This document shows positions 1 to 64,000 of a stretch of DNA of 64,000 nt, piece after piece. The DNA lies in NCBI RefSeq assembly GCF_000315625.1, contig NW_005434658.1:463139-527138 (forward strand), written 5' to 3'. The notes beneath the pieces were generated by a model. It saw only the letters and a list, made by a program, of their open reading frames with translations. It was not told the origin of the DNA and did not search any database. This DNA is from Guillardia theta CCMP2712 (Eukaryota; Protista; Cryptophyta). The position numbers and the translations under genes are program-made. Numbering within the stretch: the first letter of the stretch is position 1; the number at the start of each line of letters is the position of its first letter.

Positions 1-3000
1 AGATCGAAGTCAGCAGCGAGACATTGCGAAAGTCTCCCCCTTCACAAGTCCCGTTCAGCACAGCCCCAGCTAGGTCCTTGGAGCTGCAGGAGGCGGAAGA
101 GACGTTGTAGGAGGACGAGTACAGCGACAGGTTTCCTGTCACGTCGTTGACGAAGTGGTCGAGCTCGTGGCACTGGGGCTCAAGGGACCTCTCCTGGGAC
201 GAGATGTCGACGCAGAACATGAGCTGAAGGTGAGAGCTGCTGGAGTTGGAGCACAGGGAGTCCCAGTCGAGTGCGGAGAAGAGAGGATCGAGGGAGAAGG
301 AGGGTGCGTCGTTGACGCTGATGACGTGGAAGACGAACCGCGAGCTAGGAGAGCGGTTGCTCTCCCTCCCTCCCGACAACCCGCTGTCGAGCAAAGAGAT
401 GTCGTACACGAGCTTGCCGTGGTGCTGGGGGAGCAGGGAAGCTCGGAGCGTTCCGTTGGAGTCCACGTTGATAGCCTCGGACAGGAGCTGCCCCCATCCA
501 TCCGCGGCAGCTGGGGAAGAGGAGGCGTTGACCCAGTTCTGCCCCTGCTGGAAAGGCACCTGGTAAGACTGGAGGACGAGAAGGAAAGAGACGGTCTGTC
601 GCTGTTCGTTGGCCGGGCCCTGGGAAATGTTGACTGCAAAACCTTGCAGGGTGAACTGGAGCCCCTCGCAGTCCCCAGCTGAGATGGCGGACTGACAGCT
701 CTCGAGCATCGTTACCTCCGCCAAGGTCAGCTGGAAGGAGGGAGGCTGGTTGCTCCGGGTCACGTTGATGGTCAGGTTGAGCGAGATGGAGACGTTTGAC
801 TGGTTCACCCCAGTCGGGCCGGAGTCCAGCAGGTCAACCCGGTAGAGCACGAAGCCGATGGCGTCGGGGGCAAGTATGAAGGACAGGTTGCCGCTAACTG
901 CATCTAGCTCTGGCTCCTGCAGGATCAGCCAGGAGGGAGGCAGCTGAGCTGTAGCTGAGACGTTGGTGGGGCAGGGCCAGCAATCGCAGTCCATGAGCTG
1001 CCCGCCGTAGCAGAGAGGGCCGACGACGTCGAGGGGAGTCAAAACGAAGGTCAACTTCTGGTCCTGGTCTTCCTTTGGACCTGCGATGAGGTTGTGAGTG
1101 AAGAGATCGAGGAAGAGGATGGGGAAAGAGGATGGGCCATGGAAGGAAGAGGAGAGGAGAAAGGAAAGAGGCAAAGGTGGAGGTAGAGAGGTTGAGGCGA
1201 AGAGATGAAAGGAGGAGGAGGAAAGGAGGAGAGAGGAGAAAACGAGGAGGATGATAGAATTTACCTGCACTGATGTTCTTTGCCAAGCCCTCGATGACGA
1301 TGAGTTCGCCGGCAGGCTGGTGGGTCTCATAGACCGTGACGACGTCCTGCTGGAACTCAAAGGTAGGAGCGTCGTTGAGTGGGTCCACGACGACGGTGAC
1401 GTTGTGAGAGTACGAGCTGCCGACGAGCGAGACGAGCAGACGGCAGACGCAGTAGCTGTTGGCCGAGGGCCTGAAGGACAGGAAGGCGTCGCAAGTCTGG
1501 TTGAACGAGCAGGGCGGGACCTCCACGTGGGGCTCGACTTCGAAGCAATCTTGCAGGCAGCTCTCCGACGACTGGACGGTGTACTCGGCCGTTTGCAGGA
1601 GGCCGGGGATGAGCTTGCGGAGGTTGCCCCGCAACGTGATGTTGGTGAGGAGGTGAAAGGTCTGCAAGCTGGAGTCTTCCAGGGCTCCGACGGTGTCATG
1701 GAGGAGGACAGCGTGATAAAGCTCCTGCTCACTGTCAATCTGCTGCACCACGAGCTCACTGTAGAGGAGCTGGATCCCCGAGATGCTGATGGGAGAGCTT
1801 GTCAAGAACTCGAAGAACAGGTAGTCTGGCAGGTCCGATCGCAGCGTGACGGTCCCGCTGGCTAGGCCGCTCCCTGTCGTCAAGGAAAGCAGCCACGCGG
1901 GATAGTGAAGACTTTGAGAGATGGATTGAAGTAGCGAGGCCTCGTCGTAGGGCGCTGATGGGCTGCGCTGGAACTTGACCTTCCCTTCGCTCTGCACCAT
2001 CAGCAGGTTGAAACGAGCCGCTGCCGACGTGTTGCTCCCCATCCCACTGTCTACAGCCCGCAGGGAGAATGTCAGGCAGCCGCTGGCGTCCTTGCGCTGC
2101 TCTATCACGATGGTCCCGTTGCTCCACACGCGCAGAGGCTCTGCGAGCAGGTCGAGGTCGGAGGCCTCAGGCTCGAGGAAGAAGGAAAGAGTCTGATCAG
2201 CCTCGTGCCAGCCTCCCCTGCTGATGTTCTGTACGAAGCCCTCGAGAACGAGCGGGTGGGGCGAGACATAGGCATTCATGTCCATCACGATCGTTGGGAG
2301 GCCGCGGGTGCAGGAGGAGAAGTTGTAGTCGAGGACGTTCAGTGGGTAGAGGGAGAAGGTGGGAGGATCGTTCACTGGAAGGACCGTGATCGTGACAAGC
2401 CTTGGGAGTGACGTGTTTTGACCATTCCTTGCCGTCCCGCCATCATCGACGAGGACAAGCTCAATCATCGCTACCCCAAACATGTTGGCAGTTAGCAAGT
2501 AGTCCGCCCTTCCATCGCTCTCCACCGCCAGCCTCTCGAACAGCTCCGCTCCCTCCACGAACGAAATATGGAACGTGACATTCTGCCAGTCCTCGTCGCC
2601 GTAGGGCGAGCCTCTGCTAATGTTGAAGGCAAGGTAGTGGACCTCGGTGCTATCCTCATACCAGGACTCGTTGGCGACCTCGAAGTATGGCGCGTTGTTC
2701 ACAGGTTCTATCCGCACTCCCAACCTGTGCTCGACCGAGCGGTTGACCCCGCCGTTAGCCGTCCCGCCATCGTCAGAGAGCACAACGCTGAGCTGAACCT
2801 CTCCGTTGCGGTAGGGAGGGAGGCTGGAGGCGAGGGTCCCATTGGGGTGCAGGAGGAAGGCAGGCGGTAAATCAGGGAAAGACACGCTTTCGCTCCACAT
2901 CACCTCCACCTGGAAGGTGAGCAGCTGCTGGCCCTCGTCGGCTGCCCCAGCAGAGATGTTGCGGGCGACGTCGGCGATCATGCTGAATTCCGTTCCCTCC

Positions 3001-6000
3001 CACAGGGAGACGTTGACGAGCTCGAAGGTAGGCTGGCTGTTGACGGGCACGACCGTGATGTTCAGGTACATCAAGGTCGAAGTGTTGGACCCCCCGTTCG
3101 CCGTCCCCCCGTTGTCCTCCATGATCACCGACAGCGTCGCCAGCCCGTTGGCCCGGGGGTACTGGAGGAAGAGGAGGGTGCCGTTGGGGAGCATGGAAAC
3201 GTCAGAGATTAGCGGGTCCTGAGTCGAGGAGAGCAGATTGACTATGAAGGAAAACTTCTGGTCGACCTCGTCCGGCGAGATTCCTACCGAAATGTTGATA
3301 GCAACGTCCCGCCTGCTGACATGGACAAGCTCCTGCTGCTCGTAAACGTCAAAGTTCTCAACGGCAAAAGTTGGCTGGTCGTTGACTGGCAGGATTACAA
3401 GCTCGATCGTCTCGGGCGCTGACACGTTCTGCCCTCCTCGCTCTGTACCCCCGCTGTCCACCAGCTGCACCTCCACTGTGAAGTTTCCCACCTGGTGCTC
3501 CAGCACCTGGAACCTGGCAAGGCCAGTGGCGGGGTCGATGGAGAAGGGGGGGCAGGAGGAGCAGCTGCAAGGTTGATCGGCGAGGAAGCTCGGGGGGTCG
3601 ATGCTGATGACGGTGAAGGAGATCAGCTGATCGATCTCGTTCCCTGCTCCCGCTGAGATGTTGAACGCGACCTGAGTGAAGTTGCTGCAACCCGAGCCCT
3701 CCAGGACGGGAAGGGAGGGCAGGAGGGAGAACGACGGGCGATTATTGACGGGAAGCACGACCAGTTGCAGGAGTTTCACGTCTGAAACGTTTACCCCGCC
3801 CCTCTCTATCCCTCCGTCGTCCCGCAGGCTTACGGAGAAGTTTGCCGTCCCCCTCCTCGAGCTCTTGAGCTTCACTCTCAGAGTGCCGTTGGCGTCCAAG
3901 GAAACACTCTCGAAATCGTCACTCATCAGGGTACTTTCTCCCTCAAGGAGGCTGACGGTGAAGGAGACTCTCTGAACTCTGTCCTCATACACCGACCCTG
4001 CCGTGATGTTCACGGCGGCACCCTCCAGCTCCAGTTCACCACAAACAACGCACTCGTCGATGGTTTGATCTCGAACGTCGAAACCTGGTTTCTTGTTGAC
4101 CCAGCGTACGGTCACGTTGAAGACACTGGAGGTGTTGGTACAAGAGAAGCAAGTTCTTTCTACGTAGTTGACTTTCATCGCAGCCTCCCCGAAACAGACC
4201 GGAGACGCACTGAGCATCAGCGAGCCGTTTCCGTACACTTGCAAGTCCCTCAAACAGTCGCCAAGGGAGGACCGGGAAAGCAGCTCGTCGCCGTACATGG
4301 CCAGCGGCAGCTCTGGGTCAAACTCGAAGAGGAACGTCTGGTTTAGGCAGGGAGACGGGGCACCAAAGACGTCGTTAGAGATGTTGTAGAAGAAGTTGTC
4401 GAAGACCAAGACCGAGTCTTCAACCGGCTGATCGTACACCAACGAGTGAGAGACCATGAAGGTCGGCGGGTCGTGAACGGAAACAACTTGAATCTCGAAG
4501 CTTCTTCTGATGGAGGCATTGTTCCCTCCCATCCTGTCATCCACCAACATCACATAGAATTCTCCCCTCCCGAACCCAGACGTGGACAGGTTGAACGAAA
4601 GTACTCCACTCCCGTTCAAGCTCATTTCCGATATCAAGTTCCCCACCTCCTTCCCTGGGACCGGCCAGACGAGGAATGAGATCAGCTGCTCCAAGTCTTC
4701 GTAGGCACAAACGCCCTTGGAGATCGCATCGGCGAACCCCGGGAACTCGTGAGACCCGCTGCCCTCGCACACGCTGAGGCTCAAGGCAGGGAGCTGGAAG
4801 AAAGGAGGAGTGTTGATCGCCTCGACCACCACTTGAACAGTGAAGTTCACCGATGACATCCCGTTGAACTGACTCCCTCCGTTGTCCATCAGCGACACGT
4901 TGACATAGAATGATCCGTACACGCAAGGAGGGATGAAAAACTTGATCCGCGCTGTCTGGGGTTCATCGGGGGGAATGTACAGGGTGAAATTCTCAAGCGG
5001 AAACTCGTTTGACATGGGCCACCAGTCAAAGTTCAGGACCTGGGACTCTTCAAAGTACTTGTCAAAGCGAGAACCCTTGCTGATGTTGGAGAGAAACATC
5101 TGATCGAACGATGTGCCATTCACCAGAGTCTGCTGGAACACAAACACGTCGTTGACCAGGACAAACTCAGGGGCCTGATTCTTGGAAGATATCGCAATGG
5201 TGAAGTTTTTGGAATTCTCAGGCAACTGATCGATGACGACCGACAGGATGAAATCTCCGTTGGCATACGCAGCTGTCGTGAAGATCAAGCTTCCCCCTTC
5301 CAGCTTTGGGGAGACTCGAAACGCACGTTGAAAATCAGGTTCGGGTGAAATTAATTGAATCGACAAGTCAGGGTACGGTTGCAGGACGCCATAGAAGATA
5401 TCGGTGATGAAGCCGAAGTATGTGTACAACTCGTCTTGCTCAGACTCGACTAGGTCTATAGTCAACATGGTCTGATTGATTTCGAAGTTTTGAAGCATGG
5501 ATCTCTTTGGCAAGACGTAGACTTTGCATTCCTTCTCTGTCCAATTCATCCCACCATTCTGATTGCCACCGTCGTCTTGAATTCGAATCTTCAAATATAT
5601 CAACCCACCTTCGGGATCTACCGTGGTGAATGTAAGATTAGAGTCTTGGACACTGACACTTCCCAGCAAAAAGCCCGGGATATCGACTATATGAAACGAT
5701 AACAATTGATTCTGCTCATTGGGTGCGTAAGAGCTGTTTGGGCTGATGCCGTAGAGGAAAGGATAAGAGTGCGGGAGAGAGGAATAAGAGATCACAAGGG
5801 TTTGACAAGAGAATGTCGGGGCGCTGTTGATATCAGAGGCCTGGAAGTGCAACTCATTGACTGATTGAACAGAGGTCCCTCGACTGACAAGCTCAAAGGA
5901 AAGCGCCACGTCTTTGACGGCTGGATCAGCAAATTCGTTCGTGGGCGAGCAATCGATTTCAGTCGAAGAAACAAAGATAGAAGTAAGGTTTTGGATTACT

Positions 6001-7223
6001 GCCTGTCCTGAATCCCTGAATACGCAAAAGCTCTCGACATTCTCGAAACCATTCCCCAGTATCGTGATCGAGGTCCTGCCGAAAGCATTACCAATAGTCG
6101 GCTCGATCCTCCTGATTTGAGGTAGGAACTCAATCGACAGTGACAAGTTGGAGTGTAGGAGATCCTTTTCGAAGTTGTACTCGATGGGGGTGTTCCAGGA
6201 CGAGTCGCACCAATATTTGGTCACACGGAAACTGACCAGCTGCGCTTCAAATTTCCAGGACATGATTGTGCAGTTCATCAAGCTCGAGTTGTACACTAGA
6301 CAGCTCCATGAAGAGAAACCGGGAGCGTCAAGTCTGTACCGCACGTTCTTTCGCACGCTCAGATAGTTAGTGTCCGAAGTCTGCTTGTAGAATGGAGGCA
6401 GGACCTGCTGTGAAATGAAATCCAGTCCTGCACCCTGCAGCATGACAGATGCTCCTTCTTCTGAGTAGACGATAGAAGGCTGATACGCTACAATCTCCTC
6501 TTCGATTTCGAAAATCCCTTTCCTTGTGTCGTGTGATTTGATATCGAAAGGGGTGCCTGTTGAATCTATCATCGTCAGCTGGATAAGAACCACTCGTGCG
6601 GGATAGTTCCATACTGGAGTGACTACCTCCAGCAAGGATTCTGAAATGGTCTGCACCTCAGCCACTTCGCTGTGAATTAAATTTATATCTTCGCTGTACA
6701 CGAAGGAGCAAGAATAGTTGTATTTCGAGGAAAAGCCCAACCCCTTGATGTCCAATACCATGCCACCGACCGCTGATCCCTTGGTGATCTTCAGCGTCGA
6801 TGGCAGCCAGATGGCATAAACAAATATTTTGAGACTTGATAAACAAGTGTTCCACATGGAATTGTTCTGATAGGAAAACTTCACGTCAAATGCTCCCCCT
6901 TCACACGCTCCTGATTGCATACAGAAGTCTTTGACATAGAAGATGTGCGTATCATTGTGAGATGCGGACGGTGCTAATGCTTGATTGCTGAAATTCATTA
7001 AGATGGGAGAGACTGAAAACTGACCAAAGACTGTTATCTGCGTCCAACCGAGGATAGACATGGACGATGGTTCAATTCTATTTACAATGACCAGGTCGCT
7101 GCAGTGATCCTCTGATTGACATGCAACCAGGGAAAGGAAGCTGAGAAGGAAGAAGTGCTGCAGAAAGCGACGAGTAGAAGAGCCGGTGCGATGATGGGAG
7201 GAGCGACTGCTGTCAGCCATCAT
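1..7223 (-). CDS. Giant secreted/surface protein: signal peptide, IPT/TIG-like domains, then many cadherin-like/Ig-like repeats; 3' end runs off the window
   Basis: 2109-aa ORF with hydrophobic leader (FLQHFFLLSFLSLVAC) and IPT-like 'IEPTIGNAFGRTSITILGNGF'. Repeated motifs 'PVNDxPxF', 'NISxG..E..Q.L.F' and 'DDGG...GG.N.S'. An intron at 1081-1264 (GTAA...GCAG) restores the repeat frame (GPKEDQDQKLTF...), which continues towards the window edge. Confidence 0.85.
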
Positions 7224-7524
7224 CGCGGCAGCTCGAGAAAGAATACAGTGAGAGAGGATGAGAATCGAAGGCTACTTGGATCAGCAGCTGAGGGGAGGAG
7301 ACGGCAGCGGGCGGCGGCCAGCTCGGGGCGTGTCCAGGACTGCCATGTCCCTGTGGCGCCTCTGGCGAACGAGAGGTCAAATTGATGGCCGTTACATTAC
7401 TAGTCATAATCCGTAACCGCCAAACACAGCCTTTCGTCCAATCGGGCCCGCTCCGGAGCTAGACCCAGCACCACTTGACCTCATCCCCGCTCAATACCCG
7501 AGCGCTTTGCACGTGCGAAGGAAT

Positions 7525-9414
7525 ATGGCGACATGGGCAGACAAGCTTCGCGCGGGGAAGGAGGAGGAGAGGAAGGGAGAGGAGAGCGCAGAGGCAGGAG
7601 ATGGAAGCCTATCGAAGCAAGTTCACTCTGTAGCCGGAGCCAGCCACGTCGAGGGGAGCTTGGACGGAGGTGAGGCTCCTTGCAGCGATGCCAAGGAGGC
7701 CAGGCATGGCAGTAGCGCGGATGGCAGCCCACGTGCAGAACCGCCATCTGGGAAGAAAGTTGTGCTGGACTCAGGGATGCTGATCAAGGGCGAAAGGATC
7801 GACAAGCTCGGAGAACATTTCTGGACGGTGATTTGAATGCTGCAAAGATGGTTTGAGGGAAGATGACGGGGCCTGCAGGTGAAGGAAGTTCTTGCAGAAG
7901 TGAGGGATAGCAATGCAAGAATGATCCTCGACACACTTCCTGTCGAGCTCCAGGCAAGTCTTTCTGTTGACCCTTCCTTGTGCGTCTTGGGCTGCTGTGG
8001 ATATCACGAGCGTTGGGACTGACGTGTTTTCATCAGGTTCGGGAGGTTGATCCATCGGCGCTTGCCTTCGTGTCCAAGTTCTCCAAGTTGACAGGAGACT
8101 TCAGCAGACTGTCAAACACTGACTTGAAGGTCATGGCCCTGACCTATCAGCTAGAGAAGGAGTTCTATGGCACCTCGCACTTGAACGAGGCGCCGAAGCC
8201 GGTGAGTTGCCGTGTGGAGGACGTCATGGGGTGATAGTGGTGCAGATGAGACCGGCAAACGTGGGGAGCGAAGAAGTCAAGACACCAAAGGAAGAAAACG
8301 CGACCAACGAGACAGCCGACTGTGATTCAGCGAACGGGGCTGAATCTGAGAACGGCGACGGCAGCAGTGGGCACAGACAGGGGAACAAGCAACAAGCGCC
8401 TTCACTGCCTGGCTGGTACGAGGGGACAGACGATGATGAAGGATGGATCACTCCGGACAATGTTGCTTCCTTCTCGGTCAATGGGAAATGTGTTGAAGAC
8501 GATTCCGATGCGAACGTGGCATGTGCGACCCTCGATGGTGCAATGCAGAATGTATTGCTACAGATTGGGCTGCGAGTTGTGAACGGAGAAGGTCTGGTTG
8601 TCAAGAATGTCAAGCAGTTTGTACAGAAATGCCATGCATGCTTTAAGATCTGCCATGACAATACCAAGATGTTCTGCCCATCCTGCGGCAACGCAACTCT
8701 GATGCGAGTCTCCATGTGGGTACAGGCGGACGGTCGAGTGACATTCAGGTGAGATGAAACGCCATATCCCACACTCCCACCCTAGCAAGCAATGTTTCTA
8801 GAGTCGCCAGGCACCTTCCTTATAGTGGTCTGGCGCTATCACATTGCAAGACGAACGCTCATACTCCCACGCACTGCATCCTTGCTTTCAGCGTCCTTTT
8901 AATTGAGCACAAAGTTTTCCAACCCCCCTTGCTCTGATTTCCTCGTGCTGTGGTGGAGATATCCTCTTTCCAGATTATTGACAGCATGATGCAGCAAGGG
9001 AATCAAGAATTTCAATCTGAGGGGCACCAAGTACAGTCTCCCAAAGCCGAAACAAGTAATTCCAATTGTCTCTGCATGCTTCCTTTGACTTCAGTGGTAG
9101 GGACGTGGCAAGGACGACTTGGTTCTGCGAGAAGATCAAGTAAGATGCCGAGCCTCACAAGTTTCTTGCTTACTTGCCGTTGTTGTTCAGTTGATCTCGT
9201 CGGCACATAGACAGAGAAAGCCAAAGATGGTGGTGGACGATGATGGATTTACAACGCTGGCTCCCCGAGACAACTATAAAGCGGTGAACATTTGATCACG
9301 AAGTTGCAGCCATGTTGTCTAATCCTGTCTTCACAGAGAAACAACCAAGAGATTGTCGGAATGGGATATGGCGGAGGTGGAAAGCGCAATCCGAATGAAC
9401 GAAGAAGGAGATGA
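7525..9414 (+). CDS. NOB1: 20S pre-rRNA D-site endonuclease NOB1 (multi-exon)
   Basis: PIN motif 'KVVLDSG', 'GDFSRLSNTDLKVMALTYQLE', 'GWITPDN', 'VACATLDGAMQNVLLQIGL', Zn ribbon 'CHACFK...FCPSCGNATL', 'NLRGTKYSLPKP'. Confidence 0.93.
8789..8914 (+). ncRNA. Intronic box H/ACA snoRNA candidate
   Basis: Lies in an oversized NOB1 intron. Hairpin 1: GCAATGT(8789)/ACATTGC(8847) with upper stem CGCCAG/CTGGCG. H box AGACGA at 8849-8854. Hairpin 2: GCTCA(8857)/TGAGC(8908) with upper stem ACGC/GCGT. ACA at 8909-8911. Confidence 0.8.
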
Positions 9415-9665
9415 TGGCAATGCTCTGATTATGGGGAGGTTGTATTTTGTTTAAATGTAGGTAGATCTGATCTTAGGTAGCTAAGACATGTGCCTTTCGA
9501 AGCTCAAAATTTGACCTAAGTATCTCAGCGTTGATGAATGAATCTAGACTCACAAACCAAAATTAACGCGACTGTGGTTCTCCAATGAAGTTAAATGTGT
9601 TCGCTTCTATCTAACAATCAGCTGAAGGCCATCAGATCAGACTTGCATTCAAAGGAGTTGCTGTA

Positions 9666-10967
9666 TCATAGCTCGTCAATCTTCTTCCAACGAGGGTTCC
9701 AGTCTGTGAGGCATTCTGATCACAACGAACAACAGGACTTTGACAAGGTGGGGTGGAGTAAAGCTACATGATTCCAAGAGGGAAGACAAAGGACAGACCT
9801 GGAAATTGCTGCCTGACATCTTCATGGTTCAATCTCCTTGACATGCGCAATTTGCACAATTGTTCGTACTTCTCCTCATCTGTCGTTGCGTCAAGGGTTG
9901 GTTTTTCTCTCATTCCAGGCAAGGGCTGACCTATCGCACTCATCACGCCTGGCCTGGCCTGGTACGACGCCTTGTATCGATGAGTCGCTTCCTTGCGAGC
10001 TTCGGACACCTGACATGACAGATCAATGCACGTCAGATCATCGTGGCAGCGTCACGTAATAGATCGCAACGCTCTTTCTAGCTTCGTGAGGGGGGCAAGC
10101 AACCTGTCAAGCCGCATCATTACCCGTTCAGATGAACAAAGGGGATTCACAAAGTATTACAGGATCAGGCATGCCGTGCCAACTTATGTCCGACGTGCGA
10201 AACAAAGCCGCTGTGTTGAATCTAGGAACAATGCGAGTGGCTTCTTTCTCCATCCTCTCAAGTGTTCCCTCCCACAAGGAAAGATGTCCTCCCCACTCTT
10301 CCTTCCAGCCCTTGTTCATGTACACGATCAGGTTCACCCGTCTTTCTTTCTTCGTGATAGGATGAATCGAGTAGTCAAGGTGCATTTCAAGCCGGCTACC
10401 AGCCGGATGGTAATGGAGGCCTGCACCATGGAGATGCGGATCATTCTCCAAGCCATCGATGCCGGTGATGTTGTGTAGGAGCATGATGAGTGCTTCACTC
10501 TGGAGCACTTTCCACATGTAACGGAAGACAGCGTCGTGTTCAGCCATCGCTTCCAAGTTATCATGAGCTAGCTTTCCTTCTATCGGGTTGTCGTAGACAT
10601 GCCATCCTTGTGTCTCCCACTCATGGGATTGATTTCCAACCGGTTTCCTGGGAGATAAGCATGAGAAAGACGTGGATCTGCTTTTCAATACTTACGGAAA
10701 TTTGGTTTCTATGCGGTTGGCAATGCTCTCTTCGAAGAAGTTTGGTATTACTACGTGAGGAAATGGAAGAGCCTCGCGGAATTGCTTTCCGAGCTCGTCA
10801 ATCTTTTCTGCATCACTCGCCCATGTTCCAAGGAAGGCTTGGATGTCCGATACTTTATCTAGTCTGTCCTCCAGATTTACATTGCCGAACCTGTCATCAG
10901 CAAGGACGCCCTCGATGTGCTGCTGGACTACACCTACAAGGGCAAAGAGAACTAGAAGCGCCCTCAT
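9666..10967 (-). CDS. 2OG-Fe(II) oxygenase (prolyl-hydroxylase-like) with signal peptide and C-terminal KIDEL
   Basis: 'PFPHVVIPNFF', HxD in 'LEMHLDYSIHP', 'RRVNLIVYMN..W..EWGG.L.LW', 'PRFN...SWHG'. N-terminus MRALLVLFALVGVV. Last exon ends WKKIDEL*. Confidence 0.85.
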
Positions 10968-11369
10968 GCGGTGATGGTGAAATCGGACGACCTGACAAGA
11001 GTTAGTCAGGCAGGTTTGAACGAGTTTTTCCCCCACCAACTATCCCACAGGTCATCCATTAATACTAGCTAGCCAACACTGAAAGTGATAGCCAGTGTGA
11101 TAACTACTGTCACCAACATATCACTGACGTCGCATGCCCTTTCCCCCAAAAAGGTTAAACTTCAACACTCTGCTCGCTGCCGCCCTCTTGGTACACTCTT
11201 GATACAAGGAGGATGTTACCATCTAGCGATCTTCCCCACACCATCCTTGCCATCTCCCCCTGCTCTGCTCTCCTTGTCTCTCCTCTCTCCTTCACCACAT
11301 CATCACGCTTTCGAGGCGCATTACACAGCAAGCGCCCCATCCTTGTGTCACCTTCTCACCCTCATCCCG

Positions 11370-11695
11370 GGTCACTGTGACCGTCGCCCCGGCGCCCCGG
11401 CGCCCCGGCGCGGGCGGCCCCGGCGGGCCCGGGCCGGCCCCCGGGGGTCCGGCCGGGCCGGGCCCTCCCGTGGCCGGCGTGACCGTCTCGCGGACTCGGG
11501 AGGCTGGGCCCGATGGGCCATGATGATCGGCTCAGCTATCATAGTATCATTGATCTGACGGTGACTCGGTCGGAGGCCGCCCTGATCATGCTGCCGAGCC
11601 CGACAGTCGGCGGCCCGGCTTCAAGTCCCGAGTTAAGCAGGCCTCGCCGCGGCGGCGAAGTCGCAGTGAGGCTGTACCGTCAGTGTGTTAACCAG
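11370..11695. other. GC-rich intergenic island
   Basis: Dense CCGG/GGCC/GCCC words plus TGACTC, TTCAAGT and ATCATG; no credible ORF. Confidence 0.6.
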
Positions 11696-11798
11696 TAATT
11701 GCATGATCACTTAGATAAAAGTTTACAAGTCCATAAAAGTTTACAACTTAGTCCCGAGTCCATCAGGTCTCTACGCCCAGGCTTCCAAGCCTGTCTGC

Positions 11799-12845
11799 TC
11801 ACACGCCGAGTAGTGCGATCGACTCCAAAACAGTCTCGGCCGGGCTCGCGCTCGTGTCCCTCGACGCTCCAAGCTTGTCCAGGAGCCACATGCTCTGTGG
11901 GCTGCTGTCTTGTAGGCCCAGCACCAGCGGGTGGTCAAGCATCTGCTCCAGGATCTCGAAGAGGAGACGCTGGGCCTCCGGGCGCTGGCTGCTGCTGACG
12001 TCTGCTTGCGGCAAGATGTCGAGCGCGAGGTGCATGACCTTGCGGAAGTCGTCAAAGGCGAGGGCCTCGCACGCGATATCAAGCAGGCCCGGGTGGCGCT
12101 CTAGGCAGTAGCCGCCCACGCGCATGACCGGAGCCGCGAACAGGAGGTACCGCTGGTCCACGTACGCCTTGAGGAGCAGGAGGAGGAGGCTGAGAGACGT
12201 CAGGTAGCGCCGGTCCTCGATGCGGACCAGGGCGATGGACATGACGGCATCGCTGACCTCGCGCAGCATCAAGGAGCAGTCGTCCTCTGCCACCTGAGTG
12301 AAGCAGACCGACAGACTCACGGAGGCGTCCCACGACCGGGGGGAGAAGCAGCTCACGTCCCGAGCAACGCACTCGGCATAGAGGGAGCTGCGCGCGGTGT
12401 AGCGGGGAGAGGGGCAGTCCTGCTCGACATCAAAGCAGAGCCGGAAGCACTTCTCGAGGGCAAGCCTCAGCTCGAGGCCGTCATCGGAGGACCGGGACAG
12501 GTAGGCCTGGTAGACCTGGGGGACGAGCAGCTGATAGCTCCCGGAGGGAGAGCAGAACTGGCATGCGCGGAGGGCGATAGACATGCGGACGATGAGTGGG
12601 CTGTAGGACGAGGAGAGGTTGAGGAGACACTCCTTGGGTACTGCAGGATCTTGGTCGTCAATGTCGAGGAGCTGTATGACGAATCCAAGGCGGAAGGCCT
12701 CGGACACCAGCCTGGCATAGAAGACGACCTCGGATCCGATGGGGACGAAGGCCAGCTGATGGAAGCCACTGGGGACGGAGTAGAGTCTGAGGGTGTCGAA
12801 GACGGAGGATACGAGCTCCTGGACGGAGGAGCCAGACGCGGGCAT
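11799..12845 (-). CDS. Hypothetical 348-aa protein, copy A1 (apparently intronless)
   Basis: ATG-to-stop ORF with strong C/G-ending codon bias; duplicated TGTAA-containing element downstream; no family recognised. Confidence 0.7.
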   Translation of the reverse strand: MPASGSSVQELVSSVFDTLRLYSVPSGFHQLAFVPIGSEVVFYARLVSEAFRLGFVIQLLDIDDQDPAVPKECLLNLSSSYSPLIVRMSIALRACQFCSPSGSYQLLVPQVYQAYLSRSSDDGLELRLALEKCFRLCFDVEQDCPSPRYTARSSLYAECVARDVSCFSPRSWDASVSLSVCFTQVAEDDCSLMLREVSDAVMSIALVRIEDRRYLTSLSLLLLLLKAYVDQRYLLFAAPVMRVGGYCLERHPGLLDIACEALAFDDFRKVMHLALDILPQADVSSSQRPEAQRLLFEILEQMLDHPLVLGLQDSSPQSMWLLDKLGASRDTSASPAETVLESIALLGV

Positions 12846-13218
12846 GGGCAGGAGGTTGCGTCAGACAGGCGTTTGCTTCAAGGGAGAAGAGGGAGGGTTC
12901 GGAGCTGTCAGAGCACGCGGAGGTGTGGTTCTAGGACTGAAGGTAGGTAAGGGGGAGGCTGATGAATGCTGTTGAGGTCAGAGAGAGTAGTTCTTTCCTT
13001 ATCATGCTCGTGCTGCCTTCCCCTGCATGCACCCACAAACCAGCGAGAAAATGAAAATGCTACCCCTACCCCGTTTCTCAGGACAAGTACATGAGGGTGG
13101 TGGTACCACCATCAAACTCCCGCTCCAAACAGGGGGTACTTGCACCTTTTTCCGCTGGTTTGTGGGTGCCAATCCCTTCCATAAGGGAAAACAAGGATGA
13201 ACAGATCAACACCTGCCC

Positions 13219-14265
13219 ATGTCCGCGTCTGGCTCCTCCGTCCAGGAGCTCGTATCCTCCGTCTTCGACACCCTCAGACTCTACTCCGTCCCCAGTGGCT
13301 TCCATCAGCTGGCCTTCGTCCCCATCGGATCCGAGGTCGTCTTCTATGCCAGGCTGGTGTCCGAGGCCTTCCGCCTTGGATTCGTCATACAGCTCCTCGA
13401 CATTGACGACCAAGATCCTGCAGTACCCAAGGAGTGTCTCCTCAACCTCTCCTCGTCCTACAGCCCACTCATCGTCCGCATGTCTATCGCCCTCCGCGCA
13501 TGCCAGTTCTGCTCTCCCTCCGGGAGCTATCAGCTGCTCGTCCCCCAGGTCTACCAGGCCTACCTGTCCCGGTCCTCCGATGACGGCCTCGAGCTGAGGC
13601 TTGCCCTCGAGAAGTGCTTCCGGCTCTGCTTTGATGTCGAGCAGGACTGCCCCTCTCCCCGCTACACCGCGCGCAGCTCCCTCTATGCCGAGTGCGTTGC
13701 TCGGGACGTGAGCTGCTTCTCCCCCCAGTCGTGGGACGCCTCCGTGAGTCTGTCGGTCTGCTTCACTCAGGTGGCAGAGGACGACTGCTCCTTGATGCTG
13801 CGCGAGGTCAGCGATGCCGTCATGTCCATCGCCCTGGTCCGCATCGAGGACCGGCGCTACCTGACGTCTCTCAGCCTCCTCCTCCTGCTCCTCAAGGCGT
13901 ACGTGGACCAGCGGCACCTCCTGGACGCGGCTCCGGTCATGCGCGTGGGCGGCTACTGCCTAGAGCACCACCCGGGCCTGCTTGATATCGCGTGCGAGGC
14001 CCTCGCCTTTGACGACTTCCGCAAGGTCATGCACCTCGCGCTCGACATCTTGCCGCAAGCAGACGTCAGCAGCAGCCAGCGCCCGGAGGCCCAGCGTCTC
14101 CTCTTCGAGATCCTGGAGCAGATGCTTGACCACCCGCTGGTGCTGGGCCTACAAGACAGCAGCCCACAGAGCATGTGGCTCCTGGACAAGCTTGGAGCGT
14201 CGAGGGACACGAGCGCGAGCCCGGCCGAGACTGTGTTGGAGTCGATCGCACTACTCGGCGTGTGA
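13219..14265 (+). CDS. Hypothetical 348-aa protein, copy A2 (apparently intronless)
   Basis: Differs from A1 at 5 residues (P/S, R/Q, Y/H, F/D, R/H). A possible GTGAGC donor overlaps the stop, so a short extra exon cannot be excluded. Confidence 0.7.
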   Translation: MSASGSSVQELVSSVFDTLRLYSVPSGFHQLAFVPIGSEVVFYARLVSEAFRLGFVIQLLDIDDQDPAVPKECLLNLSSSYSPLIVRMSIALRACQFCSPSGSYQLLVPQVYQAYLSRSSDDGLELRLALEKCFRLCFDVEQDCPSPRYTARSSLYAECVARDVSCFSPQSWDASVSLSVCFTQVAEDDCSLMLREVSDAVMSIALVRIEDRRYLTSLSLLLLLLKAYVDQRHLLDAAPVMRVGGYCLEHHPGLLDIACEALAFDDFRKVMHLALDILPQADVSSSQRPEAQRLLFEILEQMLDHPLVLGLQDSSPQSMWLLDKLGASRDTSASPAETVLESIALLGV

Positions 14266-14692
14266 GCAGACTTCGGAAGGCAAGATCAGGCGGGGCTAAA
14301 GAGAGATCAGGGTTTGCAAAGATTGTGAGATGCGGGGTGTAACCCCGCCGTTTCTGTGAAGTACTTGATCAGCAAACCGACAATCACAATTCTCGCTCAA
14401 AAGACAGCCGGACAGGGGACACGAGACAGCAAGGTGATGCTTGAAGTGAAACACAACATGTCCGAGCCCTGAATACAACATACACGTTTTGAATCTCAAA
14501 AATTCTTTGCGACATCTTCCCGCCTACACGTGCTTTGAGGACAGAGTGATGGCAACGACGGTATATCAACATGAGTGTTCTGTAGCATCAATCAGCATCG
14601 TCTCGTGTTTATATCATATCTATCTGTTATCTAAGATGTTAAAATTCCCTCTAACAAGGCCTCCCTTTCCTGCTCTTCCCCTCTTCCCTCCT

Positions 14693-15712
14693 CTAGTAGA
14701 AACCCTCGATCCACCATCCCCCCATCCCCTCCTCCGTCTGCTCTAGTAGCACCGATACGAAGCCCTCCTCCTCTCCCGGCGAGCTCCCGCTGCTCATCTC
14801 TGTGCCGTCGCTGCCGCTCTCCCTTTCGCTGGCCTCCAGTAGCTCCTCCAGCACCCTCGGCTCTTGCGACGGCCAGCCCCCGGCCCCCTTGCACGACTCG
14901 TTCTCACCTCCGACTCCCGTGCCTGCCCCCGCTGTCGTCCAGAGCTCGTCGCCCTCGGTCAGGCACGCGCTCAGCATCGCCTTCCATCCCTCAGCCTCTG
15001 ACGACGCGGCTACAGCGGCTTGCTCCCACGCCGCCTCGTCGTCCTTCTTCGCGTCCTTGCGATCGTAGCACGACAGCCCGGCCTTGAGGCATCGGGCGCA
15101 TGGCCGAGCCTCGTCGCAGCCGATCTTGGACCGCCGGCAGTAGGCGCATGCTTTGTCGACGTGCTTGCGCTTGTGCGGTCGCAGCATCCTGTAGATGTCC
15201 GACCGACGCGCGTACCCAAGGTCCTGTCCCCACGGAGCAGCCGCTGCCGCGAAGTGCTCGAGGCACTCCGTGCACGCCATCACGACGTTGGAGCTGCACC
15301 TCGAGCAGGGCTTGTCCATGCTGCACTTGACCTTCTTCTGTCTGCATCCCTCGCACGACTTGCGCTTCGGGGGCAGCGACAGATGCTGCGTCTTGGGGGC
15401 GACGACGGGGAGGTAGCCCAGGGGGCTGCGGCTGGCGAGGGCGAAGGCTTCCGACTGTCCGCTGAAAGCCACGCAGCTCTGGTCCCATCCCCGGCGCTGG
15501 CACCGCGAGCAAGGACGAGCATCGTCGCACTTGACCTTGTTTGTCTTGCAGTGGATGCAGGCAGCGGAGGTCCTACGAGCACGGCGAGGCTTGTTTGCGG
15601 GGAGAGGAGAGGAGGGGGTAGAGGGAGAGGAGAGAGGGAGAGGGGAGAGGTCAAAGCTCGAGACGGGGAGGAGAGAGCTTGAGACGGGGAGGAGTGCATC
15701 AGGGCAGAGCAT
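14693..15712 (-). CDS. Zn(II)2Cys6 transcription factor with three clusters, copy B1
   Basis: Three CxxCx6Cx5CxxCx6-8C motifs (CIHCKTNKVKC, CEGCRQKKVKC, CAYCRRSKIGC) and an acidic/aromatic C-terminus. Confidence 0.9.
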   Translation of the reverse strand: MLCPDALLPVSSSLLPVSSFDLSPLPLSSPSTPSSPLPANKPRRARRTSAACIHCKTNKVKCDDARPCSRCQRRGWDQSCVAFSGQSEAFALASRSPLGYLPVVAPKTQHLSLPPKRKSCEGCRQKKVKCSMDKPCSRCSSNVVMACTECLEHFAAAAAPWGQDLGYARRSDIYRMLRPHKRKHVDKACAYCRRSKIGCDEARPCARCLKAGLSCYDRKDAKKDDEAAWEQAAVAASSEAEGWKAMLSACLTEGDELWTTAGAGTGVGGENESCKGAGGWPSQEPRVLEELLEASERESGSDGTEMSSGSSPGEEEGFVSVLLEQTEEGMGGWWIEGFY

Positions 15713-16121
15713 GATGTCGTTCTGTCCGGGAAGCTGAGCGCGCTATGTGCTGTTAGGTTGTAGAGGATTTGTCACCTGAGCAGGTCGCAACGACGGACTT
15801 GTTGTAGCGGAGGAGCCCAGTTTACTACACGCTTGTTTTCGGCATCCTCCGTGCATGACACCGTAAAATGATTTTTAGCTAAAAGTAAAGAGAAAGAAAA
15901 CCGTTGTAAAAACTGCACCTTAGTACCTCCCCTCGTGCTATAACGTTTTTAAGCAGCCGCTGCCTAACTGGTTGGAGATTTTACAGTAAAAATACCTCGT
16001 GATCACATCGGAATCCTCCGAAGACATGAGGACATCTTCCGGCTGACCGGAAAAGATTCTCGTACCCGGCAGAAGATATTGAGAAAATAGACCTGGTCCC
16101 TCCTGGTCAGTCCTCGCCGTC

Positions 16122-17123
16122 ATGCTTTACCCTGATGCTCTCCTTCCCGTCTCGAGCTTTGACCTCTCCCCTCTCCCTCTCTCCTCTCCCTCTACCCCCT
16201 CCTCTCCTCTCCCCGCAAATAAGCCTCGCCGTGCTCGTAGGACCTCCGCTGCCTGCATCCACTGCAAGACAAACAAGGTCAAGTGCGACGATGCTCGTCC
16301 TTGCTCGCGGTGCCAGCGCCGGGGATGGGACCAGAGCTGCGTGGCTTTCAGCGGACAGTCGGAAGCCTTCGCCCTCGCCAGCCGCAGCCCCCTGGGCTAC
16401 CTCCCCGTCGTCGCCCCCAAGACGCAGCATCTGTCGCTGCCCCCGAAGCGCAAGTCGTGCGAGGGATGCAGACAGAAGAAGGTCAAGTGCAGCATGGACA
16501 AGCCCTGCTCGAGGTGCAGCTCCAACGTCGTGATGGCGTGCACGGAGTGCCTCGAGCACTTCGCGGCAGCGGCTGCTCCGTGGGGACAGGACCTTGGGTA
16601 CGCGCGTCGGTCGGACATCTACAGGATGCTGCGACCGCACAAGCGCAAGCACGTCGACAAAGCATGCGCCTACTGCCGGCGGTCCAAGATCGGCTGCGAC
16701 GAGGCTCGGCCATGCGCCCGATGTCTCAAGGCCGGGCTGTCGTGCTACGATCGCAAGGACGCGAAGAAGGACGACGAGGCGGCGTGGGAGCAAGCCGCTG
16801 TAGCCGCGTCGTCAGAGGCTGAGGGATGGAAGGCGATGCTGAGCGCGTGCCTGACCGAGGGCGACGAGCTCTGGACGACAGCGGGGGCAGGCACGGGAGT
16901 CGGAGGTGAGAACGAGTCGTGCAAGGGGGCCGGGGGCTGGCCGTCGCAAGAGCCGAGGGTGCTGGAGGAGCTACTGGAGGCCAGCGAAAGCGAGAGCGGC
17001 AGCGACGGCGCAGAGATGAGCAGCGGGAGCTTGGGAGAGGAGGAGGGCTTTATATCGGTGCTACTAGAGCAGACGGAGGAGGGGATGGGGGGATGGTCAC
17101 AGTGGATCGAGGGGTTTAGTTAG
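16122..17123 (+). CDS. Zn(II)2Cys6 transcription factor with three clusters, copy B2
   Basis: Same as B1 apart from a 7-aa N-terminal indel and C-terminal differences. Confidence 0.9.
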   Translation: MLYPDALLPVSSFDLSPLPLSSPSTPSSPLPANKPRRARRTSAACIHCKTNKVKCDDARPCSRCQRRGWDQSCVAFSGQSEAFALASRSPLGYLPVVAPKTQHLSLPPKRKSCEGCRQKKVKCSMDKPCSRCSSNVVMACTECLEHFAAAAAPWGQDLGYARRSDIYRMLRPHKRKHVDKACAYCRRSKIGCDEARPCARCLKAGLSCYDRKDAKKDDEAAWEQAAVAASSEAEGWKAMLSACLTEGDELWTTAGAGTGVGGENESCKGAGGWPSQEPRVLEELLEASESESGSDGAEMSSGSLGEEEGFISVLLEQTEEGMGGWSQWIEGFS

Positions 17124-17124
17124 A

Positions 17125-18000
17125 GGCGGCAGCGGCGCACTGCCGCCGGCCTGGAGCCTCGGAGAGGTTCCATCAGGGTGCCGTACCGAGTCGTACGCTG
17201 GGTACGGCGGTATCAGCCCCCGCACAGTATATGCCGCATCATAGTTCGGTACCGGGGTGACCGCCGGTACCATAATCTGATCAGATCATTTTAACAGACC
17301 CTATCAGTCTGAATAAACTACTTTAAGTCTCATTCCTTCGGCGGCTGCCACAGCCGCTGAGCGACTCATCGCTGGCATGGCCGGGGCGCGGGGCCGCATG
17401 ATGGTCCTGCGCGCAGTTACTATCAAGTGAAGGCCCGCGGTACGCCCTGACGAGTCAGTTGAGCCTGGGGGACCGTCAGCAGCCAGTGGCAGGATTGGGT
17501 TTGGTTCTCGCTGTCTTTTCTCTTCTCGCCATTTGGCCTTTGCGACAGCCTGTGTCAGGATCAAGCCTCCTCGACTCTCAGCGAGACTGATTGTCCTCGT
17601 ACCGGAGTCCGGCGGGCGAGTCATAGTGCCACGGTGCGACCGCCCGGCCGCCGTCAGCCGTTTCAATGATGCAGTTTTTGACTCTCTGAGTCAGTAATTC
17701 CCCTTACTCAAACGGTTAAGTTAAAAATCAGTACGAGGACAATCAGGAGAGTCGAGGAGGCTACTGAGTCCGATCAGTAATATTCTGGCGTGACTTTTAC
17801 CGTACTTTGCCCGGCCCACTCAGGGCCCGGACTTGAACTGCCGCCAGTCTGAGCCCCCCCGCCAGGCCCTCCGAGTCACGCTGCTCAGTGCGGCCGCGGC
17901 CGGCTCCGAGGCTCCGGGCCGGGGGCCAGGCTCCCGGAGCCGGGCTCCGAGCTCCCTGGAGTCCGAGCTCAGCGGCCCGGCCGGGCGCCCCCCTGGGGAT
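17125..18000. other. GC-rich intergenic island
   Basis: Many short palindromes and hairpins, with GAGTCA/TGACTC, GTACCG and CCGG words. Confidence 0.55.
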
Positions 18001-18031
18001 TGACGGTTACGTCTTAGAGCTCACTGAAAAT

Positions 18032-20588
18032 ATGGAAGGAGGAAAGACGCGGATCCGATCAGGGCCGTGAGGGATGTTGACAGTGGTAAGTGAAGGCTCA
18101 AAGCACAGGACTCGCTGATAAGGACCTCTACAACCTCACATGCACGAGTTCACCGCAGCCTCGGTCAGAAAGAGGCTCGAGGACGGAGCACAGCGAGCGA
18201 GGTCCAGGTCAGCTCTAGCATCAGATCGTCATATGGAGGACATGCTTGCGATCGTGCTGAGTGTTTGTCCTGCAGAGAGAGGGAGTCAAAGCCGATCGGG
18301 ATGCGGGGATCTCCTGCAGCAGCGCCCAAGGCATCACCAGCAGCGAAAGCTGCTTCTTCCGCGACCAAGGATAGAAGCAGAAGGGCGTCAAAGTCACCCG
18401 GTCGCGCAAGGAAACTTGCCGTGAGTCGGCGCTAGACGAATAAGCTTCAATCAAACTTGTTGCGCAGGAGCTGATCGAGGAGAACAAGAGACTGTCGGGG
18501 TTGGTACAGGCTGATGAGACGCGCTCCCACGAGTATAAGACCTTATTTGAATCCTACCTGGAGAAAGAGCAGGATATTTTGAGCCGGTAAGTTGGAATCC
18601 TTTGCCGTGATCACGCGTGAAACATGGTTGGACTCAGTTTCCTCGAAGAATCTGTGAGAATGAAACGAGACGAGAATGCGAATGAAGAGGAGCAATCTTT
18701 GATCAAGATAGCATTTGAGCATAGGATTGCACAACTCCTCACGCAAATTACCGAGAAAGACACATCTATTCGACAATCAAAACTTGAGCTAGCGCAATTC
18801 AAAGAAATGACTCTGAACTGCATGGACGAACAGCATCAGGAGTGGACCGCTTTGCTCGAGCAGAATCATTCTAGACAGGAGAGTCTGAGCAAGCAATGCA
18901 GGTCCTTACCTTGCATGATGATAAACAGTTGTAGTGATCGTACAACAGGATGTTGGAAGAGCAGCTCAGAACTTTTCATCGCGAAAGGGAAGAATTAATT
19001 GCAGCAAATCAGAAACGTGTCCAGAAGCTCGAGGTTGATCGTGCTCTTGCCTGTAGATTTACATTTTGAAATCCTTATACCATGTAGGAAGAGAAAGCTG
19101 TATTAGAAGACAAGGTGCTACCAGTCTCTGATTCAGTTTGAAATTGAATCTTCTCCAGGTCAGAACATTGACAGCGAAGGTAAATGTAAAGGAGGGCAAC
19201 GTGGTCCGGCAGCAAGACACACGAGAGCTCTCATTGAGCCTAGACAATGAGCTTGAGCTTGCTACAGAGGCTCTTCGGATCGCTCAGGTGGTACTTGGCC
19301 GTGCATTGCTGATGCGTAACTGGACTTCGTTGAAAGGAGATCAACAATGATGCGCGTCATCCTGATTCGGACGATCGCGTTCGGGCTAGTCGAGGGAGGG
19401 AGAATGGCTATCCGATTCATCATCAGACAAACTATGGTGAATGCAAGAACTGTAAGGTCCTCCAGACCTTGCTGGAAGATGCCAGGGCTCAGTGTGAGGT
19501 CGTTGGCAAGCCAGTGACTCCCTTCTATCTCAATCAAGTTTCAGTTGTTGGGAGCTCAGAACAAACGGACGGGTGACAAGCTTGCAGACTGCGAAACAAG
19601 GTGAAGGCAAATCTGTCGTCCTTCGACGTCCTTGATGTTTCTGGTTAGGTGTGAAGAGCTCAAATCGCTTCATGACGATTCTTGTTGGGAGGTAAAATAG
19701 TGAATTTTGATTTGGACTGATCTGTCATATTTTCTTGGAGGATGACCTTATTTTCCTATACCACTTTATTCACTGTTCTGATCAGGCTACAAGGCTGCAA
19801 AAAGCGTATCAAGAGCTTGAGGAGAGAAAGTACTGGGAGCAATACGTGTTTATTCTCGTGATGTTGTTACAGCGAAGAACTGATCAGGGAGAACGAGATG
19901 AACAAGATGGAATTGAAGGCGGCTCGCAGATCCGTTAAGAACCTAGTTCAGAGTGGTAAGGTTTGCCCTTCTGTCTCACGTGTCTGATTTGTTTTCTGGC
20001 ATTTCATAACTACAGAGGCAGAGGAGGTCAGTCTTGTTCGCACTTGGGGGATTCGCATTTACGATGTTGCTCTCACCAGGTGTGCAGAAGAAGATTGGAA
20101 CTAGAGAGCTTGGAGAAACATTTGAAGACAGGCGAATTATGTCAAATGTGCCCTCAGACGGGTTCTTACTGGGCTGTTCAGATGCCGAAGCCACAGTCGC
20201 CCTGCTGGAAGAATCTTTGAAGCACTCACACATAGAGCTTGAAAGTCTCCGGAAACAGCTCAACGAAGCTTCAGAGCAGATCACAAAGCTTGAGGCAGAG
20301 GTGAGTGCACCATGTGTGGTGATGATGACAGCAGCTCAGACAATGACAGCTCGAGCGCCAGAGAAATGTAAAGGACGACTCCGAAGATTGGAAGGTCAGG
20401 GCAGAGAGAGCTTCCAGGATCAACCAGCTTCTACTCCCTAAACTTGCAACCCTCCTCTCTGGTAGGACCATGCTTCCCTCCCCCATACTTTGTTCTCCAC
20501 TGAACTACCTATAGACCGTGTTGACACCAAGGAAACCTCCTCTGAGGGTGGTTCGGCCTTCGACCTCCTCCTTGAGCTTCAGGGTTGA
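18032..20588 (+). CDS. Hypothetical coiled-coil protein (multi-exon)
   Basis: E/K/L/Q-rich heptad exons (e.g. 'HRIAQLLTQITEKDTSIRQSKLELAQFKE', 'IELESLRKQLNEASEQITKLEAE') separated by about 50-nt GT-AG introns. Confidence 0.65.
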
Positions 20589-21664
20589 CATCCCAGCTCT
20601 CCTTCCCTCCCTCATACTCACTCCCTGCTCGTCCTCGTCCTCGTCCTCGTCCTAGTTCTCCTTAGTTCATCTCCTTCCATTCTCAAGTTTTTTAAAGCCG
20701 TGGAAGGTGTTCCTGGTCAACCTCCGATGTAACTCATTTGAAACTTTTATCGAAATTTTAAAAGAGGTTTTCAACTATTGGCCAATTTTCTTTGAAAGTG
20801 CTGTACACCCGACCAGATCCCCTCTTGCGTCCTATGTAGAGGTGGGTGGTCTAGTGTTGAGGTGACAAAGACGGCTTGGAAGCGCATCCGTATGGGTGGG
20901 GTATAATTATCACCGGTCATGGGCCAATTTGTAGGGTAGGTATATGGAGACCCGTAGGTTTAAGTCGAAATATCAGATGAGATAACCCTAAGTTTTACTG
21001 TGATGTAACCCATACATAATGATATGGGGGGTGAGGGTAGTGATGGGCGATGTCCACAGTGAATTGGGTGGGTAGGGGGTTTGGAGGGACGAGGATGGCC
21101 TGGCTGGAGGTATGGAAATTGCAAGCGCGCAGCTTGGTTGAGAAGCATGCGGTGATGCAGAAGAAGATGGTGAAGGAGTGGAGGAACAGGAGGGAGGAGC
21201 AGTTTGATCTCAAGCTCTCTACTGATGTATACTTGTGATATTCTCCAAGACTTCATGGCTACCACAAATTTGCTGATGTGTAAAGCGCCCTTGCAAAGTA
21301 TGCTGCATTTTGTCGCTGTCGGCGTTGCATGGAATGCTTTGCTTTGATTACGGCCTGAATGTAAATTTTCTTGACGATCAGTGCGTGATATTCTTTGTGT
21401 TGCTGTCTGTAATGCCGCATGATTGAGATGATGCCACTTACAAGGACGGTTCAATATATTTTCTCACTTTTTCTCCATCTGAATGTTCTTCGTGCACACC
21501 AGGTTGTCTTCTAGATCTCAGTTGGGTATGGAGGATATTGTTCTTGTGGAATTCGAGCGGGACTGGATGCTGACGCAAGCCTCTTGTGCCATGGAACCAG
21601 CTGTAAGGACGCTCCTGTGAGTTCAGGGAAGGGTGAACATACCTCGCTTTATCCTCCCGGGACC

Positions 21665-24600
21665 ATGGCATACAGCAGAAGTCGACAGGCTCCGCGATCC
21701 ATGGGGATGCTCTTGCTCGTTGTCGGGCTCATCACTTTAAGTTCCCTCCCTTGTTTCAGCGCGGATGTGCCTCGGTCAGGTCAGACCCAGTCCAACGTGG
21801 ACCACGGTGGGTTGGCGAAGGGTGACAATCCGGAGATTGATTCGTTGGTGGATGAGGAGAAGACGCTCATGGATGACGAGAAGCTGCCTTCACGATCAGA
21901 CTCTGAAGACAAGAGCCATGAAGGACTACGTCAGAAAAGCTCCGATTCGTTGACTGGTGACATAAGGCAAGGCGCGTCCCATGCGGGTCATGGAAAGCAG
22001 GAGGCGGAGAAACGTCAACAACCTGCACAGAACTATAAATTGCCTGACAGAAAGTCTTGGAATTCTCCAACTCACCCAGATTCCGGCAGTACGAACCTAG
22101 GGAGTGAAAAACTCGATTCCCAACATGGGCAGGTTCCGAAGGGTGTCGAAAATGGTGCAAAGGACCACCACGATACGAAGGATGCACATGTGGCCGATCA
22201 AAACTTGTTACAGCAACATAACGAGCACCCCAACGCTCGTGAAACACACAGTGATGATTCACAAAGGAATCGAATGGAGCATTACCGGGTATCAGGTAAT
22301 GATCAACAGCTCAAGACTGATAACGCTGAGCAGAAAAGGTATGCAACGATGATTCTTACTTGCCATCTTTTTGACGTTGGCGACATCACAGAACGACAGC
22401 ATCTATGTCTGATCACGCTAATCCCATGAGTGATCATGCAGCTAGTGGCGGGGCGGCGCCTCGTGACCCCCGTGGTAGTGTTGGTGCGGTGCTATTGCTG
22501 ATCTAAACGTGCGAGCAGGAGACGCTTCAAGACCCACGGGAAAGGGAGACCAGCCAGCAAATCTGAGGCAGCCTGAGAAGCAGCCGATTCCTGCACCAGA
22601 AGTACATCAGAGCAGTGCTTCGCCGAACAAGCTAGCTGATCAGTCGGAGTTACATGAAGCTGTCCATGATGAGAAGGGTTCTAACTCGAGAGTGGATGGT
22701 GAAACTTCAAAGTCTCCGGTTGACCAGAAGGGCACGATGGTTCAGGGTGAATCGCAGGCGCAGGGGGACATGAAAAACGAAGGCAACAAACAAGCCACGG
22801 CCTCGGCAGGCACAACGCCTCCAAAGGCTCAAACGGGCAGTTCTTCGTCGAAGAATGATCCGATTTCCATGCTTATCACCGATATTGCACCTCACAAGCG
22901 AAAGTTAAACGTCGGAGTTGAAGATGGTGCGAAAGATCCGGAAATGGTTAATGTGGAGTCTGCAAGGGAAAGGGAAATCAATGAACTTCTACGAAGAGCT
23001 GAGAAATATCGCTTCGGGATTGATGCAACCAAAATCAATTATGCTAAGGCCCTCGAAGCATACTCTGCAGCTGCAAAACTTGGAAGTCATGCAGCAACGG
23101 CTCTACTAGGTGAAATGTACAAGCATGGACTTGGTGTTGAGCCAGATCTGCAAAAAGCAATATCACATTTCAATGCTTCAGCAGAACATGTGATGCATCC
23201 AAAATGCTGTTGATGTTAGTCAACTCATTCAGATTTTGTTTTTAGGGTGATCCCACTGCACAACGCAATTTAGCCATGTTGTACGCGTCTGGAATCGGCG
23301 TGGAGGAAAATCAGGCAGATCTTGTTGTCGGCGCCATCTGCTAGTAGTAATATCTTGGTATAGGCGCTTGCTGTACTGTATTATCACTTTGCTTCTATTT
23401 CTGGGGATTATCTCGGACAGGTACATGTCACGTTGTATTTTTTTTTCATTTCATGATCGTCCGATGATTCAGCTTGCGATGGGATACCGCCACATGCATG
23501 GCGTCGGGGTGCCAAAGAACTGTCAGACTGCAGTGGAATACTATCTACCTGCTGTAGAGGCTGTGGTCCGAGATGTGCAGCAGTTTCGTCCCCCCCCCAT
23601 GATGGAACGCTACCCACTTGCACAGGATGGTGAGGAAGAATTTCTCGAGAGGTTGACGCGCCTGACTCTGAGCGTGTCAGCTGGCGGGAAGACGCGTGCG
23701 GTCGATCTTGATGAGGACGTTGTGAACTACTATCAGTACAGCGCGGCCAGGGGGGATGCAGCAGCCCAGGTTAGCCTCCCGTCCTCTGACCTCTGCCACG
23801 ATCCCGGAGATCTGATACGAATGTGACGGCGACAGGTGGCTCTGGGCCAACTCTACTACTTTGGGGCACGAGGCATCGAACAGAACTATGCTGAGGCGCT
23901 CCGATGGTGGGTATGCCACTGTGGACCTCAAAGTTTTTGACCAGTTGTGCAGGTACGAGCTGGCAGCAGAGCAAGGCGACCCGAATGCTCTGGGCCACAT
24001 TGGGAACATGTACGTACAGGGCATCCATGTTGAGCCCAACAACGAAACAGCTCTGAAATACTTCAGGTAGTCTCTGCGCGGCCTGCTGTAGTATCATTAA
24101 CGTCTTGTTACCAGGCAAGGAGCGGAGAAGGGAAACGGGATTGCGATCAATGGTCTGGGCTACATGCACCTTTATGGAATGGGCTTACCTCAGAGCTCAA
24201 GCGAAGCCGTGAAGCTCTTCTCTAACGCTGCAGAGCAAGGGAATCTTGAAGCGAGGTTCAACCTAGGAGCTCTGTACGTGGTAGGAGACGACTTGCTCTC
24301 TGACAGTTGGATCCCTCGTGAATTGATTTGTGTTGTTTTGTTTCTCTATCGCAGGGCGGACAAGGAGTTAGCAAGGATTATGTGAAGGCACTTTATTATT
24401 TCTCGCTGGCAGCCAACAGAGGCCACATGCTGGCATTGTACAATTTGGCCATGATGCACTTGAACGGATTCGGGACGCCGAGATCTTGCCCGAACGCGGT
24501 CCAGGTGATCAGCCGAGTTTGTCTTGTCCTGGTTCGCTGACCTCTCTTGAAGTTTCTCAAGTCAGTGGCTGAAAGAGGATCTTGGGGGTTGAGAATTCAA

Positions 24601-25634
24601 AATGGATACAAGGTGGGGAGAGTTGGTCTGCTCGTCTGTGCCTGACAGGAGGGGCAGCTTTATCGCATGGGGAAGATTGATCCTTCCTTCTTGCTCTACT
24701 CGGAAGCATCGGAGCTTGGCTATGAAGTAGCGCAGGCCAACGTTGCCTTCCTGTACGACCTGGTGTGACACAACTTGGCAACGGCGATCTTTTCTGACCC
24801 GAGTGATACGCCACTGCAGGAGGAGACGAGACTCACGTCGGGCAAGAGGAGCAAGGCCCTCAACGCGTTCGAGCTATCAGCCCAGCAGGGAAATTCTGCC
24901 GCGGAGCTGAAGATAGGGGACTACTACTACTACGGGATGGGCACATCCATCAACTTCCGCAAGGCTGTCGCTCATTATCGCGCAGCTAGTGAGGCGAGGA
25001 ATGCACAGGTCAGCGTCATGTACATACGGGCGCCTCCTCCTGAACCCTTACCTGCTAGGCGATGTTCAACCTCGCATTCATGCACGAGCATGGCATCGGG
25101 TTGCCCAAGGTGTTTCTGACGCTGTTGGTTCACGAGAATGTCTGACGACCATGGCAGGATCTGCACCTTGCGAAGCGCTTCTACGACATGGCAGTGGAAA
25201 CTTCACAGGAAGGGTCGACATCTTATTCTGACGGACCTGACGGCTGGCCTGCAGGATGCGCTCTGGCCGGTCATGATCTGCCGCACCAAGTTATGGTTGG
25301 AGATGACTGTGCAAGAGACCATCGAAATGATCGACACCCTTTCCCACAAGCTCTCTCAGAGATACGGACCAAGGTGACACCCTTCTTTCCCTGCTGTTGT
25401 TGCTCTCCTCGACACTCGTGATGGCATACTCCCGACTTGTCTGTCTACATCTCCAATGCCAACCAATGATCTTGTTGCAGGTATGGATTGTGGCTGCCTG
25501 CATCGAAGGTTTGGATCCCTTGGCTGTTGGAGAACTGGGATTACGTGCTAGGAGGCCTGTTGGCCTCGCTTCTCCTGCTTGCTATGATCCTGCAGCAGCA
25601 GCTGTTCTCAGCCAGGATGCAGGGAAGAAGATGA
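21665..25634 (+). CDS. SEL1L: ERAD component SEL1L/HRD3 (Sel1 repeats)
   Basis: Signal peptide; 'LAMGYRHMHGVGVPKNCQTAVEYY', 'YYQYSAARGDAAAQV', 'LKIGDYYYYGMGT', '[29 protein letters not shown]'; C-terminal TM segment. Confidence 0.92.
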
Positions 25635-25736
25635 GAACATCTGTTAGAAACTTTATTTCGCCAGCAATTGTAAATCAGAGACTCCACATGCGCTTTTGGA
25701 CGTTTTTATTTTTGCTTCACAGAGAACGAATGTAAC

Positions 25737-26919
25737 TTAGAACTTGGAAAACTTCTTTCCTCCCGCAGCCTCAGTGATAACCTGCTCGTCGTCAGCTGAA
25801 CAGAAGCAACAAGTCTCCTCTTCACCTGAAGAACGTTGAACCTGACAGTCTTGGAGAGAGGCCTGTATCAAACAACACTGTCAGTGCACTATTTCCGCTC
25901 CATGTCATGGTCCTTCACCTGCACTGTCCAACAACAACGGAATCCCCAGGGTTCAACTTGAAGGCCGGTGAGACGTGAGCAGGAACGTTCTTGTGGCGCT
26001 TCTCGTATCTATTGTACTTCTTGATATAATGCCTGCTCCCACATCAGTCCCCGCACCCGCCTTCGGCTCCTGTTTCTCACATATAATCACGGCGGATAAC
26101 GATGGTTCTCTTCATCTTGTTAGAGACGACAACTCCACGGAGAAGCTTTCCACGGATGCTGACGTTGCCGACCCATGGGCACTTCTTGTCGATGTAGACT
26201 CCGTCCTTGGCCTCCAGAGGAGTCTTGAAGCCAAGGCCGACCGACTTGACGAAGCTGCGAGAGCATGGTGACTAACGGAAACAGAGCTGGGTGGACAAGA
26301 CTCTGAAATAGACTCTTCCACGAGGTCAACTACCCCAACACATAGGACTCAACAAGAATATCATCAGAGAGCACCAGCTGCATGTTGACAGTACTCTTAA
26401 CCATCACGGTGCCAGCCCTCGATTGGTTTCTACATGACAGTCTGTGTTCGCTACCCTCCAAAGACAAAAAAATTCAAGACATATGTTCTATTCTAGTAAT
26501 CATGGTAAGATACATGCTGCTCTGGTAAGACTTTCAAAGCAGAATACGGACTAGGCCTAAAACAAACACGCACGACACTTCATTCAATTTCGCAACGGTG
26601 ACGAAGTTGTCGACTCAACCATCCGTTCATCATCAGAACTCCTCACGATCACATACACATTCTCATAACACGGCATCCTCACACTAGCAATGTGGCTCAA
26701 ACCCCCTACCAACCCTGCACACACCCACAAACCAACTTCCCTCTCCTCTTCTGTCGCCTCCCCAGAAACCGCAGGCAAGTGGAGAAGAGCTTACCGAGCA
26801 GCCTTCCTGCCAGCCTTGCCGAGGAACTCCTTCTTGTTCTGGAAGACAGTAGGCTGCTTCATGTACGCCTTCTGATCCTGAGGATCGAAGTACGCGGGGT
26901 GACCTGCCTTGCCCGACAT
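25737..26919 (-). CDS. RPS11: 40S ribosomal protein S11 (uS17)
   Basis: '[10 protein letters not shown]', 'VGLGFKTP...[16 protein letters not shown]', '[12 protein letters not shown]', 'YEKRHKN', '[14 protein letters not shown]'. Confidence 0.97.
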
Positions 26920-26951
26920 TTTCCTGCTCGCGCGTGCGCTCGTGGCGCTCG

Positions 26952-26980
26952 AAAAAAAAAACCGATGATGATAATGGACC
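26952..26980 (-). promoter_or_regulatory. GGTCCAT-N12-T10 putative ribosomal-protein promoter/TSS element
   Basis: The same layout occurs upstream of RPS9; the T10 run ends 32 nt before the ATG in both. Confidence 0.6.
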
Positions 26981-27145
26981 ACATCCCCGCTCAGAATGGC
27001 TCCCACATCCCCGCTCAGCCCTCCTACACGCCATCACACTTTTGGTCAATAAAGTGTTGATGGACAAGCACCGGTGATGATGCCTATGGGAGACAGGGTG
27101 GGGTTCGGGTCGTTACCACGCCAGAGTTCAAAACGGATTGCGGCA

Positions 27146-28018
27146 ATGGACGGTGAGGGAGCGGTGATCATGGCGGGGGAAAGAGGGTGTGTACAACAAG
27201 GTTGGGAGAGCTGCAATACATGTACATGATTATCTTACCTGGTTTGTGTCTTCAAGAGATGTCTGACATGTTTGTGTGTCCTCCTGTTGACTGTGATGGG
27301 TGGGACAAGCGTTCCTTGATGAACAATGGGTCCTTCCACAATGACACTTTGTTCTCTTTTTCAGATGCTAAGTCAGACCTCGTCAACGTTTTATCAAGAT
27401 TGGAGGCGCACTGGGTTGTGCTGGAAGCAGAACTAACAGAGATCAACAAAGACATCACACAGTGCGAGCAGTGCGTGCAGAAATATGGGTGATACATGCC
27501 GTCAGCAGCTCTTGTACTGTGAATCTCACTTGTGTTTGGACAGGGAGTACTTTACTTTTCCATTGCAACACCTGAAGGTATTTTCCAAAAGTTTCTGGGC
27601 TAGACTGAACGCTTTTCCCAGGATCTCAAGAAGGCGAAGAAACAGAAGATGAAGGAGATCATTCAAGTACGATGTACTTTTGATAACGATGTTTGAAATG
27701 ATCGTGCATAAAGGCAATGGAGGCTTTCAACGAGAACCTTGTAGGAGGAAAACGTCTGGTCAAGATGCTAGAACGAGAAATGGTATAGCTGCTACAATGC
27801 GTGATGTGTCGTTACAGATATCTGTTGCTGACTCTTTCAATTCATTAGCCCGTCGTGAGTGTGAACAGTACAGCCAAGAGCGGAATGAATTGAATGGACA
27901 AGGTGAATATCTTCCATGAAAATACTCCTTGACAGACTCCAATGTTTCAGACTCAAACTTTCGGGAATTGCTTTTATGTTCATTAATCCTGCTCTCACAA
28001 ATCTATCATCGAATTTAA
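27146..28018 (+). CDS. Hypothetical small coiled-coil protein (multi-exon, boundaries uncertain)
   Basis: Exon 'DLVNVLSRLEAHWVVLEAELTEINKDITQCEQCVQKY' and further short exons with GT-AG ends. Confidence 0.4.
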
Positions 28019-28029
28019 ATTGCAAGAAT

Positions 28030-29368
28030 TTAGAGCGCTGATTGGCCCAAGAGAGCCTGTAGCTTAGATGTAAGCAATGGAATTGAAATTCAAATGCATC
28101 ATGCACCTTGCTCAACTTGTCGGTAAGAATAAGCGAAATCGTGGTGTACGGCGCAAGCTGAAACAAGTTCACATTCAGTCTAAGATCATGATAATTGTTA
28201 ATAAATGTTGAAATATACCTTCAAGAAGGCAGGGGTGAATCCCTTGTAGAGTGCAGGGAAGCCCTCGCTCTAGAATTCGAATGTTCAGCGAAACAGAAAC
28301 ACAAGATGCAATTTTCATCCAACCTTGACGGTCTTGACAAAGCAGTCAGTCATACTCTTGTACATGGCCTCCTGGCCTGGAAGAGGCTTGGGCATGTTCT
28401 GAACACGAGACTTGACCACATCGAACGGGTTAGAAACCAAGTTCGCGACGAAGCTGGCAAACATGGTGCCAGTGAACATCAAAGGAATGCCGTCCTTGTC
28501 AGGGAAGATCTGAGGAAATTTCTTGTGGAGTTGCTCCTTGGATTCAGAGTAGCATCCCAAAACACTGGCAGACAACAAAGTAGCACGAATGACAGTGGGG
28601 GTGCCGCCGGACCAGAGCTTCAAGGGTCCCTGTTGGTTGGAAAGAATCAGTACCAGGCGAGCAAAGATTGAGGAAGGAAACGGCAGAGTAGCGAGATCAG
28701 GAGAGGAAAACAAGGAAGGAGGAGCAGGAGGGGGGAAATAACAGGCACTGCAGCTCATAACCAACCTCTTCCTTGGCAATGCGAACGATGCAGTCGAGGC
28801 AGCTCTTGTAGTTCCTCTGCAGCTCAGGCGCAAGCTTGGAATCTGCAGACATGCGAACAAGGGAGACCTCGGAGGGGAGACCAGCCATCGAGCCGATGGC
28901 ACCAGCGACTGATCCCATCACAAGCTTCTTCTCAAAGCTGACCTTCTCGTCCTTCTTGCTGAACTTGTTCAGGAGCCAGGCATAAATTCCGACTCTGCAA
29001 GAGCCATACGTCCACTGTCTCAAGTAAGCAGCATCGATACCAGTGTAGAGACCCTTGAAGAAGCCTTTGCGCTTCACAATCTGAATGGTGGCATCGAGAG
29101 GGTTCTTGTATGCCTTGGCTGTTCCGCCACCTCCATCAATCTGCATCTGCACACGAACAACATCCAGGGGATGGCAAACGGTCGCAGCACCCATTCCACC
29201 AAGAGCACCAAGAACCATTCTGGTACCAAGACTGGTCTGCTTGACTGGCTGGGGAGCAGGGACCTGTGCCTTGGCACTGAGCCATGAGGACGCGAGGTGC
29301 TCAAAAGGTCCCACCGAGGCGGAGATGGGTGCAAGGAGCACCACAAACAGAGCTGCACGAGAGATCAT
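28030..29368 (-). CDS. Mitochondrial carrier family protein, 2-oxoglutarate/malate (dicarboxylate) carrier-like, with N-terminal signal-like extension
   Basis: Three Px[DE]xx[KR] signatures (HPLDVVRVQMQ, LPSEVSLVRM, NPFDVVKSR); 'GLYTGIDAAYLRQWTY'; 'ADSKLAPELQRNYK'. Confidence 0.9.
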
Positions 29369-30239
29369 GCTGGTAAACTTGGTCTCAGCAATCGAACAAG
29401 CTTGGTCACGAGGGTTTCAACAGCTCAGAGCGTCCTGTCCTTCAAGATCTGATAGCTGTCCTACTGTCTCTTCGTCTCCCCCACTTGCTCTCCCCACGTC
29501 GCCGCCTCCTCAATCACGTGAGGATCCGATCCGCATCTGCTCCTCAACCTACCCCACCCCCTCTCTTTCCTCCAAACAGTTACCCCACCCTGGTCAAAAC
29601 ACCCACCTACCTCCTGCTTGCCTTTTATTCCCATGACTTGTCAAGCACCCCTGCTGGATATCACCCTACCCCTAAGACACGTATTTATACCCCTGGAATC
29701 AAGGCAATCATGGCCCCCACCTTTCAAAGATACACACTTCACCCACCCCTGATTTCCCTACCCTACCCAATACTCCAAACATGACCTTCCCTTGGTCAAT
29801 ATGACAGAGCAAAATGACCCCTTTGATAAGGTAGGGGTAGTTACCCCCACCCTCTTCTGGGAACCCACACCCTAGCAAAGAAGTGTTTGATTTGTTACAA
29901 CAGGAGTAGCGGCCCCCATTGCATCGAGACCCACCCCTGCTCTCCCAAATCAAGTACCCACCCTATCATTTGTGTCCAATCAACCACCCCCTTTGATTTC
30001 ATTTCCTTTAAGAGGACCCCCACCCTCATTTTCATCATGACAGGTCAATTGGAAGTACCCTAGAATCAGGAGGGTTCGGTATCTACCAACACTTTGATAC
30101 CCCACCCTAGTCTGCAACTGATCACCCACCCCACCCCATGTCTCATCTCCTGAACTTTGCAAGCTCAAGTTGGTTTTTGAACTTGGTCTGCTCCCACCGG
30201 CATCATCGCCCTCTTTCTCCACAGAGTTCGCCCGGCTGT

Positions 30240-30645
30240 AAACTTTCTGGGCCGCCACATGTTTGCGGCAGCGGGCCGCTGGCCTCGGCCCGCCGGGACT
30301 CGCAGCCGTACCGTACGGCGGTAGTTAACTGAGTTCGACTCGCAACCACCAGCTCCGAGACTCGAATCACTCAGCACTGCGGCAGCCCGCCGGGACGGTG
30401 CCTGTGAGAGACTCAGAGCCCGGCGCTCTGAGTCATCCGATGATGCCTCGGACGGGGCCATCATGGCATGTCCGAGGCCTGCGGCACCGTGCCGCTGTCA
30501 CCGGACTGGCAGGCTTCCACCGCCCGGCGGCATGCCATGATGACCGCCCCGCCCGGCGGCCGCGGCGGGTCACTGGCCCAAGTTACGGCGAGGGCCGCCG
30601 CCGCGAGCAAATTCAACTTCAATTAGGTGATCGGGATATCGGCAT
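30240..30645. other. GC-rich intergenic island
   Basis: Same motif vocabulary as the other islands; adjoins a TACCC/CACCC-rich tract at 29540-30140. Confidence 0.55.
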
Positions 30646-30770
30646 TTCTGAAGTGTACCGTGAAAAACTTGCCTGATATGCGATGGCCGCGACTATGTAC
30701 ACAAGAACAACTTTCCCATTTCTATCCCTTCCCATACCCGCAACTGTCAGCCACGGTGTATCTGTCCTGT

Positions 30771-32223
30771 TCATCCCTTGGGCCCACGCGATCGTTTGGG
30801 AAACACGAGAGGAAGAGTGAGGCTGGCATGGTAATTGAACACCTTCAAGCTCTCCTCCGGGTCGTTCTTTCCTCGTTTGGCTCCCTTCTTGATCTTTGCG
30901 CCAACCTCTCTGAAGTAGGCAGACAACCTGCGGGCAAGTAAGCGGCGAGAGGTGGTCGAACAAGCAGTGCGGCACTTGTCAGGATGAAGCTTCAGGTCTG
31001 CTGCAAGGTCGTCGAAGTCCATCTCAAACTCTGTCACGAGCAAGCAGGCGACAGCGAGGTGGAGAAGCAGACGATCTCTCTGGGTCTTGAAGCAAGTCAG
31101 GGCGAAACAGGAGCGATCACGATTCAGACCTGAGGCTTCGTGTAGGAATTCCCAACAGATTCAGCAAACAGCTTGAGAAAGTGGACGCCGAGTGCCAACG
31201 GAATCCCCAGCTCCTTCTTGAGGACCTCTGGAGATTTCCTGAATCTGTTCGGAAGGTTGTGGAAGAAGACCAAGAATGAAACGTAAGAGAGGAGCTTCGC
31301 AACCCTCTTCTTGTCCTTCTTGTCCGGGTATGAGTCGGCAAGGTTGATGTGTCTGCGGATGAACGCCGGGAGCTGCTTGGCAGATTCGGGATCCTGTGCA
31401 ATTGCAAAGAACTGCCCTGGAACGATACTCTCCCACTCTTCACCATCTAACAAATCTTTCCTCTTGTAAACATCTGAGACGGTCTCTGCAGCAAGGTTGC
31501 AGGGAGGGGCAAGCTCGTTTGGCCCATTCGCCTTGTCCGCGTCCACCTCCAAACCCGCAAGCTTCTTTGCCGCGTCTGTTTCCTCCTTCTTCACTCGGAG
31601 CTCCTTCTCCACAGAATCCAGAGCATCTTGTTCCTCTCGTTCCGTTTCCTGTCCCTTCCGCTTGCGATGGACTGCTTTCACTCTCTTGCTGCCGAATCCA
31701 TCCACAAGAGCGTCTCTTGCCTGTTCCTTGGAGAAGTCCACGGCGATGGTATTGTCCTTCAAGCCTTTGACTCGCTTTTTCAGAGCAATCACCTTTGCCA
31801 TGTCGTCTCCGGGATCCACGATGACAAGTCTATCTTTCTCAGGGTCGTACATGCCTACCACGTACTTGTAGGGTTTCTTATCCTGATCTTGCGCTCCTCG
31901 GAAGGAAACCCTCTCGCTCTCTATCTTGAGGTTCTTTCGCCCCACTTGCTTTGTACACTTGATCTTGAAGCTTGCGCTGTTGCGTTGCATCTGCTCTAAA
32001 TGTGCGGGGGAATCCGCAAAGCATGCTAACACACACCCCGGTCCTTCCTCGTCCTCCCTCTCGACAGAGGCTCTAACAAGCTTCGATGGCTGTACAATAA
32101 CTTCATCCTGAGCTGCTTTCAAAGCTTCTATTCTGTTCAACTCCAAGGGAGGAAACAAGAGCAAAAATAAGGATGGACGTGGGGTGAGGAGGGAGAGGAG
32201 GGGGGCAATGAGAGAGGAGAAGG

Positions 32224-32289
<66 letters not shown>

Positions 32290-32334
32290 AGCAGGAGGAG
32301 CAGGAGGAGCAGGAGGAGCAGGAGGAGGAGGAGG

Positions 32335-32367
<33 letters not shown>

Positions 32368-32395
32368 CTTGTCTACACTATCTACTTTCCGACAT
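30771..32395 (-). CDS. RPA49: RNA polymerase I subunit A49/PAF53
   Basis: 'YVVGMYDPE', 'ARDALVDGFGSKR', 'PPCNLAAETVSDVY', 'LAADLKL...YFREVGAK'. Confidence 0.85.
32221..32366. repeat. (GAGCAG)n/(GAG)n microsatellite in RPA49 intron 1
   Basis: Directly visible tandem repeat. Confidence 0.95.
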
Positions 32396-33019
32396 AGCCG
32401 CTACAACCCGCACGTGAAACCGCTACCGAGGCGGACATGAAATATCACTTGCTACTACCCACCCCTGTGAAAGGAGACAAGCCACCCCCACAAGTCTCTA
32501 AATTGATATCACCCCCTATTCCTCTTCTGAATTTTGTTCACCCTATGATTTCCCCAGTAAATAACCCATGAAGTGAGACACATTGTACTACCCTACCCTC
32601 AAATAAGCAGATTCACCACCTGGCCACCAAATCGGCACTACCCCACCCCGGATATCCCGGTTGGGTCTGAAATCGATGGTGGGCCTGGCGACGTCGCCTG
32701 CGCTATGCTGCTTGATCTCGATGCAGAGCGCCATGATCACATGCCGCCTTCCTCATCGCATGTTCAACTCGCAACCTCAATCCAGCTTCCTCCATCCCCC
32801 CATGCCCCAGGAGGGCTGCAAGCAGAGAACAACCAGCTGCGCCAGGGCCTGTTCCCGAGGCCGAGCGATCCCGTTGCACAGCTCGAGATTGTTCCTACGG
32901 TGAGTGTTGTCTGAGCTAGAATGATGTTCAAAGGGGTATTATAGAGAAATGTAAGAGATCGGTTTCTCGTGGTTCTCGTTGCCCTCTCCTCTGTGTTCAT
33001 TTGCGCATGAAAGTCGCAG

Positions 33020-34070
33020 ATGTGTCCACCTCCTCGAAGTCTCCCACTGAGTGCGATTTTCAGGGGCGGCTTCTCATGGAGTTGGGGTAGAAGTGTCTTG
33101 GGGAATGCTCTCCCTACAGCCCGTATGATCTTCTGGGGACACCCTTCAACCAGTGCTGCCGAGTACGAGGGAGATCGCCAGGAAGGGGAGGATGAAGCAA
33201 TTTCGAACTCTGATGCACATGTACAGCGACGGAACGTTTCTGACTTGGGCGGAGATGAAGAATTTTCGAGGATCGAGATTTTAAGGCGACAAAGAGCAGA
33301 ATTTCACGCCAGACGAGAACAGCGCCTAGCAAAAATCGCAGCAGGCGAGTCCGGGCTGGGCAAGGTACGACAGCACGTCAATCCTTTGGGCCCGCACTTC
33401 AGGACGCCGATCAAGGCACCGGATTGGAAGGAAGTATACGAGCATCCTGAGCAGGATCTGCACATCGACCTTGGGTGCGGCAAGGGGAGGCTGCTTTTCG
33501 AGCTCGCAGGCATGAACAAGGACATGAACTACTTGGGTGAGTCAAGGCCAAGGGCCGGAGGGGAGGCATGCTCAGCGCTGATGCAGGTGTCGAGATCCGA
33601 GAGCTCCTGGTGGCTCGAGCAGATCGATGGACGAGGGAGGAAGGGAGGAGAAACTGTTGCTTCGTGTACGGCAACATCAATGTTTCAGTCGAGAGCTTGC
33701 TGAGCAGTTACCCGGGGAAGATTCGGATGGTGAGCGTACTGATGCCCGACCCATGGTTCAAGAAGCGACACCAGAAGCGACGCCTCCTTCAACCTGAGCT
33801 GGTTCAACAGGTGCCTCCTACCCTTCTCTCCTCAAAGTGACTTGGGCTTGATAGCTTGGCGAGATGATGCCGCAGGGTGCGCAGTTCTTCGTCATGTCCG
33901 ACGTGAAGGAATGTGCAGAGAGCATGATTGAGATCATGGATGCTTCCCCTCTCTTCGACAACTGGGACGGGAAGTGGATCGAGAGCCCGCTTCCCATCGC
34001 TACTGAGAGGGAGGGCTCATGCATGAGCCGTGGAGAGAGTATCTATCGTGCGTTGTATACCAGGTTGTGA
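33020..34070 (+). CDS. trmB: tRNA (guanine-N7)-methyltransferase, bacterial/organellar TrmB type; true start uncertain
   Basis: 'VRQHVNPL', 'IDLGCGKG', 'GVEIRE', 'PDPWFKKRHQKRR', 'SDV', 'TERE'. Confidence 0.9.
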
Positions 34071-34316
34071 CATCTGGGTTGATGATCTTGCGAGTTGAAG
34101 TAGCGATGATGCACTACCATCCAACAAACGTCTGCGTGTCAATAGAGGGAAAGGATATTTTGATGTTTCTCAAGACTAAGGAATTAAACCAACAAGCTCT
34201 ACATGTCAACGGACAGTCAGTAAGCTCGCCCAAAGTTCCCCTTCCAGAGGTCTGCAAAGCACGGTCGTATTTTCGCACTTTCCATGCAACTCAATAATGA
34301 AAAACTACTCTAAAAT

Positions 34317-35234
34317 CTACTCCTCGTCCTCGGCAGCATCACCGCCACCTCCTGCGTTCTTCCTCTTTACACGGCCAGGGCGTCCTCCTCCATGGGGAGA
34401 GGTGAGGGCAAACTCAATATGCTTCTCCTGCTCGACACGAACGAGGAAGGATGGGATGTTGACCATCTGGCGGCCGACACTGAAAATGAAATCAGTAACA
34501 GTGCAAGAAGCATCACCAACTCGTGAGGTACAGAAGATACAGAGAGAGCAAGAACAAATGGTCAAGTCGCACAAGGAGTACATTGCAACCAGAGAGAGGT
34601 CTTACCGGATGTGTCTCTGGCGGATGAGTACACGAGCATGGTGAAGGGACTTGGCAAGGTTCTGCTTGAAGACAAGAGTCTGGAGGCGACGGGACATGAT
34701 GTCCGACACTTTGATGGCGAGAACGTAATCCAACTCTTTCTTGTCCTCCTCCAAGAGACCGAGGCGAACGCATCTTCTGAGGAGAGCCTGTCCTTCGAAG
34801 ATACGCTTGGGGTTCTTCTCGTCAAGAGTGAGCAGCTCACGAGCGTTGGCACGCATCTTGGCGAGGAGGAGCTGAACGCGCCAAACCTCACGCTTGTTCT
34901 TGAGGCCGAACTCACCAACGATTTTCATCTCACTGTCAAGACGCTCCTTCTCGAAGGGACGCCTTGGAGTCTTCGAAGTCTTCGAATCTTCACAAGACAA
35001 GTCAGTAGAACGTCATAGATCGGACCAGGAGCAGGGAGATTCCAAAAGACACCATGACGCAGCCAACTCTCGTGCAACCTCACACACGCATGCAATCATC
35101 GAGATTTGAGTTTTTCGAGCTCAAAAGTTCAAGGCATCATTGAAGTGTGTGAAGACGTAGAGGAGAACGAAGGCAATATGGAGAGGAGCGAGCATTTCGG
35201 TCCTGCACTCACAGTTGGTGTACTTGCGCGGCAT
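34317..35234 (-). CDS. RPS9: 40S ribosomal protein S9 (uS4)
   Basis: '[12 protein letters not shown]', '[11 protein letters not shown]', 'RRLQTLVFK', '[15 protein letters not shown]', '[11 protein letters not shown]'. Confidence 0.98.
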
Positions 35235-35266
35235 GGCGGCGACGGCTTTCCTCCACGCACGAGGTG

Positions 35267-35296
35267 AAAAAAAAAAGGTAAAGACAGTTATGGACC
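35267..35296 (-). promoter_or_regulatory. GGTCCAT-N13-T10 putative ribosomal-protein promoter/TSS element
   Basis: Matches the RPS11 upstream layout. Confidence 0.6.
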
Positions 35297-36374
35297 GTTG
35301 AGTCGTTATTTGCAAGCCTGTCTGTAACTGTTTTCCTTCGCAATGCTTATAGTCAATATTCTCAATACGACCCCCCAAAGTCCTCTGAAATAGGGGTGGT
35401 CGCTAATTGGACCTGTCAGGTTGCTAATTTTTATCAAAGTTCTTCCAGTAAGTTTAGAAATTGAGTGGAATCATGTAATTTTTATGATCCCATTTGTGAA
35501 AGCACTGATTATTCTGCTTGTAAACCCCTATAGTCAAGAGGCGGCACGTTCCCACCCCACTCCCACCCCTCCAAATTATTAGACTACCCCTTCTTTGAAC
35601 AAATTCATATACCCCCACCATCTTTTGCCCCAGTTTTGAGACGGTGGGGTTATGTGGAATTTGTCATCTGTAGGGTGGGTGCATTTCACAGTTGGAATAT
35701 ATCGGGTACTTTTACTAATTGACATTTGGAAATAGTACGGTGGGTCATCAAATTTCGGGGTTGTTGGCACACCAGACAAGCTGGGGTATGGCGAGCGATA
35801 GGTAGGTGGGGTTGTTGGGGTGGGATGAAAGAAGGCAGGGGGCCGCCTCAGCAATGCAGGGAGGGGTTGAGCAGAGGAGGGAAGAGAGGTAGTGACTATG
35901 GCGATAGAGAGGAGTATTAAACCATGCCCATGACAGCAAATGAGTTCTTTCTTGATGATGGCTATGGATCATTCAGGACGAGATGGTCTGATTGTCGTAG
36001 GTAGCAGCGAGGAAAGATCGAAGTAACAAAGAAATTGCTTCTGTAACAGGATTTCTTGCTTGACACGGAATCTCGATAGCGTTCTTGGTCTCAGTTTGAT
36101 CTGTGTTTCCATTCTGCTACTGTTCCTGGCTGTGAATGTATTGGAGGAGTTATGGTGATTGAGAGGATTGAGAGGAAGATGCTGTTGTGTTGAACCATCT
36201 CGAACGCTCGTGTCACGAGATGTCTCGGTTGGTCTCTATCGTCTGTTCACGCATTCGTCTGTTGACTCTCGTTGCTTCCATGGCATCGCTCCATGCTGTC
36301 ATGACCTTGTCCCCGCATGGGCTGCACGGACCAACTGGCGTCCCCTTCTGACATCTTTTCCCAGTTCGAGCAGG

Positions 36375-38145
36375 ATGACAGGCAGGCGTTTCCACCTCAG
36401 TCTGCTGGCCTGTGCCTTCCTCCCTCTTTGTATAGCTCAGTATGGACGAGGAGGATATGGCGGATATGGTGGCGGTGCCGGTGCCGGTGGCGCTGGGATG
36501 TATGGAGGAGGAGGAGCTGGCAATGCGGTTGCAAGGCCAGGAGGCGACAGCTCTCTGGATGACAGTGTGCGCTTGTTCTTGCAGCTCGATCAAGATGGTA
36601 TGACTTGTTCGTGCGTGTTGCCAAATGACAAGTGAGAGGATGATCACTGCGAGTGAGGAGTTGGTCATAGCTGGATGTGTCGTTGTGGTGAAATCAGCGG
36701 TGATTGGGGATGTGGATGTGGATGGGGATGGGGATGGGGATGAGGATGAGGATGAATAGCATGAGAGTAGTGAACTGGATAAATGCAATTATGGTGATGA
36801 TATATAGGTGATGGACATCTGGATGCTCACGAGCTTCCTCCTGCGCTTTACGGTCTCTTGAACTACGACACCAACGGCGATGGTCGAATCAGCGCGGCGG
36901 AATATTTGGGTGCCTTACGACAGGTTCAGCTTGAGATGTCATTGGACCATCAGTAAGTTGCAAGAGAGAGATCCCTATATTTCTTGATGACGATGACAAT
37001 GATTGATGGTGAAAATGAGATGTGCTGTATGTTCATATTCGCACAACCTACTAGGTGCGTTGGTATTAGCCCATTGCCGACGTTACATTCCATGTTGTGC
37101 AACAATTATGCTCCGTTTAGCATGCGTTAGCGCCCTGATAACGTGTTAGCGCAATGCATACTGCCATCGATGATGCAGCGATGAATGCTCATGGTCGATG
37201 AACTTGCGAAAGGACAACAATCGTATCGTGTCAATCGAACTACCGCTACCTCCTCCTGGTGAACCCTTGACGGATTGAAACAGGTGCCGTCAGCAGTATG
37301 GTCCCAACGCAGAGTTCGATGGAGTAGATGCTTGCCGTTGCAAGCAGGGCTTCATCAACGATGGGGGAAGATGTGTCGTCGACACTTATGGCATCGGACA
37401 CCAGTGAGGACCTCCTCTCAACCTCCTTCCTCCCCTTCCTCCCTCCTCCTCGTCCGCTCTCTCGATCGCTCGCTCTGACGTCATTCTGTACAGGGCTCAG
37501 GCTTCGTGCAGCTACATGGAAGCAGGAGCTGTTGTGGAGTTGTCGGACGCGACGTTCCTGCAGATGCTTCAGGAGGGAGGAACATGGATCGTGATGTTCT
37601 ACGCGCCGTGGTGTTCGCACTGCATGCAAGCCAAACCCGCATACGAGCAGGCGGCACTTGAGTACGCACAGACTGCAGCGATGGCCGACTACCATCGTGC
37701 TCAGCAGGGCCTGCCACCAGGTAAGGGATAGCGCGGAGGGGAGAAAGAGACAAGGGGGTTAGGGGCTTGCAGGCGGCTACCAGGAGGTTCAGTTTGCTAT
37801 GTTGGATGGAGATCATTACAGCAACATCGTGAAACATGAGGGAATCCGAGGATTCCCGACCATCCGCCTGTACAGTGGAGTGAGTTTATCCAACCACATC
37901 CCCATCACCTCCTTCTTTGCTCTTGCTACCTCTCTTGATCGTTGTCCACTTCCTCTGTTGCCTACCTCTTCATCATCGAGGGAACTGACGATGAGCAGGG
38001 AAGGATGGTGAAGGACTACAAGGGTGATCGTACAGTTGAAGACTTCCTCTCCTTTGCTGCTGGCCTCCCTCAGGGTGCTCATCACGAGGCCGAGGGTATG
38101 GATGCTCAGGTACGGTTCTAGGGGGAGGGTGTTGCTGTTGCTGCT

Positions 38146-38188
<43 letters not shown>

Positions 38189-38861
38189 CCTTGGATGGTG
38201 TATCTCTGAAGTCATTATGGCAGTGCAAGATGGCGTACGGGGCAGGAGCAGAATTCGATGGAGAGATGTGCGACTGCCGCCCTGGTCAAAGTGCTTGCCG
38301 TGCTGAGGTTGGTCATGTGACGGCTCTCTAGGTTTCAGGAACGTCAACGGACGTTGCGTGCCGGTTGAAAAACCAAAGAGAAAGGTGAGCTGTGTGACCA
38401 TTTCTCTACTCGCCTGCTTGTTCCTAGTCTACTTCCTCACCGTCTCCTTCGTGCTCATCTTCTCACGTTTCCTCAGGCGCGAGCTCCTACCAAGCATCGC
38501 TCATACGACGAGGCAGCCGTCTACAGTGGTACTTCGAGTTCTCCCTTGCTGGAGAAGTTCCTGACCCTCCCCAGGTGCTCGCGGTGTCGACGCCATGAAC
38601 TCAGCCTGGCGCAAGCAGGCGACCAAGGCGGTTCAGAACGACGAGGTTGGAGGAGAGAAGAGCGATGGGCCTTGCTCACGTAGGTTGGCAGGTGAACTAC
38701 AACCGCCTCTGCCAGCAGGAGTTTGGCATCGGCGCTGAGTTTGATGGAGAGATGTGCACGTGCAGGTCAGCAGCTGATGTGATCAGTTGAGAGCCGCTGA
38801 CACGACAGGCAGGGCTGGCTATGTGAACAGGAACGGACGTTGCGCTCGCGTGAGCTACTGA
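36375..38861 (+). CDS. Secreted protein: Gly-rich segment, EF-hand pair, thioredoxin (WCSHC) domain and three 4-Cys repeats
   Basis: Signal peptide; EF loops DQDGDGHLDAHE and DTNGDGRISAAE; 'VMFYAPWCSHC', 'IRGFPTI'; repeats CxxxYGxxAEFDG..CxC..GF....GRC. The halves join in phase via GTAAGT(36953)...ACAG(37283). Confidence 0.75.
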
Positions 38862-39194
38862 AGAATGAGAGAGGAGGAGAAATCCAGACGAGCAGATGTT
38901 GAAAGAGTAGACGATGGAGGGGCTGATGGGTTGGGTTTGAGTTTTAGGAGTTCTATGTGATTATTCAATCTTCCGCTGAAATGGATCGTTGAGAATGAAT
39001 GATGAATTGCTGAGAACTGAAGTGTATCTCCCTCCCCTCTTCCTTTCGTCCTTCCCTCCCTCCTTCCCTTCGTTCCTCACTCACTCACTCACTCACTCAC
39101 TCACTCACTCTCATCTTATGTTCTGCGCCTTGCCTCCTCCTCCCCACTACCATCATCAGCCTCATCACTTCATTACAACTGCGTCTTACAAGCT

Positions 39195-40996
39195 TCAGAG
39201 CTCTTCCTCCCTTTCAAGAACGTGAGTACTTGCAAGAATGGAAGACTTCCTGCCGTTACCTTTCGTCCTTTTCGCTACTCCACGCAGGCAGACCGTACTG
39301 ATTATCTGTCAGCAGGCCCTTGTCCTCCTCCTCTCCATCACCTGCACTTTCAGCCAGCTTCCTGCCCAATGGTGGATCGCAAAGGAGCAAGGCTTCAACG
39401 CCTCTTCCGTCATCCTGCTTCGTCGTCACAATCTTGTTGCTGCCTGCCAGCGATCCTCACCTCTTTCTGGTCGACAAGTCCGCCGAGATCACGCCTGCAG
39501 CAGGAGAGGTTCAGGGAGGAACAGATGAGATGTGCCACAGACTGTTGGGAAGGGCAAAGAAGAAATCGATCGGCAGGACCGCAACGAAGCCATAATCTTC
39601 ATCCCCCTCCTCCTCTGACTGAGAGTGCTTCGCCTCTATCTCTCGCATCGCCCGAGCAAAGACGCGCGTGAAACGCCCTGGGCCACTGGCAGAGACATCA
39701 GCAACTTGTTTGAGGGAGGGACACCAGGATGGTGAAGCACAGGAACCTCGCAGTGATAGTTGGCATGCCCACCCAGTTCAACCTTGCTGCTGCTCCTGCG
39801 TTCAACGACAGTCATCACAACATCCCTAGCAGCATAAGAAACCCTCGGTGGTTTCGGTAGCATCTCCCGCGTGAAGTCAAGAAGCAGGAGGAGGACCAGG
39901 ACCACGGCAAGAATGGTGACGAGGAGGATGAAGAGGAGCACGAGGACGAGCACGAGGACGAGCACGAGGACGAGGAGCACTAGCAGGACGAGGAGGAAGA
40001 AACGAAATTGCAGCAAGTTACCGATAGCTGGCAGTTTCTTATCCTGATCCATGAGCAGCTTCTTAAGGATGGGATGCTTCTTCCTGTGCACGTCCCAGCT
40101 CACGACCAACTGCGCACGTTCCCCTTCCCGTCACCTTGCAGCGAAGATACCGTTGCTTATCTCCATGGCCCCCACATTGCTCAGTCCAGCATAGAAGTCC
40201 AGGTGGTCGTGCAGCACGTCGAAACTCTGCGGCGCCTCAGTGGCGCTTCGCCCGCGTGCTCGTCACCTTGAGGCACTCGAAGTCGATGTCGATGTAAAGA
40301 CCCCCGAACCTCCAGACCACCTGCCACCCACGTGCAGCAGGTCAGGAGGAGGAGATTGACGTCATCGCCCCTCTCACCTCCAGGCGCAGCAGATCCGACT
40401 TCGCTCCCAGGTTGGGAGCGTTCTTGTAGGCCTCGGGGTTCAGCATTGCGAGCTCCTCTACGTCCTCCTCCGTCCAGAGGATGTGCTGCCATTCTGGATG
40501 GAGATCGATCCAGGTATTGCGCCATGCCAGGAACTGCTCTGGAATGTTTCCCCCCAACCAAATCTTGTCACAACAACCGTAAGACTCTCTTGGACCGGGA
40601 GGAAACGCATGTCAAGATGGAGGCTGAGGCTACCTGGTGGATGATTCTTGGGATTCGGGGACTGGCTGTCTCCTTGCTGGGGGATCCGGGGCTTTCACCC
40701 CCCACTGGTGACTGCATGCTCATTCGCTTCCTCACGTTCTCCTCGTACAACCCTCGCATCGTCTTCCAACAGAAGTCCTCGTCATCTTCGAACCACCAAC
40801 CCCACTGCATCTTCCGATTCCCCATCGTTGATTCAAAGTCCGGGAAGGCATAGGACAGAGGGGCATAGTTCAGGTCTGCCTCTCCTCCTCCTCCTCCTGA
40901 TCCTCCTCCTGATCCTCCTCCTCCTCCTCCTGATCCCCCGGCTCCTCCCAACAGAATCGCCAATGCTGTCATGACAAGCCTTGAATCTCGCGCCAT
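39195..40996 (-). CDS. GT32 (OCH1/SUR1-like, DxD) glycosyltransferase
   Basis: 'IPRIIHQ-IWLG', 'LHPEWQHILWT', 'KSDLLRLE', 'GGLYIDIDFECL', 'TTGPG', 'AIHHWAGSW'; predicted C-terminus EEEL. Confidence 0.88.
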
Positions 40997-41009
40997 TTCC
41001 TGATCAAGC

Positions 41010-41750
41010 ACAGATCATGGCCCTCATCCCCACCTTTGGCGGCGACTTCCGAACTGCTTCCCGAGTGCGTCCAGACTGCTGAGTCAAGTTCCCGCCGTAG
41101 GTTACCAGCCGCTGAGCTGTTCGATGACGCGGCGATGGCACATGAGTCCCGGAGTCCGATGACGGGAGTCGGATCATGCGACGGAGGCCCGGGCCGGGGG
41201 GGGGGGGGGGGCGCGGGGCGCGGGGCTCTCTACCGGGCACTCGGAGGCTCCGACCCCGGCTGGTCGGAGGGCCGCTCCCGGGCTGGGCCCGCCGGGCCCG
41301 GCGCCGATCGAACGGGCCGGCCATATTGTTATGACGGGGCCCGGTAAGGGCCCAGCCCCGCCGACGGTGGCGGCCGAGCCTGAAGAGAACTGAGTCACAC
41401 TGAATCACGAGTCAGAGCGATGCATCATCTCGGACTCCGTCCGGCGGCCGGGCGGCTGGTCAAGTTCAAGGCCCGGCCAGAGAGAAGGCCCGGCCCTTGA
41501 CTCAGATCATCGGAATCATTGAACCCCGCAGTCCGGGGGCAGGGGCGTCGGTCACGGTCCTAGCCTGGCCAGCGGCTTGCGCCGGGCACTGAGCCGCTGG
41601 CACTCCGAGGCTCAGTGTGCCACCCGGTCACGCCATTGCGGCCATCACTGAGTCATCCGGTGCGGTCGGAACCCTCAGTGACTCAGTATACTGCGGCCTG
41701 ACCGTTGAACCCTTTTAGAAACCCTAAAACCTTAACTGCCCGGAGCGAAG
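41010..41750. other. GC-rich intergenic island with G16 run in a divergent promoter region
   Basis: G run at 41196-41211; many TGAGTCA/TGACTCA and CCGG words. Confidence 0.6.
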
Positions 41751-41953
41751 GGGGCAGAATTGACCGGATGAGACAGCCTCGTACCCCACCTACCATTTTA
41801 TACCACTCATATGGTTGATTGTAAACCCTCATACCCCCAAGTTTACTCTGCAGTACCCCCACCTTTTTCCATGTCGGGTACTCTCGTTGATTTGAGTACC
41901 CTCACCCACCTTCCGGTAGTTGACACTGCTGGTTGACTCGGAATGCTCAGTTG

Positions 41954-44188
41954 ATGTCGCAGGGGTCCGAAGATTCGGTGAGCGACGGTGGCGGCGGCGC
42001 AGCCAGGAGGCCCCAAGGAGCAGGGAATGGAGGAGAGGACCATGGCAGAGAGAAGAGTGCTCGAGCAAGCGAGCATGGCAGCATGAGCTCGAGATCCAAT
42101 GGAGCGAAGAGCCCCAAGTCAAGGATTGAAGCAGCTCTTATCAGCCGAGCTGTTGACCTTCATGCTAGTCCGCTGAAGAGGAGGATCGCCAGCCCTGAGC
42201 GAGTGAAGGCACAAAGTGCAGCCCGAGTCTCAGAGGAGGGAGAAGATTCTCCGGATCAAGGCGACGAGGGCTACATGTGGCCCCTCCTGGGCAGCAAGCA
42301 TTCACAGGATGAAATATCTGAGCATTTCTGGGGCGATGCTGTGAGGAGAATGCACTTGTTGGAGCAGGAAAACCGAGAGAAGACGTTTGAAAAGGCCAAG
42401 AATTTGTTTGAGGCCCACGCGAGGAAAGAATCCAACCACCCCCGCAGTCAGGAGCCATTCCTGCCTAAACTGAAACTTCATGGACTGAATCGTAACAAAT
42501 CCATCAGTTTAGAATCCTTAATCACTCCCAGGGGCGTGAACGTCGCGAAAATGCAGAGGCTTGTATCGGCAGACACTTCGTTCGAGTCGCAGACAAGGTA
42601 ACCTGTACGTTTCCTGGTCACGTCAACTTAACGACTTCGGACGGTCAGTTCGAATGATTTTCGTGCTTCGATGTCTCAAAAGTGGACTCAACCCATGAAG
42701 ACCGCGAGAACATTTCGGGAGCTGAAGGAGGAAGACCAAGAAGCAATGTCGACACTGGTGAGATGAGACAGGATGAAAGATCGCAGCCGATGGGCCTTGA
42801 CTTGACAACATTCGCAGCTCAGGTCCAGTTTGCGCAACCTTTCTTCAGTCAACCTGCAGCTGAAAAGAGAGGTCCTTGCAAACTGCTCAACGTCTTGCTC
42901 TGTTGTGACATCTCTCGATCAGCACATTCGGCTCCACTCCGTCATCCTGAAAAGCCCTGAGACCGATTGCTCGGAGTACTTTGCGGACTCGCGATCGTGC
43001 TTGCGGGATGTGAGTTGATTTGACATGTTGGCGGGTGGTCCCTGCGGCCGGCCATTGACTTTCTTGGTTGGGATAGACGAAGATGTTGATACAGAAGCTG
43101 AACCAAGGCTTGCGCGACATGCTGGAGCTCGACAAGGAGGAGATGATGTACGATAGCTGCTACTGGCCAGAGGTGAACAAGACCGTTGGTGTGGTCTCGA
43201 AGGTTCGCCCTGCCTGTGCTGACCTGAGCCTGACCTGTCTCGACAGGTTCCATCGATCATGAGAGAGAAGCTCATCAGTCAGGCGATCAACAGAGATGCT
43301 TCCTGCAAGTGAGACCCTCCCACATGTCGACCTGACGTTCCGGTGGTGACAAGATGGTACGGTAGGATGAGTATCGTGCGGAGGGTGCAGCAGGAGGCTT
43401 CAGTGAGGGAAAGCGCATTGAAGAAGTTGTTGAAGTCGGAAGGAGAGATGTCTGCTGAGGTGATGATGGGCTTTCTGATTGTCGACTGGTTTGCTCGCTC
43501 CTCTCATGCGATGAGCAGGAAAAACGCAAGCAGATGTTGAGGAACAAGAGCAGAGAAAAGGCATGGGAACTTTTAGTTTGATGCGAGAGGGCAGGGCTGT
43601 GACTGTAGTGCAGGAGTTGATCAAGCTGAAGAAGACTTGGCTTACAGTCTTGACCTCCACTCGCTCAATCAGTACGCTCGTTGACTGTTGCTTGTCGAGT
43701 GGGCAGTGAATGGCTGTCAGAAATCTTCTCGAACATCTTCAGGATACGAAAAGCGATCTCGATTCTGGTAAGGCCGGGTCATGGTCTTGACCGAATTCTC
43801 AAAGAGCCTGCATGCAGCAATGTCGGAGCGCCAGGATGATTCAAAGATTGATGAGGAATACGACGAGGAACATCTGAGGGGGTCTAGTGAATGCTAGCTG
43901 CAGGTCAAAATTTCGATGGAGAGAGAGGAGAGTGGCGAAGCAGAGGTAACGTGCATTTTCGCACAAGTCAAGAGGGGTTGAAGCGTGCTGGCAGAGTCCA
44001 GCGGTGGCTCTACCGATGCATCTTATCGAAAAGATGGCAGAAGCTTCGCACGATGGTACTTGTGACGTTTGAACTATGTCATGTGATTTTGAGTTGCTGT
44101 CTGCAGAACATGGACATCATATCTGCATTCTTGCAGGTACTTGCAGCAGCAGAAATCTACATTCACCCTGGGGATTATTATTATCATT

Positions 44189-44273
<85 letters not shown>

Positions 44274-46343
44274 CTGATTGATTGGACGATGCTGATCGCT
44301 ACCATGACAACCTGACGTTATGGCCCTGCCCTCTCTCGCACTCTGCTCAGGAGGTCAAGCGATCTCGCGGCTTCTGCCTGCAGGTGGACGAGCTTGAAAC
44401 TCGTCACAAAGTTGGTCGTGAGGGGAGCGGCAGGTGCGGCGATACCTGCAGAGGGTGAGGAAGATTCAAAGGGCCATGAAGGAATTTCTTGAGTCGACTC
44501 GGTGACGCAGCGCAAGGTCAGGCCATGGAACGTGTAGGGCTGATGGGCAAACATGGCAGGGAGACCAGGAGGCTTCACTTGCACTGCGTCGACTTGTACG
44601 AGAAGAACTTCATCATCCGGACTCTGAAATCTGTAGCCTCCAACTCCACCTCCACCTCTCCTCTGCTTCCTCATCCTCTTTCCTCCCCTCCTTTCTTCTT
44701 TCTCCTTGTCCTCTTTGTCCTTGTCTTCCTCCTCTTCTCTTCACTTCTCTTCTTCCTCCACACCACCCCCTTCCCCCCTCCCCCAACCTAGCCCTTCCTT
44801 CTCCTGCTTCTGAGGCTCCTCCTCCACCACCACCAACGCCACCACCGCCGCCACCACCTCCTCCCCTCCCTTAGCCCCTGTGCTGGTCTCCTCACTTCTT
44901 TTCAATTCTCCCACTCCTCCGCGTCCTTGTCTTCTTGTCCTGCTGCAGCCATCGATTCAGCCCCCACTGACTTTGTACATCGATCAGGCACATGAGCTCT
45001 TCAACCCAGGGGTAAAATTCGAGCATCCCAAGTCCTCGGAGGTGAAATCGTTGAAGATCGAAAGGTGCGAAAGATTGAACAAGCAGCACTTGTTTGTACT
45101 GGATGGCTTTCATGCTATTTCCTCGTATCTTGCTTGCTTGTTCCTATTTTCCTGTTTTCAGTGTTTGATCATGACGATTCTCATCGTCGATTCACTCTTC
45201 CACTTCTCTTCTCAACCTTTGGCTACACCATCGTAATCATTATCTGATCGCTTATTTCGTTCCACAGGGAGGTCAAAGAAGACTTCATTCGCAAGGTTAC
45301 AGACATCCAACAAGTCTGTCTCACTGCTCACTTCCGCTACCAGCGTCTCAAACTCAAACGAAAGGAATACATTCTGGCTTCCCAGCACTATGACGCGCAG
45401 GTCAGTTGGAGGAGGAGGAGGAGGAGGAGGAGGAGGAGGAGGAGGAGGAGGAGGTGGTGGTGGTGGTGGTGATGTTGGCAGTGGCGCAGGATTGTTGCAA
45501 GACTCATTTCATTTCAGGTTTCCATCTGGAAAGACAAGCTCATGCAGGTTGAAGGAGGGACGTCGGAGGTAGATGGCTGAGAAGCCAGCAGGTCATGTTG
45601 TTTCGAGACGCCATGAGCGACTGGTTCGCAAACGGAGAAGTGAGTCTTGCCCCACATCTCCTCCCCTCCATGCTTGCAGCCCATGCACGTTGCTGCCTTT
45701 CCTGTACCTTCTCTCTCCTTGTTTTCTTTCCTTCACCGGAGGCGTCCTCTCCTCTTGCTGCTTCCAGCCCTTCTCGTCTCCTGCTCTCACATGCTGGGTT
45801 GCATTTGCTGCTTCGCTATTCAGAAGCTTCTTTGTCCTCTCTCTCTCATTTCAGTATCGCAGTATGATCAGCAAAAGGTGCACCAGCTCCAAACAGGTTT
45901 CACTTCCTCCCGTTCCCTCCCTCTCCCTCCCTCCTCTCCCTCCCTCCCTCCCTCCTCTACCTCCCTCCCTCCCTCCCTCCCTCCCTCCCTCCTTCCCTCC
46001 CTCCTTCCCTAGCTGCCATCTCTCATTCTCTTCCTCTTGCTCCAGGAATCTTCGGGCCTGCCATGGCGAGCAAGACCATGGGGCTGGAAAATCCAACTCG
46101 TCCTGTCCGACCCATCTGGACAGGTGAGGGCGGCAAGAGGAGGAGGAGCGCTGACAGGAGAGCAGGCTGTTACGCTCTCAGTGAGGAGGAAGCATGTGAA
46201 ATGCTGCGAGAATGCAATCGAACAGCAGGGAGCACACGCATGAGGTCAGGTTCTCTCCTCCTCTTCCTCCTTCTCTGACAAACCCTGGCAGACGCGCGTT
46301 GTTCCCCGAGGCAAGGATGCAGTTTTTGGAGGAGAGCGCATGA
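41954..46343 (+). CDS. Large hypothetical helical/coiled-coil protein (many exons)
   Basis: About 215-aa first exon followed by a consistent series of GT-AG-bounded exons; no family recognised. Confidence 0.6.
44189..44273. repeat. (GAT)n microsatellite, intronic
   Basis: Directly visible tandem repeat. Confidence 0.95.
45408..45470. repeat. (GGA)n(GGT)n microsatellite, intronic
   Basis: Directly visible tandem repeat. Confidence 0.9.
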
Positions 46344-46495
46344 AGACCCTTGACTGCAAACCTCCCTTCCTCCCTCTCTCCACCACCACTACCTCCTCCT
46401 CCTCCTCCTCCTCCTCCTCTATTGCCACCCCTCCTCCTTTGCTTCTTCTCCCCTCCTCCCATGCCCTTCGCGCTCGCTCTCCCTGCTCATGTATT

Positions 46496-49331
46496 CTAAT
46501 CTGCTTCAACAAACTTCGAGTCTGTGTGAGTGGCCGTAGCGAACTTGAGCATGTTGAACATGAGCCGAGCTCCGTCTGTCTTCACCCGCCACCCATAGAA
46601 GCTCGCGTCCGACGAGCCCGGCCGGCAGTTCCACACCACCACCTGAACAAGTTTCAACTTCCCTCCTCCCTCCTCCCTCCTCCAATTACCTTCCCCTTCC
46701 TCTTCCCCTCGGGCAGGCTCACCAGCACCTGCACGCCTGAGGTCACTCGAGCAGGGGTGCAGGTCGGAGGGGGGAGGGTACCAGAGGAGCTCCGGAGCTC
46801 CACTCGGCCACCAAGACGCTGCAGTCCATGCCAACCTTCTTCTCGAGGGACTGATGCCTGCGCAACGTTACTCTCCTCCTCGCAGCCGAGCAGACTCACA
46901 TGCTCTCCTCGCCCCCCGAGAAGCTTCTCACGCCTTCCAGCATCTCCCCGCACTTGGGGAACCGCGCGAGCTGAGCTTCACAACGGCGCAGCGTCAGCTC
47001 TTGCCCACCTGACACTCTCCCGGCATGGCATGGCATGAACTGCAAAAGTCGCCCGGACACGCACATCCTCCTGCTCAGCCCGTCATGACCCTCCTGCGCT
47101 CGTAGAGCAGGTGAGAGAGGTACCCCTCCCCATCGTTGAGTGCGTAGGCACCGACGACGATGCCGACTCCTCCCTCCACAGCGTCTGCCAGGACGTCGCC
47201 GAGAGCCTCGGGGTCGTGAAAGTCGGCGTTGGACCAGAGGAGGACGCTGAGCAGGGGCATGAGGGACAGGAGGCGGGAGGGAGGAGCACCTGTGGTAGGT
47301 GAGCAGCTGCTCCAGTGAAGGGTTGCGAAGGTGCGCCAGGAAGATGTCGACCTGCGACCGAGTGACGCGGGGAGGAGGAGAGGACATGGGACTGACTTGC
47401 GTGCAGCCGGCCCGGAGGAGCTTCAATCTCACGTCCTCCCGATAGTCCTCGAACGTCTCCGCGCATACGAGAAGGATCCTTCACGGCAAAGGTCACGAGG
47501 TCATGGAGGGTGGAGGTCACCTGAAGGAAGGGAGATTTCTTGCCGCTTCCATCTTGCGCAGTTTGATCTTCTTCCTGAGGGAGAGCAGCGCCTCCAAGAT
47601 CTCAAAGAGGTACCATTCTTCTGTCCCCGCGCGCGGCCTCTTGGTCCTGTCGCCAGACACTGAGAGCAACTCAGGGGCGGGAGGCTGGAGAGGAAGCAGC
47701 GACCTATTCCTTGCCCGTCCATCTTGTCGATCAGGGGCTTGATCTCGGGGCTCGAGGTCAGCAGGAATTCCTTGCCGAGGGCATACGCGTGCTCCATGTC
47801 GGAGATCGCCTCGTGCCGCAAAGTGTCGAGCATGGCGCGCTTTGAGATCTTCAAGACTTTCCCCCGGTCTACCTCAGGGAGGTTGGAGGCCAAGACTGGG
47901 ATACATCGCTCAATCTCCTTGTCCGCTCCTACAAGTCGTCAGGGTTCAGGTCGGAGGTTGATCGCAGCGGTACCATGCTTGACGCACTGAATGAGAAGAT
48001 CGCAAACTTGATCGTAGCCGATGGAAGGGTAGAGAGACATCGCTTGCCGCAAGTTCACTCTGTTGACTTCTCGCTTCAGGTCCTGCGCATCCACACATTC
48101 ACATCTCTCGGCGAGCTCTCTGCGTCCACCTGCAACACTATGTTCCTGCTCGAGATCGCGCAGAACAAGAAGTCTTGAGGAGGTTTCGGTTTTCTCCCGT
48201 GAGAGATCCGCATCACTTCATTCATCGCCTCTACCTGCCGGCTCACCGTCACCACATAGACCAGCCATGTCAAACCATCTTCAGACCGGGAGAAGACCGA
48301 TGTCGTCGTCCCCCAGGTAGTTCTCAAAGCTCGAGACTATCTGAGCGATGGACCTCGTCTTGAAGTACTTGAGCGCCGGCTGGTCCCACGACCTGCAAGG
48401 TTGATTGAACGGAGGTGAAAGGCTGTTGGAAGTTGCGACCCTTTCAAGAAGTAGATAGCTGTGCGAGAGTCTAAAGTCTTGTCGAAGAAGATGCGACAAA
48501 GAACAACGATCTGATAGCGGAACAACTCTCAGCAGCAAGATTTCCAACTTCTAACTCACTTGTCCACATTTCAAATCGTCGGCAATGGAACATATGTTCA
48601 AGCATCTTATCACATCTCAGCGCAAAAATGAAACACGAGAAGATTGCAACCAACCTAGTTGGATTGACTTCCAACTTCTTCATCTTTTTGAATACCTTGC
48701 CATCAATTGAAATCACAACCATGTTATCCCTCATCATCTCTCGTACCGTCTCTTCGAAGCCCTCCCTTGCAACACCATCTCCATACCAGATCAGCGTCAA
48801 AGTCACCCGACAGGTTCTCACCAGTGTAGAGCAAATGGACAAACAGTTCGAAGTCGTCATCATCGTAATCGACTTGTATTCTGTCGTTCCTTCTCGCGAG
48901 AAAGCACTTCAAGTCACTGATCGAGAGGCAAGGAGCAAGTATGGCTCACTCTGAAGCAGGATCCATGAGCATCTCTTGAAACCGCAGACTCTCTCTGCAC
49001 AAGACGAATTTGTGCCTTGCAACAAGGGGTTCAATCATATCATCGAGCACGACAATGAGGGTACAGGTGGTAGCTCTGGTTCTGACAGGTCACGGTCACC
49101 TGCGATCATGAAGGTCATCTGGGCGAATACAAGACTCTCTCGCAGACAGGTCAGAGCACGCACGTCGGAGAAGTGTCCATGCTCAAGCATCCAGGCTTCA
49201 GGCTTCCTCATCTCGAGGAGAGACTCTTCCCCCTCTTCCTCCTCTTCCTCCTCTTCCTCCCCCTCCCCCGCTTCCCCAGCTCTGTCATCGTCGCTGTCTA
49301 CTTCGATCTGTCCGCCCCTGAATGACGCCAT
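46496..49331 (-). CDS. BTB/POZ-like protein with C-terminal alpha/beta (GATase-like) domain
   Basis: 'GHFSDV', 'DFELFVHLLYTG' (BTB-like). C-terminal 'PSLEQLLTYHSVLLWSN..F.DPEALGDVLADAVEGGVGIVV' ... 'TDGARLMFNML'. Confidence 0.65.
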
Positions 49332-50094
49332 CCCCCCAATGCGGCCCGAGTAGCTTTCCCGCCTCCCCTTGCGCGTCAAGGCTTGTCCCGTCCCCGCTTG
49401 CTTGCGTGCTCAACTTGAAGGCATCTGATCAGTGACCATCGGACTCGCTTGCGAGGACTGAGTCCGAGAGGCTCCTCGAGTCTTTTGTGTGTCTGCGAGT
49501 TTCCCCGTCGCAAGCGGCTCAGCTACTGCACAGCTTCCTTCTACCGTATGCCCTGGCAGGTTCCCGTCAGATCCCAGGTCAGATCGTATGTGACACCGGT
49601 AGTTCAGATGAGTGACGGGCTACGCCGTGCCACGGTGGCGGACAGCTAGCGACTTGAACCGGGCCCGCACTGGGCCCGCACCGTCCCGTGCCCCCCACCG
49701 GCGGCCCCCGTGTGACGGGTGGCCCGGGCAATGCCGGATGAGGGTGGGTAGACTTGGGGAAAGGGTGGGGTAGTAGTACTGGGTCATCACATACAGGAGT
49801 TAAAAATATGAATTTTTTAAACCCGGCGGAAGTACATCCACCCTACCCCACATCTAGCCTCTCCTGGACAATCATACCCCCACTCAATCACATGCAAAGA
49901 TGATCACCCAAGCGAGATGGACTTAACCCATAATTTATCTATGAATATCACCCCTCCTTGATAGTTATCGCGGGGTACCACCCTACACGAAGAGTACACA
50001 CATCCCTAGTGGACCCCCCTTGTACAAGGACTACCCCTCTATTTGAAGGATGCAGGTGGCCCTGTACCCTTTATTATTCACTTGTCGTGGATTG

Positions 50095-50709
50095 ATGACG
50101 GGAGGAGCGACAGCAGCAGTCGCAGCCGTCAGTCAGCAGCGCAACTCCGAGCACGACGCGATCTGTGAGTCAAGCACATAGGGAGGACGAAATTTATCTG
50201 AAGCTTGGGTAGCAGACGTATCAACAAGCAACATACACATCATCACAACACGTGTGCTGGATCGAACAGCTGCGTTTATAATGAGTGCCACACGTTTCGT
50301 GGACGGGAGAGCTGTACATGAAGTCATGGACTGGCGTTTCGACAACGTTCCCATCCTCGATGTCAAGAACACAAACGACATTTCAAAGTTTACATGGATG
50401 TCTGTCAACGAATACCTCGAAGCATTATCCAACGACTCGCCTAAGACTGAAGGGATGAATGAAGACCTGCACAACAGCCCAGTGATCGTTGGTAGGATCC
50501 ACACCAACACTCCAACACGCACCGACTCGGGTGATCACTTGCATGCACCATTGCTTCATGTACAGGAAGACGAGCTGCACAAGCGCAAGTTTTGCTCATC
50601 GGATTTCTTGTCAGTTGGCACGTCATCAACCTTTGCTGAACCTTGCTCTGAGCAGCAGGAAGGAATGGATTGCATTTTTACGGATGAGTCATACAATATA
50701 CAGGAGTGA
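50095..50709 (+). CDS. Hypothetical protein
   Basis: A short ATG exon with a GTGAGT donor splices in frame into the 151-aa ORF. Confidence 0.4.
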
Positions 50710-51647
50710 ACAGAAAGTGCAGGGGCTACAATGGTGTAGTGTAAGTGATGTAGAGCAGGGGGGCTACAGCGATGCAGCAGATGTAAACTAGTGTCTATAT
50801 CCAAGATTCGAATCCAACCCTTAGAGAATTGATGTCAACTGCAAAAGGACCAGGATTTCTCCCAATCCGTCACAGACTCTTTTCCAGACTGTACCGAGCA
50901 AGAAAAGAGATGTTAAAAATCTTCCAGAACATTCAAAGTCTTCAACATTTTTGGAAGATCCAGTTTCAACTTTGTAATGTTCCGAATAGCTCGTGAATGC
51001 AAGCGAAATAAAGTTCCCAGTGAAGGTTTGATTTCTATGTAGTAGGGGTTCGGCAGTGGTTCCGCCATTCCCAGGGGGAGGCTTGCCAGTGGCTTGTCGG
51101 GCCTGACAAGCCTGTCGTTCCAAGTTCGCCTCCGAGTACCGTCACTGACTCCGCGGCTTCTCGAAGGCTTCAAGTTACCGTAGTGCGGTGAGGTGGCCCA
51201 GTGACCCTGACACCGTGCGGCTGTCCACCGGCAACCCTCATCCGGAGTCCTGGCAGGCCAGGCTGGGCCCGGGCCGGGTGACGGCGGGCTCACAGAGTCA
51301 GGGACTCAGTGATCCGGGACCCGCCGGCCCGGCCGGGGGCGGCACGGTGACTCGAAGGCCAAAAGTAACGGTTCGTTATAAGGTTTGATGTTGTTTTGAC
51401 GTAACATCATGGGCCTTGTCGGACTCCAGCCGGCATCATGGCCAGCCAACGACCTGAGTGGTCAAAGACCGAGATGCTGAGATGAAGGAGGGGAACCAAC
51501 GGTAGCACAGCGCATAGTGACCTCGAAGCCAACGAAATACTGATGTGCTGCAGAGCGAGAGAAGTTTGTGACTAAAATCTGAATTGAAGACTTAAAATAA
51601 GGGCTTGAGGGTTGATGCCAGGGTTGATGCCGATCAGAGCCTCCTGT

Positions 51648-52652
51648 ATGATGTGGGTTCTCTTTGCTCGTTCATGCATATTGCTGTGGTTGTCTTGCAT
51701 GCTCTCCAGAGTGATGGTTCTTGCTTTTGATGCCCCTGAGGATCGTTGGGAAGGGGGAATCGACAGAAACGGAGTTGTGAACTGCGAAATGTCCATCAAA
51801 GGAGGCAAATGTCAGTCTAAGGCCAACTGCGTATTCAACCTGACGGCAAAGCAAGACCGTTTCTGTATGAAAGATACAATGGAACCGGCTCACCTTGGGT
51901 CACATGTTGGTCAAACTGCTTCTGGAATATACACATGTGCATGCTGTAACTCAACATTGTTCCATTCTTCAAAGAAGATAGACACGGGGTCGGGATATGC
52001 TACCTTCATTTCTCCAATCGAGCACGGGTCTGTTGGATACAAGCACCATGAAGGCTCTTGGTTACATCATCCGCTCGATACAGGAATTCACTGTGAATAT
52101 TGCGGATCGCACCTTGGTTTGATGGCTGAACTTAAACGACCAAACCTCTGAGTGCATGGCAGGGAATGTACGCGAAGATGGCCCTCCCCCGCACGGGAGA
52201 AGATACATGGTGAACTCCGCTTGTCTCAAATTCTTTTGCGACTTTCCTGGATGCTCACGAAATGACGAAGAATTTTTCCGCTCGAAGCAAGTAAGGAGGC
52301 CATTAAGACCTTGAAGGAGCTTAGGGAACCTGATTCTTATGTTAGCTAGGGGCCAAGTGGAGGGCCTTCGACATCGGCGAAAGCTTTGAAGTGAGAGTGA
52401 GGCGGATGCAAATCATTATCACAGCAGTGGCATGTATGTGCTGTGGGGCTCGTGTTCGATGTTTTGCTGACTGACTTTACAGGCGTCTGCGTCCCTTTCA
52501 CGTTTTTGTACATGTGCTGCGGATCGCGGAAAAGGAAAGTGAAGGTCTACCACCTCGTCTCGGGTATTACTGGAGCGATGATGCCTTTGCTTTTGACCAA
52601 AGTTGTTCAGACGAGGAAAATGGCAGAGGAGCGAGGATCTCTCGAGACGTGA
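51648..52652 (+). CDS. MsrB-like protein with signal peptide and C-terminal TM; catalytic Cys absent
   Basis: Two CxxC Zn motifs ('GIYTCACC..LF.S.KK.DTGSG', 'HCEYCGSHLG'), 'DGPPPHGRRYMVNSA'. Confidence 0.8.
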
Positions 52653-52808
52653 ATGAATGATGCAAACTTGTGGCGCTATAGTTCTTAGGGAAAAACTTTG
52701 TAGATCTCATTGGGATTACACCACAGACAGCGAGAGAGTTACTGGGGGATTGACTTAAATTACACTGAACAAAAGGATTGGTCGTATAAAGGAGGAGTAT
52801 GAACTGCT

Positions 52809-54102
52809 TCAACTATTTTGTGTCTGCCTACCTGCTTGGAACAGTTGCTCATGTATGTATGACAGACTGTATCCTTGGAGGGCTAGGATGTTCTCTTTGA
52901 CTGAATCTGCTGCGATGTGCATGCCGCCTTCAGTCTTTCTCAGCAGCCTCTCGCTAACAATTTTGTCCTTCTTCCCGCGGAGTAATAAAGGACAACTGTA
53001 TCGGCCATTCGGAGAACTGGACGATTCACATACCACACGATGTATGGACGCGGGAAAGGCTCCTCCAGAAAACAACTGCAAGTGAGGGATGTAAGAAAGT
53101 GAAGGCCCCCCACACCCAACGAAGACTTACCTGTAGAGTCTGGCCCGACAGCACTAGCATGTCTTTCTCAGTGAGCCGCAAGTCAGACTCCGGCCTCTGC
53201 CATCGCAAGCAGGAGTCAAGCACCTCCAGCCCCGGTTGGCTTGAGGCAGGGATGATCGTCAGGAACGTCAGATCCACGTGCGGCTCGAAGGAGCATGGCG
53301 ACTTTGAATTGTAGAAGCAGAAACGCTGCTCGGACATGGACAGCGCCCCCCCTTCAGGGTGATTTCCCGTGTCGATCCAGTCCCTGATCTCCTCCTTACT
53401 CAGGCCGAGGTGCCAGAAAAGCTCCCTCAGCACCTCCAGCCCGATCCGCGATAGCATGTCGCATGCTTCAAACACGTGACTGTCGGCTCGCTGGGAGACA
53501 AGCCGCAATGAAGGAACGATGTTGCCTTGACCTGCGGCTCGCACACTGAGAAACTCATTGCCGCTAAACCTAGGCTTCTCTCCGCTGTCCATCCTTGCAA
53601 AGCCTATTGAGCCTCCAGGAAGGCCCTTCACCTTCTCCATCCTGCCGACTCTGTTCTTCTCCTCCTGTGGCAGACTGAAGAACTCCCTCCCAACGTCGCG
53701 GAGGGACTCGAGTTTGTCAGCTGACTCTCCTTCCAACCTCAGCACAAAGAAGTGGTTCCTTGCTAGCTCCTCGACCATCCTCTCAACCATAGGGGGGCTG
53801 AATGAGCTCCCGCCCCAGCTTTGTCTCATTGCATCCACAGCGTCCCCGTCAAGGCGAATGAAGGGCTCTGAGGGCCTTAACCTCTGTCTGGTGTCGGTCA
53901 TCTTCCGCAGGTTTCTTGTTCTACACTCATGCACGACACTCCTCGTCACCCTCTCCAGCTCCAGCTGGTAACTCCCTCTCGCCTGCAGGATGATCCTGCC
54001 ACTTCGCCTCGCCCCCAACCCGGTCATGCCAACATGCAGCCATCCAGTGCAGTCAGAGACAAGCACGACGACGAGCAGCAACGTGACCCGCGACCCTCTC
54101 AT
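52809..54102 (-). CDS. 2OG-Fe(II) oxygenase (IPNS/DIOX-like), probable bipartite plastid presequence
   Basis: 'REFFSLPQEEK', 'PHVDLTFLTI', 'PGLEV', 'HRVV', 'RYS'; signal peptide followed by Trp and an Arg-rich transit-like stretch. Confidence 0.88.
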
Positions 54103-54943
54103 GACCTCGGCGACGATCGCAATGACAGAGAGAGGGCGCGCGGATCGTAGCTGTAAAATCCAGGCGATTTATGAGGAGTGATGGAGGGAAGAAAGCGAGG
54201 CAAAGAAAGGGAGAGGGGAGGAAGGGAGGAGGAGAGAAGGGGAGGGAGGAAGTGAGAGGGGATGGAGGATAGAAGGAGACCTGTCAAGGGGAGCCAGGGA
54301 CGATGATGATCCGAGGAGCTCTTGGAGGATGAGGGAAGGCAAGGGCGGACGATGCAGGGCCACAACAAACCATCGCCACTAGTAGTAGTGACTTCAGTTG
54401 TGACCAACGTCGGCCGGGCCCGGCCGGGCCGGGCCCTCACGGCCGGGGTCCCGACTGTGCCCTCCCGACTGCCTCGACAACTCCATCAGTAAGTGAGGGG
54501 ACGAGGGCCTGGCAGCTGCACGTGTAGTGGGAAGCAGGAAGGATGAGATGGGGGAGGAGCAGGAGGCGGCGGGAGAGGATGGAGGACGAGGCAGACGAGA
54601 GAGGAAGGGCAGCAGTGCGAGAGCAGCAGGCTTCAAGCTTGCCGAGGTAGACCTCCTTGCCTGCTGGTTGTGTCGAGCGATCTAGCGAGAGTTGGGTAGG
54701 GCATGTCCAACGACGGGGCGGATTTTTTCATTCAAGAGTTTGAGGATGGTATGGGGAGAAAGCGATTGAAAGGAGTGAAGGGGACTGAGCGCGAAAATGG
54801 AAGAAAATCAGTCATGAGATCGAGGGGTGTGGGATCAACATTCCGATGTTGACATTTGACTGCAGATTGTTGTTAACCCAGGAATTGCTCTGAGACCAAT
54901 CGGCGGGAAATCATCATAACCTTGGACGTTTAGCTAGCTCATC

Positions 54944-57749
54944 ATGATCACTGGATCGTTTGATGAGAAAGGAGAAAACTTCGCGCAGCTCACAGAAGAT
55001 AGCAGACTGAAGATCTGGGACGTCACGTCTGGAGCAGCGTCAAGCGAGTGAGCATTTCGGCCCCTAGTTCCGGTTCCTCCTGCTGACCTGTCCCGCAGAT
55101 TTTCTCCGACTGGGAAGCATGCAGCTGAGCTGACATGCGTGAGCTGGGGGAAAGCTTTGCCAGTGACGAGCTCGGCGAAGTATGAGAGGCAGAGGGGAGG
55201 GGGAGGGGGAGGGAGAGATGGAGGAGAGGCAGGGAGAGTGAGCGGGAGTGAGAGCGAGCCTGCAAAAAGTTGAATTCTGTGCAGGAAGAAGAAGTCGAAG
55301 AGAGGAGCAGACCTGGTGGCGATTGGAACAGGAGCGGGAAAGATTCTCCTGTGGGATTGCGTGAAAGGAGAGCTGAGGAAAACGCTCGGGGGAGAGAAGT
55401 CCGGGCACACGGGAAGGATCAACGACATTGTGCTCACGTCCGGATCCAACTTGTACTGCTGCACTGATGACTGCTTCTTCTCATGCTGGAACATCGAGAC
55501 TGGGGAGATGGTCCTGACTGCGAGCAGGAGAGGAGACCGTCTGACACCTGCTGCAGACGTGGAAGGTTGCTGTCGGCAAGCAGTCAGCGAACAGGCTGGC
55601 GTTGCGTTCAAGTGAGGATGAGATTGTAACGGCCAGCTCGGCGATCAAGGTGATGAAACAGCTTGAACTTCCTCGTCCTTCCTCCTGATCCTGCTCCGTT
55701 CAGGTCTGGGACTTGGCGACACGAAAGACGAAGCGCAAATACCCGGGTCACGCGTCAAGGGTTGTCTGCCTGGCCTACTCGGCCGACTCTCGTTTCCTGG
55801 TCTCGGGCGCGAGCGATCGTTTCATCAGCCTGTGGGACTCCTCCTTCGAGACCGACAATACCGTCGCTCTCAAGACCTTCACTCTTGACTCCTCTCCGAC
55901 TCAGGTCTGCCATGAGATCGTGCGCTGCTCCTCGGCCCTCCTCTCACTCCCAGGCTCGCAGATCTCGCTAGTCGGAGGCACGGGGGAGAGCATGCAGATG
56001 CTGGCTGTGTCCGAGGGCGGGTCAGTCTCTGTCTGGCGATTTTCTCCTCCCAAAGGGTGAGTTGAGAAGGGAGGAATGAGAGAATATCGGTACCTTGACG
56101 GGTGGACAAAGGAGCTCGAAGAAGAGGACCTCCGACGGCACCGTCACCGAGATCCCTCAGATGCCGTCGACCAAGGTCTCGATGAAGGATGGGAAGTCTC
56201 AGATCTACAACGCGAGATTCGAGGTCTGCAGGCTGCTCGCCCGGCTCCTGCCCCTGACCCTTCTGCTCCCGAAACTAGGGAAGTGACAACGTCAAGATCT
56301 GCCACGGGACTTCCTTCCTCCCTCTCTTCACTTCAGTCCAGGTGAGCGCAGCCGTTGCAAAGGGCAGGAGCTGAGGAACGCGTTTGTCCAGATTGTCGAC
56401 AAGTCAAGTGCTGAACTTGTGTCGGAAGTGGCGGTGGAGGGAGGAAACAGCAACCTGCTCGGGCTGACCTCCAGCTCCAAGAAGAAGAAGGCTGCCAAGG
56501 ACGTTTCTGAGAGCTACGACCTCAACGAGGTACCCGTAAGGGGAGTCAATGCTGACAACAAGGCGACGAAGGTTTGACCTGTTCGTCTTTGCACCTTTCC
56601 TCCTCTTCCTTTCCTCCTCCTTCTTCTCCTCCACCTCCTCCTCTCTTGATGGATCTCCAGGAGAATCACGCACATGCAACGGACAAGGAAATGAAGGGGC
56701 CGGGAGCTCGTGCTGATCACTACGAGGAGGAGGACGCAGGGAGTATCGCAGACCCCGAGGAGACGCTAGAAGCGAAGGTAAGGAGGAAGGTGGACCCGTT
56801 CATGCCTGAGCTCCGAGGGCAGGTGAAGGCGCTGGGGATAGAGGTGAAGGGACAGCAGCAGGGCAAGGAGGGAGTCGCAGGGAGCCTCAAGGCTGACTCG
56901 ATCCACGTGGTGCTGAAGCAAGCGCTGGACAGCGACGACAAGGCGCTGGTGCAGGAGTGTCTGGGGGTCACCAACCACCAGATCATCAACGAGACGGTCA
57001 GGCGCCTCCCTCCCAAGCACGTCACGATGCTTCTCAAGAAGGTGAGGCGCACGCGTCTGCGCTCTTGTGCTGACATGCTGATGCTCAGATCGTCGCCAAG
57101 TTCCAGCAGAAGCCTGCGCGCTCCCTGGCGCTGGTGACGTGGATCAAGGCGATCCTGACCCAGCACACTTCGCTCCTCATGTCCCAGCCCGACCTGATCA
57201 AGAACCTCACGCCCCTCTACCAGATCGTCGAGAACAGAATCAACACATACCACAAGCTGCTCAAGCTCGAGGGCCGACTGGACTTGGCGCTCACGCAAGT
57301 GTCGAACCAGTCCGGCTTCCAAGGAGGGAACGCGTACAGCAGGGATCCGGAAGTGATTGTGGATGAGAATGTTGGGGAGGCTGATGACGTGATTGGAGTT
57401 GATGAGGCGTCTGGGGACGAGGATGACGAGGAAGGAGCGGAAGGAGAGGAGGAGGAGGAGGAAGGGGAGGAGGAGGAGGAAGGGGAGGAGGAGGAGGAGG
57501 ACGAAGACGACGACGGGGAAGATGACGGGGACGGCATGAACATCGAGAAGGTAAATTCATTGCTTGTTATGTGTGCATGTTGATAATAACGAATGTGATT
57601 GCGTGCAGGATGACGAAGCTTTGAGGTAGCTTCCCCTTCCATTCTCTCTGTCCACCCTCCTCCCTCCTCCCTCCTCCTCCTCCCTCCTTCTCCTCCCTCT
57701 CTCTTCTTGATTCACTCTTGAAGTCTTTTGCAGTGATGAATCCGACTAA
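54944..57749 (+). CDS. WDR43: WD40/Utp12-domain SSU processome protein UTP5/WDR43
   Basis: WD repeats; 'SIHVVLKQALDSDDKALVQECL', 'INETVRRLP', 'WIKAILTQH', 'KLLKLEGRLDL'; acidic tail. Confidence 0.88.
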
Positions 57750-57833
57750 GTAAGCAACTCCACGGCTGACGGAGGAGACGGGATCTCGAGTCTTGTCCTA
57801 GTGGAGACATGTAGACATTAAACGATGAGACGA

Positions 57834-60412
57834 TCAGCAGCACCAGGGGCAGCGGCCGCACAGGGTCACGCAGTCTGCCGGCACGCGGCCCTTGGGCAGG
57901 AGGTGATACTCGATCTTTCCTGCGAACCCGAAGACGCGATGGGGGTCAAGGTGCTGCTCTCGTAGCCGGTAGACTTGACCGTCCATGTCGCTCCTCCTCG
58001 GCTCGCTGTTGGCGAACGGAAGGACCCCCATGGTCGCTGCTCCTGTCCGCACCAGGAGGACCTCGTCCCTCTCCGTTACATCCCCGCTGTCATGCTCGTG
58101 CACGAACGGTCCCCGGACTGCCAGCGCCCCCTGGCCGGCGACATCGACAGGATGCGGCGAGTGGATGTAGAGCGAGACGAACTGGCGAGGGGGCAACAGG
58201 ATGCCTCCCCCCTCGAAGTCTGTGAAGCTGATCGCTTGTCCCACTTGCCCCCAGTCCGACGGCATATCCTTCCATGCTGACGTCACTCGGGTCCACCTCC
58301 TCCTGTCGTAGTACTTCCTCCTGCAGCAGGAGCAACAGGAGGAGCAGCAGGAGCAGTTGGCGTCGCACCTCCAGCCAGGGAACTCAAGCATGTTACAGTC
58401 CTTGGCATGCCTGAAGGGAGCAAACTCATGGTGCGAGGAGGAGGAGGGGGAGGAGGGGGAGGAGGGGGAGGAGGAGGAGGAGGAGGAGGAGGGAGGACCT
58501 GTGAACTCCATTCCTGCAGCACTTGCATCCACAGCACCTGCATAGCGATATGGCGGGCATGCCCGGCTCCGACACCCCCCCGTGCCTCTCCCCCACCAGG
58601 CATCCACAACCCCAGCAGCAAAGAGGCACCAGGTAAGGGAAGAGCACCAGCGGACAAGCGCAGTTGCCAGTGCAGCAGGACACGCAGCCGTCGCAGCAGG
58701 GCTCCGCAACCTCCAGCCCGGGCCCGCACTCTCCGCAGCAGCAGCAGCCGCTCTGCCGGTCAGGTCAGGGACGAGAGCAAGGAGCAGGGGGCTCTGACCG
58801 TGCGGGAGGTGCAGGGGCGGCAGCGGCAGAAGCACTTCATCATCTGGACGTTGGGCCGGCCAGACGGGAAGCTCCCGCAGCAGAGGAAGCAAAAGCGGCA
58901 GGGGAGCAGGCGATTGCAGGGGCACCTTCCTACGTTCCATCGACCTGGCGCGCGGTAGATGGTGTAGGAGCACGAGCCGCTCTTGCTCCTCCCTCCTGAG
59001 ATGTGCAGCCCCGTGATCATGGCAGGGTACTCGCTCCTGTTCTCCACCTCGAACATGAGGCCCCGCACTGAGCTCTCCCACTGCTTGTTCGAGCAGTCCA
59101 GAATTCGTTTCTGTGAGAAGATGTGAGAGAAGGGAAGGGAGGCCTGCACAAGAGCGGAGAGGAGAGAGAAGAGGAGAACAAGTTGGTAGGGAGGGAAGGG
59201 GAAGGAAGAGGGGAGGGAAGGGAAGAGGTATGCGGATAACCTCGCCCAAGACGAGTCCCTTCCTCTTCCCCTTGTTGGTCTGAATGATCACATCTCGTTC
59301 CAGGCTGAGGTTAAGCATGCTTGGGCAGCCATCGAATCCGATGACGTCATCCCCGGCCTCGTTCTTGATGGGGTACAAGACCTCCTCGATCTTCTTCCTC
59401 GACGCTAGGGCTGAGAGTTTGACGCTCACAGACCCGATCAGGTCGTCCTCCGATCCCGCGTCCCAGTCCCATACACTCACCACTAGCTCCTGCCATACCT
59501 CCGTCAGCATCGCATGCGCCCACGAGCCGGCACGACCTGATTGGTGTAGTCCTTGACCTCGAAGTCGTACTGCTCGTCAAGGAACTGAGGGTTGTAGTTC
59601 TTCTTGATCACCTTCGTCTTCCTCCGGTACGTCTGTCCTCCATGCTCCCGGTTGTCAAGGGTGACAATGCAGTACCTGCCAGGCAGTCACCCAGCACGTC
59701 GCTCCTCTTATCGGTCATGTACGCGTCCACTTTCCCGAACTTGTCCATCCTCGGGAGATGCTTCAGCGAGTGGACGGTCACCCTCACGTTCACAGGCTCG
59801 TGGCTCTTTCCCTCGCCCTCCTCCTCCCCCTCCTCCTCAGAGCTGTTCTGATCGTCCAGCCTTGCCACCTGCGTCAGCCACGTGGGTCACACGGGGAGGG
59901 AACAGGGGCAAAGGCATGCGGCAACAGACATGGCTGTAGGTAGCTCGCTTGCCCTCCTTGGATCTTTCCAGCAGCTTCTTGGCGGCGGCAGTCTGCATCC
60001 ATGAATTCGCATCCTTGAGCAGCAGCGATGAATGTCCCTCCTGCCTCCTCTCGTCCTGCTCCTCCTCGTTAGTCTCCTCTGACCACAGTGAGATCTCCTC
60101 CATACCACCAGCGGCTGGACATTCTCACTTGCTATCCCTTCAGCCTCCTCGGTGTCCTCGTCAGTGTCATGCCTGGGGGACACGCTCTGATCTGAGCCAG
60201 AGGAGCTGGAGGAGGCGCGGCGAGCTGCTCCTCTCCTCACGCCATTGATGATCATCCTGTATGCAAGGTGCTTGTCGGGTCAACACACAACTTGATCTCA
60301 ACTGAGCATTTTCCTTCCAAGATCAACAAAGACTGACAGCAGACGGACCTCTGCTTCTTCCTGTTTCATCACTAGCAGCAACGCCCGTCGGTGCCTCTGC
60401 ACTGCCTACCAT
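57834..60412 (-). CDS. C2-domain protein with Cys-rich C-terminal region (5' end uncertain)
   Basis: 'HLPRMDKFGKVDAYC', 'KTKVIKKNYNPQF', 'VSVWDWDAGSEDDLIG'. Confidence 0.8.
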
Positions 60413-60621
60413 GGACTCAGCTCAGCCTGCTTGGTTCAACTGATGCTGCTGCCCCGCCTTCCTGTTCCATTTGATGAGCCTGAGCCGAGTAGTCCCGGCC
60501 TCGGCTGCCGGGAGTCTCAGTACCGGCGGGCCGCCACCGTGCCGGCCCGGGGAACCCGGCCGGGCCCGGGGGTTTTCAAGTTACAGCTACCGTACAAGTT
60601 CCCCTCACTCACCGTCGGGCG

Positions 60622-61453
60622 ATGGCGATGAGAGGGAAGGGAGAGAGGAGCAAGGCAGCGACCGCGATGGGAGGAGCAAGGATGACGACGACGATCATCG
60701 TCACCATGTCGATGCTGATGATGACTGATGCTCTTGGCATGGAGGGACATCACTCAGACGTTCCTCCTCCTCCCCTGCGTTCCATGGCGCCTGCCCCCCA
60801 ACATTCGATCTCCAATGTCCTCCCCCCCGGCATGCCCCGCAAGACAGCTGAGCCTCCGAGGGTGATGAAGACACCGAACAATGGCGCGATCGGTCAGTCC
60901 TCTCTTTGTTGATTGCTGGATCGCTCTCTCTGTTCCTTGCATGAGCCTTGATACCACTCTCATACCAGCTCGAAGCATGGGTTGCACAGACATCCCCATC
61001 GACGGGATGATCATCTTTGGGAGCTCTGGTGGCCGTCTGCTTGCTTTTACATGCTCACCTCTCTTACCCCAGCCCCAGGTCTGCTCCTCGGCCTCATTTT
61101 CCAGAAGTGCGGCAAATCAGCCGTTGCGGCCCTCACGGCTTTTGCTGTGTGGATCAAGGCGCTCGAGATGAACAGGTACATCTCGTTCAACACACCGAAG
61201 ATGCAGGAGGACGCTATGGACTCCAAGACGTACAAATACGTCGAGGTCACGAAGAATTCGTTTCTCTCGAAGCTCCCCGCATCCATCAAGGTGCGGTTTT
61301 ATGGTTCCGGCAGTGGGGAATTGACATCTCGCGCAGGAGCAAGTGAACAAGTTCGTTGGGATCGCTCTCATGGCGTTGCAGAACAACCTCAGAGGCATCA
61401 GCGTTGCCTTCTCCTCGTTCGCCTTCGGCTGGACCATCGGGAACCGTCTGTGA
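60622..61453 (+). CDS. FUN14-family membrane protein
   Basis: 'FGSSGGLLLGLIFQKCGKSAVAALTAFAVWIKALEMNRYISFN' and C-terminal 'FAFGWTIG' fit the FUN14 pattern. Confidence 0.6.
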
Positions 61454-61543
61454 GGGCAGCAGGGGCATTTGCACGTCAAGTGTTGTTAAGTACATCCCGG
61501 CATGGCTACCTCTCTCAACAAGAATAAGTCGTTCTCCTCCACG

Positions 61544-64000
61544 TCACCATATGATCCCGCTATCTCCTCCATCCTTCCCCTTCTTCTTCAGCTCGTTCCC
61601 ACCGATGATGAGGTTGCCATCCTTGTCCCATCCTCCCCTAGACTCCCCTCTCCAAGGAGCGTTCTGCCCGGAAGCTTCGAAGGACTAGGAAGCAAAGTGA
61701 GAATGAACAGAGAGAAGAAAGGAGGGAACGCGGGTGGGAGAGAGGGGAGGAGAGAGGGTAAAAGAAGCTGAGGAGCAGGATCAAGGGTGAGGGGAGTAGG
61801 GAGTTGGGAGGGGAAGCGTTCAAGAAAAGAGACAATGGGGTGACAAGTAGAGGAAATGGCGGAGGAGCGAGACGGAGAGCAGGTAAAGGTGAGAGGCGCG
61901 AAAGAATGGAGGCAGGCAAGTGACATAGAGCGCAAGACCTCTTCGAGAGCTTCAAGCTCCCACACAGACACTGTGCGTTTGTGGAAGGCCTCGTTCTGCA
62001 GAGCCTGCACATCCTTGGCCTCGTTGAGGCCGTAGATCTCAGTAACCACTTGCTCTCCTTCCTTGGCAATCTTGTCGATCTGCCAGCCATGATCAGAAGT
62101 GTCGAAGCCGATGCAAGAAAAGTTCACCTGCTTCAAGAACTTCTCGTCAACGTTTCCATAATTCGCGATGAGGTCACGAAGAGCATTAACGAAGCGTTTT
62201 CCGTTCACTTGCTGGCTTTTTCTCTCAGTGCCTTGAAAACCCCAGGCGTCAATAGATTTTTCAGTAGGAATCTAAGTCATCTACCGTCAGGGTTAAAAAC
62301 CTTTTCGCGGGGTTTGAAGGCTTCCACGAATTGAGCTTTCCTTGCCTGGCTCATCTTCTTTAGTCGCGTACTCGCTCAAAGGATAAGAGACCTCGGGGTC
62401 TTCCGTTCGCATCAGCTTGCGGATGAGGCGAATCTCATCGGGCATGGAGGCATCCTTGTACTCGATGGCCTTGTCTTTCAACATGGTCATGACCTAAAAC
62501 AGTCATCATGTCCACGATCTTCTCTCCTTCACTCGTCAAGAACCTCGACAGCAGGCTGCGCTCCTGCCTTGCGAGCTTGATCTATGTTGGCCTCGAGAAG
62601 CAGGATGACGCTCTCATCCAAACCGCCCTTTGCCTGCATAATACCGCTTCAGCACGTGCAAGCCATCCTCTCCGCCTCTCACATTGAGGAGCATGAGCTC
62701 CTTGCGCATTCCGTTGAGGTCTCCGGCCTTCAACACCTTCTGCAGCGCGTCGGAGGCTTTCTGGATCCTGGCGCTCATGCAAGCTTGGATGGCGCTGTTC
62801 AACTGAGTCAAGAGCTCCTTCTGGGGCCCATCTTCTTGCATCTTCTCGTTCAGCTGAAGTGCGCGTCAGAGGATCGCGGGCCTCACAGCTCCAAAGCATC
62901 ACCCGCTCCAAGAAGCGCATGTCGATCTTGTCGTATCCGGCCTCAACGGCAGTCGAGATCTTGCTCGGGTCCTTGATCAGCTCTTGCATGAAGGCGTCGT
63001 AACTGCCAAAGGGTGAGCTTGACGCGCCTCTTTCAACGTCCATCACGTTGCAGAAGCAAGGTCCGCTGTGCTGTAAGAGTCCAGTGAGAGAGCAGAGGTC
63101 GACAGCCCGGCTGCCTCGATGTCGTCTTTCGAGACATCCCCGCGCTCCATCTTCAAAGGCAGTCAGAGGTGTCAGGGTGTGACAGCAGTCGTTTCCCACC
63201 GCTGCCTTGAGGATCTTCTGCATCAGGTCCGTGACCTGTCGTGAAAGAGCATGAGTAGAGGATGATGTCAGGAAGCATGCATGCTCTCACAGCGTCCTTC
63301 AGAACAGCCAAGGTCTCCTTCTCATCCGCATCCTTGGTGTCCTCGATCTTCCTTGCCAGGACTGCACCAGACTAGTTCAGATCAAAGCTAGCTGACCTTT
63401 TCATAACAAAAAAATGTAAACAGATGCAATCATTACAATTGTAGAAGCTGTCGTCCAACTTGTCCAAGTTCTTCTCCACCACCTTGGGCAACTCGTCGGG
63501 ATTCCTGGACGAATGTCAGCATTTATTTCCGGCAGGAGTCTCAGCCGTACGTGAAGGCCAACTCGGCGAGCAAGATCTCGTAGTCGGACGCCTGATGATA
63601 CATCCGTCAGCGAGGCGTCTTCCTCGACCTCACTGGTAGCAACCTTTGATACAGCTTTCTTTGCAGCATCATTCGACTTGTCGCTGGGGTCGGACGGACC
63701 GATCTGCCGGCATATCACGATAGAGCACGAGCTAGGGATTCTTCTGCTCTCTTACGGGGATATCTACGCCCATTCTAAGCTTAAGTTGTTGGCGTGGGCG
63801 CAGAGAAAACCCCTGATTGGGGCGCTGTCCTAGGATGGAGCACGCCGAGGGCAGTTGAGACCTCTGTCCAGGCATAGCAGGCGTATTTACATACGCGGTA
63901 CCATGGCATTGGTACAGGCCCTGATGAGCATAAGCTCCAACCAAGAAGCTGAGAATCAGCCCTGTAAAAAGAGCATTTCAGCAAATCCCGTCCGTACATC
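61544..64000 (-). CDS. Conserved-looking helical hypothetical protein, probably plastid-targeted; 5' end likely outside the window
   Basis: Multi-exon; 'LLEANIDQARKAGA', 'PDEIRLIRKLMRTEDPE'; hydrophobic leader fragment plus R/S/Q-rich transit-like stretch. Confidence 0.65.

Follow-up and report, generated by a model that had tools for sequence, protein, structure and literature searches.

How do two gene palindromes come to lie side by side in the Guillardia theta CCMP2712 nuclear genome, and what keeps their arms nearly identical? The window, meaning the whole stretch of 64,000 nt that was analyzed, contains two adjoining head-to-head inverted gene duplicates, A1/A2 and B1/B2, at 11793-17129 (Table 1). 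The original prediction proposed that they form a regulatory module of a transcription factor and its partner, kept alike by gene conversion between the arms, or else a recombinational switch, possibly at a mating-type or life-cycle locus.

Table 1. Features of the two gene palindromes, in window positions.
Feature	Position	Strand	Description
Palindrome A left arm	11793-12852	-	Gene A1, CDS 11799-12845, 348 aa, orphan, predicted all-alpha
Palindrome A spacer	12853-13211	.	359 nt, unique, asymmetric; holds both 5' regions; without CGG-N6-CCG
Palindrome A right arm	13212-14271	+	Gene A2, CDS 13219-14265, 348 aa; 7 nt and 5 aa changed relative to A1
Inter-palindrome unique region	14272-14686	.	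A2 and B1 point toward each other, 3' end to 3' end; ~90% identity to the relative
Palindrome B left arm	14687-15675	-	Most of B1 (CDS 14693-15712, 339 aa); the CDS begins 37 nt outside the arm
Palindrome B spacer	15676-16137	.	462 nt arm to arm, 409 nt ATG to ATG; presumed shared bidirectional promoter
Palindrome B right arm	16138-17129	+	Gene B2, CDS 16122-17123, 333 aa

The arms of palindrome A are 1060 nt each with 99% identity. In palindrome B, ungapped alignment delimited arms of 909 nt each (14767-15675 and 16138-17046) with 99% identity, and allowing gaps lengthened them to the limits given in Table 1, at 97.7% identity. Besides these 2 palindromes, no repeat of at least 100 nt was found in the 64-kb window. 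All 4 ORFs (A1, A2, B1, and B2) are intact single frames. Homology of the A arms starts 7 nt upstream of the ATG and ends 6 nt past the stop codon. Homology of the B arms starts 16-37 nt within the CDS and ends 6 nt past the stop, so the B N-termini differ by a 7-aa indel, B2 being without the insertion of B1 and having a slightly different C-terminal tail. The repeat coordinates, ORFs, DNA depth, and metagenome contigs thus bear out the predicted layout of 2 adjacent gene palindromes with ~1-kb arms and 4 intact ORFs. Of the spacer lengths first given, 359 nt was correct for A, but 409 nt measures from start codon to start codon in B, and the predicted confinement of homology to the CDS held for A (-7 to +6 nt), while in B the homology stops short of the 5' end of the CDS. 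The GC-rich islands said to flank the block (~11370-11480 and ~17850-18000) are present, but they are just CCGG-rich low-complexity DNA, resemble each other only at that level, and are poorly kept in the close relative described below. We also looked on both sides of the A-B block for terminal inverted repeats and for the frame of a mobile element and rejected both, the candidate matches being GC-rich low-complexity similarity.

The presence of both copies is genuine and was not created by the assembly. Run X1, an independent set of DNA data, gave the unitig of the A arm a depth of 141.7, about twice that of the spacer (76.4) and the flank (70.6), and this unitig stopped exactly at the repeat ends. 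Raw reads of run X14 (ChIP-input-type DNA) covered arms and spacers evenly, A1 and A2 differ at 7 fixed positions, and a single metagenome contig spans arm, spacer, and arm. An X1 joint between 14803 and 16940 was dismissed as a graph artefact, having 30 letters on one side, of GGAGG-type low complexity.

We searched for domains and relatives of the 2 encoded proteins. The A protein gave 0 Pfam matches, no PDB match below E = 0.4, and no Atlas match at 0.9 or above; its AF2 model is all-helical and of low confidence (pLDDT 49.5). The sole paralogue of A, on C79, is single-copy and a single open frame. The B protein carries 3 Zn2Cys6 clusters (Zn_clus, PF00172) in 3 stretches, scoring 74.5 bits against a Pfam cut-off of 21, with an acidic tail in B1, and the close relative retains all 18 cysteines. 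The G. theta genome holds ~118 Zn2Cys6 matches. The paralogues of B, like that of A, are single open frames, by which intronlessness is evidently a family trait. As in fungal Gal4-type Zn2Cys6 transcription factors (PF00172), the clusters of B are complete (CX2CX6CX6CX2CX6-8C) and the C-terminal tail is acidic. B differs in having 3 clusters in one 333-aa protein where the fungal proteins have 1, in being without the Fungal_trans middle-homology domain and a recognizable coiled-coil, and in belonging to an expanded, cryptophyte-specific family.

A further likeness to the fungal factors lies in the promoter of B itself. The B spacer contains 2 CGG-N6-CCG sites, with the triplet spacing used by fungal Ppr1, one at 15840-15851 and one at 16009-16020, and CATGA comes after both. 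The expected number was 0.086, none of 500 dinucleotide shuffles had 2 or more sites, and 1% of control 400-nt windows did. Such a site lies upstream in 11 of 15 B-family genes, representing 5 of ~6 independent loci, compared with 7.5% of control windows. These putative sites suggest autoregulation of the B family. The C16 and C35 B spacers have nothing that aligns between them beyond this motif class.

The age of the palindromes was read from metagenome contigs of a close relative (L027, L028, and L034, from ENA assemblies; dS ~0.06). These contigs are colinear with window positions 11321-19895 and together contain the junction from the A1 start through the spacer to A2, B1 with the beginning of the B spacer, and the B spacer with B2 and the right flank. 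Because of this colinearity, both palindromes and the adjacency of A and B are older than the split from the relative. The A spacer of the relative keeps conserved blocks, with indels of 60, 43, 20, and 9 nt, and the arm-specific 7-aa N-terminal indel of B1/B2 is common to both species. The region between the palindromes, at the identity given in Table 1, was used as a yardstick of roughly neutral divergence.

Despite this age, the copies group by species and not by arm. In A, 30 informative sites and a 12-codon indel present in both copies of the relative group by species, compared with 1 site by arm (a CpG transition) and 0 cross sites, and in B the counts are 12, 1, and 1, the species-grouping sites being unpolarized as the comparison has no outgroup. 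Between A1 and A2 there are 7 differing sites in G. theta and 12 in the relative, compared with 34-45 between species; the A1/A2 and B1/B2 comparisons in the relative draw on contigs of 2 samples, and some of the arm differences may be strain differences. Parts of the two A arms do stand together on one contig, L028, where 6 of 214 nt differ. The B1 of the relative has 25 private sites, clustered outside the central region, a pattern that points to mosaic tracts. Since the palindromes predate the split, yet the arms are closer within than between species, the arms have evolved in concert in A and in B alike, which we infer to be the work of arm-to-arm gene conversion, and this part of the original prediction is supported.

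We analyzed base composition in the arms and in their paralogues. GC3 is 0.85 in the A arms compared with 0.52 in the single-copy C79 paralogue, and 0.79-0.82 in palindromic B pairs compared with 0.64-0.77 in other B paralogues; other long frames in the window range from 0.41 to 0.75. Arm-private mutations run the other way, with 32 from G/C to A/T and 17 opposite, so some force must restore GC. The GC3 excess of the arms fits GC-biased conversion, as far as composition can tell. Selection on codon usage is another possible route to raised GC3.

Taken together, we consider it probable that the locus consists of 2 old neighboring inverted gene duplicates, each held near-identical by repeated intrachromosomal conversion between its arms, and that it is neither a module nor a switch. 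Conversion tracts would begin and finish within the CDS. The unselected flanks and spacers would diverge by substitutions and indels until they stopped pairing, wearing the homology back to the CDS edges, and repeated GC-biased conversion would have pushed the GC3 of the arms to ~0.8-0.85. Each spacer would act as an asymmetric bidirectional promoter, and Zn2Cys6 family proteins may control their own genes through the 2 CGG-N6-CCG sites of the B spacer. That A and B are neighbors would be chance, a local duplication that was passed on, in a genome that may often give rise to inverted copies of intronless genes. Conversion mediated by cDNA was rejected as the reason for CDS-only homology, the presumed transcript contigs of run X2 reaching ~60 nt (5') and ~450 nt (3') into sequence that the arms do not share.

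Rozen et al. reportedly described, in 2003, sex-chromosome palindromes with arm-to-arm gene conversion, including P1-P8 of the human and ape Y and palindromes of the X. The G. theta palindromes resemble these in their inverted arms, unique spacers, and intact arm genes, in an age greater than a species split, in arm-to-arm identity above between-species identity, and in signs of GC bias. They differ in scale, with arms of ~1 kb instead of 9 kb to 1.45 Mb, and each arm is one intronless CDS with homology ending within 10 nt of coding sequence. Further, they belong to a unicellular alga and not to a non-recombining sex chromosome, and 2 different genes adjoin. Concerted evolution with CDS-confined homology is known from yeast TEF1/TEF2, ribosomal-protein pairs, and globin duplicates. 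With such pairs the G. theta copies share CDS-limited homology, diverged flanks, and clustering of paralogues by species, whereas they sit next to each other in inverted orientation, with a spacer of 0.36-0.46 kb between them, and the layout recurs in several transcription factor families of a single genome.

Among the alternatives, the most durable is a functional twin module in which B is the transcription factor and A its partner or target, both kept palindromic and adjacent, for example as a stage-specific cassette. The close relative retains the adjacency and both palindromes, so the missing A-B linkage in relatives that would have counted against the original prediction was not seen in this one, but at dS ~0.06 it is too near for synteny to count. 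A and B are alike in being intronless, in their very high GC3, and in weak, variable representation in presumed RNA runs. In X2 (2011), a run presumed to be RNA, its type being a guess, one contig covers 13159-14716 (A2) and another runs from 15986 to past 17400 (B2); these contigs carry the flanks of A2 and B2 and none specific to A1 or B1, and the 2 right-hand copies may therefore be co-expressed. Against a module, no Zn2Cys6 gene lies within the 20 kb examined around the A paralogue on C79 or on the match list of that contig, and none of the ~118 Zn2Cys6 matches has an A-like gene beside it. The A spacer has no CGG-N6-CCG, though most B-family promoters carry one, and A has no recognizable domain. 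With A and B unlinked at their paralogous loci and the motif missing from the A spacer, we regard such a module as unlikely, contrary to the original prediction.

A recombinational flip-flop, in which a crossover of one arm with the other turns the spacer around and exchanges 2 unequal promoters as a heritable switch, is in our judgment very improbable. Inverted repeats that convert can also cross over, both spacers are asymmetric, and the flank-specific X2 contigs derive from right-hand copies only. The spacer, however, has one orientation relative to the outer flanks in 3 assemblies, the G. theta reference and both metagenome samples (for the A spacer, contigs L027 and L028), the read data consisting of 38-nt reads and unitigs against arms of 1 kb, and an inversion would swap almost nothing. 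The arms are themselves genes and 99% identical, so an inversion would re-link a promoter (in B, together with the first 5-12 codons) to a near-identical coding body; besides the promoters and the N-terminal codons of B, only arm differences lying between the crossover and the spacer would move, and both spacers (359 and 462 nt) are devoid of genes. Comparable palindromes are also present elsewhere in the genome, including in a second gene family. In the methylotrophic yeasts Ogataea polymorpha and Komagataella phaffii, repeats flank a segment with MAT genes, and inversion moves these genes into or out of a silenced region. The likeness to G. theta ends with recombination-capable inverted repeats, as here the repeats are the genes, the invertible segment is a 0.4-kb promoter region, and a second orientation is unseen. 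The suggestion of a mating-type or life-cycle locus likewise gained no support, the orphan and Zn2Cys6 genes both being outside known mating-type classes and A and B being nearly silent in one raw RNA run. Recent independent inverted duplication in each lineage without conversion, or an assembly artefact, would account for the very high arm identity in a genome where inverted duplication is seemingly frequent, but is extremely improbable given spacers homologous between species, the same arm boundaries and a common B N-terminal indel in both, two-fold arm depth in independent DNA, and one contig across arm, spacer, and arm.

Similar gene palindromes elsewhere in the genome had been named in advance as counting against an organized cassette, and we identified them in 2 gene families, Zn2Cys6 (C35 and C103) and RWP-RK (C147 and C50), the families from which this estimate of recurrence is drawn. 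The Zn2Cys6 palindrome on C35 has arms of 1013 nt with 98.6% identity and a spacer of ~530 nt and is nested within a second inverted pair; C103 holds inverted Zn2Cys6 copies as well. The C16 and C35 B paralogues form sister clades, both palindromic. Among adjacent RWP-RK pairs, counted by hand from the match table, ~23 were inverted and ~39 direct, and ~12 of the inverted pairs had equal domain scores. Three RWP-RK inverted repeats were confirmed in the DNA itself. In the C147 pair, identity is 99.8-100% across comparable blocks of 444 and 182 nt, with homology from ~20 nt upstream of the ATG; an intron was rejected as the cause of the 2 blocks, an N gap of the assembly interrupting one arm. 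The C50 pair has 98% identity, and L048 carries a 217-nt inverted repeat with 100% identity, as a DNA-level match only. A full-text literature search, with the genome paper of Curtis et al. 2012 outside its scope, yielded no account of inverted duplicates in the nuclear DNA of Guillardia.

It is possible, though we hold it tentatively, that G. theta has a genome-wide class of CDS-delimited mini-palindromes made up of intronless transcription factor genes (Zn2Cys6 and RWP-RK) with some orphans. Each mirror pair would flank a common bidirectional promoter (self-binding in the case of Zn2Cys6) and would be proof-read by long-term GC-biased conversion, which may go back to before the C16 and C35 paralogues separated. 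Such a class would amount to a Y-chromosome-like strategy of self-repair across the autosomal genome of a protist. The present pairs are a clean and datable example of concerted evolution in tiny cryptophyte gene palindromes, with one-gene arms, homology limits at coding edges, and GC3 far above that of a single-copy paralogue. If they prove frequent, they would partly explain why this genome has so many near-identical paralogues and provide a tractable system for biased gene conversion in a lineage other than animals, fungi, and plants. They would also be relevant to assembly and annotation, because palindrome arms collapse in short-read graphs. That 2 palindromes of equal size stand side by side, the only ones in 64 kb, is still a mild coincidence.

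The window lies in the G. theta reference genome (87.1 Mb, 669 contigs), and a repeat search of its 64 kb identified two neighboring inverted repeats, palindrome A with an orphan gene pair (A1 and A2) and palindrome B with a triple Zn2Cys6 pair (B1 and B2), and no further repeat of at least 100 nt. Each arm carried a single open frame (348 aa in A1 and A2, 339 aa in B1, and 333 aa in B2); B1 and B2 had three Zn_clus domains each (Pfam, 74 bits), and no Pfam family was matched by A1 or A2. Homology tightly tracked the coding sequence in both pairs, with alignment limits from 7 nt 5' of the ATG to 6 nt past the stop codon in A and from 16-37 nt within the coding sequence to 6 nt past the stop codon in B. 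The layout first proposed was correct, except that its B spacer of 409 nt is the distance from ATG to ATG; the arms themselves lie 462 nt apart. CCGG-rich low-complexity tracts border the palindrome block (window 11370-11480 and 17850-18000). Elsewhere in the window, the minus strand holds one open frame of 2125 codons (897-7271, GC3 0.68); the genome has been described as rich in introns.

Inverted gene pairs in the window and the outer inverted pair of contig C35 (L018 and L019, pieces of C35 sequence used for comparison)
Feature	Position	Orientation	Description
Palindrome A arms	11793-12852 and 13212-14271	inverted	1060 nt, 99% identical, spacer 359 nt
Palindrome B arms	14767-15675 and 16138-17046	inverted	909 nt, 99% identical (repeat search)
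Palindrome B arms, gapped	14687-15675 and 16138-17129	inverted	97.7% identical (BLAST with gaps)
C35 outer pair	G000:C35:638187-639089 (L018:5188-6090) and 647893-648797 (L019:4894-5798)	inverted	905 nt, 97% identical

Both palindromes are real DNA. In an independent DNA run from 2021 (X1), the A arm formed a 1049-nt unitig ending exactly at the repeat ends, and its depth of 141.7 was about twice that of the spacer unitig (76.4) and of the downstream unique unitig (70.6), so two A copies are present. B-arm pieces in the same run had depths of 77-98, against 45-71 for their unique neighbors. This two-fold A-arm depth, the even cover of the whole 5.9 kb by raw 38-nt DNA reads (X14), and positions with fixed differences between the arms of both pairs confirm the twin inverted gene pairs of the original prediction. 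At window 15005 and its mirror 16808, where the reference has an identical base in both arms, a C>T / G>A variant was seen in about one-third of X14 reads and also in a contig of a 2011 run (X2); either the cultures now in use differ between arms at this site or the consensus of the reference is collapsed there.

Among 1.8 billion cluster representatives, only three kinds of A homologue were identified: an orthologue about 90% identical (range 89-92%), a paralogue 30-33% identical that is a singleton on contig C79, and an orthologue of this paralogue. ENA metagenome assemblies of two samples, which belong to a single project, supplied the contigs that carry these orthologues. One contig (L027) spans the A2 start, the spacer, A1, and the left flank; a second (L028) runs from the A1 start through the spacer, A2, the inter-palindrome region, and B1 into 80 nt of the B spacer; and a third (L034) contains B2 between 280 nt of B spacer and 2.7 kb of right flank, so the layout A1-spacer-A2 followed by B1-spacer-B2 is present in this close relative. 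Between the two species, dS was about 0.06 in A, and the A spacer aligned as homologous blocks interrupted by several indels. The unique A2-B1 intergenic region was about 90% identical, whereas the outer flanks beside the A1 and B2 stop codons were poorly kept.

In a four-sequence codon alignment of A (two copies from each species), 30 sites and a 12-codon indel united the G. theta copies against those of the relative, with 1 site grouping by arm (a CpG transition) and none crosswise. The difference between A1 and A2 amounted to 7 sites in G. theta and 12 in the relative, whose two arms derive from two samples, compared with 34-45 between species; L028 alone, with 214 nt of one A arm and all of the other, showed 6 differences. 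In B, 12 sites grouped by species, 1 by arm, and 1 crosswise. A 7-aa N-terminal indel outside the arm separates B1 from B2 in both species and therefore fixes arm orthology. In the relative's B1, private sites (25) were concentrated in the two outer thirds, N- and C-terminal, and the center was homogenized, indicating mosaic conversion tracts. Duplication before the species split, with arms yet closer to each other than to their orthologues, is what arm-to-arm gene conversion characteristically leaves behind, and these alignments support the original prediction that such conversion may maintain both palindromes.

GC3 was 0.85 in the A arms and 0.52 in the C79 singleton, 0.79-0.82 in the palindromic B pairs of this contig (C16) and C35, 0.64-0.77 in tandem or more diverged B paralogues, and 0.41-0.75 in other long frames in the window. 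Arm-private mutations were mostly G/C to A/T (9 vs 2 in A, 23 vs 15 in B), and some force must therefore hold GC high; we infer GC-biased gene conversion as the economical cause.

It was also proposed that crossover between arms inverts the spacer, working as a flip-flop switch, perhaps at a mating-type locus. We consider such a switch very improbable. Since the same coding body lies on both sides of the spacer, inversion would do no more than reconnect half of the promoter region (for B, together with a few initial codons) to a gene that is nearly the same. In all three assemblies the A spacer pointed the same way with respect to the outer flanks; minor orientations are beyond the reach of 38-nt reads and unitigs. 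No known mating-type gene class was identified among the palindrome genes, and the mating-type reading is likewise not supported.

Gene conversion between inverted copies is set here in a genome where such pairs recur, and the evidence says that the locus is not very special. The B family has about 118 genome matches, in tandem arrays and inverted pairs. Contig C35 harbors a second head-to-head Zn2Cys6 pair (1013-nt arms, 98.6% identical, spacer about 530 nt), enclosed by an outer inverted pair with copies about 9 kb apart. The two are roughly concentric, and the nest looks like a palindrome of several genes whose similarity survives only in gene-sized blocks. In a tree of sampled family members, the C16 and C35 pairs were sister clades (support 98/97), and the palindromic habit may therefore predate their split. 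Contig C103, with the paralogue GUITHDRAFT_116986, has inverted B-family copies 88-95% identical. Tandem Zn2Cys6 arrays were also observed, with direct units of about 2.85 kb, 99-100% identical, at C189:2594-14465 (L025, L026), and another array of eight copies on C73 in the B-family match table.

In the unrelated RWP-RK family, a hand count from the match table gave about 23 inverted and about 39 direct adjacent pairs, with equal domain scores in about 12 of the inverted ones. Three inverted repeats were checked at the DNA level: a tail-to-tail pair on C147 (99.8-100% identical over comparable 444-nt and 182-nt blocks, homology beginning about 20 nt 5' of the ATG), a head-to-head pair on C50 (98%), and a 217-nt repeat in L048 (100%). 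One arm of the C147 palindrome is interrupted in the reference by an N run (L036/L035, G000:C147:142338-147564), which limits the comparison to those two blocks and hints that palindromes of this kind gave rise to gaps in the assembly locally. The RWP-RK expansion, with at least 150 domain matches, many in local arrays and equal-score inverted pairs, is unusually large for a unicellular alga. Intronlessness is a trait of the A and B families, not of palindromes as such. The locus belongs among palindromic gene pairs under concerted evolution, already known as a kind, and is a well-documented new example of a layout that recurs in G. theta.

Fungal Zn2Cys6 proteins bind CGG triplets. Two CGG-N6-CCG sites lie in the B spacer (15840-15851 and 16009-16020), each followed by CATGA, against 0.086 expected, and none of 500 dinucleotide shuffles reached two; the C35 spacer likewise has two. 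Across upstream regions drawn from the window and L018-L026, 11 of 15 B-family genes, at 5 of about 6 independent loci, had at least 1 site, compared with 7.5% of control 400-nt windows. By analogy, this enrichment fits auto- or cross-regulation of the B family through CGG-triplet binding, making these candidate self-binding sites. The A spacer has no CGG-N6-CCG site, and the enrichment does not make A a target. No A-like neighbor was found beside any B paralogue among the genome B-family matches, no repeat in the 20 kb surrounding the C79 A paralogue, and no Zn2Cys6 match on the whole C79 contig; A and B are thus unlinked at every other locus, and a module of transcription factor plus partner or target is not supported.

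A raw RNA run contained 2 reads from the palindrome region among 19.8 million records, and presumed RNA runs held 0 to 0.5 of A2 words. Contigs of X2, guessed to be RNA from its patchy cover, extended from A2 and B2 into the flanking sequence specific to each, and none carried A1- or B1-specific flanks. Expression of the A and B genes is therefore low and variable, and possibly only the right-hand copies, A2 and B2, are expressed.
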